Part shown: in pieces, positions 1 through 64,000 of the stretch
Layout: every line of letters starts with the position of its first letter
How positions within the stretch are numbered: position 1 is the stretch's first letter
Origin: Octopus vulgaris
Lineage: Eukaryota
Direction: 5' to 3'
Length of the DNA: 64,000 bases
Assembly: GCA_951406725.2 (NCBI GenBank)
Contig: OX597829.1
Coordinates: 30,938,001 to 31,002,000 of the forward strand
Notes under the pieces: model-generated
The model's input: the letters and a program-made list of their open reading frames with translations, nothing else
Told to the model about the DNA's origin: nothing
Databases searched by the model: none
Position numbers and translations under genes: made by a program

Positions 1-600
1 AATCAGAAGTGTGAGGTGTTCTGTATTCAAAGCAGTTTATTAGTGTGAATCAGGATGTAGTTTGTAAAGAAAAGACAGCTGCACACTTGCTGAGACTGAT
101 ACTGAGAAGAAAGGCAGAAATGCTACTATGAGTGGTTGGGTTGTTTTGTGAAGAGAAACCATGGAAGAAAAAGAAGGAGAAAGAGAGAGAGAGAAAGAGA
201 AAGAGAGAGAGAGAGAGAGAGATTACAGGAGGGACTACAGGAAGTCAGTCCAACAATGTGACTTGTTATTGAAGTTGATAGCTATATGCTTTGAAGTGTT
301 AAGAATATGAAGGCAGGGAAGGAGGCTGGACCATCAAGGAGAGTCACTGAGATGGTGAAAATATCAGGTGAAGTAGAAAATGTGCTAGTTAATCACTTAC
401 ATGTTCAAGCAGTTAGTATAGTGAGGTATCATTTCGAATGACTAAAGTGTCATCTTTGACTGTTACAAAGACAAAGGAGATACATTTAAGAGCATTAAGT
501 GCAGAGGTTTCAAATTTTTGGAAAATAAGAGTTTTTGCACAATTGAATAGGAAGAGAATTAAGAGCCAGCCTAATATCACAGCACAATTAATACAACAGT
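1..600 (-). mobile_element. Highly decayed LINE endonuclease-region fragment (CR1/Jockey-like), tentative
   Basis: Minus-strand remnants resemble APE motifs (FNNKSHCW like DFNxHHxxW; Q*LSLM like SDHSLI). Interrupted by a GA repeat at 172-221. Confidence 0.3.
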
Positions 601-668
601 TACACTACCTCAGCAATATCAACCAATTGTTTTTTGAAGTTCTCAGCCCCGCAAATACACCTCAAGAT

Positions 669-1293
669 ATATTTCTTTATTGCCCACAAGGGGCTAAACA
701 TAGAGGGGACAGACAAAGGGATTAAGTCAATTACATTCATCATCATCATTGTTCGACCGTGGTCGAGACAATGGTATTTACCATACTACGCCAGACTTCA
801 CGGTCCATCATGGCATTACGGAGGTCTTGTTGCTGGATGCCTGTATCCCTGGAGATTACATCAGGGTAGGAGAGTGTGCGCCCTCTGGTATTGCGAGTAG
901 ATGGCTTCCAGAGGAGAAGAGTAGAAATTACTTCTTTTTCAGCTCTACAACAATGTCCCACAAACTGGACTCTCCTACCTTTCACAAGAGATGACACAGG
1001 TGGTAGTTTCCCATATATTTGCATTTTGGTTGGATGGCGCTTCCACGAGGGATTTTGAGCTCTCATAAGGAGGCGAGTGTAGGTTCCATCCAACCGCCTC
1101 TCAAGCTTCTTTGATAACGTCCAGGTTTCTGAGCCAATTACATAGACCCCAGTGCGTAACTGGTACTTAATTTATCGACCCCCGAAAGGATGAAAGGCAA
1201 AGTCGACCTTGGTGGAATTTGAACTCATAATGTAACGGCAGATGAAATACGGCTACGCACCTCACCCGGCGTGCTAACGTTTCTGCCAGCTCG
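669..1293 (-). mobile_element. tRNA-derived SINE family B, split by an RTE LINE insertion
   Basis: Segments 669-736 and 1135-1293 match the SINE-B copies at 16433, 18768, 56144 and 57403. The break is flanked by the duplication CAATTACAT. Confidence 0.9.
737..1134 (-). mobile_element. 5'-truncated RTE-like LINE (ORF C-terminus plus (TGA)n tail) with 9-bp TSD
   Basis: ORF 746..1093 (GSETWTLS..LDGTYTRLL..RRVQFVGHC..MMDREVWR). The stop codon runs into a TGA tail. TSD CAATTACAT at 728-736 and 1135-1143. Confidence 0.9.
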
Positions 1294-1299
1294 ACTTTT

Positions 1300-3100
1300 T
1301 TGAAGAATCAAAGACAAAGTCTCTGAGCCACTCAATATGGTTTTGAAAACCACAAACAAATTTAAATTGAAAATCTTCTAGGATTGCAATGAATTCCCTT
1401 GCCTGTACTAATTTTAAAGCACTCCAGTTCTAATGTGGTTGAAAATACCCCAGAAAACACCATAATTTTATGGAATAAAATGGATATTTGTCAAGATGAA
1501 TAGTTCTAACATGTCTTAGATAACTTTGGAGATTACCTTCCAATGATTTCATCCAGTAGGGCTATTCAAGCCATGGACTTCGAGAAAAAATGTGAAATTC
1601 CTTTTAAGGTTTGGAAGAAAATTTTACATTCACAAATATTTGAAGCTGATTGAGAGAGTACCTAATTAAGTGAATGTGCATAACACTGTACAAATTTGGT
1701 GTTCACTTAAAAAATCTCCTTTATTTTTGCTTGTGCTCCATTCAAATGCCCAACCATCATGCTCAGTCCATTATAAGTTTGTACAGTGAATTTTTGGTCA
1801 CAGTTGAATTCAGGAACAAATTTTCAAACTTCTGTTAATGATGCAACTTTTTGTCTTTACAGACATCGATGTATCTTCAAAACCTTTCTTGAGGTTTTTC
1901 CTTATCATCAAATCACAAAATGTGTGACAAATGAGACTTCATTTGAAGGTCCAGTTTCAACAAACATAACAGTAGCAAATGTTGTTTTTTTTTATCGTTG
2001 CCTTAATTTCACCTTCCCTTGTAGCAGCTATACAATTAATTTATCTTGTTTTAAATATTATTTGAAAGTTTAGAAAATGTGCAGTTGGCATTTTTCTTCA
2101 CTAAATCTAAATGTAATCTACTGTTTTGCACATAGCTAGCCTTATTGTTTGATTCTTCTGTTTCATAGTGTCCTTCAAACTGTAATTCTTGACAGGCCAA
2201 AATTTTTATACAATGAATTAACCTTTCCAATATATCAGGATTTTTCTTCACTGATCTATTATGGAACTGAATCAAAGTTGCTTTCCAGTAATCAATTGTT
2301 GTATCAATTTGTTGACTGTCAAAGGTTTTCAGAGTAACTACATAGGCACAGGAGTGGCTGTGTGGTAAGTAGCTTGCTTACCAACCACATGGTTCCGGGT
2401 TCAGTCCCACTGCGTGGCATCTTGGGCAAGTGTCTTCTGCTATAGCCCCGGCCCGACCAATGCCTCGTGAGTGGATTTGGTAGACGGAAACTGAAAGAAG
2501 CCTGTCGTATATATGTATATATATATATGTGTGTGTGTTTGTGTGTCTGTGTTTGTCCCCCTAGCATTGCTTGACAACCGATGCTGGTGTGTTTACGTCC
2601 TCGTCACTTAGCGGTTCGGCAAAAGAGACCGATAGAATAAGTACTGGGCTTACAAAAGAATAAGTCCCGGGGTCGAGTTGCTCGATTAAAGGCGGTGCTC
2701 CAGCATGGCCGCAGTCAAATGACTGAAACAAGTAAAAGAGAGTAAAGAGAGAAAGAGAGATCACCTGGTTCTGAGATTTTTGTGTTTTGTCAAAGATGTA
2801 ATAAAAGCTGTGAAAATTGCTGTAGCCAGTAACTGTCCATGTGTTTTTATGATGACAAAGGGAAACAGAAATTGTTGTTCAGCATGAGACATCCTGTCAT
2901 TCACTCATACTGTCCATAATACTTGGAATAAAAATAATGATAGCATACTGTGCTGCTGACTTTGGTTTTGATTTTCATTTCAAGCTTTGATTTCTCTTTT
3001 CTGAGACTGCTAATATTCTTCTTACCTGTGAAACTTCTTGTTGCAAAGGTCAGGAAAGTAGAGAGGAAACTGAGCTAATTGACTCTTTTTGCCATTTAGG
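1300..3100 (-). mobile_element. Decayed hAT transposase (ZMYM1/DUF4371-like), interrupted by a SINE
   Basis: Minus-strand motifs HNRSVKKNPDILERLIHCIKILACQELQFEGHYETEESNNKASY, VQTYNGLSMM (QxYDGAS), GHLNGAQAKIKE and VQCYAHSLN (HCxAHxLNL). Many stops and frameshifts. Confidence 0.75.
2345..2760 (+). mobile_element. tRNA-derived SINE family A (about 415 bp)
   Basis: Pol III A box TGGCTGTGTGG, B box GGTTCAGTCCC, core CTTGGGCAAGTGTCTT, internal TA/TG run, 3' hairpin CAGTCAAATGACTG and AAGAG tail. Many copies in the window. Confidence 0.92.
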
Positions 3101-3434
3101 GGGAGAATGAAGGCATAAAAACTGTTACTGGGTTGTAATCTTTTTGAATAAATCAAGGCATTAATTCTAACAAAAAATTTAGGTGCTAGTTTACTTTTTT
3201 ACATAACCATTTTTTAAAGATAATCTTAAATATTTAAGATTTGATTTTAAAGCATTGGCATGGATTAATGGATGAAAACTACTTTTTAAGGCAAGAAATA
3301 AAAACTTGCTGGCTGCTTTTTTTTTGTCCCAAGTATGAATTAGTCAACAAGAAAACTCTGGGTTCATATAACTGAATGTGGGTCTTAAGAAAGGATCAAG
3401 AATATTCTTCATGGATTAAATCTTTTTAAAAATC

Positions 3435-3810
3435 TGGTGTGGCTGTGTGGTTAGAAGTTTGCTTCCCATCCACATGGTTCCAGGTTCAGTCCGTCTGTGT
3501 GGCACCTTCACCAGGTGTCTTCTACTATAGCCTTAGGCCAACCAAAACCGTATGAGTGGATTTGGTAGATGGAAACTGAAAGAAGCCTTTCATATATATA
3601 TATATATATATATATCTGTGTGTGTCTTTGCTTCAAATTTTGTCCCCACCATCACATGATAACTTGTGTTTGGTGTGTTTATGTTCCTGTAACAAAACAG
3701 ACTGATAGAATAAGTACCAGGGTAGATTCATCCAACTAAAAATTCTTCAAGACCGTACCCCAGTATGGCTGCAGTCTAATGACTGAAAGACGTAAGAAAT
3801 AAAAGATAAA
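3435..3810 (+). mobile_element. SINE family A (diverged)
   Basis: Colinear with 2345-2760. Confidence 0.88.
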
Positions 3811-4749
3811 ATATATACTCTTCAGTAAATGAACCAGAATCAACATTAAAACAAACTTGCAAATTATTGACTAAATACCCATTCCTCTTCTAAATCTGCC
3901 TGACTATGGGGAAAGTTCTGAGACCTTTGAATAAACAAGTTTTTGATCTCTGCTGTAGTAAGACATCAGCACTTCAGGAGAAAATATGTTGACACAGCTG
4001 GAAGGCAAGCAGTAAAAAAAATATGCTTTTCTTTGCCTTTCTCTCTCTTGACCTCTCACTTGTTAGTTTTGTTTCTCTTTTTGACACTCCCTTTTCAAAG
4101 AGAATAATAGAATACAAAGAAACTAACACCATTGCTTTTTCTTACTATATCTGAAAGTAAGTAGAAAAACATTTGCTTTCTCTGCCTTTCTCTCTCTTGG
4201 ACTCTCACTCATTTGTTTTGTCTCTCTTGTTTTTGGTCTGCTCAATTGCCTGTGATGTGTTGGTGGCTGCTGACATTTGAAGAATCAAGACCAGCCCTGA
4301 TGTCATAACCTCTAGACACTGGACAATCCTGTGGAGTTTCATCTTTTTCATATTTATATCAGTAGTTGTAAGTTTCACACGTAATGACATAGTTACTGAA
4401 ACATGAAATTAATGAATGTTGAATACAATTATGTACGTTATAACTAATGAAATATGCCATGTAATATAAGAGAAATTAGCTTTAAAGTGTTTGGCATGTG
4501 TCACGGTGCCTTTTTATGTGCTTGTTCCCTCTGACATTAGAACCTGGCTATACCTCTGCTATGATTGAAATCAAGCAGAAAAAATTTTATTATTTTTTTT
4601 TACTTTCTCTCTGTGGTGCCTGTTATGGAAAGGCAAGCTTATTCACATTCATTACTGACAAAATGTGTCTGTTGGACCGACAAATTTCTAGCTGCTTGAT
4701 CATTCTAACAGAGATTCCTGAAACTTTCTTGACACCATTTGTTATTTTT

Positions 4750-5600
4750 GTGTCATTTACTGCAGTCTCACACTGAAGATCCCCAGTCAGTTGTTCCAAT
4801 CTTTTATTGAGTCAGAGAATCTTTCTTACAATATTGACTTCTATTATGGTCTCACACCATATGTCAGTTCACTAAAAAACGTATAGCTGTGGATTCATCT
4901 AGTCAACTGAGATAGCATATCCAGCAGAGTCTGTGTTTGTAGATGTCAGTTTCAATGCTAAGGGCATCAGTATGTAGCAGTACTTCAGACTCTAATGAAC
5001 ACCTAGAATATTGTGAAAGCATCATTGGTGGAACTGCTCTAAGATTTTAAGGAGTCTGTAATAGACAACTAAAGTTTCATAAGAGTAAGACAATATCATA
5101 AGGACACTTATATTGAATACTGAAATTTTAGAGCCTTTTTTTTTTATATTCTTTTCAGACACCAAACATGTACTTTGAGACTGGCAAAAATATCAGTTGC
5201 CTTCCTAATGCATGAAGCTATTTTCTCATGAAGCTATTTCCTCATCCAGTGAACAGTGCTGATTGATCATACTTTTCTTGCATGAAAATTTATCAATAAC
5301 TTCGAGCCTGTGTCTATTGACATAAATTGATTGTTCAATAGAGTGATTTGGGAGCCAGTTGAAACATTACCACCATTTTGTCAAGGCTAATGATTAATCC
5401 AAATGCCTTACATGGTTGCAAGATCTTATTCATAAAAGTTTGCATACACATCAGTGAATGTGCTACAAGATCACAATTGTCAGCATATAAAATATGGCAT
5501 ATTAGATTCTGAAAGAACTTGGTCTTTGTGAAAATGTACCATGTATTAAATACATATGTACATGCATATGTCCGATCGTGTTATCTATTGATACAAATGA
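4750..5600 (-). mobile_element. Possible very decayed hAT transposase fragment
   Basis: Only weak remnants such as HCSLDEEIA (like HCxAHRLxLA) and EVLLHTDA. Confidence 0.25.
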
Positions 5601-6039
5601 CTAAATGACTTCAATACTGAATGACATCCAAACAATAACTCCAGCTTTGATGCAATCAATAATTTCACCAAGTGAAAGGTCACTAAGGATTTCACTATTT
5701 ATAGACGAGTGCAATGGAATTAGCCGACCATTCCAGATGCATATTAATGCTAAATAATGACATGCACAGTGTCTTAGTAATATTAGAGTCATTCGTTTTT
5801 ATTGGTTCACTAATTGTACAAAACAACAATGAAAAGAACAAGAAATTGAATACTAAAAACCATAGTGGAGTTCTTTGTATTTTTCTACTTAGAGTATTGT
5901 GTGTGTTTGGATGTGTGTGTGTATGGATATTGATGTAATGTGTGAGTTAAGATTAAGTGCATATCATATTAATGTAGGCATAAAACAGTAAGAAACATAT
6001 TCAAATTTTTCATTGGTATTTTTTATTGTTGTTATTGTT

Positions 6040-6076
6040 GTGTGTGTGTATGTGTGTGAGTGTGTTTATGTATATG

Positions 6077-6166
<90 letters not shown>

Positions 6167-6182
6167 TGTATATGTATGTATG
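6040..6182. repeat. Compound (TG)n/(TA)n/(TATG)n microsatellite
   Basis: Direct inspection. Confidence 0.95.
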
Positions 6183-6316
6183 ATCCAAATAATAAGAAAA
6201 CAAAGAAATTCTTTAACATATCATTTATGATATTTTACAATTACTTTTTATGTTCAGTTATAATAAAAACAATTTTACATTAATCTCATGGGTTACTCTA
6301 TACTTTTATTAAAGTA

Positions 6317-6425
6317 CAAATGCATCATTCTTAAACAAGAATATTATTGACAGTGACTTCAAAGCTGGACTGCCAACTTTGAAGTCATTTTTAATAATAT
6401 TCTTGTTTAAGAATGGTATGTTTGT
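6317..6425. repeat. Near-perfect palindrome (about 45-bp arms)
   Basis: CATTCTTAAACAAGAATATTATT..TGACTTCAAAG pairs with CTTTGAAGTCA..AATAATATTCTTGTTTAAGAATG. Confidence 0.85.
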
Positions 6426-6999
6426 CTGTCTGTCTGTCTGTCTAGTCTATCGGTCTCTATATGAACCTGGGAAGGCCTGTGCCATCACCTGCTGCTGTTA
6501 AGATTACTGAAACTATGGTTTCCCATGACTACACTAGGAGTGAAAACTGGAGTGGTTTCCCATTGCCTTCTCCAGCCAGGTAGGATTTGGACTCAGAATG
6601 TAGAGATCTGGAAGATGTACCATAAAGCATTTCTGCTAACATGCCAATGTTTCTGCTGCTCTCCCATCCACTAGAGAAGCATGAAATTAAGTGTTTTGCT
6701 CAAGAACACGACACACTTCCCAACAACAGCAGCAGCAGCAACAGCTGTCCAAGAATTTGGACTTGGAGATCTCCATTTCCAGCAACTTCAAGGGCCACCT
6801 CCCAGTGGTGTTGGGTGTCAACGAAGAGCCCTCGACTACAAGACGACCAAGTTTTTTTTTCCCAAGGTCTGGGGTCTCCCACCCCTAAGCCCTAGACCAT
6901 CACCTAATCACCCTTACCCGTCTTGTTGCTTAACAACAACAACAACAACAACAACAGCAACAACCTTTTCCATTATAGGCACAAAGCCTGAAATTTTGT

Positions 7000-8190
7000 G
7001 AGAGGGGACTCCCTGACTGGTGATTATCTGCAGCACCAACTTCAAGAAGCTAACCAGCCACCTGATAACCTACCAATCAGGTGACTGTGCTAGCCAGATC
7101 GATTGCATTCTCACCAGGCTGCAGGATGCATGGTTGCTCCTAAACAGAAAAACTTTCCCTGGTGAAGAATGTGTCCCCCAGTATAGACTAGTCATTAGTG
7201 ACTTTAGACTCTTGGCCAGAAGGAGGCCAGGAAGCAGACCAATCTGAAAAAGAAGGATTTGGAACCATAAAGATCCTTCATATGGTCAGTGATTTAGGGA
7301 CATCCTAACTAGGAAATCTGATGAAAAGGAGGAGGAGCTACAAACTTGTGACATAGACGGCAATTGGGAATTCTTGTGCAACAGCTTGCTGAGTGCCACA
7401 AACCAAATCTGCAGGTGGTGCAAAGTCCCAACCAGACCTAGGGTAATGTGGTAATGTAACATTGTCAAGGACAGAGACATTAGAACAAAGAAACAGGCCT
7501 GGAAGACCTGGAAGTGTTGGAGTGGCAGAAAGGTGTATCAGATAGCCAGAAGGGAGGCTAGGAGACAGGTATATCTAGCCAAGGGAGAAGCAGAAAAGAG
7601 GAAGTTTGCCTATGTTCAGCAACATGAGGACCAAAGAATTGAAGAGTTTTGGATTGCAATACAGTGCGTGAGAGAAAATTGTGATGTCAGAGGAGAGGAA
7701 GGTGCCTGCAGTGGATGATGCTGCACTTTCATTTAATGATTCTGCAAAGAAAGAGGCTTGGAAATGCCATTATGAAAGACTGCTGAATGTAGAGAATGTA
7801 TTGGAGGAGGAGAGTCTGCCAAATGTTGACCCAAGTGAGGGACCTGCTACCTGAATCAACAGTACTTTGGTAAATTAAGCAATTAAGGACATGAAGATAT
7901 GGAAAAATCCCTGGCCCTTCAGGAATCACCGTTGAGATGCTTAAAATATCTGGCAGTGTAGGTTATGGTCTAGTCACCCATATTGTAAATCAGGTGATTC
8001 ACAAAGGAGTCATACCTAATGACTGGTGTAGCAGCACAGCAGTCGACTGTTACAAAGGTAAAAGTGATACCTTGAGTAGAAATAATTACAGAGCTATCAA
8101 ATTGTTGGATCAGGTGATGAAAGTTATGGAGAAAGTCATGGTCCAACTAATAGGAGGAGAATTAGTCCAGATGAGATGCAGCTTGGTTAT
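7000..8190 (+). mobile_element. Decayed RTE LINE fragment (endonuclease C-terminus to start of RT)
   Basis: ITYQSGDCASQIDCILTR..QYRLVISDF and IPNDWCSS..YKGKSDTLSRNNYRAIKLLDQVMKVMEKV in broken ORFs. Confidence 0.9.
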
Positions 8191-8510
8191 GTGTGGATGT
8201 GTTTACACCCATAACTTGCCAAAAAGAGACTAATACAAATGCCAGGCTTAAAAAATAAAAAGCAATGGGGTCAGTTCATTTGACAAAAATTCTTCAAGGC
8301 ATTGTCCCAAAATGGCAACAGTCTGATGACCAAAACAAGTAAAGGAATAGAAGAATATAATAAAACACCATAAATAGCTTCAGCCGTTCTAGTTGTTTTT
8401 AATGGTGAAAACTTTACAAAGATGGCAATGAATACTGCTTTAATTATTGTCTAAACTGTAATCAGTTGCAGCCAGGCATGTTCACATTCTTTAACAATAC
8501 AAATGAGTGA

Positions 8511-8550
<40 letters not shown>

Positions 8551-8559
8551 CATATAATT

Positions 8560-9024
8560 AAATAATGATAAGTCCAGCAGAATTTTGGGAGCTGTATTTT
8601 TGTGATCCTTTCTAACAATTCATGTAAGAGTTCTACAGTCCCTATCTGAAAGTTTTAGCTTTCTTCTGGAGTTTTGTTTTGACAAGGATGTTTTTCTCTC
8701 TTTCTCAAAGGCTGTCATTACTTTCAAGACAACACTTCTTGATACACCAAACATTTTGGCTGTTTCCATTACACTAGCACCTGCCATACGAGCACCAACA
8801 ATTTGACCTCTTTGAAAGTCTGATACATCTGTCATCTTAATGAATTTTAATTACTTGTTTTTGATGATATCTGAAAAGAAACAGTAATTTTAGTAAAACA
8901 TATTAGGCAACACTAATAATAAATAAAAAAACATAAAAATAAACAAGCTTTTGATGGTTTTATAGATATTTCAAAATGATGATGCTATGATGCTAGGTGT
9001 TTCCATTATTTTGGCCAACCCCTG
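8560..9024 (-). mobile_element. Tc1-like transposon 5' end (TIR plus HTH region)
   Basis: TA-CAGGGGTTGGCCAAAATAATGGAAACAC terminus. ORF 8620..8835 MTDVSDFQRGQIVGARMAGASV..AKMFGVSRS. Confidence 0.88.
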
Positions 9025-9195
9025 TATGTATATATAATCCCAATGAGGATATTTAAACCTTTTATAGGGACATACACATATACATCCACACATAATAAAC
9101 ATGTCTCTATATTCCAAGTATTCCTTATTGTCCTTTGTACACCCTGATAAGTTTCTATACAAGGTATTTAAAATGCAAAATTATATATTTATATA

Positions 9196-9359
9196 TTCTT
9201 TTGCTTGTTTCAGTCATTTGACTGTGGCCATGCTGGAGTACCACCTTTAGTCAATCAAATCAATCCCAGGACTTATTTTTGTAAGCCTAGTACTTATTCT
9301 GTCAGTCTCTTTTGCTGAACCAGCATCGGTTGTCAAGCAATGCTGGCAGGACAAACACA

Positions 9360-9360
<1 letters not shown>
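9196..9360 (-). mobile_element. SINE family A, 3' half
   Basis: Reverse complement of the SINE-A tail, followed by (CA)n at 9362-9423. Confidence 0.85.
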
Positions 9361-9426
<66 letters not shown>

Positions 9427-10126
9427 TGGAAAAGACAGAAATGCATTTTGCATCCTCGCTGGCCGCTGCTAAGGCTGATTTTCATCTCTCTCTGATATTT
9501 ATTGTTTTTAAAATGGCAAGTAAGAGATGTGAACTCAGGACAGATACTGCAATTATAACTGGCTAATCCACAGTACATTCGGTATGTAAACCTTCCTTAG
9601 TTAAAGCATTTCAAAATGAGTAGGAGGCAAACCTGGCTTCAATACTTGCGGCAGAGTGGATTCTGCTACAGAGTCCCACCTGGCAGAAGGTGCCAGATGG
9701 TGGTGATGTTAAACTGGGCAGTGGATTGTGTCTCAACATGTCCAGTAACTTAGAGAGGTTCAGCAAAAAGAAATGGATAAAATAAGAACCCTGCTGAAAT
9801 AAGTAGTAGAATTGATAATGTCAACTAAAAGCTTGAAGGCAGTGCTCCAGCTTTGCCACAGTCTAATGACTGAAACCAGTGAAAGAATAAAAGAATAATG
9901 GAATGTAAATTAAATCAAGGATAGATTTTTAGCATCTTTTTTCACTTGGAATAGTTGAAATATTTCCAATTGATTTGTATTTTCATTTTTTTTTTTATGA
10001 TGTAGCTCTTTGCCCTTTCTTTGCCCTTACCCCCACCTCAGTCCTTTTCTCTATATGCATACCAAACAGCAAAAAATTTGGCAATTTAGTCCATCTTTTA
10101 TTTGTAACATTTGTTATTATATATTC

Positions 10127-10127
<1 letters not shown>

Positions 10128-10157
<30 letters not shown>

Positions 10158-10484
10158 CATACATACGTACATACATACATATATATATATATATATACAC
10201 ATATATAGATATGTGTGAGTATTTTTAAATATATATATTTGTATATATACATACATACACATACATACACACATATATACATGTATATATGTGTGTATAT
10301 GTGTATGTATGTATATATACAAATATATATATATATATATAAACATACACACACATATCTATGTATGTATATAAAAGTATATCCATATATGTGTATTTAT
10401 ATATGTGGGTATATAAGTACACATACATACATACACACACACGCGCATATATATATATATATCCACACACTCACACATATATAT

Positions 10485-10542
<58 letters not shown>

Positions 10543-10635
10543 ACATATACATCCACATATATAAATACACATATATAGACATGCTTTTATATACATACAT
10601 ACTTACACATCTACACATACACAGACATATACACA
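10128..10635. repeat. Compound (CATA)n/(TA)n/(CA)n microsatellite
   Basis: Direct inspection. It explains the overlapping YI/HT ORFs. Confidence 0.95.
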
Positions 10636-11277
10636 CTTTTTTTATGTTATATCCCAACCTTTACAGAGATGTTTATGTTGGCAGAAAACATTCAACACAC
10701 AACAATAGAAAAACTATCTGAACGTAAACTAGAGCTCGTTAAAACGGTTCATAAACCACAAGTATTCCCAAAGACAGAATAATTAAGAGGATTATCTTCT
10801 ATTTGTCATTGCTTTTGTTTTTGTTCTTTAACCACCTAGGTTAGTCCTGACTAAACAGATTTATGATCAAAGGCATTCTAGTCACCCCTTTGCCACCCCT
10901 TTTATCTAGGCAGAAGGAATCCAAGCTTACAGTATTCTTTTTTTTTTTTTTTTCAAATGGTAACATAGATTTGGAGGAGATTAGGCTGCTATTTCTAGCA
11001 AGTCATGGGACTATGTAGAGTATGTGCTGGCAAACTTCATATATCATTGAGACATTCAAGGAATTGTTGATAACTAATCAACCCTCACCTCATCTCATAA
11101 ATTTCTAAAATAAAATTAAAAAGTATAAATTGTAAAAATATTTCTTAATTCAAAAACAATAATTCCCTCATTCTTTTGTGTCATTACCACTTTTTAATAA
11201 GAAATATTTAAAAGAATTTAATGAAAATACTTAATGAATTTAATAAAAAGAACAATTTAAAAAAATTTAGTCATATA

Positions 11278-11488
11278 TTGGTTTCAAATTTTGGAACAAG
11301 GCCAGTAATTTTGGGGGAAATCGATTACAATGACCCCAGTATTTGACTGGTACTTATTTTATTGACCCTGAATGGATGAAAGGCAAAGTCAAACTCGGAG
11401 GAATTTGAACTCAAAAACATGTAGACAGATGAAATGCTGTTAAGTATTTTGCCCTGTGTGCTAACGACCCTGCCAACTCACCACCTTC
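11278..11488 (-). mobile_element. SINE family B variant
   Basis: Contains GATGAAAGGCAAAGTC..GAATTTGAACTC, shared with SINE-B. Confidence 0.8.
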
Positions 11489-12544
11489 AGTCACATTATA
11501 TTAATTGGCAATGTGGCCGATGCTGGTGTTGTGTAACTAGCACCTGTGTTGGCGGCACATAAAAAGCACCTTTCAAGCATTGGACCTTACAGAAACAATG
11601 ACATATGACCGAGACCTTTGGCAATCTGCTGTGCTAGAGAAGACCCATCAAACCAAGTGAAATCGTAGTTGTGGCAGATACTGGTATCATGCAAATGGCA
11701 CCTGTGCTAGTGGCACATAAAAGCAACCATTACACTTGTCATCATGAGTACAACGCCCTAACTACTAGACCATATGCCTTTACATAGATTCCCCAGTAGC
11801 CAAAATTGACTACTATGCTGCCACCTGGTGTAGAGGTTCTCTTGTTAGCTTGCGTTCTCTAAGTAGTAAGTAAACAAGAACTTCATGTACTTCTCAGACG
11901 GATGCTGCTCTATTACAGGTAATCCCTACCGTTAAAAGCTTGGTATCCATTCCTCTCCATATACAGGTGAAACAAAGTCAGTATGAGTTCTGTCCAAAAG
12001 CACAATATGATGTCTGCTTGTTCACTTATCTTACTTTGCACTCCATTAAAACTCAAATACTTGAAGTAAAAAAGAAAAACTTTTTCTTCTTATTCTTCAC
12101 AACATTTTTTATTCCGTTTCATTCCATATTCTTTTATTAGAATTCAATGCAGGTTTTGTTTAGTTTAGTTTTTTTTTTTTTTTATCTTTTTTTTTTTCTC
12201 TCCTGCCATTATTCTTAGCTTCATGCCTATTTAAGAGAGTTCACTTTACATGCAACAATTACTTTACCATTGGCCAATTAAGAAACAACCTGCAGTCAGT
12301 GTAAAAAAAAATGCCAAAATGGTTTTCTGGTAATGAGATTTCAACACACAGCACTGACATTATTATACACACTCAATAAATTATAAAATGTTGCTTATTG
12401 AATTTACTTAAGCTCTATTAACTCAATTTGAAGCTATTTTGCTCTTTTACACATCCACACACAATCACTCACACACACTATTAAGGTCTGCAAAAGAATT
12501 TTGTTAGGGTAGTGTATGTGTGTGTACACATATGTACATATATA

Positions 12545-12714
12545 GGCGCAGGAGTGGCTGTGTGGTAAGTAGCTTGCTAACCAACCACATGGTTCCGGGT
12601 TCAGTCCCACTGTGTGGCATCTTGGGCAAGTGTCTTCTGCTATAGCCCCGGGCCGACCAATGCCTTGTGAGTGGATTTGGTAGACGGAAACTGAAAGAAG
12701 CCTGTTGTATATAT

Positions 12715-12754
<40 letters not shown>

Positions 12755-12963
12755 TTATGTGTCTGTGTTTGTCCCCCTAGCATTGCTTGACAACCGATGC
12801 TGGTGTGTTTACGTCCCCGTCACTTAGCGGTTCGGCAAAAGAGACCGATAGAATAAGTACTGGACTTACAAAGAATAAGTCCCGGGGTGCGCTCGATTAA
12901 AGCTCTCCAGCATGGCTGCAGTCAAATGACTGAAACAAGTAAAAGAGTAAAAGAGTAAAGAGT
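12545..12963 (+). mobile_element. SINE family A
   Basis: Near-identical to 2345-2760. Confidence 0.92.
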
Positions 12964-13086
12964 ATATATGTATACATACACACACACAGAGAAACACACA
13001 CATACACACTCACACACAAACATATTGTCAGTGGATTATACATCCAAAAAATAAGCACACTCTAAAACTTAGAGCTGTAATATATT

Positions 13087-13150
13087 TAGGATCTGATGAG
13101 TCGTCTATAAGGCTAAGTGCTTTATGGATGTGAAACCATTGGTCACTCTA
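13087..13150 (+). ncRNA. Type-I hammerhead ribozyme motif (in a short element at about 13022-13180)
   Basis: taggat-CTGATGA(13093-99)-stem II g(t)cgtctataaggc/gctttatggatgt-GAAAcc att ggTC(13144)-actcta. Stem I has one mismatch. Confidence 0.75.
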
Positions 13151-13190
13151 TGACAGAACATATATTTAACTGCATGTAAATATATATATC

Positions 13191-13632
13191 GTCATCATCA
13201 TTGTTCGCCCGTGGTCGAGACAATGGATTTTACCATGCTACGCCAGACTTCATGGTGCATCATGGCATTACAGAGGTCCTGTTGCTGGATGCCTGTATCC
13301 CTGGAGATTACATCATGGTAGGAGAGTGTGCGCCCTCTGGTATTGCGAGTAGATGGCTTCCAGAGGAGAAGAGTAGAAATTACCTCTTTTTCAGCTCTAC
13401 AACAATGTCCAGCAAACTGGACTCTCCTACCTTTCACAAGAGATGACACAGGTGGTAGTTTCCCATATATTTGTACTTTGGTTGGATGACGCTTCCATGA
13501 GAGATTTTGAGCTCTCATAAGGCAGCGAGTGTAGGTTCCATCCAACTGCCTCTCAAGCTTCTTTGATAACGTCCATTTTTCTGAGCCATATAATAGAATT
13601 GGTTCGAATTGGTTCGAAGTTTGAAGTCTCTA
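13191..13632 (-). mobile_element. 5'-truncated RTE-like LINE, same family as 737-1134
   Basis: ORF 13198..13545 is nearly identical to 746..1093 and has the TGA tail. Confidence 0.9.
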
Positions 13633-13948
13633 CATATATATATATGCATATGTATATGTTTACTGGTTGTGTGGTAAGTAGCTTGCTTATGAACCATATG
13701 ATTAAGCTTCGCGCAATGGTCATGCTTCACTTTCAATGCCATGTTTATTTACAAACCTGTTATAGACAAACGAAACAATAGACACATGAACAAAAGACAT
13801 ACGCAGATCTTTATGTAAAATGTAGATGTTACGTGAACTGATATCATTTAGGGAAAGTTTTAAATATGGATAAATCTTTGTGGGACGCCCTGAATATATA
13901 CCATTACAATTTGAAAAGTTCAAACTAATAAAAAAAATGAACAATATA

Positions 13949-14340
13949 GGCTCAGGAGTGGCTGTGTGGTAAGTAGCTTGCTTACCAACCACATGGTCCG
14001 GGTTCATTCCTACTGCGTGGCACCTTGGGCAAGTGTCTTCTACTATAGCCTTGGGTTGACTAAAGCTTTGTGAGTGGATTTAGTAGACGGAAAGTGAAAG
14101 CAGCCCATCATATATATGTGTGTGTGTGTATATGCTTGTGTGTCTGTGTTTGTCCACCCAACATCGCTTGAGAACTGATAGTGGTGTGTTTACTTCCTTG
14201 TAACTTAGTGGTTCAGCAAAAGAGACCAATAGAATAAGTACTAGGCTTACAAAGAATGAGTCATGGGGTCGATTTGCTCGACTAAAGGCGGTGCTCCAAC
14301 ATGGCCACAGTCAAATGAAAGAAACAAGTAAAAGAGAATA
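13949..14340 (+). mobile_element. SINE family A
   Basis: Colinear with 2345-2760. Confidence 0.9.
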
Positions 14341-14590
14341 ATAATAACTCAGTAGAGTTCATCAGAAAACATAGACAAACAAATAGCTTTATTAAAACAT
14401 AAGAACATGTACATGCAGGTTCTGCTGGATTTTGACTTTAATAGATACAATAAACTGTGAAAGTTGTAAAGATATTTCATGAACTTTATATAAAAACAAA
14501 CAGCGATTTACACACACACACGCACACACACACACACAAATATGAAATAAACACTGTGCTGGTGTATGTAAACATTAATGATCACATATA

Positions 14591-15145
14591 TTGGGTTGTC
14601 CAGAAAGTTCGTGCCAATTTATAGTAGCTTACCTTTCTACTTATTCAAGAAAATGGTTGAGTCCATAAAATAGGATTTGACTACACCTCCATTCAGAGCA
14701 CAGTTTAAGCTATCTTTTAGTAGAAGAAGGTTTATGTTCCTATAACCTGTAACCGTTTAAAATGAAAGATAAGAAAGTTCATTTTCGGCACTTGATGGTT
14801 TGGGAACCAGACAAAAATTGCTGCAGCTCGGCTGGGATGTTTTACCCCACCCTCCATATTCACCAGATGTTGCTCCTTTAGATTTCCACTTATTCAGGTC
14901 TCTGCAGAATAGTCTTAATGGTAAAAATTTCAATTCATTGGATGACGTAAAAAGATACCTTGATGAAATTTTAGCCATGAAACCACCTCAATTCTGGGAA
15001 GAGGGTATTTTCAAGTTAAAAGAAAGATGGAGATGCATTGTGCTACAAAATGGTTCATATTTGGTTGATTAAAAATGTAATGACAAGTATTTATTCACCA
15101 TTTTCTTTCCTTTAAAAATCTGCATGAATTTTCCGGACAACCCAA
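14591..15145 (+). mobile_element. Internally deleted mariner element with TIRs and TA TSD
   Basis: TA-TTGGGTTGTCCAGAAAGTTC..GAATTTTCCGGACAACCCAA-TA. ORF 14800..15072 has WDVLPHPPYSPDVAPLDFHLF. Confidence 0.93.
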
Positions 15146-15153
15146 TACTTAAC

Positions 15154-15500
15154 ATATATGCATTGTGTATTTGCCGGTAGACTATGATTTGGTAAGCTGT
15201 AGATTACTCCCTCAAATTGCTGAGCGTTAAAATATTTGAAAGTCATGGACAGGTGAGCCACCCCATCAAAAATCCATCCTAGAAGTGATGGACATCGGTG
15301 ACTTATCAACATCATGCACCCAAACTGAATCAGAGGTGAACCAGTTTGGCTACATTATGCTAAAAAGCCACAAAAATGGGATCAGGAGTAGGTTGTCTCA
15401 CCTGTTTGTGACTTTCAGGTGTTTCAACACCCAGTGCTTTGAGGGAATAATCTCCACCATACCAAATTGCAGCCTACTGGCAAACACACATCAAGTATGT
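15154..15500. mobile_element. Foldback/MITE-like element with about 105-bp diverged inverted arms
   Basis: TGTGTATTTGCCGGTAG..ACAGGTGAGCCACC pairs with GGTTGTCTCACCTGT..CTACTGGCAAACACACA. Confidence 0.7.
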
Positions 15501-15526
15501 GTGGTCAGTAATATATATATACATAC

Positions 15527-15596
<70 letters not shown>

Positions 15597-15600
15597 ACAT

Positions 15601-15835
15601 TATTGATAGGAAAGGTAAGACAACAAAAGAATGAAAGAGACCTCAATATTATGTAAATAGAGGAATTTATCTGTAAATATAATATGTGACAATTATTCAG
15701 TAGCCATGATAAGACTCTGAGTTTCAGATGTTGGGGCAGAAACCCATGCCGGCATCTCTTCAGTTATCAGGCCATCGAAAAAAATGGTATGTAAATGACC
15801 ATTAAGACAAAGGGAAATTACTGTGTGATTGACCG
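15601..15835 (-). mobile_element. Short HHR-bearing non-coding element (Penelope pLTR/retrozyme-like), same family as 58804-59081
   Basis: About 180 bp of homology to 58914-59081. The 3' end abuts (TA)n. Confidence 0.75.
15707..15769 (-). ncRNA. Type-I hammerhead ribozyme motif
   Basis: Minus strand: tgataa-CTGAAGA-gatg..catc-t-GAAActc a gagTC-ttatca. Perfect 6-bp stem I, with an extra U before GAAA. Confidence 0.75.
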
Positions 15836-16432
15836 TTATTAAGACAAAAGAGCTATTAGAATGACCGCTAAGTAAGGAGAGGGAGTAAAGGTAAGGGAGT
15901 AAAAATTGTCACATATTATATTTACAGATATGTGTGTGTGTGTGTGTGTGTGTTTGTGTGTGTGTTTGTGTGTGTCTGTGTGTGTGTGTGTATGTATATA
16001 TGTAAGTATGCATGTATGTATGTACATACATCTGTACATATACTCATATATATGTGTGTATGTGTATATAAACAATATTTAAGAGGTTTCATTTACATAA
16101 CTCTTGAACACAATGTTTCCAAAACAGATATTAAAAAAATATCCATCAATGGCATCATCTCATTAGTAACTGAAATCTAAACATAACTACATATATGTAT
16201 GTATAATAAACTAGTATTAAGAAAAAATTGGATTGAACATGTTTTATTACATAGTACTATCATTTTTTTTATAAACTCTACAGATAGTTATGGACTTCTG
16301 TGTGTATATGTAATGTCAAGAGAGAAGTCTCACAGTATGTTAGTATTCAGTAACCAATAACTGTGCAAGATCTTTGTATTGAACACTACAAGGTTTTTTT
16401 TACCAATATTATATTTAAAATATATATATATA

Positions 16433-16662
16433 TTTCCTTACTACCCACAAGGGGCTAAACACAGAGGGGACAAACAAGGACAGACAAAGGAATTAAGTCG
16501 ATTACATCGACCCCAGTGCGTAACTGGTACTTAATTTATCGACCCCGAAAGGATGAAAGGCAAAGTCGACCTCGGCGAAATTTGAACCCGGAATGTAACG
16601 ACAGACGAAATACGGCTATGCATTTCGCCCGGCGTGCTAACATTTCTGCCAGTTCAATGCCT
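16433..16662 (-). mobile_element. SINE family B with TSD TATTTAAAATATATATATAT
   Basis: Full-length copy with a flanking duplication. Confidence 0.9.
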
Positions 16663-16737
16663 TATTTAAAATATATATATATGCATATACACACTCGTGC
16701 ACGCGTGTGTGTGTGTGTAAATATATATACATACACT

Positions 16738-17205
16738 TATGAGGATTCACTGAAAAGTTCACGGGCTGACCAACATTCTCTCATAGAATGTGACCAAATG
16801 AGGTTTTATTTTTCAACATTGTTCCCCTTACAGTCCACACACTTCTTCCATCTGTGTTGCAATGTTTGGATCCCATTGAAGAAGCTTTCATCCTGTTTGT
16901 CAAAAGACTCATCAACAGCAGATATGATGTCATCATCACTGTGTGATACTACTTCCTAACCAAGTGTTTTTTCATGTTGATGAACGGTTAGATGGGGTCC
17001 AGCTAGGAGAATAGGGAGTTTAATCTATCAGTTCAAAGCCACAGTCACACACAGCAGTCATTGAAACCAAGGACTTTTGTGCTGGAGCATTGTCCTGATG
17101 AAACAAAGCTTCTTTCGTCAGTTTTCCTGGGCATTTGGTCTTCATAGCCTATTGTAACAGCCTCAGCAAGTTAGCAGAGTACTCTCCATTGATGGTGTAA
17201 CCCTT
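16738..17205 (-). mobile_element. Mariner 3' fragment, decayed
   Basis: TIR-like TATGAGGATTCACTGAAAAGTTC. Minus-strand HQDNAPAQ and HFVPKLL-type remnants. Confidence 0.7.
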
Positions 17206-17785
17206 CCATGCTATCATGGAAGGGCCACACTAATGATGGCAACGTTATGCCTCCATTCATCTCCCCACACAGCCTCAGACTCAATATGGAGGCTTACTTC
17301 AAGTGCCTGGAGGAGGTTGTGGTGCCCTGGGTCAAGAGGGTGGTTGCTGGGAGACCCTATGTCTGGCAAAAGAACTCTGCACCATGCCACACAAGCAGGG
17401 AACCCAGTCATGGCTGTCAGACAATTTTTGCGACTACATCACTCCAAACATCAGGCTACTCCCCAGACTGCAAACCCCTTGGTTATTATGTGTGGGGCAC
17501 AGTTGAGCAAGAGACCAACAAGACTCCTTGTAACACCAAAGATGAACTGAAGGCAAGTATTATGGCAGCATTCATCAACTTAAGCCAGGAGACCGTCCAG
17601 AGGAGTTGCAGGAGATTCTGAAGTTGTCTGGTTGAAGCCAATGGCAATTTTATTGAATAAATTTACTGTTTAGTGTTTCAAGATATATTTTTATATAATT
17701 TTGGAAAATATATCTGTTGAAATGAAATGTCAGTGTTATTTTCGTTTTTGTGTGATTTAGATGACAATTTATTCACCGCAGCCTG

Positions 17786-17786
<1 letters not shown>
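17206..17786 (+). mobile_element. Tc1/mariner (maT/DD37D-like) transposase 3' fragment
   Basis: ORF 17208..17621 has YVWQKNSAPCHTS and YSPDCKPLGYYVWG. Terminus GACAATTTATTCACCGCAGCCTG. Confidence 0.82.
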
Positions 17787-17818
<32 letters not shown>

Positions 17819-18633
17819 TCACACATGTGCACACAAACATATGGTAATTTATGGAGTGCACAGGGTTAGAAAAAAACTCTTGTTCAACACTTTAATATGT
17901 TTCAAATTTACTAATTTACTACACAGGACTGGCACTCTATTTATTGACCCTCCCTGCCAAAAATAAGAATGAAACGTTAAGTAGACATAGGCAGGATTTG
18001 AACTCGGTATCCAGATAATCAGAACTTACACTATAATGTATTATATTGACTGCTCTAACAACTCTGCCAATTGATTGCCATATGAATGTGTATATGTGTT
18101 AGTGTGTAAAGGCCTGTATGATCATAAAAGCCAACCCTTAGGTGTTGGATTTTATGATCATAAGGTTGTGGGTTTCATTTCTGAACTGTAAGGTGCATTG
18201 TTCCATTTTACAATAACTTTCACTTCATGCTTCTCTAATCCATTCAACTGAATCAAGTTCCAGTTGAGCTGTGATGCAGTCCTCTCTATATCTGTCCGTC
18301 TGCTGCCTCTGTCTCTGTCTCTGGTACTGTCTATCTCTCTCTCTCAACTTATTTCTCCATCCCACCTTGCAATCCAATCCTCCCCACACTGCCCACTGTA
18401 TCATTGCTATCCTGTTGTCCATCCCTTCTCTATATACACAGGCCTCAACAGTCATTGCATTCTCTCACTTCTCTGTTCTTTGCATTCACATGGACTCTCT
18501 ATTTGTGCACCCTTAGCAATGATCTACCATCCAATTATATTTTCATCCATGTGCCTTGAGAGTATACCCTGGAACTTCACCAACATACCTCTCATTCTCT
18601 TCCACCCTCAGTTTCTCTCATCCTTGATTACTC

Positions 18634-18690
<57 letters not shown>

Positions 18691-18767
18691 CTCACTCACT
18701 CTCTTTCTCTCACCCTCTCTTTCCAACTGTAAAAACCATGTAGGGAGCTACAGTAAAACATTTATTT

Positions 18768-19002
18768 CTTATTTCTTTATTGCCCACAAGGGGCTAAACA
18801 TAGAGGGGACAAACAAGTACAGACAAAGGGATCAAGTCGATTACATCATCCCCAGTGCATAACTGGTACTTAATTTATCAATCCCGAAAGGATGAAAGGC
18901 AAAGTCGACCTCGGCGGAATTTGAACTCAGAATGTAATGGCAGACGAAATACCACTAAGCATTTCGCATAGCATGCTAACGTTTCTGCCAGCTCGTCGCC
19001 TT
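18768..19002 (-). mobile_element. SINE family B with 14-bp TSD
   Basis: TSD TAAAACATTTATTT at 18754-18767 and 19003-19016. Confidence 0.92.
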
Positions 19003-19124
19003 TAAAACATTTATTTTTATCCCTCTGTCATACACTAATCTCTCATCACCTGACACAAAGCCACCCACTCCAGTAGTGCCTCCTTTCAAAGGATCTTTGT
19101 CTTGCAAGTTACTTGGTAACCTCA

Positions 19125-19310
19125 CTGGTACTGGTGCCACGTGAAGACCATCTCATCCACTCTGTAAAGTGATTCGCATTCAGAAGGGCATCCAGCTGTA
19201 GAAACCATGCCAAAACAGACAGTGAACCTTGGTTAGCCAGCTCCTGTCAAACCATTCAACCCATGCCAGCATGGAAAACAGGCGTTAAATGATGATGATG
19301 ATGATGATGA
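19125..19310 (+). mobile_element. SINE/short retroposon family C (GAT-tailed)
   Basis: GAAGGGCATCCAGCTGTAGAAAC..AACCCATGCCAGCATGGAAA..GTTAAATGATGATG. Other copies near 21510, 26955, 28650, 35575, 40800 and 53305. Confidence 0.82.
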
Positions 19311-19729
19311 GGTGGAGGATCTTATTACCAAGTCATGTTTGTTTAGTTTTTGCTTTCTACATGCACTCTGTAACTCACCAAAATTCTGAACACAGTTTTG
19401 AATGCACTTCCTGGGTTCTAAATACTGAAATTTTGTCAAGTAATTTAAATTTTAAATCACTAGATACATATGTATGAGTGTGTGTGTGCTTGCATGTGTG
19501 TATGTGAAATTATGTTCCATTGTGTGCATCTGGTATATGCAAATGCAACTGTGTTTAAGACAGAATGTCTATTATATGTAAGATTTGTAACACTTCAGCA
19601 TTGCAATTCACTGGTTTAAACAAAAATATAAAAGTAAAAAAAAAAAGAATACGAAGGACTCATTTCTGTTCATTATGCTTTCATGTTTATAAATGTCTGT
19701 ATGTGTGTGTATGTGTGTGTATGTGTGTG

Positions 19730-19817
<88 letters not shown>

Positions 19818-21105
19818 CATGTGTGTGTGAACGTGTGTGTTTATTTCCATGGTAATAAGGAAGTGGCTTATAATGTTTTCTACTTGCTGCAGTGAAACAA
19901 TTTCAACAATGATTATAACATTATTATTATTATTATTATATATTTTGTAATCCATCCAGACTCTTATCTTATTAATTTCTGAGCTATTGATTCACTTCAG
20001 TTTGATTAAGTATGACACATTTGTAAAAATCTCTTTTGACATTTTACTTAGATTGCTTTATTCTTTATACGTATTTTACTTTCATCATTTGTCCTCCGAC
20101 TCAAATGTGTTTAAAATTTAATAGGATACAGTGTTTGATTCAGCAGAGCATCACTGAGTTTTGAATTCAAATCGTGCCAAAGCTAGCTGTTTCTTTCATT
20201 CCTCCTTGGTCGACAAAAAACTGGAGTATTAAATATGTACAGGAAACCGAGTTAATGTTCTTCTAAGACATCCTAAGATAAAATGGAAGAAAAAAAAGAC
20301 CATTGTTCATCTTCTCCCACATGTTGCCATTGAGTGAAGGAGTCTCTCAGCATGTTATCACTTCTTGTAATATCTCTTCATCGTTCATACACCACAGATG
20401 AAAATCATCCAAACATTGTTATTGTGAACATCATGTGCCTAACGTGGCTTTTACAGAGTCATTCTCATTTACTACCAATCACTTGACAATCTGGATTGGG
20501 TGTGCTTTGATACAGCAGAGCATCATTGAGTTTTGAATTCAAATCCTACCTAGGCTAGCTGTTTCTTTCACCAGGAGTATCAACTGAGTACTGGAAACTC
20601 ATTTAATGTTCTTGTAAAACATCCTGAAATACAATGGAAGAAAAAAAGACCAGCATACATACATGCATACATATATACATACATACATACATGCATACAT
20701 ACATACATACATGCATACATACATACATACATGCATACATACATACATACATACATACATACATACATACATACATACATACATACATACATACAGACAC
20801 ATACATACACACACACACATACATACATACATAAAAATACATACATACATACATACATACATACATACATACATACATACATACATACATACATACATAC
20901 ATACATACATACATAAATACATACATACATACATACATACAAATATATATATATATAGTCAATTCAAATAAACAATCAGTTCAAATAAATGAATAATAAA
21001 ATTAACAGACAAGAGGAGGTGTACAAGGAATGCATTAGCTTGATGCTTGGCAAAAAGAGGCTGTTTGACATTTTGGAGCATTGCTCTTCATTGGAAAGGA
21101 AAAAG

Positions 21106-21300
21106 GGTCATGTGTTGCATATTGATAAGGAGAGCTGTGTGAAGAAGTGTCACTCTCTAACAGTTGAAGGAACCTGTGGAAGAAGGAGATCCAGGAAGAC
21201 ATGGGATGATGTGGTGAAGCATGACCTTCAAACATTAATGACGAAAGACCAAGACCTCTGGAGATATGCTGTGATTGAGAAGACCTGGCAAGTAAAATGA
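21106..21300 (+). mobile_element. RTE LINE 3' fragment
   Basis: GHVLHIDKESCVKKC..VEGTCGRRRSRKTWDDVV..DQDLWR. Copies at 27375-27570 and 29070-29328. Confidence 0.85.
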
Positions 21301-21738
21301 GATCACAGCTTAGCCTACACCAGTGTCACATAACAGGTGACATGCCATGCTTGAGGAGACCTATTGAGTCAAGTAAAATCAAAATCAAATTAAATCAAAT
21401 CACAATCAAATGGAAATTGTAGTTGTGGCTGATGCCAGTGCTGCCTGACTGGCATGCTATAAACACCATGCACGCATGGGTCATTGCCAGTACTGCCTGA
21501 CTGGCTCTCATGCTAATGGCATGTAAAAGGCACCCACTGCACTCTGAGAGTGGTTGGCATTAGGAAGGTCATTCAGCTGTAGAAACCTTGCCAGATCAGA
21601 TTGGAGCCTGGTGTAGCCTCCTGGCTTGCCAGTCCCCAGTCAAACCGTCCAACCCAGGCCAGTATAGAAAGCGGACGTTAAACGATGATGATAATGATAA
21701 TGATGATGATGATGATATATACATACATATATATATAA

Positions 21739-22433
21739 ATAATTAATTAATAAGGGTGAGAGAATTAGATACTAATTTAATAGTATATTTATTCCACACC
21801 AAGTGGCCTAGTGCTACGAGAAACCTGGATTATTATAATATTTTATAACATATTATAATATTTTCACAAAATAAATATAAGAGAGTGGTCACTATATTGA
21901 TCACTCTAGCACCAGTTAATCCAAAAGGTTTCAACCACGAAAATACATGTTTCCCATGAAAGCCAGTACGACTGTTAGCTCACACGGACAGGGCAAATAA
22001 AAAATAACAAAAATACAGATTATTTTGGGACAATTGTTTCGCTATTAATGAATTAAATGTAATATTACTTACAATAATCCATTTGTAGCTCGTCAGCCAA
22101 GACTATCTGGATGAAATCCACTCAATCACACGCCAGATTTTACCATAACGATAAATACGCGTGTGGTTCAATTGATTACATCCGACGTTATAATTCAAAT
22201 GCCCCAACCAACAGCGCGCCAAACTCTCACGGAAAACAAATACAGCATTTAGAAATAAATGCAGCATAATTATAATTAATTAATAAGGGTGAGAGAATTA
22301 GATACTAATTTAATAGTATATTTATTCCACACCAAGTGGCCTAGTGCTACGAGAAACCTGGATTATTATAATATTTTATAACATATTATAATATTTTCAC
22401 AAAATAAATATAAGAGAGTGGTCACTATATTGA
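21739..22433 (-). mobile_element. HHR-bearing retrozyme/Penelope-pLTR-like element, 1.3 tandem copies of a 533-bp unit
   Basis: 162-bp direct repeats at 21739-21900 and 22272-22433, identical by eye. Non-coding, with an intact HHR. Absent from the paralogous copies at about 26.9 and 28.6 kb. Confidence 0.85.
22017..22109 (-). ncRNA. Intact type-I hammerhead ribozyme
   Basis: Minus strand: ttgg-CTGACGA-gcta..tagc-GAAAcaattgTC-ccaa. Full consensus core, G-C closing stem II, palindromic stem III ACAATTGT, stem I extends to about 13 bp. Confidence 0.9.
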
Positions 22434-22728
22434 CACACACACACACATATATACACATACACACACACATATATATATACATATATACACATATGCATAT
22501 ATATATATATGTATATGTATATGTATATATATATACATACATACATACATACATACATACACACACACATACATACATACATACATACATACACATACAT
22601 ACATAAATACATACATACATACATACATACAGATACATACATACATACATACATACATACATACACACACACACATACATACATACATACATACACACAC
22701 ACACATACATACATAAAAATACATACAT

Positions 22729-22761
<33 letters not shown>

Positions 22762-23340
22762 TACCTACATAAATACATACATACAGATACATACATACAT
22801 ACATACACACATACATACATACACACACACATACATACATACATACATACATACATACACACACATACATACATACATACATACATACACACACACACAT
22901 ACATACATACATACATACACACACACACATACATACATACATACATACACACACACATACATACATAAATACATACATACATACATACATACATACATAC
23001 ATACATACATACATACATACATACATACATACATACATACATACATACATACATACATACATACAAATATATATATATATAGTCAATTCAAATAAACAAT
23101 CAGTTCAAATAAATGAATAATAAAATTAACAGACAAGAAGACGTGTACAAGGAATGCATTAGCTTGATGCTTGGCAAAAAGAGGGTGTTTGACATTTTGG
23201 AGCACTGCTCTTCATTGGAAAGGAAAAAGGGAAAATTTCAAAGAAGGAAAAAAAATTGCCAACAGCATGTGTGTACATATATATATATATATACATATAC
23301 AGCATGTGTGTACATATATATATATATATATATATGTATA

Positions 23341-23603
23341 TTTATTTTATAGAAGGAGCTTCTACAGGACTAGAACTGTTTCATTCAAATGAAATCATCA
23401 GGAAGCTTGGCGTCAAGAATAGTTTTGGCATTTATACATTTAGGCAGATTTGATGGGGTGGTGGTGGGGGACTTTTTTTGATGATTTCATTTGAATGAAA
23501 CAGTTCTAGTCCTGTAGAAGCTCCTATAAAATAAATTAATTTACTCTGCCATGTATTGAGTACCTTATTTACTGTGGTTAACCCCGACTCAACCCGGGAC
23601 CTA
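23341..23603. mobile_element. HHR-bearing element with inverted end (arms 23341-23400 and 23480-23535) inserted in (TA)n
   Basis: About 58-bp near-perfect inverted repeat, with TA runs on both flanks. Confidence 0.8.
23357..23407 (-). ncRNA. Type-I hammerhead ribozyme motif
   Basis: Minus strand: agcttc-CTGATGA-t ttca tt tgaa t-GAAAcag ttctagtc ctgTA-gaagct. Perfect 6-bp stem I and 4-bp stem III. Stem II is closed by a U-U mismatch. Confidence 0.8.
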
Positions 23604-24329
23604 CATATATATATATATATATGTACACCCCCCCCCACCATCCCCCTGCAATTCTACCATCAAATTCAGCTTTACATTTCTCTTCACTGAGACTATCTAC
23701 AGCCAGGGTGTTGTGGAAGGATTTCTGACCACCCCTATGTGATTAAAAGTAGACTGACACATTGCTATAAAATAAAGAACTGTGAGCAATTCATGGGTTG
23801 GCAGTTCACTGCGAGCCATTGACAGAGAGCATTTAACCTTGTGTAACAGTAATCATAGTGTGTCATGTGAATACTTTCTTTCCCACCTGCTTTATTAAGT
23901 TATATATCCAACACCAGGATATAAAACAGGGAAACTCACAAAACTACTATGTCCATTGTTACTTACAGGATGAAATAGGAAACTCTAGTGAAACAAATAT
24001 GTGGATACTATTTCATTGATATTCCAAGATCTTCCAGAACAAACTGAGGATGTTGAAACAGATTGGAGATTGGAGAGTATTGTAGTTTGCTTGAAGCATT
24101 GTTTATTGTTTGTAAAGAATAAAAAGTTTTGAATGGTACAACAATGCACTACAATACAGACAAAGGGCTATATACCTGTTGTAATTTAGTCATCCATAGT
24201 CTGGTATGATATTTCAGAATAATATTCCTTCTTCAGATATTCTTAGATGGAGTCGCTGCTATAATTGGGTTTGTTCAACAGGTTCTTGTTCATCTTTACA
24301 ACATTGTAGATGAAAGTGGCTCAGTGTGG

Positions 24330-24720
24330 CACAAAGTAAAAAAAACAAGAATACCGTGCAAAAAAAAGGAGGCTTACAAAGCTTGGTTTTGGAACAAATC
24401 TCCTCTGTTGTGCAGACACAGAATGCTGTGGCAGAAACAGTAAAAACATACAAGGCTGAGTCATGGGGAGATTATGGGGGCTAAGCTAAACTCAGACTTT
24501 AGGTTGACCAATAAGGTATTCTCGCACACCATCCACCGACTTTGTAATGAGAAGCCCTCTTCAATGGCTACCGTTAAGAATTCAGTTGGATTTCTTCACT
24601 CTGCTGTGAAGTGCATTCTTGAGAGACAGAAAAAAATATTTTGCTGATGTAAATTCACTTGCAAAAAACCTTTTGGAGGACACAAGATGCATCTACAGGT
24701 GAAGATTAACCTCACAGGGC
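24330..24720 (+). mobile_element. Decayed RTE-like LINE linker fragment
   Basis: KKEAYKAWF..VAETVKTYKAESWGDYG..LNSDFRLTNKVFSHTIHRL. Confidence 0.55.
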
Positions 24721-24959
24721 TGAAGCCATAGAGGTAATTAAAGTACTCAAATGTGGCAAGACCACAGGAGAGGATGAAATTTGGTCTGCGATGTTAAAAG
24801 TATTAAAAAGAGAAAGTATTCTCTGGGTGGCCCTCTGTGATGGAAAGACTTAGGTTAGGATTATTGGCATGTACAATCATATTCAACATGTAGACCTGGA
24901 AACATATACACTGCAGAAATTGCCTTGAGACAAAAATTCTCTTTACAGACAAAATATTG

Positions 24960-25430
24960 TTGGGCTAGATGTCATTCATAGCCAAATGATGTGTTGTCCA
25001 CATCTCTCAAGACAATTTCTGCAGTGTTCGTGTTTCATTCAGTGCTATTTCAATCAATGCTGCTTTGGTGTGTCTCTAATTAATTAAGAGTCAGAGTAAG
25101 GTTTAGTGTGCAACCAGAAAGAATGGACAAAAAACTTAGGTAATTAAAAGAGGAATACAAGAGAGTCAGGCATGTCTGAGAAGAGGTGATATAAAGGCAA
25201 CCAATTCTGAGTAGCAAAGATTATTGCAGTAGCAGTAGAAGAGAATGTAAAGCGAAGAGACTGTACACTCTTGGATAAGAGACTGCATGTCTTCCAAGTG
25301 ATTTCATGCCAATCAACCAAGTCACCTTTCTCTGGATAGAGTCTAAGACAATTCTATTTATCTGTAGCAGCAGTATGTCCAAAATATAGGACAGGTATCC
25401 CATCAAACAGCATCCCATTGCTTACATACA
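24960..25430 (-). mobile_element. Decayed CR1/Jockey-like LINE 3' end
   Basis: VLDSIQRKVTWLIG, resembling LLDRIQRKAIRLI, in ORF 25221..25418. Confidence 0.55.
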
Positions 25431-26640
25431 TGTACCATTAGTCATAGACCTAATCCATTGTCTCTTGCTTTTATAACATTACCTGGTATTTATGGTACCT
25501 TTGGCATTGTCATCTCAGTTTCAAACATTTCAAATTAATCTCTTGACTGAAGATATCTTTGTCTTGCAAGGCACTGCTTCTTGCTGCGCTAACCCACAAG
25601 TCATGGTTTCCTACTTCTACCTCTAAACTTGGAGGCCTTGCAAAGTGGGGGACAGTGGATATTATCCTCTTACTTTGATTATGAACACAAATATATAGAG
25701 TATTTGTTGTGTATATTTATACAGACATATACACAAACACACACACACACATTCAGAGATACGGTGTGCTGGCAGAATCGTTAGCATGCTGGGTGAAATG
25801 CTTTGTGGTATTTCATGTCTTTACATTCTGAATACACAGGGACAATTTCTTCTCTCATTAACATTGGCTCTGTCCCAAAATTCCAATCAATCTTATTGCT
25901 AATTCTTTAAGATTTTAAACAGACCTAGAGTGAGCATTTAACAGATCATCAAAGATTTTTCCCTAAATTACATACCTGAACCCTTTTGTATTTGATATAT
26001 CAAATACTTAATTATGATATTTTCTCTTGAGCAACATTTCTTACTCAAATGTTAGCATTGTTGAGTATATCAGTCTGAGTACAGAAACAAGTAAATGCTA
26101 ATGATTTTTGAGTATGTCAGTATGAGGAGTATTGATTCTGCTGTTCTGTTATCATACAGTTCCAACTATGAGTAAACAAACAAACCAAATGTTAATGTTG
26201 CTGAGTATGTCAAAATGAAGAGTATTGGGACCACCACCACCACACGACACTAATTGTGATGAGGCAAACAATCTGTGTATTTGCTCGTGCGGTTGTGCGT
26301 ATGTGTATGTGTGCAAGTGTTTGTGCAAGCGTTTAGAATATTAAGTGATAAAACTGTGAATGACTTGACATCCTTGGAACTTGTTAACAAAGCGTGGTGC
26401 AAATTACAAACAAAATGAAAAGACAAAAAAAAAAAATTAAATAAATAAAATAAAGACTTATTGAAGAGAAAAATAAAATTGTAAATAAAAAGACGAATTC
26501 TTTTGAGGATAGTTTCAGTCATGATGTAGTATCTAAAAGAATCACATCAACAACTAATCCAACTCTTCTTCAAAATCAATAAGTGATATAATCTCTTCAT
26601 TGAAATTGAAAACAAATTTCACTCAACTGAAATATACATC

Positions 26641-26694
<54 letters not shown>

Positions 26695-27943
26695 TGTATG
26701 TATGTATGTATGTATGTATGTATGTATGTATGTATGCATGTATGTATGTATGTATGTATGTATGTATGTATGTATGTATATATATATATATACATATACA
26801 TATACATATATATGCATATGTGTATATGTGTATATATATATGTGTGTGTGTGTGTGTGTATGTATGTGTATATATGTGTGTGTGTGTGTGTATGTATGTG
26901 TATATATGTGTGTGGGTGTGTATATATATATTTATATATATATGTATGTATATATCATCATCATCATCATTATCATTATCATCATCATTTAACGTCCGCT
27001 TTCTATACTGGCCTGGGTTGGACGGTTTGACTGGGGACTGGCAAGCCAGGAGGCTACACCAGGCTCCAATCTGATCTGGCAAGGTTTCTACAGCTGAATG
27101 ACCTTCCTAATGCCAACCACTCTCAGAGTGCAGTGGGTGCTTTTTACATGCCATTAGCATGAGAGCCAGTCAGGCAGTACTGGCAATGACCCATGCATGC
27201 ATGGTGTTTATAGCATGCCAGTCAGGCAGCACTGGCATCAGCCACAACTACAATTTCCATTTGATTGTGATTTGATTTAATTTGATTTTGATTTTACTTG
27301 ACTCAATAGGTCTCCTCAAGCATGGCATGTCACCTGTTATGTGACACTGGTGTAGGCTAAGCTGTGATCTCATTTTACTTGCCAGGCCTTCTCAATCACA
27401 GCATATCTCCAGAGGTCTTGGTCTTTCGTCATTGTCTAATGTTTGAAGGTCATGCTTCACCACATCATTCCATGTCTTCCTGGATCTCCTTCTTCCACAG
27501 GTTCCTTCAACCATTAGAGAGTGACACTTCTCCACACAGCTCTCCTTATCAATATGCAACACATGACCCTTTTTCCTTTCCAATGAAGAGCAATGCTCCA
27601 AAATGTCAAACAGCCTCTTTTTGCCAAGCATCAAGCTAATGCATTCCTTGTACACCTCCTCTTGTCTGTTAATTTTATTATTCATTTATTTGAACTGATT
27701 GTTTATTTGAATTGACTATATATATATATATTATGTATGTATGTATGTATGTATTTATGTATGTATTTATGTATATATTTATGTATGTATGTATGTATGT
27801 ATGTGTGTGTGTATGTATGTATCTGTATGTATGTATTTATGTATGTATGTATGTATGTATGTATGTATGTATTTATGTATGTATGTGTGTGTGTATGTAT
27901 GTATGTATGTATGTATGTATGTATGTATGTATGTATGTATGTA

Positions 27944-27976
<33 letters not shown>

Positions 27977-28085
27977 ATGTATGTATGTGTGTGTGTATGT
28001 ATGTATGTATGTATGTATGTATGTATGTATGTATGTATGTATGTGTGTATGTATGTATGTATGTATGTATGTATTTATGTATGTA

Positions 28086-28118
<33 letters not shown>

Positions 28119-28243
28119 ATGTATGTATATATGTATGTATCTGTATGTATGTATTTATGTATGTATGTATGTGTGTATGTATGTATGTATGTATGTATGT
28201 ATGTATGTATGTATGTATCTGTATGTATGTATTTATGTATGTA

Positions 28244-28276
<33 letters not shown>

Positions 28277-29328
28277 ATGTATGTATGTATGTGTGTATGT
28301 ATGTATGTATGTATGTATGTATGTATGTATGTATGTATGTGTGTATGTATGTATGTATGTATGTATGTATGTATGTGTGTATGTATGTATGTATGTATCT
28401 GTATGTATGTATGTATTTATGTATGTATGTATATATATATAAAATGGCGGTGCCCCAGCATGGCCACAGCTCATTAGCTGAAACTGGAAAAATCAAAATC
28501 AAAAATCATATATATATATATACATATACATATACATATATATATGCATACGTGTATATATGCATATATATATGTGTGTGTGTGTGTATGTATGTGTATA
28601 TATGTGTGTGGGTGTGTATATATATATTTATATATATATGTATGTATATATCATCATCATCATCATTATCATTATCATCATCGTTTAACGTCCGCTTTCT
28701 ATACTGGCCTGGGTTGGACGGTTTGACTGGGGACTGGCAAGCCAGGAGGCTACACCAGGCTCCAATCTGATCTGGCAAGGTTTCTACAGCTGAATGACCT
28801 TCCTAATGCCAACCACTCTCAGAGTGCAGTGGGTGCTTTTTACATGCCATTAGCATGAGAGCCAGTCAGGCAGTACTGGCAATGACCCATGCATGCATGG
28901 TGCTTATTGCATGCCAGTCAGGCAGCACTGGCATCAGCCACAACTACAATTTCCATTTGATTGTGATTTGATTTGATTTGATTTTGATTTTACTTGACTC
29001 AATAGATCTCCTCAAGCATGGCATGTCACCTGTTATGTGACACTGGTGTAGGCTAAGCTGTGATCTCATTTTACTTGCCAGGCCTTCTCAATCACAGCAT
29101 ATCTCCAGAGGTCTTGGTCTTTCGTCATTGTCTAATGTTTGAAGGTCATGCTTCACCACATCATCCTATGTCTTCCTGGATCTCCTTCTTCCACAGGTTC
29201 CTTCAACTGTTAGAGAGTGACACTTCTTCACACAGCTCTCCTTATCAATATGCAACACATGACCATACCAGCGCAGTTGTCTCTCTTGCACAACATGGTT
29301 GATGCTTCATATGTCAAACATTTCTCTC
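26641..29328 (-). repeat. Segmental duplication arm B-A-B, inverted relative to 20655-23231, including a large (TATG)n at 27733-28440
   Basis: 26780-27570 matches 28510-29264, and both are reverse complements of 21106-21740. Confidence 0.9.
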
Positions 29329-29523
29329 AGGCAAAATCTCATCATAGGAGTAGAAAAGATATACCATTGGGTTATTAGGTACTGTGTTTTCAAATCATTT
29401 CAGCAGTGTTTTCAAATCATCTAGGCCGACTGCTGAGATAATTTGAAAGCAGCACCTAATAACCTAATGGTATATCTTTTCTACTCCTCTGATGAGATTT
29501 TGTCTAATACAATGATTTAATTA

Positions 29524-30092
29524 ACGTAAGGGGTATCAGCCATCTGAATGTGGCTAGGCACTGGGAGGGGGTGGTGTTACTGATGCTTTTAACCCCAGGC
29601 GATCAACGTCACCAGAAGGACTTTAGACACTATCTCAGTGTCCTTGCCCCAGTGCCTAGCCACATTCAGATGGCTGATACCCCTTACGTTGTCGAGCAGT
29701 TACTGTTTATATCTCGTTCAGAGATTTATTATTGTTTTCAGACAGTTTTTCTACATCAGTGACAGTGGTTACTGTGAAAAACATTATATATTGTTTGTAG
29801 AGGGAATCCTTCATCGAAGAGCGGTACTTACCATACGTTGACAAGAGGCAATGACCTCGAAACTAGTCCGTATGTAGTACCCGGATCTTTGAGGGAGGAT
29901 GACCTCCCTTTACAAACAAACAAGGACACTGAGTTAGTGTCTAAAGTCCTTCTGGTGACGTTGATTGCCTGGGGCTAAAAGCAAAAGCATCAGTAACACC
30001 CCCCCCCCCCCCAGTGCCTAGCCACATTCAGATGGCTGATACCCCTTACGTTGTCGAGCAGTTACTGTTTATATCTCGTTCAGAGATTTATT
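29524..30092 (+). mobile_element. Nested retrozyme/Penelope-like element: inverted segment plus 1.24 copies of a 362-bp unit, 13-bp TSD
   Basis: 29524-29646 is the reverse complement of 29921-30051. 29647-29731 matches 30009-30093. TSD AATGATTTAATTA at 29511-29523 and 30093-30105. Confidence 0.85.
29832..29874 (+). ncRNA. Minimal hammerhead motif with two core substitutions, on a long rod (29791-29919)
   Basis: catacg-TTGACAA-gagg caatga cctc-GAAActagTC-cgtatg. All three stems are perfect. The core differs from CTGACGA at two positions. Confidence 0.75.
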
Positions 30093-30232
30093 AATGATTT
30101 AATTATTGTAATTTAATCTTTAGGCTAAATTGAAACAGCTGTAAGGGAATATGTCAGATTTTTGCAGTTAATAAATTATATTAATGCTACATCTCCATTT
30201 TCTAAATTTTCTTATATGTGTGTGTGTGTGTA

Positions 30233-31130
30233 CGTGTGGTGTGATCAATAAGTATCTGGACTGTTTCCGTAGTAATGAAGCTAAAATATGTAGAGTGAAG
30301 CTACTTGGCACAGATTGACCTTGAACTCTGCTGTGCATGTGCACTAAGTTTTAACATACTAACTGACTTCGTTGCTTACAGCAGTACTTGGAAGGAAGGT
30401 GTGTATTGTATGATTGTCGCATTGACCATGACAGAGAAAGTTGAGCAGAGAATCTGCATCTAATTTTGCCAAAAGCTAGACAATATCTGCTCAGAGGCCT
30501 ACAGAAAGTTTTCAAAAAGATTTCATCATTCTTGACACAATCAAGGAGATCTTGTGCAACTGAAACCCGAGTGTCTTTTTGGTCAGCTGAAAGCAGTCTT
30601 GGCACAAACTTGGCAGATATGCGTCTCATACCCAAGTCTTCAAGAGATAATGGACTGAACTGAACTGTAACTAATCTGCACATCCTCTGATACCTCACAG
30701 ATGGTGATTCAACAATTTCCCCTCAGAGCTGCACACGTATCTGTGATGTTTTTCTCATTTCTGTTGGTTGTGGATCTCACAGAACGTTCATCAATATCAA
30801 CATTTTTTTTGGTCATCTTGGAAACATCTAAACTACTCATACACTTGTGTGTGGCTCATACACTCCTCTCCATACACTTTCTGCAACATTGCATAGGCTT
30901 CTGAGCAGGTATCGCCATGACAACTTTCTCTGTCAAGGTCAATGCGATGATCACACACTACACACTTTCCTTCCAAGCACTGCTGTAAACAACGGAATTG
31001 AGCTAGAATGTTAAAACTTAGTGTGCATGCACAGCAGAGTTCAAGGGTAATCTGTGCCAAGTGGCTTCACTCGGCATGATTTAGCTTCGTTACTATGGCA
31101 ACAGTCCAAATACTTATTGATCAAACCTCG
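30233..31130. mobile_element. Non-autonomous mariner derivative made of two inverted 5' ends
   Basis: About 210-bp inverted arms and TA flanks. The minus strand encodes LGMRRISAKFVPRLLSADQK. Second copy at 60450-61352. Confidence 0.9.
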
Positions 31131-31136
31131 TATGTA

Positions 31137-31183
<47 letters not shown>

Positions 31184-31184
<1 letters not shown>

Positions 31185-31493
31185 GAGGTGCAATGGCCCA
31201 GTGGTTAGGGCAGCAGACTCATGGTCATTGGATTGCGGTTTCAATTCCCAGACAGGGTGTTGTGAGTGTTTGTTGAGCAAAAACACCTAAAGCTTCATGA
31301 GGCTCTGGCAGGGGTAGTGGCGATCCATACTGCACTCTTTCACCACAACTTTCTCTCATTCTTTCTTCTGTTGGCCTGCTCACTTAGCCAGTGGGGTGGT
31401 GTCATTTGAAGGCTAAAACAGTGTGAAGCACATTGTGAACAGCGATGTGTAGCAACATCTGATAGCCTGGTCAGTCACGGTGGTCATGGTGAT
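31184..31493 (+). mobile_element. tRNA-derived SINE family D
   Basis: A box TGGCCCAGTGG, B box GGTTTCAATTCCC, and a short tandem tail GGTCACGGTGGTCATGGTG. Confidence 0.75.
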
Positions 31494-31873
31494 ATATATA
31501 TATATATATATATATATACTCTTTATTGAAGAAGAAAATCATAATTAGGTTTGATGAAAAACTACAGAAATTACAGAAAATATTTCATGAAGTATTTTGC
31601 AAGAAATAAGCTTGATTTATTTGAACAAATGTTAAAAGCAAAACTACGAACTAGCTTGGGTTTGTTGAAGACAAGGTGATAGCCATATTGTTCCAATGAT
31701 TTAGGTTTTCTAACACTTAATGCTAGAACTAACTGGTTATACTATTGGTATACTGGTTAGTCTCACCATAAAAAAAAAGTACAATAATGACAATACAATA
31801 TTTATTATTAGATTCTGTTTCACTGTCAATGCAAACTGTATAACAATGAGTCAGCACAGCCTTGTTAGAATTA

Positions 31874-31973
31874 CATCATCATTGTTATCATCATCATCAC
31901 TGCTACCACCACCACCACCACCACCACCACCACCACCACCACAATCGTCATTGTCATCATCATCGTCATCATC

Positions 31974-32051
<78 letters not shown>

Positions 32052-32208
32052 GTCGTCATTGTCATTGTCCTCATCATCATTGTTGTTGTTGTTGTCATCA
32101 TCATTGTCACCATCCTCATCATCATTATTATCACCGTTGTTGTCAATGTAATTATTATCATCATCATAGTCATCATCAATGTCATCAGTGGTAGCAGCAG
32201 CAGCAGCA
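31874..32208. repeat. (CAT)n/(CAC)n trinucleotide array
   Basis: Direct inspection. Confidence 0.95.
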
Positions 32209-32340
32209 TTTTACTTCTGATTGCTTAGCTGGCATTGGTCAGATGAGTTAACATGGTTTGTGACTATTCTTATTTTCAGTTACTGCCCTCCCAGGTGAGT
32301 TGGTGGACATGGTCAGTAAGGATATTCAGATTCTTATTTA

Positions 32341-32902
32341 GGTGCAGTTGTGGCTGTGTAGTAAGAAGCTTGTTTCCCAACCACATGGTTCTTGGTTCAG
32401 CCCCACTGTTTGGCACCTTGGGTCAACCAAAGCCTTGTAAGTGGATTTGGTTGATAGAAACTGAAAGGCGGTGAGCTGGCAGAGACATTAGCTCACTGAG
32501 CGAAATGCTTAGCAGTATTTCGTCTGTCTTTACGTTCTGAGTTCAAATTCCGCCAAGGTCGACTTTGCCTTTCATTCTTTCGGGGTCGATAAACTAAGTA
32601 CCAGTTACGCACTGGGGTCGATATAATCGACTTAATCCATTTGTCTGTCCTTGTTTGTCCCTTCTGTGTTTAGCTCCTTGTAGGTAGTAAAGAAATAGAT
32701 ATCCCGTCTGTCTTTACATTCTGAGTTCAAATTCCTCCAAGGTCAACTTTGTCTTTCATCCTTTCGGGGTCGATTAAATAAGTACCAGTTACGCACTGGG
32801 GTTGATATAATCGACTAAATCTGTTTGTCTGTCCTTGTTTGTCCCCTTTATGTGCAGCCCCTTGTGGACAGTAAAGAAATAAGAAACTGAAAGAAGCCTG
32901 TC

Positions 32903-32936
<34 letters not shown>

Positions 32937-33128
32937 TTGTTCCCCTGCCATCGTTTGACAACTGATGTTGGTGTGTTTATGTCCCCATAATTTAGGGATT
33001 CAGCAAAAGAGACCAATAAAATAAGTATTAAGCTTACAAAGAATAAGTCCTGGGGTCGATTTCTAAGAGTGAAACTCTTTAGGGTGGTGCTCCAGCATGG
33101 CCGCAGTTAAGTAAAAGAATAAAAGAAT
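32341..33128 (+). mobile_element. SINE-A containing a nested, partially dimeric SINE-B (32466-32881)
   Basis: TSD AGAAACTGAAAG at 32456-32467 and 32882-32893. The SINE-B body is repeated at 32699-32881. Confidence 0.9.
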
Positions 33129-33637
33129 TTTTTTGTTTTTGCTATTGCCTTGATGAATTCCAGCTGTGGCTAACCTGTCAATGTACCTAAGACTACAATA
33201 TATCCAATATGTGTATATTTTTAAAGACAGTAGGGCCTAATTTGGGAGAGATTTAGTTGTTATTTCTAGAAGATACAGCAATGGAGTACAAGTTTTACTG
33301 GAGCAAGTGTATCAGAATGAGTCAGACCAGATGAATCAGGAGTGATATAAATGTTGCACAGGTCTGCTTGAGCAAGTATCTCAGAGCCTGTAATCCTATA
33401 ATACCACTTGATGCTAAGGACTTTTTCTAAGACAGGTTCTGCAAAATAATTTATTAGCTTTCTTTTTTTAAAGGCTGATGAAATATAAGATATTGATATA
33501 TAGTCTACCATCACACACACACATATTGTATAAAGAAATGCCTGTTAAATTGTTTCTATTAATTACTGCAGCAGTAAACTCTCTTTCAATAAATTCTTTA
33601 CTGTTTTTGGATGACAAAATGGAATGAATTCTTTTTT

Positions 33638-33751
33638 GGTTGGCCCGAGGCTATAGTAGAAGACACTTGCCCAAGGTACCACACAGTGGGACTGAACTCG
33701 GAATCATGTGATTGGTAAGTAAGCTACTTACCACACACCCACTCTTGCGCC
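33638..33751 (-). mobile_element. SINE family A 5' head
   Basis: Reverse complement of the tRNA-like head. Confidence 0.85.
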
Positions 33752-33794
33752 TACATATATATATTTTTTTTTCTGTTGTGTCTGGGGAGAGTTA

Positions 33795-34086
33795 TTTTCT
33801 TTTTATGCTTTATAATTTAACACACTCACCGGTAAAATTTCCACTTATTCTTTATTTTCATTTTCCTAAAATTTTTGTTGCGTGTTGCAACCTTTTCAAT
33901 AGTCTTGACAGTCAAGCAATGGCTGGGGAACAAACACAGGCACACACACACATACACACACACACACACACAGTCAAGACTATTGAAAAGGTTGCAAGAC
34001 GCAACAAAAATTTTAGGAAAATAAAAATAAGAAATAGTGAAAATTTTACCGGTGAGTGTGTTAAATTATAAGGCACAAAAAGAAAA
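33795..34086. repeat. Inverted repeat with about 115-bp arms around a 63-bp spacer
   Basis: 33795-33909 pairs with 33973-34086. Confidence 0.88.
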
Positions 34087-34148
34087 CAGAATATGCTTCA
34101 ACACACGAACTCACATAAAGAATCTTCCAAACCAAATCCCCAAACAAA

Positions 34149-34150
<2 letters not shown>

Positions 34151-34210
<60 letters not shown>

Positions 34211-34250
34211 TTAATAATAATAATAATAACAATAATAATAATAATAATAA

Positions 34251-34285
<35 letters not shown>
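34151..34285. repeat. (AAT)n microsatellite
   Basis: Direct inspection. Confidence 0.95.
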
Positions 34286-34286
<1 letters not shown>

Positions 34287-35043
34287 CCCATGTATTTTAA
34301 TTTAACTTTAAAAAAAAAATGAACCAACTAGTGTGTTTAGTTTAATGGCCTACCAATGTATACTATGAGTTTCTTTGCCCTAGGAGTCGGGAAGACACTC
34401 GGCAAGAAATGGAAGCAAATTTGAAAGAAGAAGAGAAAAAAAGATAACAATAATAATAATATAAATAATATATACATATGTATATATATATATGTGTGTG
34501 TGTATGTATTCAATAGGTTACTACATAGTTTCCATCTTTCAAATTCCAAAAGTGTTCCACTGGCTAGAATAGCTTTACTCACTTAGGGCTTATATATAAC
34601 AGCAACAACAACATCAACAGTAGTAACACCAATAACCACAACAACCAAAACTAACCCTAGTAAAGTCCTCAAGAAAACATACACGGCATCCAATCTGAAT
34701 TTTCTTTCACCTATATCTCTTGGGTTATGTAGTCTGGGCAAAGGAAAAAAAAAAAATCAATATATGTGTCTCGGAAGTTTGGTAACGTTGGCACATATTT
34801 TTATTCCTTTGGCTAAAACAATCACCTTCCATTCTCATTCTTTTGGGTTTTTGTCTTTATTACTTTTCTATATTTTCTTTTTTTAAATTTTATTGGGCCC
34901 ACTCATTTTTGTTGTATTTATTCTTGTTTAATTTCGATTACAACTGGACCGATTCCAGTTGGCTGATGACCCTTTTGTAAACATTTTACTCCAAATCTCT
35001 CTCTCTCACTCTCTCTCCCTCTATCTATCTATCTATCTGTCCG

Positions 35044-35128
<85 letters not shown>

Positions 35129-35908
35129 ATACCTCTCTCTCTATCTATCTTTATAGATCTTTCTCTTTATATGTGTGTATGTGTGTGTGCGTGTGTCTGT
35201 CTGACCCAATTCACTTTTGCACCTGCTTCTCTCTCCCAGTTGGTCCCCACACACTCTCTCTACATTTTTACCTGACCCTTGCTCTTTGTTGCCCTCTCTC
35301 TGTCATCGATATACATATGTACATATATACGTGCATGCATAAACACACACACACATCTACACACATGTATGTGTGTGTTGTGTGTGTATAATTTGATGAT
35401 GTTTGTTTCCGCATAGCATCATTGAATTTTGAATTTCCTGCCAAAGCTGACTGCGTCTTTTATTCTTCCTGGTCAATGAAAATAAAGTATCAGTTAAGTA
35501 CTAGGAATTGATTTAATGTTCTTATAAAGCATCTTTACAAGGTGAAACCTCACTTCTGTAGAAGTCATGAAAACAACACCCAGTATGTACTGTAAAGTGG
35601 TTGGCATTTGGAAGGGTATCCAACTATTGAAAGCATGCCAAAGCAGACACTGGAGCTCAATGCAGTGCTCCAATTTATCAGATACTGTTGAACATTCCAA
35701 CCAGTGCCAGCATAGAAGATACACATTAAATGATGATGGTCATTATGACAATGCTGATAATATAAAGACATACACACACAGACATACGTATATACATGTA
35801 TATGTATATGTACATGTATATATATATATGTGTGTGTGTGTATGAACATTGAACTGCATCAAATAAAGGAAAGAGATGTCTTCAGTATATATTATAGAGT
35901 AAAATGAC

Positions 35909-36108
35909 AAGCTGGCAGAATTGTTAGCCCGTCAGACAAAAATGCTTAACAGCATGTCGCCTGTCTTCATGTTCTGAGTTCAAATTCTGCCAAGGTCGAT
36001 TTTGGCTTTCATCAATTTTGGGGTCAATACCAGTTGAACACTAGGGTCAATGTACTCAACTTACCCACTTCCTGAAACTGCTGGCCTTGTGACAAAATTT
36101 TAGATCAT
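35909..36108 (+). mobile_element. SINE family B variant
   Basis: AGCTGGCAGAATTGTTAGC..GTTCTGAGTTCAAATTC. Confidence 0.8.
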
Positions 36109-36363
36109 TATATATTGTGGAGGATATGGTTTACGACCTGCAATATGTAGAGTATATCAGCAAACAAAAAATGTAAATTAATGTACAAAACCAAACAGGA
36201 GGTCTCACCCACAATAGTGAATATAAGTATTATCATACTACCAAAACTGAGGTGTAAGAGTTCTCACCTGATGATCACAGAGGCTTGAGACTCAAGTCAT
36301 AAGATAAAAACGATTCAATCTACCATGCATATCTGTGTGTCTATCTATCTATCTATCTGTCTA

Positions 36364-36422
<59 letters not shown>

Positions 36423-36635
36423 ATCTGCATGTCTGTCTGTCTATCTATCTATTTATCTGTCTTTCTATCCATCTGCTTGCCTGTTTGTCTATCTATAAGA
36501 TCTTTAACATATACCAAAATTATCATGTTGCTGCTGTTCAGCGTGTGACAATCACTGGTTGTCGATGAAAAGTAGGTCTCCCTTTGCAAATATATACCCT
36601 TTTTCCAGTGATGAAAAGTCACTGATATTGAAAAA

Positions 36636-36683
<48 letters not shown>

Positions 36684-37142
36684 GTGCATGTTTGTGTGGG
36701 TGTAAGTAGTGTGTGTGAAAGTGATATTCTATACTAGTGAGCACTTGAGTGAAACGGTCATAATGCTGACTTTCCTTATTGACATTATGACCCAAGTCTC
36801 TCAATTGTTTAGAAAAGAAAAAGATACAAAACCCACATTTACTTGAAAAGCATGTAATTGCTAATGGCAGAAAGAATGTCTGGCTGTAAAATACTGCTTA
36901 GAATAACTTTCTCCATCCAAATCCATGTTAATTTGGAGAGAAAAACAGATGTTAAATGAAAGAATTAAAGAATGAAAAGCAAACATAGTCATGTGGTTGA
37001 GAAGCTTATTTGGTAAGCACCTGGTTTCAGGTTCACTCCTGCTGCTTGGTATCTTGGACAAGTCTTGTATCAGAGTCCTGGGCTGACAAATACCTTTTGT
37101 GTGAATTTGATGGCCAGAACATATATATATATGAAGCCTATC

Positions 37143-37660
37143 ATGTGTGTGTGTGTGTGTGTGCATGCATTTGTGTATATGTATGTGCACATATGCATGT
37201 GTGTGTGTGCATTTAACTTTTTATTATCTAAATGTATGAGCATTCGTACATACACACACACACACACACACACAAAAATATGTCTATGCATGTGCGTATA
37301 AGTGTGTGCGCCTGTGTATGCATGTGTGTGTGTCTGTGCATGCATGTGTGTGTGTCTGTGTGTGTCTGTGTATGTATGTGTGTGTATGTCTGTGTATGCA
37401 TGTGTGTGTCTGTGTATGTATGCATGTGTGTGCGTCTGTGTATGCATGTGTGTGTGTGTCTGTGTATGCATGTGTGTATCTGTGTATGTCTGTGTATGTA
37501 TGCATGTGTGTGTCTGTGTATGCATGTGTGTGTCTGTGTGTGTGTCTGTGTATGCATGTGTGTGTGTCTGTATGCATGTGTGTGTCTGTATGTGTCTGTG
37601 TATGTATGCGTGTGTGTGTGTATGTGTGTGTGTGCATGCATCAATGCACATACATATGTC
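37143..37660. repeat. (TG)n-derived minisatellite (TGTGTATGCATGTGTGTGTC-like units)
   Basis: Direct inspection. Confidence 0.9.
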
Positions 37661-38037
37661 ATGCAAAAAGTTGCAAATAATCTAACGTGGTGGGTGACAT
37701 AGATGACATCCATGTTTATTGTGAGTTATTGTAATCAGTTTCAAAATGTCAAATAAATTAAGAAAGCTGAGTCCATGATGTAACTCTATACGCAATGTAA
37801 GACACTCACTTTCAAATGGCTATTGTTTTATTTTCAACAAGTATAACAGGTTTCATAGCACTTGAAAAATCTATTTAAAAGAAAGGGAGAGAAGATATTT
37901 TTTAAATTTATTTAACATATATATATTTATTTATTTTTGCAATCAATCATTTGGAACATAAATTTTAACATGACTTGTGTATGAATTTGCAGATAATAAT
38001 GTTTTACTAATTAGTCGAACAGAGAGGAAAATGACAG

Positions 38038-38089
<52 letters not shown>

Positions 38090-38148
38090 TAAGCAGAATT
38101 GATTAAGAACTTACTACAGAGTAATTGCTGCTAAACTAGCAGAGGTGC

Positions 38149-38320
38149 CAGACAGACAAAGGGATTAAGTCGATTACATATACCCCAGCGTATAACTGGT
38201 ACTTAATTTATCGACCCTGAGAGGATTTAAGGCAAAGTCAACTTCGGCAGAATTTGAACTCAGAACGTAATGGCAGATGAAATACCGCTAAGCATTTTGC
38301 CCGGTGAGCTAACGTTTCTG
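38149..38320 (-). mobile_element. SINE family B (partial)
   Basis: Matches 18768-19002. Confidence 0.85.
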
Positions 38321-38976
38321 TGGAAACATTCTGATGGCGCTTAACTATCAATAACTCATTGTGCTGCGTCTATGACTAATGCACTTAACTGTCAACAGTC
38401 CAGTCTACCTAGCTGTAAGTAGGTACCACATAGTGGTATAATAGTCCACTGTACTGTGTCCACAACTAAGACAAATAACTGACAACATTCCAATCTACCT
38501 GGCTTTTAAGTAGGTGCCACTGTGAGATATAGTTCAATGTACTTTGATAGTCTTGTCAGTGATAAGTTGCACCTAGTTCATGCTGTAAAATATGAACTGG
38601 TAGCATGATGTAACACCAGAAGAAAAAAGAATGGAGACTAATAAAGGGAGATGATGTATGGTAGAAGTTGACCACTGAGTCTTGTTAGAGAAAAACTCCT
38701 CTCCAACACTTGTGGTGTAATAAAATGCATCCAGCATACACACTTTTACCTGGATGCTAATAGGAAGGCATCCAGCTGTAAAAATCATTCAAAAATAAAC
38801 CACCATATATGTCTGTTTCTGCACACATATGCATGTGTGTGTGCACACCTGATGATAAAGAACCATGATAAAGTATTGAAAAATGGATACAAAGATAATT
38901 ATGATGATAACAATGATGACAAACATAGTGGTGATGATGATGGCCAATGATGAACCTGCTGATGAAGGCTTTCTTA

Positions 38977-39379
38977 TCTATAATATAAACTGGACATGGG
39001 CGATCGTTGTACTCTTTCTTGTCTTCAGGTTCACAGCCAAACGGCTGGGTGGATTTGCGTGAAAAATGGCACACATGTGGAGATGGGTGCATAGATTGGA
39101 ATGCAGTTTTTTTATTTTTTTCCTAACCCCCATACTTACCGAGAAAATCGATTAAAACGTCTTCTAATGGAATTCCCCTCTTTCTTCCACCATTAAAACA
39201 ACCAGTTGTTTTCTGATGGGGTGGGGTCAGAAAATTTTCATACAACTGGAGGTTCCAATCAAAACAGGGGACCCGAAATGATAAGGTTGAGAAACGCTGT
39301 TGTATAGATTATGCCTAATCGAAAACGATCACAGCTACATCATCCAAACAGACCAGGTAAAACTGGGCTTAGCTGCTAG
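38977..39379 (+). mobile_element. Non-autonomous Helitron
   Basis: A|TCTATAATATAAA 5' end, 3' hairpin CCAG-GTAAAA-CTGG then CTAG|T. Inserted in an AT dinucleotide with no TSD. Confidence 0.75.
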
Positions 39380-40797
39380 TGTTATATAAAATCAAGTGTA
39401 AATATTGTTCAAGTAGTCAATATGCAGAGAGCGAAGAGGACCAGGTATATAAATAACATAATTAATATTCACATCTTCCTCTGCTTACACTGTTGTGGTC
39501 TTGATTACATTTAACTTGATCTCCTCAGGTAAAAAAAAACCTCTAGTCATATCCTGGTATACCAAAACCAGTTGTGTTTAACTTTATATCTGTCCATCTG
39601 ATAAAATGGATAGAATTCCAGCCATGACTATCCTAACTTTTTACAAAAGCACAGGAAAACTAAGAGCACATTTTTCAACATGTCACTTTTTTAAGATGGT
39701 AGGGTATAAGTCTAGGGAGATTTAGCAGCTGTTTCTAGAATGTTCAGGAATCTTGTAGACGGTCTATCATTGGGTCATGCTTAGTACCAGCAATTTACTA
39801 TGGTTGATACAAATGAGTACAACTAGTCCCTTCACTTTAAATCAGAATGTCAAATGCAGAATGTCTGACAATAGTTAGTTCTATTCCTCTGCATTATGAT
39901 TTCAGATCCTTTCAGAGTTAAGTTTTCATTTCCTCCACCTAGAGTCAATAAAATAAGTACCAGTTATGTAACCAACACTCCAATGGTTATAATGATGAGT
40001 GTTCCACTTGATCCAATTATTGGAACAGCCTGCTTGTGAAATTAACATGCAAGTGGCTGAGTACTCCACAGACATGCATGCCCTTAACATTGTTCTCTAG
40101 GAGATTCAGTGTGATACAGAATGTGACAAGGCTGGTCCTTTGAAATATAGATACCTCTCAATTTTGCCAGTTTAGTAGACTGGAACAATGTGAAATAAAA
40201 GGTTTTGCTCAAGAGTACAATGTACTGCCAGGAATTGAACTCACAACTTTATGATTGTGAGCCAAATACTCTGACCACTAAGCCACACATTTTCACCAGT
40301 TATATACTGAAAACCTTTTTCAAACGACTTAAAATTATTGTGAGTGCTTATCCTACTCCAAAGTAAATCCCATTTTTGTTTAATTAATTGATGCATCCAA
40401 GATCTTGTTCTAATAGTTTCTTCTAGACAATAGAAGGCATATCACAAGGTAGCAAGGTTTCAAAGACCCAGTGTCCTGTTAGAAGGAGGTTGGTAACAGG
40501 GAAAAGAATTTGAACTTGAATGCAAAGAATTGGAACACACACCACAAGACATCACTATAATCATTATTAGATATTGGTGCAGTTGTGACTGTGTAATTAT
40601 GAAGTTCAGTTTGGAATCCTCTGGTTCTGAGTTCAATCCCACTGTGTTTTCTACAGTAGTCATGAACTGACCAATCCTTGCGAGTGGACACTGAAAAGAA
40701 TCCACCCATACATAGATAGACAGATAAACACACATACATACACGCATACACACATACATATATAAGTATATCTATCTGTGTGTGTGTGTGTGTATAT

Positions 40798-40995
40798 ATC
40801 ATCATCATCATCATCATCATCATCGTTTAACATCCGCTTTCCATGCTAACATGGGTTGGACGATTTGACTGAGGACTGGTGAACCAGAAGGCTGCACCAG
40901 GCTCCAATCTGATCTGGCAGAGTTTCTACAGCTGGACGCCCTTCCTAACGTCAACCACTCCGAGAATGTAGTAGATGCTTTTATGTGCCAGCCAG
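40798..40995 (-). mobile_element. SINE family C
   Basis: Reverse complement of 21510-21715, with a (GAT)n tail. Confidence 0.85.
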
Positions 40996-41514
40996 GTGAT
41001 ACTGGCAAAAGCTATGCAGATATATATATATACATAAACATATGTTTGTTGGGTTTCTTTGGGGTTGGTCAAACTGATGTAGATACCTCCAATGAGAATG
41101 GAATATGGTTCAAAAGACAGATAAGGCAGTTCATCATTTTTTCCAATCTACAAAGAAATAGTTAATTTAGCTTTGTTATCAACTAGCATCCTCTCCTCCC
41201 AAATTTCAGTCCATGTGTCTATAGTAGAAAGGATTATTTTAAGATTGATATAAATAAATAATAATAATAAAGAAATATTGCCGTTAATAATAGAATTAAT
41301 AAGGTAATAATAAGGTGGCTAGCAAGTTTACACTGTTGCAAGCACAATATAAAGTAAATTTAGATTCAGTAGGATATATAATACTACATGCTCAAATCAG
41401 AGCCAATGCTCCAAAAACCACATCAACTTATGATAAAGATACATATGAGCAATGCAATGAACATATGAGAAACAGGGTTACCTTTATGTTGAATACAACA
41501 GTAAGCAATGCACA

Positions 41515-41576
41515 TTTCAATATCAATTGATTTCACGCTTTGCATGACAAACATACTCTGTGATCTTCAGTTGAAA
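41515..41576 (-). ncRNA. Type-I hammerhead ribozyme motif (stem II degenerate)
   Basis: Minus strand: tttcaa-CTGAAGA-(29 nt)-GAAAtcaattgaTA-ttgaaa. Perfect stem I and palindromic stem III ATCAATTGAT. Confidence 0.7.
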
Positions 41577-41710
41577 ATAACATTTTAACATCTATTTCTA
41601 AAATGTTCACTGCATTAGCTCATGTGCATTCTTTACTTTAAACATCCTGCTATGTTTAAAAGAAAACTATTGTGAGCAAAAACAATTTTGAATCTATAAT
41701 TAAATAAATA

Positions 41711-42110
41711 GGCACAGGAGTGGCTGTGTGGTAAGTAGCTTGTTTACCAACCACATGGTTCCGGGTTCAGTCCCACTGCGTGGCACCTTGGGCAAGTGTC
41801 TTCTTCTATAGCCTCGGGCCGACCAAAGCCTTGTGAGTGGATTTGGTAGATGGAAACTGAAAGAAGCCCGTCGTATATATGTATATATATGTATATGTGT
41901 GCGTGCTAGTGTTTGTGTTTGTCCCCCTAGCATTGCTCGACAACCAATGCTGGTGAGTTTCTGTCCCCGTCACTTAGCGGTTCGGCAAAAGAGACCGATA
42001 GAATAAGTACTGAGTTTACAAAGAATAAGTCCCGGGGTCGAGTTGCTCGATTAAAGACGGTGCTCCAGCATGGCCGCAGTCAAATGACTGAAACAAGTAA
42101 AAGAGAGAGT
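41711..42110 (+). mobile_element. SINE family A
   Basis: Near-identical to 2345-2760. Confidence 0.92.
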
Positions 42111-42442
42111 AAATAATATATAATAGTATTATGCTAGGATTGACTTCAAGGTGGTGAACTGGCAGCGTCTTTAGAGCATCAGAGAGAATCATTTGAGGTA
42201 TTTGTGGAGGTGTGTGGCTTAGTGGGTAGGGTGTTGGACTTGAGGCATTTGTTCCAAGTTAAAATTGGGCCAAAGTCAAATTTGCAAGGGCATAGAGAAA
42301 CTATGCCAGTTGTCAAGAGGTACAAACACACACACACACACACACAAACACACATACATATATATATATATATATACATATATATATACATATATACATA
42401 TATACATACATACATATATATATATACATATACATACATACG

Positions 42443-42503
<61 letters not shown>

Positions 42504-42839
42504 GTACACTCCACCTTCCTCCTTTTATATCTACTTCTTTCTTACCTTTTCTAGCCTTTTCTCTCATCCTATCATCCCATTTTTTGTTTGATTTTGCCAT
42601 GCAGGCAGTGCCTGATGATTGAGCTAGGACACCAGATGTATTAATAAACACTGTTTGGCATGTGTTTAGCACATGAAACTAAAAGTAGCATATAAAAACG
42701 TATATTGTGTTTATTAAATAATATTTATCTTTGACTAGATGGAATACTTTTTTTGTTGACCTTACCATCATGGAACAGTACACTATACATCCATCCATCC
42801 ATCAATCCATCCATCCATCCATCCATCCATCCATCCATC

Positions 42840-42873
<34 letters not shown>

Positions 42874-42999
42874 TTTAATTAGAGGATATGGTAACCTCAT
42901 AAAGGGGTGGTTACACCCAAGGAAATACTGGTTCAATATATAGTATTATTGGGGAATGAAACTCCCTTAAAGGAATGGGTATATATTAAGCATATAGTA

Positions 43000-43119
43000 T
43001 ATATCCAGTTAAATTAAGAAAAGACATTGTAGAGTAGGAAGTTAATAGTTATTTATTATTAACATAATAATTATTAACTTCCTACTCTCCATTTTCTTCT
43101 CTTTATTTTACTGGATATA
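43000..43119. repeat. Imperfect palindrome beside (TA)n
   Basis: TATATCCAGT..AGAGTAGGAAGTTAATA pairs with TATTAACTTCCTACTCT..ACTGGATATA. Confidence 0.8.
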
Positions 43120-43176
<57 letters not shown>

Positions 43177-44319
43177 TACATAATATGCATATTAATAAAA
43201 AATAATATGTGCATGTATTTATACACAGACATGATAGGCTTCCACACAGTTTCTATCTGCCAAATCCACTTATAAATCTTTGTACAGCCTGCAGCAATAG
43301 TAGAGGGCACTTGCCAAAGGTGGCAGTGGGATTGAACCAGAAATCATGTGGTTCTAAAGTGAGCTTCTTAACCAGACAGTCATGTTTGCAGCTGAATGAA
43401 ATCAATGACCATTTTGTAGCAAAAATGTTTTTGGAAAGTTCACCAGTTTTATACAAAGAAAAATAAAACCATAAAAGTTTATTAATCCATTCTCATCCCA
43501 ACACCCGGACAAAAGACTAAACCCCACCATACACACACTGCACCACAATTAAGACTAAGGCCCCCTTCCCTCCTCCCCGGATGTACTCAACAACTTCTCT
43601 TCCTCATTGTAAGCTAATTTATTCTGTTTTGTGAGCTTTCTGAATTTACTGTTTGTCATTACTAGCTTCCTGAGATTCAACGGTTTTCCGTTAAAATATA
43701 TTCATTGCTGATATCAAAATAATATCATGATATCGCTCCCCAATAACAAAATCAACAAGAGCAACAACAACAACAAAAAAATGGGAAAATAGTAAGATAA
43801 AATATATGCTGAAATAGAGAAATGTTCTTTTACTTAATTACATGAGGAGGGAATATGTTAATGTTTTTGTGAATATTGATGCATATGATATCATTTGATA
43901 TTTCCAGATATACATATAGCTGAAGATATTGTTAGATACAGATGTGATAGCGACTGATATTGCCTTACATATGCAAGATAGCAGATGATACTGCAATACT
44001 GCCATATGTATACACAAGATGATAGTAGATGATGTCAGATATACAAATATGCATAAGTTAGCTGTTGTTCTTGCCATATACACCATTGCTCTCATTGTCG
44101 TCATCATCGTCGTCATCATCATCATCATCATCATCGTTTTAACATCCACTTTCTCATGCTTGCATGGGCCAAGCAGAATATACTGAGACAGGATGTCTAT
44201 ACCAAAGATGTCCTTTCTTTGTCAGTCTTCTCCTGTTTCTAAGTAAGATCAAACAACATTGATCATTTGCAACAAATATGCCATCATGACACGGGTAAAA
44301 CATACACATACATACATAG

Positions 44320-44510
44320 TGAGATTTTGAAAGAAAACAAAAATGAAGACGGGTGTGTAAACAACAAACAGATGTATTAGTTTAATGCTCAGGAAGTGAG
44401 AAAGTCTTTTACATTTCGAGCCTACGCTCTTCGACAGAAAGCAACACAGAAATAAACAGGGAGAGAAAATAGAAAAAGGTTTTAATGGCTAGCGATCTAT
44501 CATGGTGAAT
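44320..44510 (-). mobile_element. Short repeat family X carrying an HHR-like variant (44406-44441)
   Basis: cttt-CTGTCGAA-gagc gtag gctc-GAAAtgTA-aaag. Relatives at 56578-56613, 27576-27611, about 21060 and about 23190. Confidence 0.65.
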
Positions 44511-44626
44511 GCATATGTACATGCATACATACACCATACACACACACATACATACACATACATACATACATACATACATACATACATACATACATAAATA
44601 CATACATACATACATACATACATACA

Positions 44627-44655
<29 letters not shown>

Positions 44656-44659
<4 letters not shown>

Positions 44660-45108
44660 TCCGTTTTGGGATTTGGTTTGGAAGATTCTTTATGTGAGTT
44701 TGTGTACACTCTGAGATGTAGAGCATGTGCTCTACATCTTAGAGAGTGCTTCTTCTCTGGATCTGAGTTTTACACAAACAATCCTTTTCACTCCCTGGCC
44801 AGAGTTTTCCACAGAGACAACATGGTTTCTGTTAAATAGCTGACCAGGGCTGAACTTCTACATATTTTATAGAACCCACAGGTCTCTCATAAATATGGAA
44901 CAATTCTGACCTCGAATACTCCACCAAAAACATCTCCACGTCATCCAATGAACTAACTATACACCTGCATGCTGCTGGAAAAGATAATGGACGTGATTAG
45001 GCATATGAGGTGGAATACCTTTCACTACGATCTAGCCACACAGTGACCGGAGAGTAACAACTATGGCATTAGATCAAGAAAACACCCACCCATGCCAGCC
45101 CCATTAAA
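44656..45108 (+). mobile_element. Penelope-like element 5' fragment (ORF N-terminus, frameshifted)
   Basis: DLEYSTKNISTSSNEL and YTCMLLEKIMDVIRHMRWNTFHY resemble the recalled PLE N-terminal motif YSxKNIPxPS..LIEKxExxIKRMRWKA. Flanked by (CATA)n and (TATG)n. Confidence 0.7.
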
Positions 45109-45141
<33 letters not shown>

Positions 45142-45317
45142 TGTATGTATGTATGTATGTATGTATGTATGTATGTATGTATGTATGTATGTATGTATGT
45201 GTGTATGTATGTATGTGTGTGTATATATATGTGTGTGTGTGTATGTATGTATGTATGTATGTATGTATGTATGTATGTATGTATGAGTGTGTGTATGAAT
45301 GTATGTATGTATGTATA

Positions 45318-46468
45318 CCGTTTTTGCTCAAGTAATAGTTGATCTTATGTAAAAGTTGATACCCTATTTTTGGCCAAAATATTTAGAAATTTTCCATAGA
45401 TCCCGTACAAAAGTTGAACTTAGTATTTCATGAACAACAGGACAATATTTGTGGGTGAAGGTACTGTATTATACTGTACATAGAAATAACACTGTTACAA
45501 AATTGTGAGGCTATCTTACTGTAGAGGGAATACTTGATGCTCATAATGGAATGCTCATAGTAAAACACTGTTTAATAGTTAGCACTACACATTTGTTGAT
45601 GGGTGTTACATCACCATTACCAAAATGTATGCACAATATATGCTGCAAGCCTGCATACATCTTCAAGCACAATAAACACATGCATCATACAGTCGTTGTT
45701 TACATGGCAAGAAACATGTTTCACAGACACCACTATTGGTGAACACTGGCAAATGCCACTATCTGAAAACATTCAATTAATCGGTATATCCGTGGTTCCC
45801 ACGTGACCTTTATATTTTCCTTATCTCCAAATACAATAAACACATGCATCATACGCTCGTCTGTTTACATGGTGAGAAACGTGTTTCAGAGACAGCACTA
45901 TCAGTGAACAACAGCAAACACTACAATATGAATTCAAAAGGCATAACTTTGGTAAGCCTAAAAACATTTAATTAATCACTAGATCAGTGGTTGCCAAACT
46001 TTTTTTACCGCGGAATCCTTTAAGATTATTTTTAAAAATGTGGAGCCACTGATAACTTTTTGAGGAATCCTAGGGTTTTGCAGAACACACTTTGGGAATC
46101 CCTGCCCCAGATTAACAGCTTTGCACCATATTATGGACATTTACTGGTAACTGCACATGACATCCTGCAACTTTTTTTTTTTAGAGAAAGTGTAAATATT
46201 TATAAGAGCTACGTGGTCTTGTTTATAGGTTTTGTTATTTACTAGGATGTTTGTTTTGATGCATAGAATTGGTAATATTATGGTAATTCGTTGTGTTTTT
46301 GTTTTTATTCGCTTTGAGATCAGTTGGGCTTCTGCTGCTGATACAGTACTTAGGATTCTAGCTTGAATTTCAGCCCCTCAAAAGTAGTATCCATGTAATA
46401 GTTGACCCCATAAATTTGACCTTAAAAAAATGGTCTAAACAATTTGACTTTTACACAAGTATATACAG
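45318..46468. mobile_element. Pogo/Tc2-like non-autonomous DNA transposon with internal repeats and a nested MITE
   Basis: TA-CCGT..GTAAAAGTTGA and TTGACTTTTACACAAGTATATACAG-TA ends. Internal direct repeat of about 90 bp at 45669 and 45832. Confidence 0.7.
45985..46104. mobile_element. 120-bp hAT-type MITE
   Basis: CAGTGGTTGCCAAA..TTTGGGAATCCCTG TIRs. Flanks CACTAGAT and CCCCAGAT form a degenerate 8-bp TSD. Confidence 0.7.
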
Positions 46469-46639
46469 TATATTTATTTTGCTTTATCTTTTACTTGTTT
46501 CAGTCATAACACTATGACCATACTGGGGCTGAAAAGACAGAGGTGGTTGATAGTTACAAGTTGATAGCTGCGGAATAATAATGATAATAATAATAATAAT
46601 ATGATAATGATAATGCTGTTGATAATGATGATGATGATA

Positions 46640-46827
46640 AACATGGATAGAGAGAAGTTGTACCTGAAGAAAAATTGACTGTTATCAGGAAGGAGTGGGT
46701 CTAGTAATTCACGTATGGCCGGAAGAGAAGCAAGAAGAGGAGAGATGGGTGGATGAGGGATGCTTGAGTGATGGTGGCATCAGACCAGCCATCTCTGAGG
46801 AGATGAGGCAATTGCAGTTGTAGCAAC

Positions 46828-46878
<51 letters not shown>

Positions 46879-49000
46879 ATCAGCAACCTTAGTGAAATCA
46901 GAGACATGAGTGTGTTGATGAGTAGCTTCATGTTACTCAGTTGATTGGTATCTCTTTGGGTGTTCTCTAAGAAATTTTTTGGTGTGGCTGTAAAGTCACT
47001 CCTAAATATGGGTGCAATACTCCATTGTGGGTCTAACCTCAGCTTTGCAGGAGGTTAGTTATTATGAGAAAGCTGAAGTATGTTCTAACCTTGAAGAAGG
47101 AAACCAGTTATTGTTTTAATGAGGATGTTCATTCACCAGGAGAGATCTTTAGTGACATTCAAGCCTGGCATTAGTAAACAGACTTGATGATTCTAGTAGT
47201 GCACTGTTCATGTATAGGATGAATATTGTTTTCTTGCTTGTGAGAGTTGATTGTAACCTTTAATGAAGACAAGGTTGCATGAGCTCATTGGATGAAGATT
47301 TTTAATGTCTGTTCATGGAGTCAATGCAAATTTGATTCAATTGCAACAGCATGCTTTGGTATGGAAGTTCAAGGAGGAATAAAGGGAGTCATATATACTG
47401 TATCAAATGCACTTTTACATAAAATGCACCTCTATTTTACAAAGAAATTTTATGGATAAAAAAAATGGAAGAAACTCGATATGTTTCGCATTACACTTTT
47501 TGAAAGATATCTTGAAGTGGTTTTGTTGGGGAGAGGAATAAAATGTATGATTCTATGCATGTAAATACAATATTTTGACAGCAATAAAGTAAAAAAAAAA
47601 AACAATAAATTTATCATAAACTACATTGTGGGAGTAACATATTTCAACTTATTTTCTTTCAGGTCGACAGCTTAGTTTTTAATATTTTGGTTAAGAGAAT
47701 TTGCCATACAGAGTGGTTGTAAAAATATTTCTGGTTGTGTTTTTTTGTGTAACTGTGATCGGTCACCAGGGTGGCACACCCTACTGTTATTTACTTGTCA
47801 TCCACACATTACAAATAACTGACAGGCAGATGAAAGTTTGTTACCATTCCATTCATTTTCATGATGATAATGATGATAATGATGATGATGATAATGATAA
47901 TTATAAAATGTTTCTTAAAAGTAACATAGTTATTAAATAGTGTAAGACACATATCAAGTGTGGGTTTATGTGCTGACAAACTAGGTATAATGAAATGATG
48001 TGACCTCCACACATAACTACTGATATACCATTTGTAATTTTTCAATGTTTTAATACTAGTAAGAATTAAGACGGTGACTGACAGGGTTGTTAGCATGCTG
48101 GGTAAAATGCTTGGTGGCATTTTGTCTATCTTCATGTTCTGAGTTCAAATTCTGCTAAGGTCGACTTTGACTTTCATCCTTTTGGGATCGATAAAATAAG
48201 TATCAGTTATGCACTGGAGCTGATTTAATTGATTTAGAATCTCCCTTAAAATTGCTGGCCTTGTGCCAAAATTTGAAATCAATATTTGTAAGAATTATTG
48301 TACCTAATGGACTTATACTCACCCATTGCCCTGGTATACAGCACTCAGTCTCTCATCCACAATATGATTACAGTAAGTGCAGGGTAATTTTTTGATATAT
48401 TTAAAAATATAAAAGCATCTTATACACTGGTAAACACTGTACATAGAGGAGTGATCCTTATGTTACGTGATGGCAAGCATGTCATTCACATATAGGCTAA
48501 AAGAGAATAGAGTGACAAAACCAAACTTTGAAATGCACCAAAGTTGAGTTGGTAGCATGTACTTGCATTAATGGAATAATCAGACAGAAAGCTACTGGTC
48601 CTGCTCCAAGGCATAGGAAACTCATAGTTGAGTAGTTTTATTGGGAGATTTATATTCCAGACATTGTGAAATGTTTTGCTGAAGTCAAGTGTAAAATTGA
48701 ACTAGAGGAACAGATTACAGCTCAAATGATTTGAGAGATATCAGATACAATTTGACTAATTCATTTGATTAACAACAGAGGAAAAAGCAAAAACGGTTGG
48801 GTGATGAATCAGCATTATATAAAGCTCCGGTAAGAGTTCCTAAATGTATTAGTAATGATGAGTTTAGACAAATAGACGGAGAAAGCAGAAGATTAAGATA
48901 ATCAGTCAGCATGTTAAGATACAAAGAATTTTTTTTATCTGTAGAGTAGAAAACTAAATTGTACCTTCAACTCAAAGAAGATCATTTTGGTGGCTGTTTC
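46640..49000 (-). mobile_element. Fragmented CR1/Jockey-like LINE RT and 3' region (pieces 46640-47420 and 48380-49000)
   Basis: Minus-strand LDFSKTFHNVW (LDISKAFDRVW) and VRPTMEYCTHI (VRPxMEYCSHIW). Confidence 0.65.
48069..48282 (+). mobile_element. SINE family B variant
   Basis: GTTAGCATGCTGGG..GAGTTCAAATTC..GGTCGACTTTG. Confidence 0.82.
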
Positions 49001-49077
49001 TAAGATTAAGTGGAATAGCTTTGGAAAAACTGCTAGTAAAATTCTTAGTTTTCAGCCTCAAAAATTTTATATATATG

Positions 49078-49885
49078 CCGTATATTTCGGTATATAAGGC
49101 GACCAACAGATCAAACAACCCAAAAATCTGAGAAAAATTTCATAGCTTTAGCTAATATCTGAAGTATAAGACGACCTTTAAAATACGAAACTTGCCCAAG
49201 TTTAAAAATAGCCTAAGCAACAGTATAAAAGTTACCATATCATATAAAATACCAGGTATTAATTAAAGACAATGTTATTAGAAATGTTATTTTACTTACC
49301 GTATCCTTGAAAGTTAAGACATGAAATTATATAGTATTAACATAAATTTGTATAAGATGATGAAACAGATTCTTTCTTTAATGCTGTCAATCGTAACAAC
49401 ATAAACAAAGGCGTGTTTATGCCTTTGTTCAGATGATGATGATTGTAGCAATTTTGAAGGATTAAATGTTTGAATCATAACTAAATAACAATGTGTATTA
49501 TGTGGTATGTTTAATTTTTTTTTGTATTATTTTTATTAAAATTGATAATCTTAGTGAAACATGTTTTGTAATACTTTGTATTCAAATTCGTAATCTTAGT
49601 GAGAAATAAAAGGTTTTCTGTAGATTGTAGAGTTTTAGGTAACTGCAGTTCTATTACATTATTAGTGTCATATATTAATGTGAATTGTTTTAAATACAAG
49701 TACTTACATCGGTAGTTACTGCACAGAAGCTGTCGTTGTTATTAAAATAAGGTTAGGCTTGGTTTTCTGCACAAATAAACCACAAGATGTAAAGTTCACT
49801 TTTTGTTACTGTTAGTTAAGATCACCCTCAATTTTGGTGTGATTTTGGGGTTCTAAAAGGTTGTCCTATACACCGAAATATATGA
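49078..49885. mobile_element. Pogo/Tc2-like MITE
   Basis: TIRs CCGTATATTTCGGTATATAAGGCGACC and GGTTGTCCTATACACCGAAATATATGA, in TA context. Confidence 0.82.
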
Positions 49886-49899
49886 TATATATATATATA

Positions 49900-50670
49900 T
49901 TGAGTTATCCCATAAATAATGCAGTTTTTTTTATACTACTTTTACTTTTCAAAATTATACTCTCCTTCATTTTCTAAAATGCTCTTCCATCTATCTGGTA
50001 GACTAGTAAGGCCTCAAAGTTCACTTGTTCGTAATGAAAAATACTCCTCCAGTACTGTTCTGACCGCATCTACAGAATTCATATCTTTTCTGTCCAAATG
50101 ATTTTGAAGACTGTGGAATAAATGATAATCAGAGAGGGCAATGTCCGGTGAATATGATGGGTGGGGTATTGCTTCCCATTCAAACTGCCCCAGCCTTTGA
50201 AATGTTATCCTTGCTGTATATTGCTGAGCATCATCCTGATGGAAGAACCACCTTCCATCTTGAAATCAAAAATGGTCATTTTGTGATGGCACACAGGTTT
50301 CGCTGAATGGTTGAATGACCAAATCCAAGCTTCTCTGCTAGTTCCTCAACAGTTACGACGGGATTTTGTTCTATGAAGGTTTGCAGGACATCCTCGTCAA
50401 GCGCTACAGATCTTCCAGGATGAGGCTTGTCTTTCTAGGCAGTAGTTTCCTGCTTGGAATTTCTGGAACCACCGTTGACACTGGCTTATGCTTAATGTCC
50501 GATCGCTGTATGCTGCATTAATATTCCTTGCACTTTCAATTGCGTTGTTGCCTTTATTGAACTCATAAAGCAAAAGATGCGAATATGCTCCTTTGTATCT
50601 TCCATTACAGCTTTGAAAACATAATTGTTAAAATCAAACCACTGTCTTCAAAACTTGCACTAAGAATAAG
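49900..50670 (-). mobile_element. Mariner (Hsmar1/SETMAR-like) remnant, internally deleted
   Basis: TIR TTGAGTTATCCCATAAATAATGCAG. Minus-strand MEDTKEHIR..LLYEFNKGNNA, FHQDDAQ and HPSYSPDIALSDYHLF. Confidence 0.88.
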
Positions 50671-52050
50671 GTGATTTTTTTAATTTCCCACAAGAGGACA
50701 ACATAGATAAAGGACAATACAATCTGATTGGGGTCAGATGGCCAAATGGATATTACATTAAGATGAAATTAAAAATTCACAAAATAAAATATAAATAAAT
50801 TGAATGATAGGACAGACCAGAAGACATTATGGATAGAGTGGGGATGCAGGTTCAATTCAGACCCCACGAGCCCCACCTTGCCACTGATACCTGAGATATG
50901 TCCTGCATCGCATTCATGAAGTTACATCCACGTGCCATATCCGTGCTACATTCTTTCATCGATTTTCAAGCATTTTCACAGTCTGGTATTTTCTCTCTAG
51001 CCCTATCTTCCTTTCAAGGTGCAAGGTGAAATAATTCACCAACTCAGGGCCAGAGATGAAAATGCTTGACTTTAAATTCTTTCAGCCTCATCTTCCAAAT
51101 CACCTCTCTCGCAATTGCTACTACAGTGAGAAAACAATTCTTATCTTCTTTCGAAAGGAAATTAGGTGGGTCAATTTTTACTATAGACTCAGTTGATAGC
51201 TGTACTCTTCCAGTACTTGACAACAGTTGTTCAGCATAAGCCCACATGTCTGACACCTCCGAACACTGAACAGTAGCATGCAGGACAGTTTCCCTATCCC
51301 GCTCACATCTTGGACAGGTCAAAGGACCGCGGCCTCCATGCCTTGTGAGCTTGTCCCAAACAAGTAAGGCTTCTCGGTAACATTGCCATGCCAGAGACTT
51401 CTGAAAGTTGTCCAGGGTCTTCGGTCCGAAAGTATGTCGGAACAGACTGGCCAGCTGATTATTGTCGAGACCTAGGATTTCCTCTGAGGTATCGTCACAT
51501 TCCGTCTCTACAAGCTCTCTATAAAAGAATGTGGTGGAACCTCCACTGCAGGCATTGCCTGAGCAACAGAATAGCAGGAGAGCCTTGCGACACTCCATAA
51601 ACCACGTACCCAACTTCGATCTTCGATAGAACCAGGTTTTCTGTCCACCAAAACTAGTGAACTTGGGAAACATCCATTTTGTCAGCGGAGACCACACACA
51701 TTCACCATCCTGGTAGAGCCACAGATGCCTCAACCTCAACGCATGTCTGCGCATCAATAACCAAGGCATCCCTAGCCCATCCTTTAACAGTTATTGGCAG
51801 CAAACAAAGCGTCTCACAAGCGGTTTCGAGCCCTTCCACAAGAAGTGGAAGAGCTGTCTTTCCAGCTTGATCAACCACAAATCAGGGCAAGGAACGATGG
51901 TTAGGCGGTATGTGATGACTGATGCGATGAACACATTGGCTACCTCTTCCCTTCCTTTCAGGGATAGCCACTGCCAAGACCAGGTCTTGACTATGTGGGT
52001 CACCCTGCTCGATACCTCGGCCCAATAGTTATGGAGCCATTGCAGATTTC
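50671..52050 (-). mobile_element. L1/Tx1-clade LINE 3' fragment with zf-RVT region
   Basis: ORF 51791..52075 (WSWQWLSLKGR..FHFLWKG) and ORF 51044..51769 (CPRCERDRETVLHATVQC). Confidence 0.9.
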
Positions 52051-52852
52051 TGATAGTTGTTAAAGAGGATAACAAGCATTAAGGTAAGGCAAACATCTTA
52101 AGTCATATACAATGTTATTGGAAAAAATTCAAAGTCTTACAGCTGTTTCTGGGATATCCCTGAGTATGGGATATTTTGACATTAGAGACAAATAGGGAAA
52201 AATAGGGAAAATGAGAATGGTATAAATTGATATGACAACAGAGAGGGAGGGAGTAAAAGAATTGGGAGATGGAAAGAAAGAAAAAAAAAGAAGAAAAAGG
52301 AAGCATAAAAGTTCATAGTTCAACTTTCCAAAGTTATAGAAACAAGAGCATGAGTCCTTAGGAGCAATCCTGCATAGATCCATGTGTGTTAAAATCTTGA
52401 TATAGTAGACATCCAGAGAAAGATGTGAATATTCAATAACAATATTTTCCAATAATAATATTGTATACAACTTGAGATATTTGCCTTAACTTAATGTTTG
52501 TTATTCTCTTTTACAACTATACATGCACACACACACACACATGATGACGATGAAATATATTTATATATACACATGTGTGCATCTGTGTGTAATTTTGTTA
52601 GGAAATACCAAATTTTGTTTTATTCAATAAACAAGGTGGGGGGAATCTTCTCTTAAATAATTTTCAGTAACAATTGACAGTTTAAGGTCGAAGATTAGCT
52701 CTCACTTGATGAAATCAATAGCGCTTTCAAAAGTGATTGTTTAAAAATTATTTAAAAGAGAATTAGAGTAAATTCATAGGTTTATCTTTTCAGAAGTTGT
52801 CTAGACTCCAGTTTGTGTTGGTTTAGATATACAGCAGTAAATTTCATTCTGG

Positions 52853-52901
<49 letters not shown>

Positions 52902-53304
52902 CAAAAAGAGTTGTCAATGATGTATTATTGATGATGCTTTTGTTGTTTCCATTGTTGTTGTTGATGTTAGTGTTCTTGTTTTCATTGTTGTTTCCAGATT
53001 TAAAATAGTCCCAGTCATGACCACTCCATCTTTTATTGAGTTTAAGTGGCTATATTGACCAGTGTGACTTTCAGATAATAGATAATGATTTGAAGGGAAT
53101 TTGAAGGGAGTTGATATTTCTTGGAGGTATCTGTACAGAGATATCTTATTGGTGATAGATTTAAAGAAAAAAAAATGGCCTTTGGTATATTTGGAATAAA
53201 TCTAGTTTTAAGAAATAAAGAATTGCGTTATTGTTTCTTATATCTGATCTATTGTACATGTATGAGAGCCATTGTTGACTCAGAAGAAATTCAGGTATAA
53301 TGCT

Positions 53305-53858
53305 TACAGAGTGCATTGAAGTTTGTATGGGTGGTTGACATTAAGAAGAGCATCCAGCTGTAAAAACCATGCCTAAACAGACACAGAAGTATAGAATAGG
53401 TGCCTGTCTGGTCAGCTCCTGCCAAACTGTCCAACCCATGCCAGCATGGAAAGCAGATGTTAAACGATGATGATGAGGCATGGCTGTTTGGTACGAAGCT
53501 TGCTTCCCAACCACATGGTTCCAGGTTCAGTCCCACCACATGGCACCTTGGGTTAGTGTTGTCTACAATAGACTTCAACTGACCAAAGCCTTGTGAGTGG
53601 ATTTGGTAGATGGAAATTGGAAGAAGAATATATACATGTATATATTTGTGTGTGTGTGTCTGTGTTTGTCCCCCTGTCATCACTTGACAACCGACGATGG
53701 TGTGTTTCCGTCCCCCATAACTTAGCAGTTCGGCAAAAAAGTCTGATAGAATAAGTACTAGGCTTACAAAGAATAAGTCCTGGGATCAATTTCTTCAACT
53801 AACATCCTTTAAGGTGGTGCTCCAGCATGGCTGCAGTCAAAGTAAAAGAATAAAAGAA
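53305..53858 (+). mobile_element. SINE-C (53305-53476) directly followed by SINE-A (53477-53858)
   Basis: Homology to other copies. SINE-A begins at the GAT tail. Confidence 0.85.
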
Positions 53859-53867
53859 TATATATAC

Positions 53868-54100
53868 AGAGAGGGGGTGAGAGAAAGAGAGAGGGGTGAG
53901 AGAGGAAAGAGGAGTGAGAGAGGAGAGAGGGGAGAGGGGTAAGAGAGAAGAGAGGGTGAGAGAGGAGAGTGGGGAGAGAGGGTGAGAGAGGAGAGAGGAG
54001 AGAAGGTGAGAGAGGAGAGAGGAGAGAAGGGTGAGAGAGGAGAGAGGGGTGAGAGAGGAGAGAGGGAAGAGGGGTGAGAGAGGAGATAGGGGGTGAGCGA
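53868..54100. repeat. Purine-rich GA minisatellite (GGTGAGAGAGGAGAG)n
   Basis: Direct inspection. Confidence 0.9.
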
Positions 54101-55482
54101 AAGGGTAAGCATTAAACCCCAAGGTTCAACTGGTACTTATTTTTATTGACACCAAAAGGACGAAAGGCAAAATCACCTTTGGAAGAATGTAACAAATCAG
54201 AAGAACTAATGCAAAAGCAATTTTTCCAATGCTGTAACGACTGACAGCACACCACAACCCCAAGAAATTAAATAAAATATCATCATCACAATTCTTCAAC
54301 CTGCTGCAATCACATCACTCAAAATACATTGAGAATTCCTATCATTGAGTATTAGATTCATGATCGTAAGATTGTGCTTTCGATTTCTGGGTTGGGAGAT
54401 GTATTGTGTTCTTGAATAAAACACTTCGTTTCACATCACTCCAGTTCAATCAACTTGTGTAAAGTGAGTAATCGTGCAATGGACTGATGTTCTATCCAGG
54501 GAGGAATATATATGCCAGATAAACTGTGTGGACTAACCATCACAACACTTGCATTTGGTTTCCTGAATTAGTCATAACAAGAACTTAGTGAGACAAAGAT
54601 AAAAACTCATCATTCATTCTTTGAACCTTTTATGTGTGAGCTACCAATCCCAACCAGTCAAGTTGGGTTGTATATTTCATCCTTTCAATTACTAAATATA
54701 AAATATGGCTCTGTGAGACCTTCATTCAGATGATTTTCATGAGACACCATCTCATCTTTGAATGCTAATCCATCACAAGATTAGCCATTGAATTTCTAAT
54801 TAGCTGCATGTATTGGTGCAATGTGAAACTAAGTGTTTTGTTCAAGAGCATAACAAGTCAGTTCTCCATAACCAGTCAGGGAATCATAAACCAAAATCTT
54901 ACAATTGTGAGTGCAACAACCTAACCACTCAGACACCCATAAACTGATTAGTTGTTACAAGAAGTTTTAACATCAACTGGAACTTAGACTATATTTCCTT
55001 TTCTAGGAAGGCAGGTGGGACTCTTAAATTTGTTGTAACACTGCTTGATACCCAGTTTGTAACACTAAAGCAACATCTCCAACAGACAGAGGGAGGAAAA
55101 AACTGCTTAACAGCTATCTTATTCAATAGAAATGAAAACATCATTAAGTTAGATAGTGAACTTGAAAAGGGAGGTATGAAATTGAGATCTATATAGCTCT
55201 CACTCCCTAAGGAATATACTCAAGGGAGAAAAGGAACAAAGTCTGCAAGACCTGCTTAAAATGTAAAGAGAGTGTGACTGTGCAAAGTAATGAAAAAACA
55301 AGACAGCCATCTTATTTGAATATATATATATGTGTGTGTGTATATGTATATTTATATTTGCTATATATATATCTATATATATTATATATCGTATATATTA
55401 TATATGTATACATTATATATATATATGATACATTATGTATATAATTGCCACAGACACACACACTCACATGAACACACATACA

Positions 55483-55515
<33 letters not shown>

Positions 55516-56143
55516 GCACACACATATACATATATGTAGAACAATTTAAATTATATGACATGAAATGAGTATTTAGATCTCTGCATGAATCTTTTTACAT
55601 TGAAAAAGAAATCTGAGTAGAGAACTTATGTATTATAATCAAAATTTTGTCCTGGTGGTTTCCATAACTACAAAGATCACAGCGTACTCACAGGAAAAAA
55701 AACAAAAAAACAAAAAAAACAAAAAAACATGGATTTGGTTTTGAAATTCTGTAATTATGTCAACTCTTATGTGTTTTAGAGAAGATTATGTTTGATTTAT
55801 GTATTGCAAGTCTAATACATTTCCTACATCTTCTCTTCAATCGAGATTCTTTCAGAAAATGTCTTTGATGAAGTGAACATGTAAGAAATACACCTTAAGT
55901 GGCTATGTGTATTGCTTCCATCAGACATAAATATGTACATATATATATTTAAATCAATGATGGTGTACAGTAAGATCCATGATGGTAGAATCCGAGAAGT
56001 ATAAAGTGTTTCAATGGTAATTCGGGTGGAGTGATGTAGAATGGTTCAGGAGAAATAGTAAAGGTCTAAGAAGAAGGTAGGAAATGAAATGAAGGTCCAA
56101 GGGAGGAGGATGTTCAGTCAGGCAAGATCAAACTTGCCTGACT

Positions 56144-56380
56144 GAAGGCGGCAAGCTGGCAGAAACGTTAGCATGCCTGGTGAAATGCTTAGTGGTATTT
56201 CATCTGCTGTTATATTCTGAGTTCAAATTCCACCGAGGTTGACTTTGCCTTTCATCCTTTCGAGATCTATAAATTAAGTACAAATTACGCACTGGGGTCG
56301 ATGTGGTTGACTTAATCCCTTTGTCTGTCCTTGTTTGTCTCCTCTATATTTAGCCAGCCCCTTGTGGGCAATAAAGAAAT
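56144..56380 (+). mobile_element. SINE family B with 13-bp TSD
   Basis: TSD AAGATCAAACTTG at 56124-56136 and 56381-56393. Confidence 0.92.
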
Positions 56381-56431
56381 AAGATCAAACTTGGTGCCCA
56401 CGTGAGTGTATATTATCTATAGCTCAAAATT

Positions 56432-56686
56432 GTACAAAAGACAAAAAACAAAAAGTGAAGGAACAACAAACAAGGTGTATTAGCTTGACACATGCAACCA
56501 TTAATCCAAACATTTTTTCTTCTCTCTCTCTGCATTTTTTATTTTACTGTTCTCCATCTGTTTTTTTCTCCTCATTCCTTTCTATAGAAGAGCATAGGTT
56601 TGAAATGTCAAAGACTCTTCCACTTTTCCTAAGTGTCAAACAAATACTCCTTGTTTATTTTCCCTCGCTTGTCTAAGCCTTTTGTG
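56432..56686 (+). mobile_element. Family X element with inverted end and decayed HHR-like motif
   Basis: 56432-56490 is roughly the reverse complement of 56633-56686. Motif at 56578-56613. Confidence 0.6.
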
Positions 56687-56728
56687 TGCAAGTGCGTGTG
56701 CATGCGTGCACACACACACACACACAAG

Positions 56729-58555
56729 TACAATAAGTTGACAAAAATTAACTGCACTTTTGCAAAAACTTTCTTTATGAAGGCTGTGTATGCTAAAAGG
56801 TGTCACTCTTGTAGTTACATAACTGAGATTTAATCATGATCACTCCACTTTTCTATCTTGTGTTATTGGAGATATACTTACAAAAGACTGGAAATGAATG
56901 ATACTGCTTGTATGACAGTGACACTAATTGTACATCATCATGCAATTAGAAGTTAAAGGTAGAGTACCCCTCCACACACACACACACATCAAAGTTATAC
57001 TGGGACGGGATTTTCTATGTCTGGATACTCTACTTATCACCAGCCCCTATTTGTTTACAAGTCAGGTAATCTGCTAGTATATCAAACAATGACTCTTGTA
57101 GTTACATAACTGAGATTTGATCATGATCACTCCACTTTTCTATCTTGTGTTACAGAGTAAACTTAGCTGCTCCACTGGCAGTGTGCACCAAGGAAGAACA
57201 GAGATCAGTGATCTGTTGTCTCTGGTCTGAAGGTGTGTCAGAGACTGAAATTCATCACAGACTTTCAGTACAATATGAAAACAGAGCTTTAGTGAGTAAA
57301 AGTATATATGAGTGGATCGAGAAGTTTAAAAATGGGCAGACAAGTGTGAAGTATGAAGAAGGAGCAGGATGCTCCAAATTTCTACCACTGATGTGAAGAT
57401 TCTTATTTATTTACTGCCCACAAGGAGCTACACACAGAGGGGACAAACAAGGACAGACAAACGGATTAAGTTGATGATATCAACCCCAGTGCATAACTGA
57501 TACTTATTTAATCAACCCCGAAAGGATGAAAGGCAAAGTTGACCTCGGTGGAATTTGAACTCAGAATGTAGCGGCAGACGAAATACCACTAAGCATTTCG
57601 TCCGGCGTGCTAACATTTCTTTTCTGCCAGCTTGCCGCCTTCACTGATGTGAAGATTCAACAAGCTCCATTGACAGTTCTGGCAAGCCAATGAGTGACGA
57701 TCAAGGAGGTGGTATGTTCTTTGCAAATTAGTTGTGGTTTTGCATATGAAATCATCCAAGAAAAGCTTTGCTCCCATAAAGTCCATGTGAGATGGGTACC
57801 AAGAGACCCTACTGAAGCATATAAGTGCAGTTGTGTGGAGATCTGTCAATACTGACTTGACCACTACAGTGGCAAACGTGAAGCTTTTTTGGAGAGAATA
57901 GTCACAGTAGAAGAGATATAGGTCTATCACTTTTAGCCAGAATCTGAAAGGAAGTGTGAAGTGGAAACACCTGGAGTCATCAGCGAAAAAGAAATTCAAG
58001 ACTTGACTTAATGCAGAAAAAGTGACACTAACCATTTTTACAGGTGTATAAGGGCCTGTGGTGGAACGTTACCTGGAAAAGGGGTCTACAGTCACAGTGT
58101 AGTTTGTAGTGAAATACTCTCCAACAAACTGGAACCAGTAATTTACACCAAACACTGAGGTTTATTGTCAAAGCAAGTGTTAATATTGCACAACGATGCA
58201 CATCCACATATGGCTGCCCACACCATTGAAACTATTGAAATATTGGGTTTTGAGTTGCTGGAATACTCTGCATTCAGTTCAGATCTCCCCACCTCTGACT
58301 ATCATCTCTTTGGGATGTTCAAACATCATTTACAAGGTTGATTTGTTATGGAAGAAGATATGCAAGAAGTAGTGCATAAATGACTGCATGACCAACTGAA
58401 AACCTTCAATGGAATTAGCAAGTTTATGGACCATTGAAAGAAGTGCATAAAAAAGCAAGGAGACTATGCCATTGCCATAAAGTGATGCAATTATTCAACC
58501 CATGCTTTTGCTTTAATAAATTACAGAAACAAGAGTGCGCATACTTTTTAGCCTG
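56729..58555 (+). mobile_element. Near full-length decayed mariner with two insertions
   Basis: CTKEEQRSVI..IYEWIEKFKNGQTSV, WVPR, LHNDAHPH and YSAFSSDLPTSDYHLFG remnants. Confidence 0.88.
57403..57641 (-). mobile_element. SINE family B inserted in the mariner, 17-bp TSD
   Basis: CACTGATGTGAAGATTC at 57386-57402 and 57642-57658. Confidence 0.93.
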
Positions 58556-58756
58556 AAACCATACAGTCTGGTGGTCGTGTCGTCTGCTAGAAGATGCTAA
58601 GGGTTTGCTCCTCTGCTTGCAATATATATTAGGTGCAGATTGCATTGATAACCAGCTGGAGGAGGTTCCTTTTGGGGTTAAAAATGGTAGTAACATCAGT
58701 TCCTATGGAACAGTCATATTGATATAGTGATAAACATTATATATACACATACATAC

Positions 58757-58803
<47 letters not shown>

Positions 58804-58811
<8 letters not shown>

Positions 58812-59078
58812 AATATGTTACTTTACTCAGTAGTCAAGATAAAACTCTGAGTTTCAGATGCCGAGTGGAAATCCACAACACCATCTCTTCGGTTATCTGG
58901 CTATTTGAAAACGCGTTTTCAAATAGCCAGATGGTGTTGTGGATTTCCACTTCGGCATCTGAAACTCAGAGTTTTATCTTGACTACCGAGTAAAGTAACA
59001 TATTATTGTATAGATAAATTTCCTCTATTTACATAATATTGAGGTCTCTTTCTTTCTTTTGTTATCTTACCGTTTTAT

Positions 59079-59081
<3 letters not shown>
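58804..59081. mobile_element. Palindromic HHR-family element in (TA)n, same family as 15601-15835
   Basis: Spacer-less inverted arms 58804-58913 and 58914-59012, centred on AAAACGCGTTTT. The left core reads CCGAAGA and the right arm lacks 12 bp including the core. Confidence 0.85.
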
Positions 59082-59121
<40 letters not shown>

Positions 59122-60322
59122 ACAATTAAGGATAACTTCTTAATAAGGAGTCTTAACAAGAAATTATCAGGTAGATAGCGTGAAAAATCTCATAAGAGAA
59201 AAATTTCGAAAATAATTCTTTCTTATTGAACATATTAATTTATATTATATAGAGGGCATTATTACATATAAATGCCTCACGCTAAGAGGGACATAAGTAA
59301 TTTCTACCAAAAAATTTTACTAATCATACCCAATGCAGTTTTTCAAAGCAAGACATTTAAAAAATGAATTTAGTCTTAGAGAGAGAGAGAGAGAGAGAAA
59401 TAAATACAAATAACAAGGAAACAACAAGAGTCTGTGGGACATTCACAATTTGTATTATTAAATTGACATTCCATGAAGGAAAATTAGTTATCAAGCAAAA
59501 GTAAAATGATTCTAATATAGTCTTTTGTTGGATTTTAGAGGAAACTCCTGGAGAGACTGGGCAAAGAAGAAAGAGAGGAAAAGAGATATAAAAAAAAGAA
59601 GATAACCAGGAAAAAAATTCACTTGTGGATTAGACTCATATGACTTCTGACTAAGCAGAAGTGTGAGAGTTAATTGTGGTTTTAATGACTGTCACATAAA
59701 AGGAAGGAAGAAGGCGATATGATAATGAACTACCTATTAGAATGCCTCATGGTCCCAGCAGACAAAATGGAAAAGCGTTGCCCTGGAGGATGGCATGGGA
59801 GATATGCTGGAACAGCCACTCTGACTCATGAGGTTCGCAGATACAGAAGTGCCTGTTGATACGTGTGCATGTGTGTGTTTGTGTACATGTATCTATGGTA
59901 TATATGAGTGTATTTGTTCATGTATGTATGCCTTCTTCCTTTCATTATTTAATTATTTATGTATTTATCGAACAGTTTAGTAAGCATACTATTGAAAAGT
60001 ATACATTATTCAAGTGATCCTCCAACTTTAATTTTTTTTTTTTCCTCAAACAGTCCAAAGATAATTGTAGTTTTAAGTTAATCTGTATGAAAACAGGTTC
60101 CCAGATTTCAAAGCAGTTTGATAAGTGCCACACACAAAACTCTCAACCCTTCAATCTCTTTGTCGCTTTTGCCAATTAAAAATAGATAACATGCACTCAT
60201 GTTTAAGTCTTACCGATCTTGCATGCACTACAAACCTATATATATATATATATACACACATATAGATACATAGATGGACAGACAGATAGTTATGTGTGTG
60301 TGTGTGTGAGTATATATATACT

Positions 60323-60437
<115 letters not shown>

Positions 60438-60449
60438 AGTATATATATA

Positions 60450-61352
60450 CGTGGTCTGATAAATAATTATCCAGACTGTTGCCATAGTAATGAAACTAAA
60501 GCATGCAGAGTGAAGCCACTTGGCAAAGATTGACCATGAACTCTGCTGTGCATGCACACTAATTTTGACATTTAAGCTTACTTCTGCTGTTTACAGCAGT
60601 ACTTGGAAAGAAGGTGTGTAGCATGTGATCAATGCTTTGACAATGACAGAGCAAATTTTGCCAAAAGCTTGGTGATACTTGCCCAGAGGCCTATGCAGAG
60701 TTTTCAAAGAGTTTTTATCATTCTCAACACAATCAAGGAGATCTTGTACAACTGAAACCCAAGTGTCCATTTGATCAGCTGAAAGTAGTTTTGGCACAAA
60801 CTTGGCAGATACGCATCTCACACACAAATCTTCAGTGATAATGGACTGAACTGTAACTAATCTGATAACTTATGGATGGTGATTCAATGATTTCCCCTCA
60901 CAGCTGCATGCAGATCTGCAATTTTTTTCTCATTTCTCTTGGTTGAGGGTCTCTCAGAATGTTTGTCAATATCGACATTTTTTTGTCTAGCTTGACAATG
61001 TCTGAACCACTCATACATTTGTGTGCAGCTCATACATTCCTCTCCATACCCTTTCTACAACTCTGCATCAGACTCTGTCATGGTCAATGCGACAGTCACA
61101 TGCTACATACCTTTCTTCCAAGCACTGCTGTAAACAATGGAAGTGAGCTGGAACTTTAAAACATAGTGTGCATGCACAACAGAATTTAAGGTCAATGTTT
61201 GCCAAGAGGCTTCACGCTGCATGCTTTAACTTTGCTTCTATGGGTTTTGAGTTGCTGGAATACTCTGCATTCAGTTCAGATCTCCCCACCTCTGACTATA
61301 ATCTCTTTGGGATGTTCAAACATCAGTCTAAATACTTATTGATCATACCTTA
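60450..61352. mobile_element. Second copy of the two-5'-end mariner derivative
   Basis: Colinear with 30233-31130. Carries an 85-bp insertion in the right arm. Confidence 0.9.
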
Positions 61353-61358
61353 TATAAG

Positions 61359-61391
<33 letters not shown>

Positions 61392-61428
61392 CATCATCAT
61401 CATCGTTTAGCGTCCGTTTTCCATGCTA

Positions 61429-61459
<31 letters not shown>

Positions 61460-61509
61460 ATATATGTATATATATATGTATGTATATATATATATATATA
61501 TATACATAG

Positions 61510-61700
61510 GTTCTTTTATTCTTATAAACTTTTGTGTTTCAGTCATTTGACTGTGGCCATGCTGGAGCACTGACTTTAGCTGAACAAACCAACCCCAGGA
61601 CTTATTCTTTGTAAGCCTAGTACTTATTTTATTGGTATCTTTTGCCAAACTGCTAAGTTATGGGGATGTAAACACACCAACATCAGTTGTCAGCAATGGA
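61510..61700 (-). mobile_element. SINE family A, 3' half
   Basis: Reverse complement of the SINE-A tail. Confidence 0.85.
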
Positions 61701-62214
61701 GTAAGTGACAAATGCTGACACACACAGATATATACACATATATATGTGTGTGTGTGTATATATATGTATATATATATAAAGTGTATATATATATATATTT
61801 ATACACGCACACATATATATCAAGTATATGTGTGTGTGTGTGTGTGTGTATAAATATATGTATATACGTATATACACACACATTTAATTTTAAATTAAAT
61901 TCTATACATAGAAAATAGATTCATATGTAAATACAAACACACACATACATATGTACACACGCACACATACATATGTACGTATGTACATCTGCATGAACAT
62001 ACATACATTCATACATATATACATACATACAAACATACATATGTACCTAAATTCATAGATACATAAATCATACTGACTACAAATGTAAATTATGGATGCA
62101 CAAGAGATGAAGCATGACCACGAACATTCTTACAGAGAGATATTTCAATAATAGCAGATGCATCAGAATAATCAGCAGTAAGAACATCCATGAAATAATA
62201 TTTTTGTAATGCGT

Positions 62215-62645
62215 AGAGAGTTCCATAGAAGGTGTTAATAGTTTCTCTTACCTCGGTGACCTGATCAACACTGGAGGTGATTTACTCTGAAAGCATGGTA
62301 ACCAAGGAATGAATGGAGTTATGAAAAGTTGAGGGAGCTGTTGCTCTCATACAGTCTACTCTTTTATGCCAACATTGGCAACAATTTACCTGTTGTTGCC
62401 CTTGTTGGTAGAAAATGGTAAACTGAATGATGTTTGTATGTCAAATAAGATGATGCATGGTAGCAAAACATGGGCGCTGAAAGTAGAGGATGTGCAAAGA
62501 TTGGAGGGAAATGGAATAAGCATGGTTTTCTTGAATGTGTTATGTTTCTATATATAAGAACAACTGAGCTCAAGCAAGTAGGGAGAAAACCTGGGTATTA
62601 GATGATTCAGCTGTTGTGTGATTTGATGAAATCTATGATAGACAT
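62215..62645 (+). mobile_element. Decayed RTE LINE RT C-terminal fragment
   Basis: VNSFSYLGDLINTGG and MHGSKTWALKVEDVQRLE. Confidence 0.8.
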
Positions 62646-62650
62646 GTGTG

Positions 62651-62715
<65 letters not shown>

Positions 62716-62889
62716 ATGTGTGTGTGCATGTGTGTGTGTGTGTGTATGTGTATGTGTGTGTGCATGTGTGTACATGTGTGTGTGTGTGTGTGCATGTGTG
62801 TGTGTGTGTGTGTATGTGTGTGTGCATGTGTGTGTGTGCATGTGTGTGTGTGTGCATGTGCGTGTGTGCATGTGTGTGTGTGTGTGTGT
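62645..62889. repeat. (TG)n microsatellite
   Basis: Direct inspection. Confidence 0.95.
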
Positions 62890-64000
62890 AAATGCAATAT
62901 GGCCAGATAGTTATGGAGATGTTATGAAAGTTGTGAAGACAGACCATGAAGTTATTTTTGATAATTTGTCTTCAATATTTTCTAAATTAGTGGGGTTAGC
63001 TTGTCTTATGTTGATCAAAATATGGAAAAACTGTCAACCATACTATCAACATTTCCACCATGTTTCACTCGCTTACGCAGCTTGTCATTTTTGATAATAC
63101 ACATTTCAAAGAATCGTCATCTCTTATTTAGAAAGTTGATCATACACTTACACACACACATACATGCACACATACATACTCACACATGCAATCATGCACA
63201 CACACACATATACATGTACATGTGTACATGTGCAGAAGCACACATACTTTCATAAATTCACACAAGTTTACACATACACACACACACATGCAAACACACA
63301 TGCACGCACACATGTATACATGTATATGTGCCCGTGTGCACAAACACACACCTCTATGTATATACTTACATAAACTCAAACAAATTTACACATAGACAAA
63401 TGAGTATACATAGTGAGAGAGAGAGAGAGAGACTAACACTATATAGTTATATAGTTGTTCAGACTAGCACATGTGTTTACATACACAAATAAACACGCAT
63501 TCATATACATACACACACATATATTCATATACTAGCTTAAAAGCCTGTTGGGTTGCTTTTAAGCTAGTATACAGCTTTTAAGCAGCTGCCCCTGAATGGG
63601 AAGATCTGCAAACAGACCTCTGACTTGTTTTGGAGAATTTGTTGCAATTGCTTCCTCCAGAGTCATATCCCAATGACATCATATTAAACGCAAAAATCAG
63701 GTAAAAAAATTGCCAAAAATAATTGCTAGATTTCACAATTGCTTCTTCCAGAATCATATCCAATGATGATCATATTCATCACAAAAACTCACATTAAAAA
63801 ATCACTGAAAATAATTTCGATTATTCCCAAAATTTATTTCCATGTTATGAAAATTGTTATCGTACAAAAAAATTTGTCACAAAATGTCATATAAAAAATC
63901 CACTGAAAACAATCATAGTAATGAAAACTTGCGAATCCAGATTTTTCAGGATTGTGGGTCTGGATTCAGCCCAGAATTTTTTTAATTTACTCATGGAGTA

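Follow-up and report, generated by a model that had tools for sequence, protein, structure and literature searches.

A very young 533-bp-unit insert with a type I hammerhead motif in Octopus vulgaris, probably a retrozyme moved by a Penelope-like enzyme

In a 64-kb stretch of the Octopus vulgaris genome, which we analysed as a whole and refer to as the window, we examined a 695-bp insert (21739-22433, minus strand) that we take, at a probability of about 0.78, for a non-autonomous retroelement copy of very recent origin, namely an animal non-LTR retrozyme, probably moved by a Penelope-like reverse transcriptase with a GIY-YIG endonuclease. The element is real, well preserved and young, and its kind is already known. 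Judged by sequence criteria, it is likely an animal non-LTR retrozyme or non-autonomous Penelope-like element (PLE), for which self-cleavage and circular RNA are predictions. We found no prior description of this family in the literature; supplements or Repbase/Dfam may list one, and the family may be undescribed for the host group.

The insert is composed of one full 533-bp unit (21739-22271, minus strand) and, upstream of it, a 5′-truncated copy of 162 bp, an arrangement known as a pseudo-LTR (pLTR) layout. Self-comparison of the window showed that 21739-21900 and 22272-22433 are the same over exactly 162 identical bases at an offset of 533, as an earlier note on this DNA had described in terms of terminal direct repeats with that period, and offsets of 532 and 534 gave zero matching runs of 8 bases or longer. 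The low end of the 3′ repeat copy (21739-21900, minus strand) is the 3′ end of the element, with ATA (21739-21741) common to element and target; the 5′ copy (22272-22433, minus strand), being the truncated second unit, abuts (CA)n. The unit has 33% G+C, is strongly self-paired, and is non-coding, as had been claimed, the longest stop-free frames reaching 63 codons on the plus strand and 58 on the minus strand when the unit is treated as a circle. Its ends read ATAA..TTGA / TCAA..TTAT, and inspection revealed no TG..CA ends, primer-binding site (PBS) or polypurine tract (PPT) beside the repeats. Exact 23- and 24-nt patterns from the unit had zero matches in metagenome_contigs, exact patterns likewise had zero matches in viral_contigs, and there were no further copies in the 64-kb window, which contains 0 ambiguous bases (N). 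The host DNA is rich in microsatellites, as expected of an invertebrate, and the short repeats beside the insert are of octopus type.

Comparison with paralogous host sequence dates the insertion relative to a local duplication. The host segment to the left of the insert (21107-21741, plus strand) has inverted duplicates at 26929-27567 and 28625-29264, and the three copies differ at 8, 8 and 10 of approximately 635-639 aligned bases, the two insert-free paralogs being 98.4-98.7% identical to the host segment of the filled site. At both empty sites (26889-26929 and 28587-28625, minus strand), the left flank continues insert-free after 26929 and 28625, respectively, and runs into (TA)n(CA)n where the filled site has the insert. 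Both the existence of duplicated host sites without the insert and an insertion after a recent duplication, as previously proposed, are borne out by these alignments, in which one of three copies is filled, and a single gain after duplication is the simplest reading. Of the few tens of bp of microsatellite said to be missing here, the first paralog accounts for as many as 40 target bases absent from the filled site, but the amount lost is ambiguous. The loss relative to the first is about 40 nt, a figure that rests on a 28-nt exact match at offset 40, versus about 8 nt relative to the second, in which case the last 8 element bases, at the end of the 5′ repeat copy on the plus strand, resemble the target's TATATATA that they replaced, with agreement at 6/8 positions. 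No target-site duplication (TSD) was found at the insert junctions in comparison with either empty paralog.

These host copies are part of a short tandem array of host segment, microsatellite and 165-bp segment (20654-23231), which has an inverted duplicate (26638-29264) about 3.4 kb away with 98-100% identity in the non-microsatellite parts. The second paralog also harbors an extra short non-microsatellite piece within its microsatellite (28440-28507) that is missing from the other two copies and is a second small independent change.

The minus strand of the insert contains a type I hammerhead motif (22016-22109) arranged as helix I, CUGACGA (22096-22090), helix II, GAAA (22040-22037), helix III and GUC (22031-22029). 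Helix I closes around the cut site, which defines type I, and comprises 4 bp (UUGG/CCAA), a mismatched stretch and 5 bp more. Helix II (22041-22089, minus strand) is long, with 4 bp, a 2x2 loop, 9 bp, a small loop, 5 bp and a 6-nt loop; its basal pair G10.1-C11.1 is retained, and variants found in the family fall in its distal part (22064, 22072-22075). Helix III (22030-22037, minus strand) has 2 bp and a tetraloop, and all 8 bases form a perfect palindrome, by which two hammerheads could pair with each other at a computed -6.4 kcal/mol. Placement of the core puts the predicted self-cleavage site after GUC (22028-22029, minus strand), at the very position suggested before, between 22029 and 22028, and this site, where cleavage is predicted from the sequence, is intact in the DNA. 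All type I features are present (core CUGANGA, GAAA, NUH, three helices, G10.1-C11.1), and a type I descriptor requiring the core, helix III and 4 bp each of helices I and II found this site alone in the 64-kb window, with 0 hits in 20,000 dinucleotide-shuffled units (both strands) and 0 matches in 100 shuffles of the window. The Rfam hammerhead models gave no match at the gathering score or at E-values up to 10, for which the long helix II may be the cause. Canonical hammerheads are described in PMC4209133 with a 6-bp helix I and a 4-bp helix II, and the canonical periphery of 6-bp helix I, 4-bp helix II and loop 1-loop 2 contact was not found here. Thus, the description of this hammerhead as fully canonical holds for the core but not for the periphery, given the missing Rfam match, the 4+9+5 bp of helix II and the 4 bp of helix I followed by mismatches.

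In energy folding, the best monomer fold has the core paired with the cut site, and adopting the active one instead costs 5.8-5.9 kcal/mol, whether computed for the 100-nt fragment or for the linear or circular whole unit. A double hammerhead formed through the palindrome was computed at -51.6 kcal/mol, compared with -55.4 kcal/mol for the best dimer and -40.4 kcal/mol for two active monomers. The calculation takes no account of magnesium or of tertiary contacts and had no control in the form of a known ribozyme. By these computed energies, the active monomer fold would be disfavoured and the dimer favoured. The earlier note's "perfect" hammerhead, and its status as the best candidate for an active ribozyme, are therefore not supported, in view of the missing Rfam match, the long helix II and an active monomer fold lying about 5.8 kcal/mol above the ensemble. 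Published behavior is mixed: a short palindromic helix III is linked to dimer activity in PMC4209133; according to the results in PMC7229834, coral and mussel hammerheads cleave as monomers, as did invertebrate hammerheads with a 2-bp helix III, and axolotl ones need dimers; and 8 of 9 Xenopus retrozyme dimers are reported in 10.64898/2026.07.22.740005 without cleavage in vitro.

The hammerhead is enclosed in a predicted long stem domain (21948-22238, minus strand) with a 17-bp closing helix (22238-22222 / 21948-21964). Folding of the unit relative to shuffles gave z-scores of -7.6 to -7.8 on the minus strand and -6.5 on the plus strand, with -0.8/-0.2 for the flank control. We took the minus strand as the transcribed one because the hammerhead fixes it, which the fold score (-7.8 vs -6.5) does not. 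Since the 695-bp copy has one hammerhead, located outside the repeats, two cuts in its own transcript cannot yield a 533-nt monomer, and the copy cannot by itself give rise to a 533-nt circle. Unless it is extended or pairs in trans, it probably leads to no circles at all.

To place the insert within a family, we turned to public sequencing runs, where sampled words of the unit were found at 0.74-1.00 in 20 of 24 listed runs (9 studies, 2 organisms). The positive runs comprised 19 from one organism (A) and 1 from another (B), and the other four runs, three of them from organism A, had next to none of the words; none of the listed runs is on record as RNA, and one, X1, is RNA by guess only. Contigs from 4 of the 20 positive runs (X1, X5, X13 and X16) were mapped to a one-unit stretch (21820-22352) in which both element ends are internal, and summed contig depths were not taken as copy numbers. 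The two large DNA-like runs yielded 2,558 variant contigs (X5, about 80% of the run read) and 1,148 (X16, organism B), with identities from above 99% to under 90%. This is a dispersed family with subfamilies, in agreement with the multi-copy family that had been anticipated.

The contigs are informative about the ends of the element. X13 produced 2 records, a 566-nt closed loop with 3 substitutions and 3 inserted bases at depth 37.7, and a 51-nt record that joins (TA)n to 22271 at depth 20.8; no 5′ junction occurred in this run. If X13 is whole-genome DNA, the ratio of loop to junction depth would put the average insertion at no more than about 1.8 units. Loose ends in (TA)n at 22271 occur in X16 too, with 6 contigs against 1 in X13. 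Near 21900, neither X13 nor the 13 listed loose-end rows, out of 146, showed one; any 3′ junctions of X5 would be among the other 133 rows. The 3′ end thus appears fixed and linked to (TA)n, and the 5′ end appears variable, the variability being deduced from absence. Circular permutation among copies, another earlier suggestion, is at odds with the joining of the 3′ end to (TA)n at 22271 in both X13 and X16.

For X1, we obtained a single 563-nt record (533 plus a 30-nt overlap) with 0 differences from this copy, a depth of 56 and no flank. The unit therefore closes as a loop in 2 of the 4 examined runs, with contigs bridging 22271/22272 in X1 and X13. The flank-free loop of X1, a run that is RNA by guess, fits circular or multimeric RNA but does not prove it, and a loop in a contig graph is also expected from tandem DNA or terminally redundant linear RNA. 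Moreover, the position at which the X1 loop opens (21901-21930) adjoins the polymorphic base 21900; this points to a pruned branch, and the absence of flanks there proves little. The joint from 22352 back to 21820 (back 533) was rejected as a sign of tandem or circular structure, as it falls inside the 162-bp repeat and is expected from any copy. In X5, four of the six loose-end rows shown (21904, 21928, 22018 and 22316) share one palindromic linker, which we take to be a proximity-ligation adapter, and the odd joints of this run were set aside because of it.

Sites varying at 3% or more numbered 11 among those listed, and none was in the hammerhead core, a result of little power with the core occupying 15 of 533 bases and about 0.3 sites expected. 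Within the ribozyme, variants lay either distally in helix II or where helix I is mismatched. Across the 11 sites, 4 keep a pair, 4 break one and 3 are unpaired, with a mean effect not clearly below that of random changes; at pairs with probability above 0.9, the pair was kept in 4 of 5 cases. Together, these sites are weak evidence for conservation of the structure. Related sequences part from the unit at two positions, 21989, seen in 5 X5 contigs and 3 X16 contigs, and 22120, seen in 4 X16 contigs, and these branches, as leads only, are candidates for related families or for the repeat of an autonomous partner. A 64-base stretch (22028-22092) with the hammerhead core is absent from one X16 contig (depth 42, shorter side 28 bases), and one edge of the gap lies exactly on the predicted cut site, given a 1-base ambiguity. 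This contig could reflect cleavage followed by trimming and religation, a hairpin skip or a diverged relative, and weighs little.

The affinities of the element lie with two overlapping groups. Like the animal non-LTR retrozymes (Cervera & de la Pena 2020, PMC7229834; Li, Clavereau & Pollet 2026, 10.64898/2026.07.22.740005), as characterised in those papers, it has a non-coding unit with G+C below 50%, one type I hammerhead per unit, self-paired RNA, no LTR, PBS or PPT signals, head-to-tail units (the X1 and X13 junctions) and multiple copies (the X5 and X16 contigs). The 533-nt unit is longer than the 150-450 bp given in PMC7229834 but within the 51-972 bp of 10.64898/2026.07.22.740005, and this locus, with 1.3 units and one hammerhead, falls below the two-unit definition of an "active" retrozyme in the latter. 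Published animal retrozymes have larger TSDs when these are present (PMC7229834), whereas there is none here; helix II far exceeds the canonical 4 bp; and for the fixed, (TA)n-joined 3′ end we found no counterpart in the descriptions of animal retrozymes in PMC7229834 and 10.64898/2026.07.22.740005.

With Penelope-like elements and their non-autonomous pLTR-bearing derivatives (e.g. MRC1 of Chlamydomonas; PMC8557442, PMC8969392, PMC11167929), the insert has in common a full copy plus a 5′-truncated tandem copy, a (TA)n target within AT-rich microsatellite, no discernible TSD, a hammerhead with palindromic helix III and, as far as can be deduced here, a copying start inside the RNA. It also has the fixed 3′ end and truncated 5′ end of a PLE derivative, where 5′ variability follows from absence in 13 of 146 rows and in the 2 records of X13. 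In contrast to the Penelope-like elements described in these papers, the insert has no reverse transcriptase (RT) or GIY-YIG ORF, its hammerhead lies outside the duplicated part, and a 30-40-bp tail or inverted copy was not seen at the insert. The extra base between A9 and G10.1, given as typical of PLE minimal hammerheads in PMC4209133, is missing as well. As Naiads, the (TA)n specialists, are described without canonical hammerheads, a Neptune- or Poseidon-type partner seems more likely.

No autonomous partner was found, a Pfam search in 140 of 170 candidate frames of the window having given no Penelope-type or GIY-YIG domain. An element whose ends are long terminal inverted repeats is present in two 76%-identical copies (30236-31167 and 60414-61243), with a weak Mos1-type HTH match; these are probably Tc1/mariner derivatives, and more Mos1 HTH matches occur at 50400-50627 and 57127-57393. 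At 29329-29505 there is a MITE-like, 177-bp imperfect palindrome with 82% self-complementarity. A 248-codon frame with a zf-RVT domain (Pfam; 51044-51790, minus strand) is the C-terminal part of an L1/Tx1-type LINE. A weak RVT_1 match (Pfam) lies at 5338-5580, and two similar frames of 141-143 codons (746-1171 and 13198-13629, minus strand) resemble the end of a LINE ORF and had no Pfam match.

The mechanism that we favor would begin with minus-strand transcription of other, multi-unit loci, whose hammerheads, probably acting as dimers via the palindromic helix III, would cut the transcript into 533-nt monomers that a host ligase would then circularise. A Penelope-type protein would nick (TA)n DNA and carry out target-primed reverse transcription, starting at a fixed internal site of the RNA (21739/22272, about 290 nt from the cut site), perhaps aided by a 3-4-nt AUA/UAUA match. 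Synthesis would cross the cut site scarless, complete one round and copy 162 bases more, and the cDNA would be joined to the far side of the target with the loss of 8-40 target bases. Reverse transcription running past one unit, as first put forward in the earlier note, is supported by the 1.3-mer layout with its exact 162-bp repeat. Several published observations are in keeping with this scheme: a full copy with a 5′-truncated tandem copy is by definition a pseudo-LTR (PMC8969392, PMC8557442); a (TA)n bias and missing TSDs are reported for PLEs (PMC8557442; PMC8969392); a purified PLE protein cuts AT-rich DNA and initiates inside its own RNA (PMC11167929); animal retrozymes yield circRNAs (PMC7229834); and retrozymes are presented as related to PLE pLTRs in 10.64898/2026.07.22.740005. 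Recently active Penelope families are reported in Octopus vulgaris itself, in a paper whose main text leaves ribozymes unmentioned (PMC13282606).

The nature of the template is the part of this scheme in which alternatives weigh most. Because the cut site is intact in the DNA, the template would have been continuous there, being either a circle or an uncut tandem transcript; granted a PLE-driven insertion, we lean slightly toward the circle and regard the uncut transcript as a lesser but substantial prospect. The purified PLE protein mentioned above worked in vitro mainly on uncut RNA and did not require hammerhead cleavage (PMC11167929), which weakens the circle step. One could accordingly dispense with circular RNA and see in the insert an internally deleted Penelope-like element, its 1.3-mer produced from an uncut, terminally redundant linear RNA or by a template jump, with partial tandems transcribed repeat to repeat and the hammerhead weak or a passenger. 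We think this possible but would not bet on it. It accords with the in vitro use of unprocessed RNA, where hammerhead mutants inserted equally well (PMC11167929), with an active monomer fold disfavoured by about 5.8 kcal/mol, with relatives that share the hammerhead region and diverge at 21989 and 22120, much as a pLTR is common to longer elements, and with the X1 loop, which redundant linear RNA would also give. It accords less well with the strong self-pairing of the whole unit, which is like that of retrozyme circles in PMC7229834, with the monomer cleavage reported there for 2-bp helix III, and with a complete core hit by 0 of the 11 listed variant sites, the last point having little power.

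Other machineries account for less of the evidence than a Penelope-like enzyme does. A hammerhead-bearing, SINE-like element mobilised by a LINE (e.g. of the RTE or R4 clade) is unlikely: LINE remnants are common in the window (zf-RVT at 51044-51790, weak RVT_1 at 5338-5580) and PMC7229834 leaves LINEs open as partners, but the insert has neither a TSD nor a poly(A) or repeat tail of its own, and its partial-tandem layout and target loss match the pattern published for PLEs (PMC8557442, PMC8969392). A small LTR-type element, either a TRIM or a plant-type LTR retrozyme with 162-bp LTRs and a Gypsy-like integrase, is exceedingly improbable despite the identical terminal direct repeats. Plant LTR retrozymes are also non-coding inserts with terminal direct repeats and a hammerhead, but are described with type III hammerheads in both LTRs, a PBS, a PPT and 4-bp TSDs (PMC7229834, 10.64898/2026.07.22.740005). 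Here, the hammerhead is type I and outside the repeats, TG..CA ends, PBS, PPT, a 4-6-bp TSD and a hammerhead in both LTRs are all missing, and head-to-tail closure occurs in X1 and X13, the latter with a 3′ junction and without a 5′ one; an LTR retrozyme or TRIM is largely refuted.

It is also very improbable that assembly or polishing of a collapsed repeat family produced the 1.3-mer layout or the perfect identity as an artefact. When reads map to many copies, consensus polishing can remove changes private to one of them, and the unit is here identical to the dominant X1 loop. Against this, both junctions are sharp, the left one fits the empty site base for base, the window has no N, and contigs of both X1 and X13 run across 22271/22272. 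The identity figure might be distorted by an artefact, the element itself hardly.

The Discussion of PMC7229834 still treats the genome re-entry of animal retrozymes as a hypothesis, and the mechanism of retrozyme mobilisation remains uncharacterised according to 10.64898/2026.07.22.740005. Unlike tandem arrays, the copy in Octopus vulgaris offers both junctions, an empty site on the same haplotype, a fixed (TA)n-joined 3′ end and near-zero age, which together make the ideas of a Penelope partner and a circular template directly testable. The insert may be usable as a presence/absence marker and as a test case for retrozyme integration. More tentatively, and with rather more doubt than belief on our part, this may be a currently mobile family whose 533-nt circular RNA is abundant and serves a Penelope-type enzyme directly as template. 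The enzyme would start copying into (TA)n from one fixed internal site, pass over the sealed ribozyme site and leave partial tandems that can be dated. Such a reading draws on the adjacent empty paralog, the identical loop in an RNA-like run and the deletion edge at the predicted cut site. If true, it would provide the first natural system for reading the circle-to-genome step of a retrozyme and its PLE partner from the junctions, and that step could be rebuilt in vitro.

Follow-up and report, generated by a model that had tools for sequence, protein, structure and literature searches.

The nested locus

Why does one hammerhead-bearing element lie inside the hammerhead of another, and why exactly at the apex of its stem II? 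The question is raised by a 64,000-nt stretch of Octopus vulgaris DNA (hereafter the window, to which all coordinates refer unless stated otherwise), in which a 569-bp inner element (29524–30092) interrupts the long stem II of the hammerhead that characterizes another, outer family. The nesting of one hammerhead element inside the hammerhead of another is real, and the locus comprises the following features:

29322..29406, minus strand: inverted 5' copy of the outer element's own start (inverted repeat of 63 nt, 89%)
29430..29523, plus strand: left half of the outer element, including the 5' arm of the long stem II and the left target copy
29511..29523, plus strand: left copy of the 12–13 bp target duplication, present singly in intact outer copies
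29523..29646, minus strand: inverted piece of the inner element (monomer positions 191–322), ending at the fixed inverted end of its family
29647..29730, plus strand: partial upstream tandem copy of the inner element, identical to 30009–30092 at 84 of 84 positions
29731..30092, plus strand: full 362-nt monomer of the inner element, a member of a tandem-forming non-coding family
29832..29874, plus strand: type I hammerhead motif of the inner element, with a U3-A8 core and a predicted cut after 29868
30053..30092, plus strand: 40-nt tail of the inner element, present at one end only
30093..30105, plus strand: right copy of the target duplication
30106..30214, plus strand: right half of the outer element, from the 3' arm of stem II to the short-form 3' end

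The identical 13-mers at 29511–29523 and 30093–30105 had been taken in the initial annotation for a 13-bp target-site duplication. A true target duplication they are, but its exact length has to be given as 12–13 bp (11 at the strict minimum), because one A is ambiguous at each junction. CTGATGA (29489–29495) and GAAACAGCTGTA (30132–30143) lie where they had been placed, and the insertion does fall at the apex of stem II, about 15 nt from the core; the apex is, however, that of a 63-nt extended arm and not of a canonical short loop II. The inverted arm of the outer element (29322–29406) contains the complement of stem I, of CUGAUGA and of the 5' arm of stem II. In sequencing run X1, the flank 29264–29482 was identical, and one contig ended at 29523, possibly being derived from a paralogue.

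Repeats of very high copy number that terminate in (ATC)n (28660–29320) flank the outer element, and a MITE-like element with inverted arms of 133 nt and 74 nt (86–89%) lies directly to the right of it (30238–31127). Elsewhere in the window (22103–22018, minus strand) we found a third type I hammerhead motif, with the core CTGACGA at 22096, a long AT-rich stem II, a palindromic helix III and GTC; it lies in a partial tandem whose unit measures ~533 bp.

The outer family and its hammerhead

In the outer hammerhead, stem I is formed by TCCT (29485–29488) with AGGG (30144–30147), the core consists of CTGATGA (29489–29495), GAAA (30132) and the cut triplet GTA (30141–30143), and helix III has two pairs with a palindromic 4-nt loop, AGCT. 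This arrangement follows the type I pattern, CUGANGA...GAAA...NUH with helices I–III, and the motif can be provisionally assigned to that type. The Rfam scan of the window at the gathering threshold returned 0 matches, i.e. neither hammerhead was detected. CTGATGA alone occurs in the window at the chance level (15 seen vs 13.4 expected), and therefore it is the family copies rather than the motif that prove the outer hammerhead.

The search of the genome (2.8 Gb, 227 contigs) with the right half of the outer element as a query yielded 667 candidates. In 26 of the best 30 of these loci, the two halves are directly joined and share a single copy of the target; the remaining four are the window itself and three loci that correspond to one other split copy. 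Alignment of 141 outer loci to a natural intact copy revealed 139 distinct segments that cover the whole outer hammerhead without interruption. Since the halves are joined and the target is single in the intact copies, the repeated 13-mer represents a true target duplication, and the initial proposal that removal of the inner element with one copy of the duplication rebuilds a complete hammerhead is borne out; the directly joined genomic copies that it anticipated are present.

CTGATGA is conserved in 99 and GAAACAGCTGTA in 94 of the 139 segments. The pairs of stem II are mostly kept at 86–99%, with one clear double change (T-A in 83 vs C-G in 24), and the third pair of stem I is a C-A mismatch in 100 of 135 segments, the full 4-pair stem being found in the window copy and in L002. 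Outer copies in the 143 loci of 3–4 kb analysed below are single or form inverted pairs, and full head-to-tail units are not evident among them.

The inner element and its family

The invader had been credited with a hammerhead of its own in the same orientation, and it indeed carries one on the plus strand, albeit with a U3-A8 core instead of CUGAUGA. Its stem I (29832–29837 with 29869–29874) encloses the core TTGACAA (29838–29844), GAAA (29859) and the cut triplet GTC (29866–29868), and its helix III is palindromic with a 2-nt loop. With the 3-8 pair and three helices, this motif too would be classified as a type I hammerhead. The core variants among 31 segments are U3-A8 (18), U3-G8 (11) and C3-G8 (2), the palindrome of helix III being kept. 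A U3-A8 core is reported for hammerheads of Penelope-type elements (PLEs) in the available text of PMC4209133.

The invader family has 2392 candidates in the genome, including tandem arrays of 2–3 full 362-nt units at L039, L040 and L046. The invader in the window contains one full unit only and is therefore a monomer by the rule given in the accessible part of 10.64898/2026.07.22.740005. Inverted copies of the family extend no further than monomer position 322, whereas forward copies reach ~362, which leaves a one-sided 40-nt tail; accordingly, the inverted piece in the window (29523–29646) is without this tail, and it is ~90% complementary to 29921–30052, with which it is predicted to pair. 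With its partial tandem, its inverted 5' copy and its 40-nt tail on one side, the invader has a PLE-type layout, as described in the available text of PMC8557442 (partial tandems, inverted 5' copy, one-sided tail of 30–40 bp). The outer element, which is 72% AT, also has the PLE-type build, with its inverted arm at 29322–29406 and with many inverted pairs across the family.

The invader belongs, like retrozymes, to the class of non-coding tandem units that measure a few hundred bp and carry one type I hammerhead apiece, and its 569 bp are far too short to accommodate an autonomous PLE's ORF with RT and GIY-YIG. Judging from their sequences, both the outer and the inner element would be consistent with animal non-LTR retrozymes or with solo terminal repeats of PLEs. 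The tail motif of the invader is common to otherwise unrelated elements (L284–L287, L294, L297–L298), a hint that several families may be served by a single helper enzyme.

A second insertion at the same bases

A further copy of the outer element, on contig C10 (80.78 Mb), is interrupted at the identical position. The insert is a 204-nt element of an unrelated family, here called family C; it lies in antisense orientation, with 12 identical duplicated bases. The three C10 matches represent a single event that has been rearranged and copied within a 4.7-kb inverted duplication. This duplication (L201, C10:80778500–80788400) shows 98% identity and includes a palindrome of 500 bp, at whose centre lies the junction of the family C inversion. 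Family C (reference copy L028:969–1172, minus strand) is very abundant, with at least 978 exact 3' ends, and has the hammerhead-like core GTGAACA; this core exhibits G3-C8, the reverse of the usual C3-G8, and is accompanied by a weak cut triplet. The second insertion by a third hammerhead family, in the opposite orientation and at the same 12 bases, is new here.

Exact-pattern scans of the genome for either half beside foreign bases (32 motif matches) identified only the window and the C10 event. The nesting screen covered 143 outer loci of 3–4 kb, a part of the outer family, which were selected either for their BLAST rank or because their anchor motifs were intact; most of a cluster of similar matches on C27 was left out. 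Both halves around an insert were found in 5 of the 143 loci, namely the window, C10, L073, L107 and L165. The insert in L073 is a different repeat situated 2 nt upstream of the site, that in L107 lies ~6 nt past the duplicated stretch, and that in L165 is in helix III; the inserts of L073 and L107 thus share the hairpin at other positions, and neither belongs to family C or to the family of the invader. The element within the outer stem II of L073 is similar to the (ATC)n-ended repeat of 28660–29320. Three further loci (L154, L144 and L139) stop near the site with no right half within ~10 kb, and were rejected as insertions. Recurrence at the exact site therefore amounts to 1 of 142 other loci, and this is the sole support for calling the site a hotspot.

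Target-site preference

Duplications of at least 10 bases were sought at terminal copies of the three families and were detected in 42 of 78 copies of family C, 30 of 59 copies of the invader family and 27 of 159 copies of the outer family; 13/42, 24/30 and 25/27 of them, respectively, were (TA)n. For family C, 40 of the loci were chosen with a lean against pure (TA)n, and its non-microsatellite duplications peak at 12 bp (13/29). The target model was built from those non-microsatellite sites with an exact 12-bp duplication, 14 in all, of which family C contributed 13 and the invader family 1; both nested events were excluded. At these 14 sites, A at −2 and T at +2 are found in 21 of 28 cases (p 4e-5), and C-1/G+1 prevails over G-1/C+1 by 11 to 2 (p 0.02). 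The resulting target pattern is symmetric, AY-N12-RT (AY, 12 AT-rich bases, RT), and in-phase (TA)n fits it as well.

With the target matrix, the nested site takes first place in 16 of the 27 intact outer copies that match a regular expression, its median rank being 1 among ~193 positions. The score of the site is a median 71-fold over background, equal to that of in-phase (TA)n, and belongs to the top 0.05% of non-microsatellite positions in the window. The nested site shares its rank with a mirror site 3 nt downstream, at which no insertion was seen, and the outer copy on C10 carries the better-scoring AC..GT form. Rank 1 is kept without the boundary-biased columns and with the flanks only. 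AT content alone was rejected as an explanation of the site, because it gives rank 8 with 20 ties and is weaker than the flank model. In the leave-one-out analysis, 5 of the 14 training sites scored at the background level.

The number of second hits to be expected was estimated by hand from ≥2,100 ends of family C (978 divided by 13/28) and ~400–700 outer copies, the latter range being based on two anchor lists whose overlap (~16) was counted by eye. A family C density derived from a 10-letter motif was at the chance level and was dropped. The estimate is ~0.0004–0.0005 under uniform insertion, ~8-fold more if AT content alone is considered, and ~0.03–0.06 with the target model; other PLE-type families would raise it. 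Sequence preference accounts for most, but perhaps not for all, of the coincidence, and some excess is left.

Proposed mechanism and candidate helper enzyme

In our opinion, the PLE-like invader was quite probably inserted by target-primed reverse transcription (TPRT) with the enzymes of autonomous PLEs, which cut a preferred sequence located at the apex of stem II. The hotspot is likely to be the favoured cut sequence of Penelope-type enzymes rather than ribozyme coding as such. What the sequences establish is the duplication, the two fixed ends of the element and the pair of boundaries common to both insertions. A dimer of the PLE RT/GIY-YIG protein would nick both strands 12 nt apart, and both 3' ends would prime reverse transcription at two fixed start points on the RNA, giving the tail end and the inverted end. 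The AT-rich inverted repeat at the apex would simply happen to spell the symmetric site, hence the apical insertion, and the same two nicks could serve both the sense insertion in the window and the antisense one on C10. According to the available text of PMC11167929, the Poseidon protein of Anolis, a predicted dimer, cleaves AT-rich DNA on both strands, starts reverse transcription at two RNA sites, which yields a tail, and does not require hammerhead cleavage.

Autonomous PLEs are abundant in the genome (4767 candidates, with open frames of 775 aa), and the 775-aa ORF scores above the Pfam cut-off for GIY-YIG and just below it for RVT_1. The cysteine motif before GIY-YIG suggests that these elements are probably Neptune-like. 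Those at L329, L335 and L323 are young, with some copies 4,271 bp apart, and have (TA)n ends. The 3' region of the autonomous PLEs showed no convincing DNA similarity to the three families in 30 loci among the 150 matches listed, and a 35-nt match at L318 is the sole tail-like match between autonomous PLE loci and these families. PLE fragments beside L026 and L125 were dismissed as a helper, being separated from the outer element by unrelated DNA. Pairing of the tail with the target is not relied on as a guide either: a few bases do match at both junctions, but priming without homology is reported in the accessible part of PMC11167929.

Folding of the split outer hammerhead

Is the outer ribozyme still able to fold, as had been suggested in view of the apical position of the insertion? 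The prediction for RNA 29465–30170 reveals a long duplex of the invader termini, which continues the outer stem II; the core-proximal part of this stem pairs at a predicted probability of 0.5–0.85, and forcing the whole outer hammerhead costs 9.2 kcal/mol vs 8.1 kcal/mol in the best of 8 intact copies (15.6–32.9 kcal/mol in the other seven). In RNA starting from 29320, all helices of the outer hammerhead are predicted at 0.00 and the forcing cost is 35.7 kcal/mol, the outer arm 29322–29384 being predicted to pair with the 5' half of its own hammerhead. According to these models, the outer hammerhead would misfold in read-through RNA because its own inverted arm captures the 5' half, and the suggestion of foldability holds, in prediction, for RNA starting after ~29385, in which the split hammerhead could refold.

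None of the modelled constructs has a strong stem I or helix III, and the predicted probability of helix III in monomers is 0.00–0.01, even in intact outer copies. Palindromic motifs with a short helix III often need dimers (PMC4209133, available text); the outer and inner helix III palindromes differ, so that no mixed dimer is expected, and neither motif has a tandem partner here. Invertebrate hammerheads reported as efficient in the accessible part of PMC7229834 resemble the form with a two-pair helix III and a tetraloop. Most likely, the nested copy arose in the genome by accident and is neutral, and the ribozyme-in-ribozyme arrangement is most likely a by-product.

Alternative explanations

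Could the enzyme recognise an extruded DNA hairpin or cruciform, the ribozyme stem-loops being targeted for their shape? The site lies within a predicted hairpin, 4 of the 5 nested insertions in the 143 outer loci fall within the 24-nt apical hairpin, and (TA)n targets are also able to extrude. However, comparison of 35 non-microsatellite targets of the invading families with shuffled sequences revealed no enrichment of hairpins (mean z −0.15, 1/35 below −2), and therefore sequence preference likely explains the hotspot; moreover, the site itself has z −1.45, the duplication is one base off the hairpin axis, and the primary sequence alone puts the site first. Of the properties initially ascribed to the insertion, target-primed insertion and the preference for AT-rich DNA are retained and the preference for hairpins is abandoned; targeting by shape appears distinctly improbable to us. 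A single random insertion into AT-rich DNA, with the second hit at the same site being a coincidence, would agree with just one independent recurrence among 142 other loci, with the 72% AT of the outer element and with the abundance of both invading families, but it is confronted with the ~0.0004–0.0005 second hits expected under uniform insertion, which AT content increases only ~8-fold, and with the exact register predicted by the model trained elsewhere, and we regard it as improbable.

Or perhaps the composite is a selected unit, i.e. a discontinuous hammerhead held by the invader duplex, with the two-ribozyme RNA processed or mobilised together? The modelled RNA 29465–30170 (outer stem II at 0.5–0.85; 9.2 vs 8.1 kcal/mol) would be compatible with such a role, as would the 4-pair stem I of the window copy, compared with the C-A mismatch in 100/135 family segments, and the discontinuous hammerheads with large loop insertions reported for Clec2 mRNAs in the available text of PMC2950038. 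Yet the composite was found once in the exact-motif genome scans and hence has not spread, the helices fall to 0.00 (35.7 kcal/mol) once the outer inverted arm is included, the differing helix III palindromes exclude a mixed dimer and tandem partners are missing, and just 1 of the 9 frog retrozyme dimers tested cleaved in vitro, as far as the accessible part of 10.64898/2026.07.22.740005 tells; selection of the composite seems very improbable indeed. A broader proposal, that PLE enzymes cut AY-N12-RT with a 12-nt stagger at the apices of long arms, and that hammerhead elements repeatedly invade each other's stem II while the host ribozyme stays foldable and active owing to the long duplex into which the invader closes, is in our view unlikely; if true, it would explain how discontinuous ribozymes, and the stem II arms that are so unusually long in these elements, can arise naturally.

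Relationship to known systems

With insertion by autonomous PLE enzymes at a favoured cut sequence as the preferred reading, the octopus elements can be compared with known systems. In the available portions of PMC7229834 and 10.64898/2026.07.22.740005, animal non-LTR retrozymes, which are proposed to be non-autonomous PLE derivatives, resemble them in having a non-coding tandem unit of 150–450 bp with one type I hammerhead, low GC and target duplications of >4 bp. The differences from these retrozymes are the U3-A8 core of the invader and the single or inverted copies of the outer family with its 63-nt stem II; neither nesting nor a target consensus is described in those portions. Similarities to the pLTR hammerheads of endonuclease-bearing PLEs (PMC4209133 and PMC8557442, both in their accessible parts) include the short palindromic helix III and the U3-A8 covariant core, and the PLEs themselves share the partial tandem with an inverted 5' copy, the one-sided tail of 30–40 bp and the (TA)n bias. 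Unlike in PLEs, no ORF is attached to the octopus hammerheads, and none of the autonomous PLE loci compared had a terminal repeat that would mark it as the parent.

The Poseidon PLE of Anolis carolinensis, as presented in the available text of PMC11167929, is similar in its use of AT-rich DNA, in the two RT starts that give a tail and in its insertion into the pLTR or elsewhere; it prefers an ATT motif, whereas the genomic sites in the octopus suggest AY-N12-RT with a 12-nt stagger. The hammerheads in Clec2 3' UTRs are comparable in that their core is split by a large loop insertion and might still fold (PMC2950038, accessible part). They were, however, sought with insertions in loop 1 or 3, and are conserved across mammals and active according to the same text, whereas in the octopus a mobile element interrupts stem II of a hammerhead that is single-copy in its split form and is only predicted to fold.

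Our literature search, which missed most subscription journals, found no paper on nested PLE-type retrozymes or on a PLE target consensus. The nested PLE-type retrozymes are known in kind, and transposons insert into one another as a matter of course; what makes the locus worth attention is a recurrence precise to the base, together with the symmetric 12-bp target model. The choice and cutting of targets by PLEs are poorly understood, a single element having been examined in vitro as a complete protein (PMC11167929, available text). Two unrelated families that entered the same 12 bases in opposite directions, together with the symmetric bias, provide a base-precise substrate and a testable cut geometry, and the locus offers a ready test of the survival of a hammerhead after a 580-nt insertion into its stem II.

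Follow-up and report, generated by a model that had tools for sequence, protein, structure and literature searches.

What kind of element is a hammerhead-bearing unit that occurs in little more than one copy, with a piece of itself inverted alongside, and which machinery placed it there? The question arises at a locus in Octopus vulgaris (contig OX597829.1 of assembly GCA_951406725.2), for which we analysed a stretch of 64,000 nucleotides, here called the window (positions 30,938,001 to 31,002,000 of the contig). The original prediction had described the segment 29524..30092 as a 123-bp inverted segment followed by 1.24 units of a 362-bp monomer, with a rod-like fold topped by a minimal hammerhead, and had read it as the genomic copy of a small circular RNA. 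We find a 569-bp non-coding insertion in which an inverted arm is joined to 1.23 copies of a 362-nt unit (Table 1). It is probably a non-autonomous retrozyme, present as a solo copy, that was inserted in trans by the reverse transcriptase/endonuclease of a Penelope-like element (PLE), a reading whose support is drawn from one copy at this locus.

Table 1. Features of the focal insertion and of related loci, in window coordinates.
Feature	Position	Strand	Basis or remarks
Left target-site duplication (TSD)	29511..29523	+	13/13 identical to 30093-30105; 11-13 bp given 1-nt ambiguity per junction
Inverted arm	29524..29646	-	Unit positions ~275-362 plus 1-43; blastn and pairwise alignment
362-nt non-coding unit	29647..30008	+	44% GC; repeat spacing 362
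Long hairpin, ~40-bp extension of hammerhead stem I	29791..29919	+	Fold; 3 G-U wobbles on the plus strand
Type I hammerhead	29823..29881	+	Descriptor match and fold
Partial second unit, positions 1-84	30009..30092	+	84/84 identical to 29647-29730
41-nt tail	30052..30092	+	At the right end, missing from the inverted arm
Right TSD	30093..30105	+	Identical partner of 29511-29523
Target: older hammerhead-like motif split by the insertion	29489..30147	+	Core CTGATGA at 29489-95; GAAA-CAGCTG-TA at 30132-43
Element B, partial-tandem hammerhead insertion	21739..22433	-	533-nt unit, 1.30 units; core CTGACGA at 22096-22090

The inverted segment of 123 bp and the 362-bp monomer were both borne out, the latter as the repeat spacing of the single copy. 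The partial tandem also stands, with a perfectly identical repeat, and only its extent changes slightly from the 1.24 units first given. The TSD is a feature that the original prediction did not contain; a 13-bp match is expected by chance with a probability of about 1e-7 at the local composition. In an alignment with the reverse complement of 29921-30051 the inverted arm reaches 90% identity, the differences being 5 substitutions and 2 indels, all of them in the part that corresponds to unit positions 275-362. Its outward end is at unit position 43, and 2 nt lie between its inner end and the long hairpin's base. Each outward end of the insertion corresponds to a 3' end of the unit, at position 84 on the right-hand side and at position 43 on the inverted left, and the offset between them is 41 nt (40-42 nt given an ambiguity of 1 nt at the junctions). 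The target DNA is 80% AT, and its first 8 bases match the continuation of the RNA at 6 positions. The presence of ATT at both nicks was not counted as evidence (the 60-nt empty site holds 12 ATT/AAT sites).

The unit contains no ORF, the longest stop-free stretch being 66 codons in a six-frame translation. A blastn search gave no second copy in the 64-kb window, and relatives were found neither in phages or plasmids (blastn) nor in prokaryotic genomes (two exact patterns). A scan for bacterial promoters and terminators, which is not relevant here, yielded hits at chance level.

The arrangement of a partial tandem next to an inverted, 5'-truncated copy is of the type described for PLEs, whose insertions carry an inverted truncated copy and, at one end only, a tail of 30-40 bp that has been called unique to these elements (PMC8557442). 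Given a tail held to be specific to PLEs, its combination with an inversion and a TSD on a non-coding hammerhead element of more than unit length provides insertion-site evidence for a PLE helper, and the earlier interpretation of the inverted 5' segment and the partial tandem as a Penelope-type insertion is strengthened by the TSD and the tail offset. In the element Adineta Pen2a, a 31-bp tail, a 9-bp TSD and a head-to-head inverted pLTR have been described, with TSDs of 8-10 bp in Adineta (PMC3846280). For the Anolis element PAc, in vitro work placed the tail as the stretch between two internal start sites of reverse transcription (RT), and showed that both target strands are cut and extended, that AT-rich DNA is preferred and that initiation takes place without homology to the target (PMC11167929). 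More broadly, the octopus insertion shares with the EN+ PLEs (Penelope/Poseidon and Neptune, including Adineta Pen2a and Anolis PAc) the head-to-head inverted 5' arm, the partial tandem, the tail at one end, a TSD of about 10 bp, the AT-rich target and a hammerhead upstream of the RT start region. Unlike these elements it has no RT/GIY-YIG ORF and its hammerhead is of the canonical rather than the minimal type, and its RT start sites follow the cut site by 183 and 224 nt, as compared to about 85-92 nt in PAc. Two further observations speak against a PLE: the tail, a single instance, is at the edge of the published range or just above it, and the 6/8 match to the target is unlike PAc.

A different machinery was also considered, in which an L1- or RTE-type LINE would have inserted a SINE-like structured RNA by twin priming and the inversion would carry a 43-nt duplication. 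Priming by LINEs is compatible with a TSD of 11-13 bp, a 5' inversion and a match between target and RNA at the 3' end, all of which are seen here, and fragments of RTE-like and zf-RVT LINEs are present in the window. On the other hand, the insertion ends in neither poly(A) nor a simple-repeat tail, its more-than-unit length and the tail-sized offset of its ends are PLE traits, and type I hammerheads associate with PLEs. We consider insertion by a LINE very improbable, the least probable of the explanations examined. A tRNA-derived SINE head was also considered and rejected, as no tRNA was found in the insertion.

We also examined the hammerhead itself. The fold and the descriptor agree on a type I motif with a stem I of 6 bp (29832-37/29869-74) and loop 1 (UAC/U), the core UUGACAA at 29838-44, in which U3 pairs with A8, a stem II of 4 bp (29845-48/29855-58; G10.1-C11.1) with the 6-nt loop CAAUGA, and GAAA at 29859-62. 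Helix III is formed by the palindrome ACUAGU, that is, a single A-U pair with the palindromic tetraloop CUAG, and cleavage is predicted after C29868 at a GUC cut site. Pair probabilities in the monomer circle were 0.79-1.0 for stems I and II and 0.0 for helix III. The TTGACAA hammerhead, which had been predicted within the capped hairpin and is indeed found there, was the sole match of its descriptor on either strand of the 64 kb, and the minus strand of the unit contains no hammerhead by the same approach. In 150 shuffled windows there were 0 hits with the strict descriptor and 4 with a loose form, both having been written after the motif had been seen. The Rfam hammerhead models yielded no match at the gathering threshold for the window or at E<=10 for three stretches, a test of low power here since it also missed element B with its canonical core. 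No other Rfam family was credible; hits to microRNAs fell on a DNA palindrome and on microsatellites.

The helix sizes are those given for canonical metazoan type I hammerheads, with 6 bp in helix I, 4 bp in helix II and a short palindromic helix III (PMC4209133). The minimal hammerheads of PLEs, as characterized in the same paper, have an extra base between positions 9 and 10.1, a short helix I and a long helix II; none of these is found here, and the term minimal is therefore not appropriate for the octopus motif. The candidate tertiary-contact nucleotides of loop 1 (UAC/U) and loop 2 (C...A) may resemble those of the Schistosoma motif, to the extent that a machine-read Fig. S1 in the supplement of PMC4209133 allows parsing (for background on hammerhead tertiary contacts, see PMC6155905).

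According to the original prediction, the consensus core of the family should be CTGACGA and the ribozyme of this copy would have been killed by two mutations, and a consensus TTGACAA would refute the interpretation. This expectation is likely wrong. The two changes produce a U3:A8 pair in place of the 3-8 pair normally made by C3 and G8, which is why the core need not be seen as decayed. The U3:A8 covariation has been found in nature and shown to be active (PMC3088659), and it marks about 1,300 Schistosoma motifs (PMC4209133). Two random hits among the 13 core positions would give a compensated 3-8 pair in only about 0.6-1% of cases. Moreover, 0 of 97 duplicated sites have diverged, from which the probability that both core changes occurred after insertion is at most 0.13%, and 10 CpGs survive in the unit, 3 of them in the ribozyme, with an observed/expected ratio of 0.57 as compared to 0.30 window-wide. 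In favour of inactivation it can be noted that both changes are transitions, one of them CpG-type, that arm and body differ by one CpG-type change (at 29966) and that the core of element B is CTGACGA. Taken together, inactivation by two mutations appears improbable, and the sequence suggests that UUGACAA is likely a compensated, functional variant of the family. Decay of the core in the source lineage may still have occurred, one copy being the basis. Compensated 3-8 pairs are likewise present in other U3-A8 variants (Perreault 2011, PMC3088659) and in the minimal hammerheads of Schistosoma Cercyon PLEs (PMC4209133), but the Schistosoma motifs are minimal and have the extra base after A9, whereas the octopus motif keeps canonical helices and loops.

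With a relaxed descriptor, four loci with hammerhead-like motifs were identified, of which three are in the window as it stands and one emerges once the insertion is removed, as compared to 2 hits in 200 shuffled windows. One of these, found blind, belongs to element B, which is located about 7 kb from the focal insertion and is similar to it in design but unrelated in sequence. Its repeat is identical at 162/162 positions, and its hammerhead has a 49-nt AT-rich stem-loop II and an 8-nt palindromic helix III. Element B lies in a TG/TA microsatellite without a clear TSD, and the paralogous segments at about 26870-27568 and 28560-29264 lack it. There was no convincing homology among elements A (the focal insertion), B and C. 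Two of the three local direct repeats carry a hammerhead; the other, at 56805-57152, is a 61-nt direct repeat of 98% identity and 287-nt spacing with no hammerhead.

The fourth locus is the target itself, where the insertion splits an older hammerhead-like motif whose 54-nt AT-rich stem-loop II holds the TSD. Any hit was obtained in 1 of 20,000 local shuffles, with a relaxed descriptor that was written after the motif had been seen. The segments 29322-29512 and 30106-30147 form a 190-bp head-to-head palindrome, the right arm of which runs into the split motif, and which may itself be an older element similar in kind to the focal insertion. Another of the four loci, at 24236-24208 on the minus strand, has a motif that resembles the minimal hammerheads of PLEs, with an extra base after A9, a 5-bp helix II and a 3-bp helix I; no ORF or repeat was recognised around it.

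The presence of two unrelated elements, both of 1.2-1.3 units with perfect repeats, bears on another explanation, namely that the 362 nt are the 5'-truncated 3' end of an autonomous PLE (pLTR plus tail) and that the 84-nt copy results from a template jump to the same start. A rare jump accounts less well for two such cases, and the hammerhead lacks the traits of PLE minimal hammerheads (extra base after A9, long helix II). The TSD, the inversion and the tail are equally expected of a truncated autonomous PLE, and an ATG at unit position 24 opens a frame of 20 codons that extends to the right end, which may be compared with the 22 codons held by the pLTR and tail of Adineta Pen2a (PMC3846280). 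A branch-point-like TAAC, a C tract and an AG precede this ATG, and introns are reported from the 5' UTRs of PLEs (PMC8557442). However, an open ATG frame of this kind was present in 131 of 795 random 84-nt windows (16%), there is none in element B, and the peptide had no protein match, in a search that is weak for 30-41 residues. A relic ORF start in the unit was rejected on this basis (no protein hit, chance 16%), and the protein searches gave no peptide link to a parent element. The insert contains no ORF for a telomerase-like RT with GIY-YIG, and no PLE ORF was seen among the 10 ORFs scanned of the 65 listed for the window, the remainder being mostly microsatellite. We regard the truncated autonomous element as unlikely.

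To describe the RNA, we folded the hairpin, the monomer circle and dimers. The long imperfect hairpin is confirmed: its 129 nt have a folding energy of -57.5 kcal/mol (z -8.1), and 0 of 200 shuffled sequences were as stable. The rod, on the other hand, is not upheld by circular folding. The minimum free energy structure (MFE) of the monomer contains 9 hairpin loops and is 61% paired, as compared to 59.5% in shuffled sequences, which rules out a rod for the whole monomer. The circular fold had a z score of -4.35 for the plus strand (0/150 shuffles) and of -1.78 for the minus strand (7/150), while the pieces outside the long arm, with z scores of -1.5 and -0.3, were no more stable than shuffled sequences. 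The modelled circle is a multibranched molecule in which one long arm holds the excess of stability.

A double hammerhead made from two hairpin strands had a folding energy of -116.6 kcal/mol, as compared to -113.6 kcal/mol for two separate hairpins. In the head-to-tail dimer of whole units it was 9 kcal/mol above the MFE, which keeps the hairpins separate, so that cleavage in cis would likely require a chaperone or other protein, or a co-transcriptional path. Help from a protein has been demonstrated for the ribozyme of Anolis PAc (PMC11167929), and the axolotl HHR_Amex1 is reported to cleave well when dimeric but poorly by itself (PMC7229834). The 3' arm (29889-29912) can form an alternative 8-bp hairpin whose sequence nearly repeats stem-loop II; such a structure could act as a folding switch by which the arm is released for dimerisation.

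The contrast between repeat and arm is informative about the template. There were 0 differences among 84 sites in the direct repeat and 5 substitutions among 80 sites in the inverted arm (Fisher p 0.026; p 0.08 when the C tract is left out); three substitutions are structure-neutral, with a chance of 0.2 that is not significant. A perfect repeat beside a diverged arm fits one circle that was read 1.23 times together with a second RNA variant, and a circular template for the insertion is thus plausible. With the same family and the same helper, the template could instead have been a linear read-through multimer that was never cleaved or circularised. The template runs uncut through the hammerhead site, the double hammerhead in cis is disfavoured by 9 kcal/mol, and PAc uses unprocessed RNA as its main substrate, ribozyme cleavage being dispensable for its insertion (PMC11167929). 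Yet where tandem units diverge by 6-8% in one part, differences would be expected in the 84-nt repeat as well, which is identical (p 0.026-0.08), and we hold the linear multimer to be a possible but doubtful alternative.

With a circular template, the insertion may be reconstructed as follows. By analogy with known retrozymes, a tandem source locus elsewhere in the genome would be transcribed, paired hammerheads would cut the transcript by means of the palindromic ACUAGU helix III, probably assisted by protein, and the released monomers would be ligated into 362-nt circles. A PLE protein would then nick the two strands of an AT-rich target with a stagger of about 13 bp, as the TSD indicates. 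The offset of the ends, interpreted by analogy with Anolis PAc, points to reverse transcription that would start inside the RNA at two sites, unit positions 84 and 43. From the first of these, the cDNA would run 446 nt, past its own start, and thereby create the identical 84-nt repeat. The other cDNA, begun at position 43, would extend for 123 nt along an RNA variant that differs slightly and would halt at the hairpin base, as expected of a stalled RT. The two cDNAs would finally be joined head to head. Since there is one hammerhead at the locus, the copy cannot itself release a monomer, would not give rise to circles and is likely a dead end.

The original prediction had placed the unit in the size class of non-LTR retrozymes, and the fit extends beyond size. 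These elements are described as short, with a GC content below 50%, no ORF and a TSD of more than 4 bp (PMC7229834); the octopus unit is 362 nt (range 150-450 nt), is non-coding, has 44% GC and carries a type I hammerhead and a TSD of 13 bp. Compared with the metazoan examples in Cervera and de la Pena (2020, PMC7229834), namely those of mussel (350-390 nt), axolotl (Rtz_331/HHR_Amex1), newt (satellite 2) and Schistosoma (SM-alpha), it has in common the unit size, low GC, lack of an ORF, 6-bp and 4-bp type I helices, the TSD of more than 4 bp and a self-paired branched circle (a predicted fold in our case), and its one-pair helix III with a palindromic tetraloop is the same as in HHR_Amex1. 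It differs from them in the U3:A8 core, the stem I arm of about 40 bp and the solo 1.23-unit copy with an inverted arm and a 41-nt tail, features absent from the main text of that paper. Active retrozymes have been defined by at least 2 consecutive hammerhead units (Li et al. 2026, bioRxiv 10.64898/2026.07.22.740005), as compared to the one hammerhead at our locus; in the same preprint solo copies are counted as monomers of a family, and 8 of 9 Xenopus retrozyme dimers showed no cleavage in vitro while 1 of 9 was cleaved.

Short non-autonomous units that are mobilised by PLEs, with pLTRs and head-to-tail insertions, are likewise known among the Chlamys PLEs, such as MRC1, which differ in being green-algal and in having a partner clade without canonical hammerheads (PMC8557442). 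Viroid-like and HDV-like rod circles share the size and the hammerhead, but the octopus unit, with its 9 hairpin loops, is not a rod, and its ribozyme is on one strand and not blocked by a complementary strand. We conclude from a single solo copy that the insertion likely behaves as a PLE-mobilised non-LTR retrozyme would. Elements of this kind are already known.

Shared ribozymes, co-occurrence and the similarity or phylogeny of pLTRs have been put forward as arguments that PLEs mobilise animal retrozymes (PMC7229834; bioRxiv 10.64898/2026.07.22.740005; PMC7761336), the proposed route being via circular RNA (PMC7229834; bioRxiv 10.64898/2026.07.22.740005). In the main texts of the latter two, the word tail has 0 hits, octopus is unmentioned and inverted occurs in one reference title only. 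Our literature search recovered neither a report of an octopod retrozyme nor a junction with tail and inversion on a retrozyme, though supplements, subscription papers and Repbase may hold cases. Penelope families are present in cephalopods (PMC8967140), and 235 Hammerhead_1 hits are listed for the giant squid (PMC6962438). As the Penelope helper had been proposed on indirect evidence, the octopus insertion is a useful mechanistic footprint and a test case. The contrast between an identical repeat and a variant arm could serve, across a whole genome, as a simple test for copying from circles and from two templates, and the locus flags cephalopod hammerhead families that are missed by Rfam and by descriptors that demand C3-G8.

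We tentatively propose, as a speculative extension, that octopod genomes contain several families of hammerhead circles, one of them with U3:A8, that every insertion is a direct record of the Penelope mechanism, in which a dimeric PLE protein primes both target strands on two different RNA circles at sites 41 nt apart and rolls past one full turn on one of the circles, and that the elements target the AT-rich ribozyme loops of each other. If true, genome-wide counts of junctions would prove circular templates and a Penelope helper for animal retrozymes.

Several other features of the window were recorded. Splice-like signals occur at 29870-30014 and 30032 (a donor-like hexamer 1 nt past the cut site, TAAC, a C14 tract, AG and the ATG frame); they could be remnants of an intron in a PLE 5' UTR or could be due to chance. 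Around microsatellite blocks at 20654-23231 and 26638-29264 there are local segmental duplications, both inverted and direct, with lengths of about 0.6-1.1 kb and 88-98% identity, and a short insert within a TA microsatellite (23354-23525) contains a perfect 47-bp inverted repeat. A Mariner/Tc1-like non-autonomous element with terminal inverted repeats of about 200 bp is present in two copies that are 76% identical (30238-31127 and 60451-61243). LINE fragments at 746-1171, 13198-13629 and 51044-51790 (minus strand) comprise two 94%-identical 3' ends, which we take to be RTE-like, and one zf-RVT fragment, for which proteins of Octopus sinensis and Argonauta were the two named matches of five.
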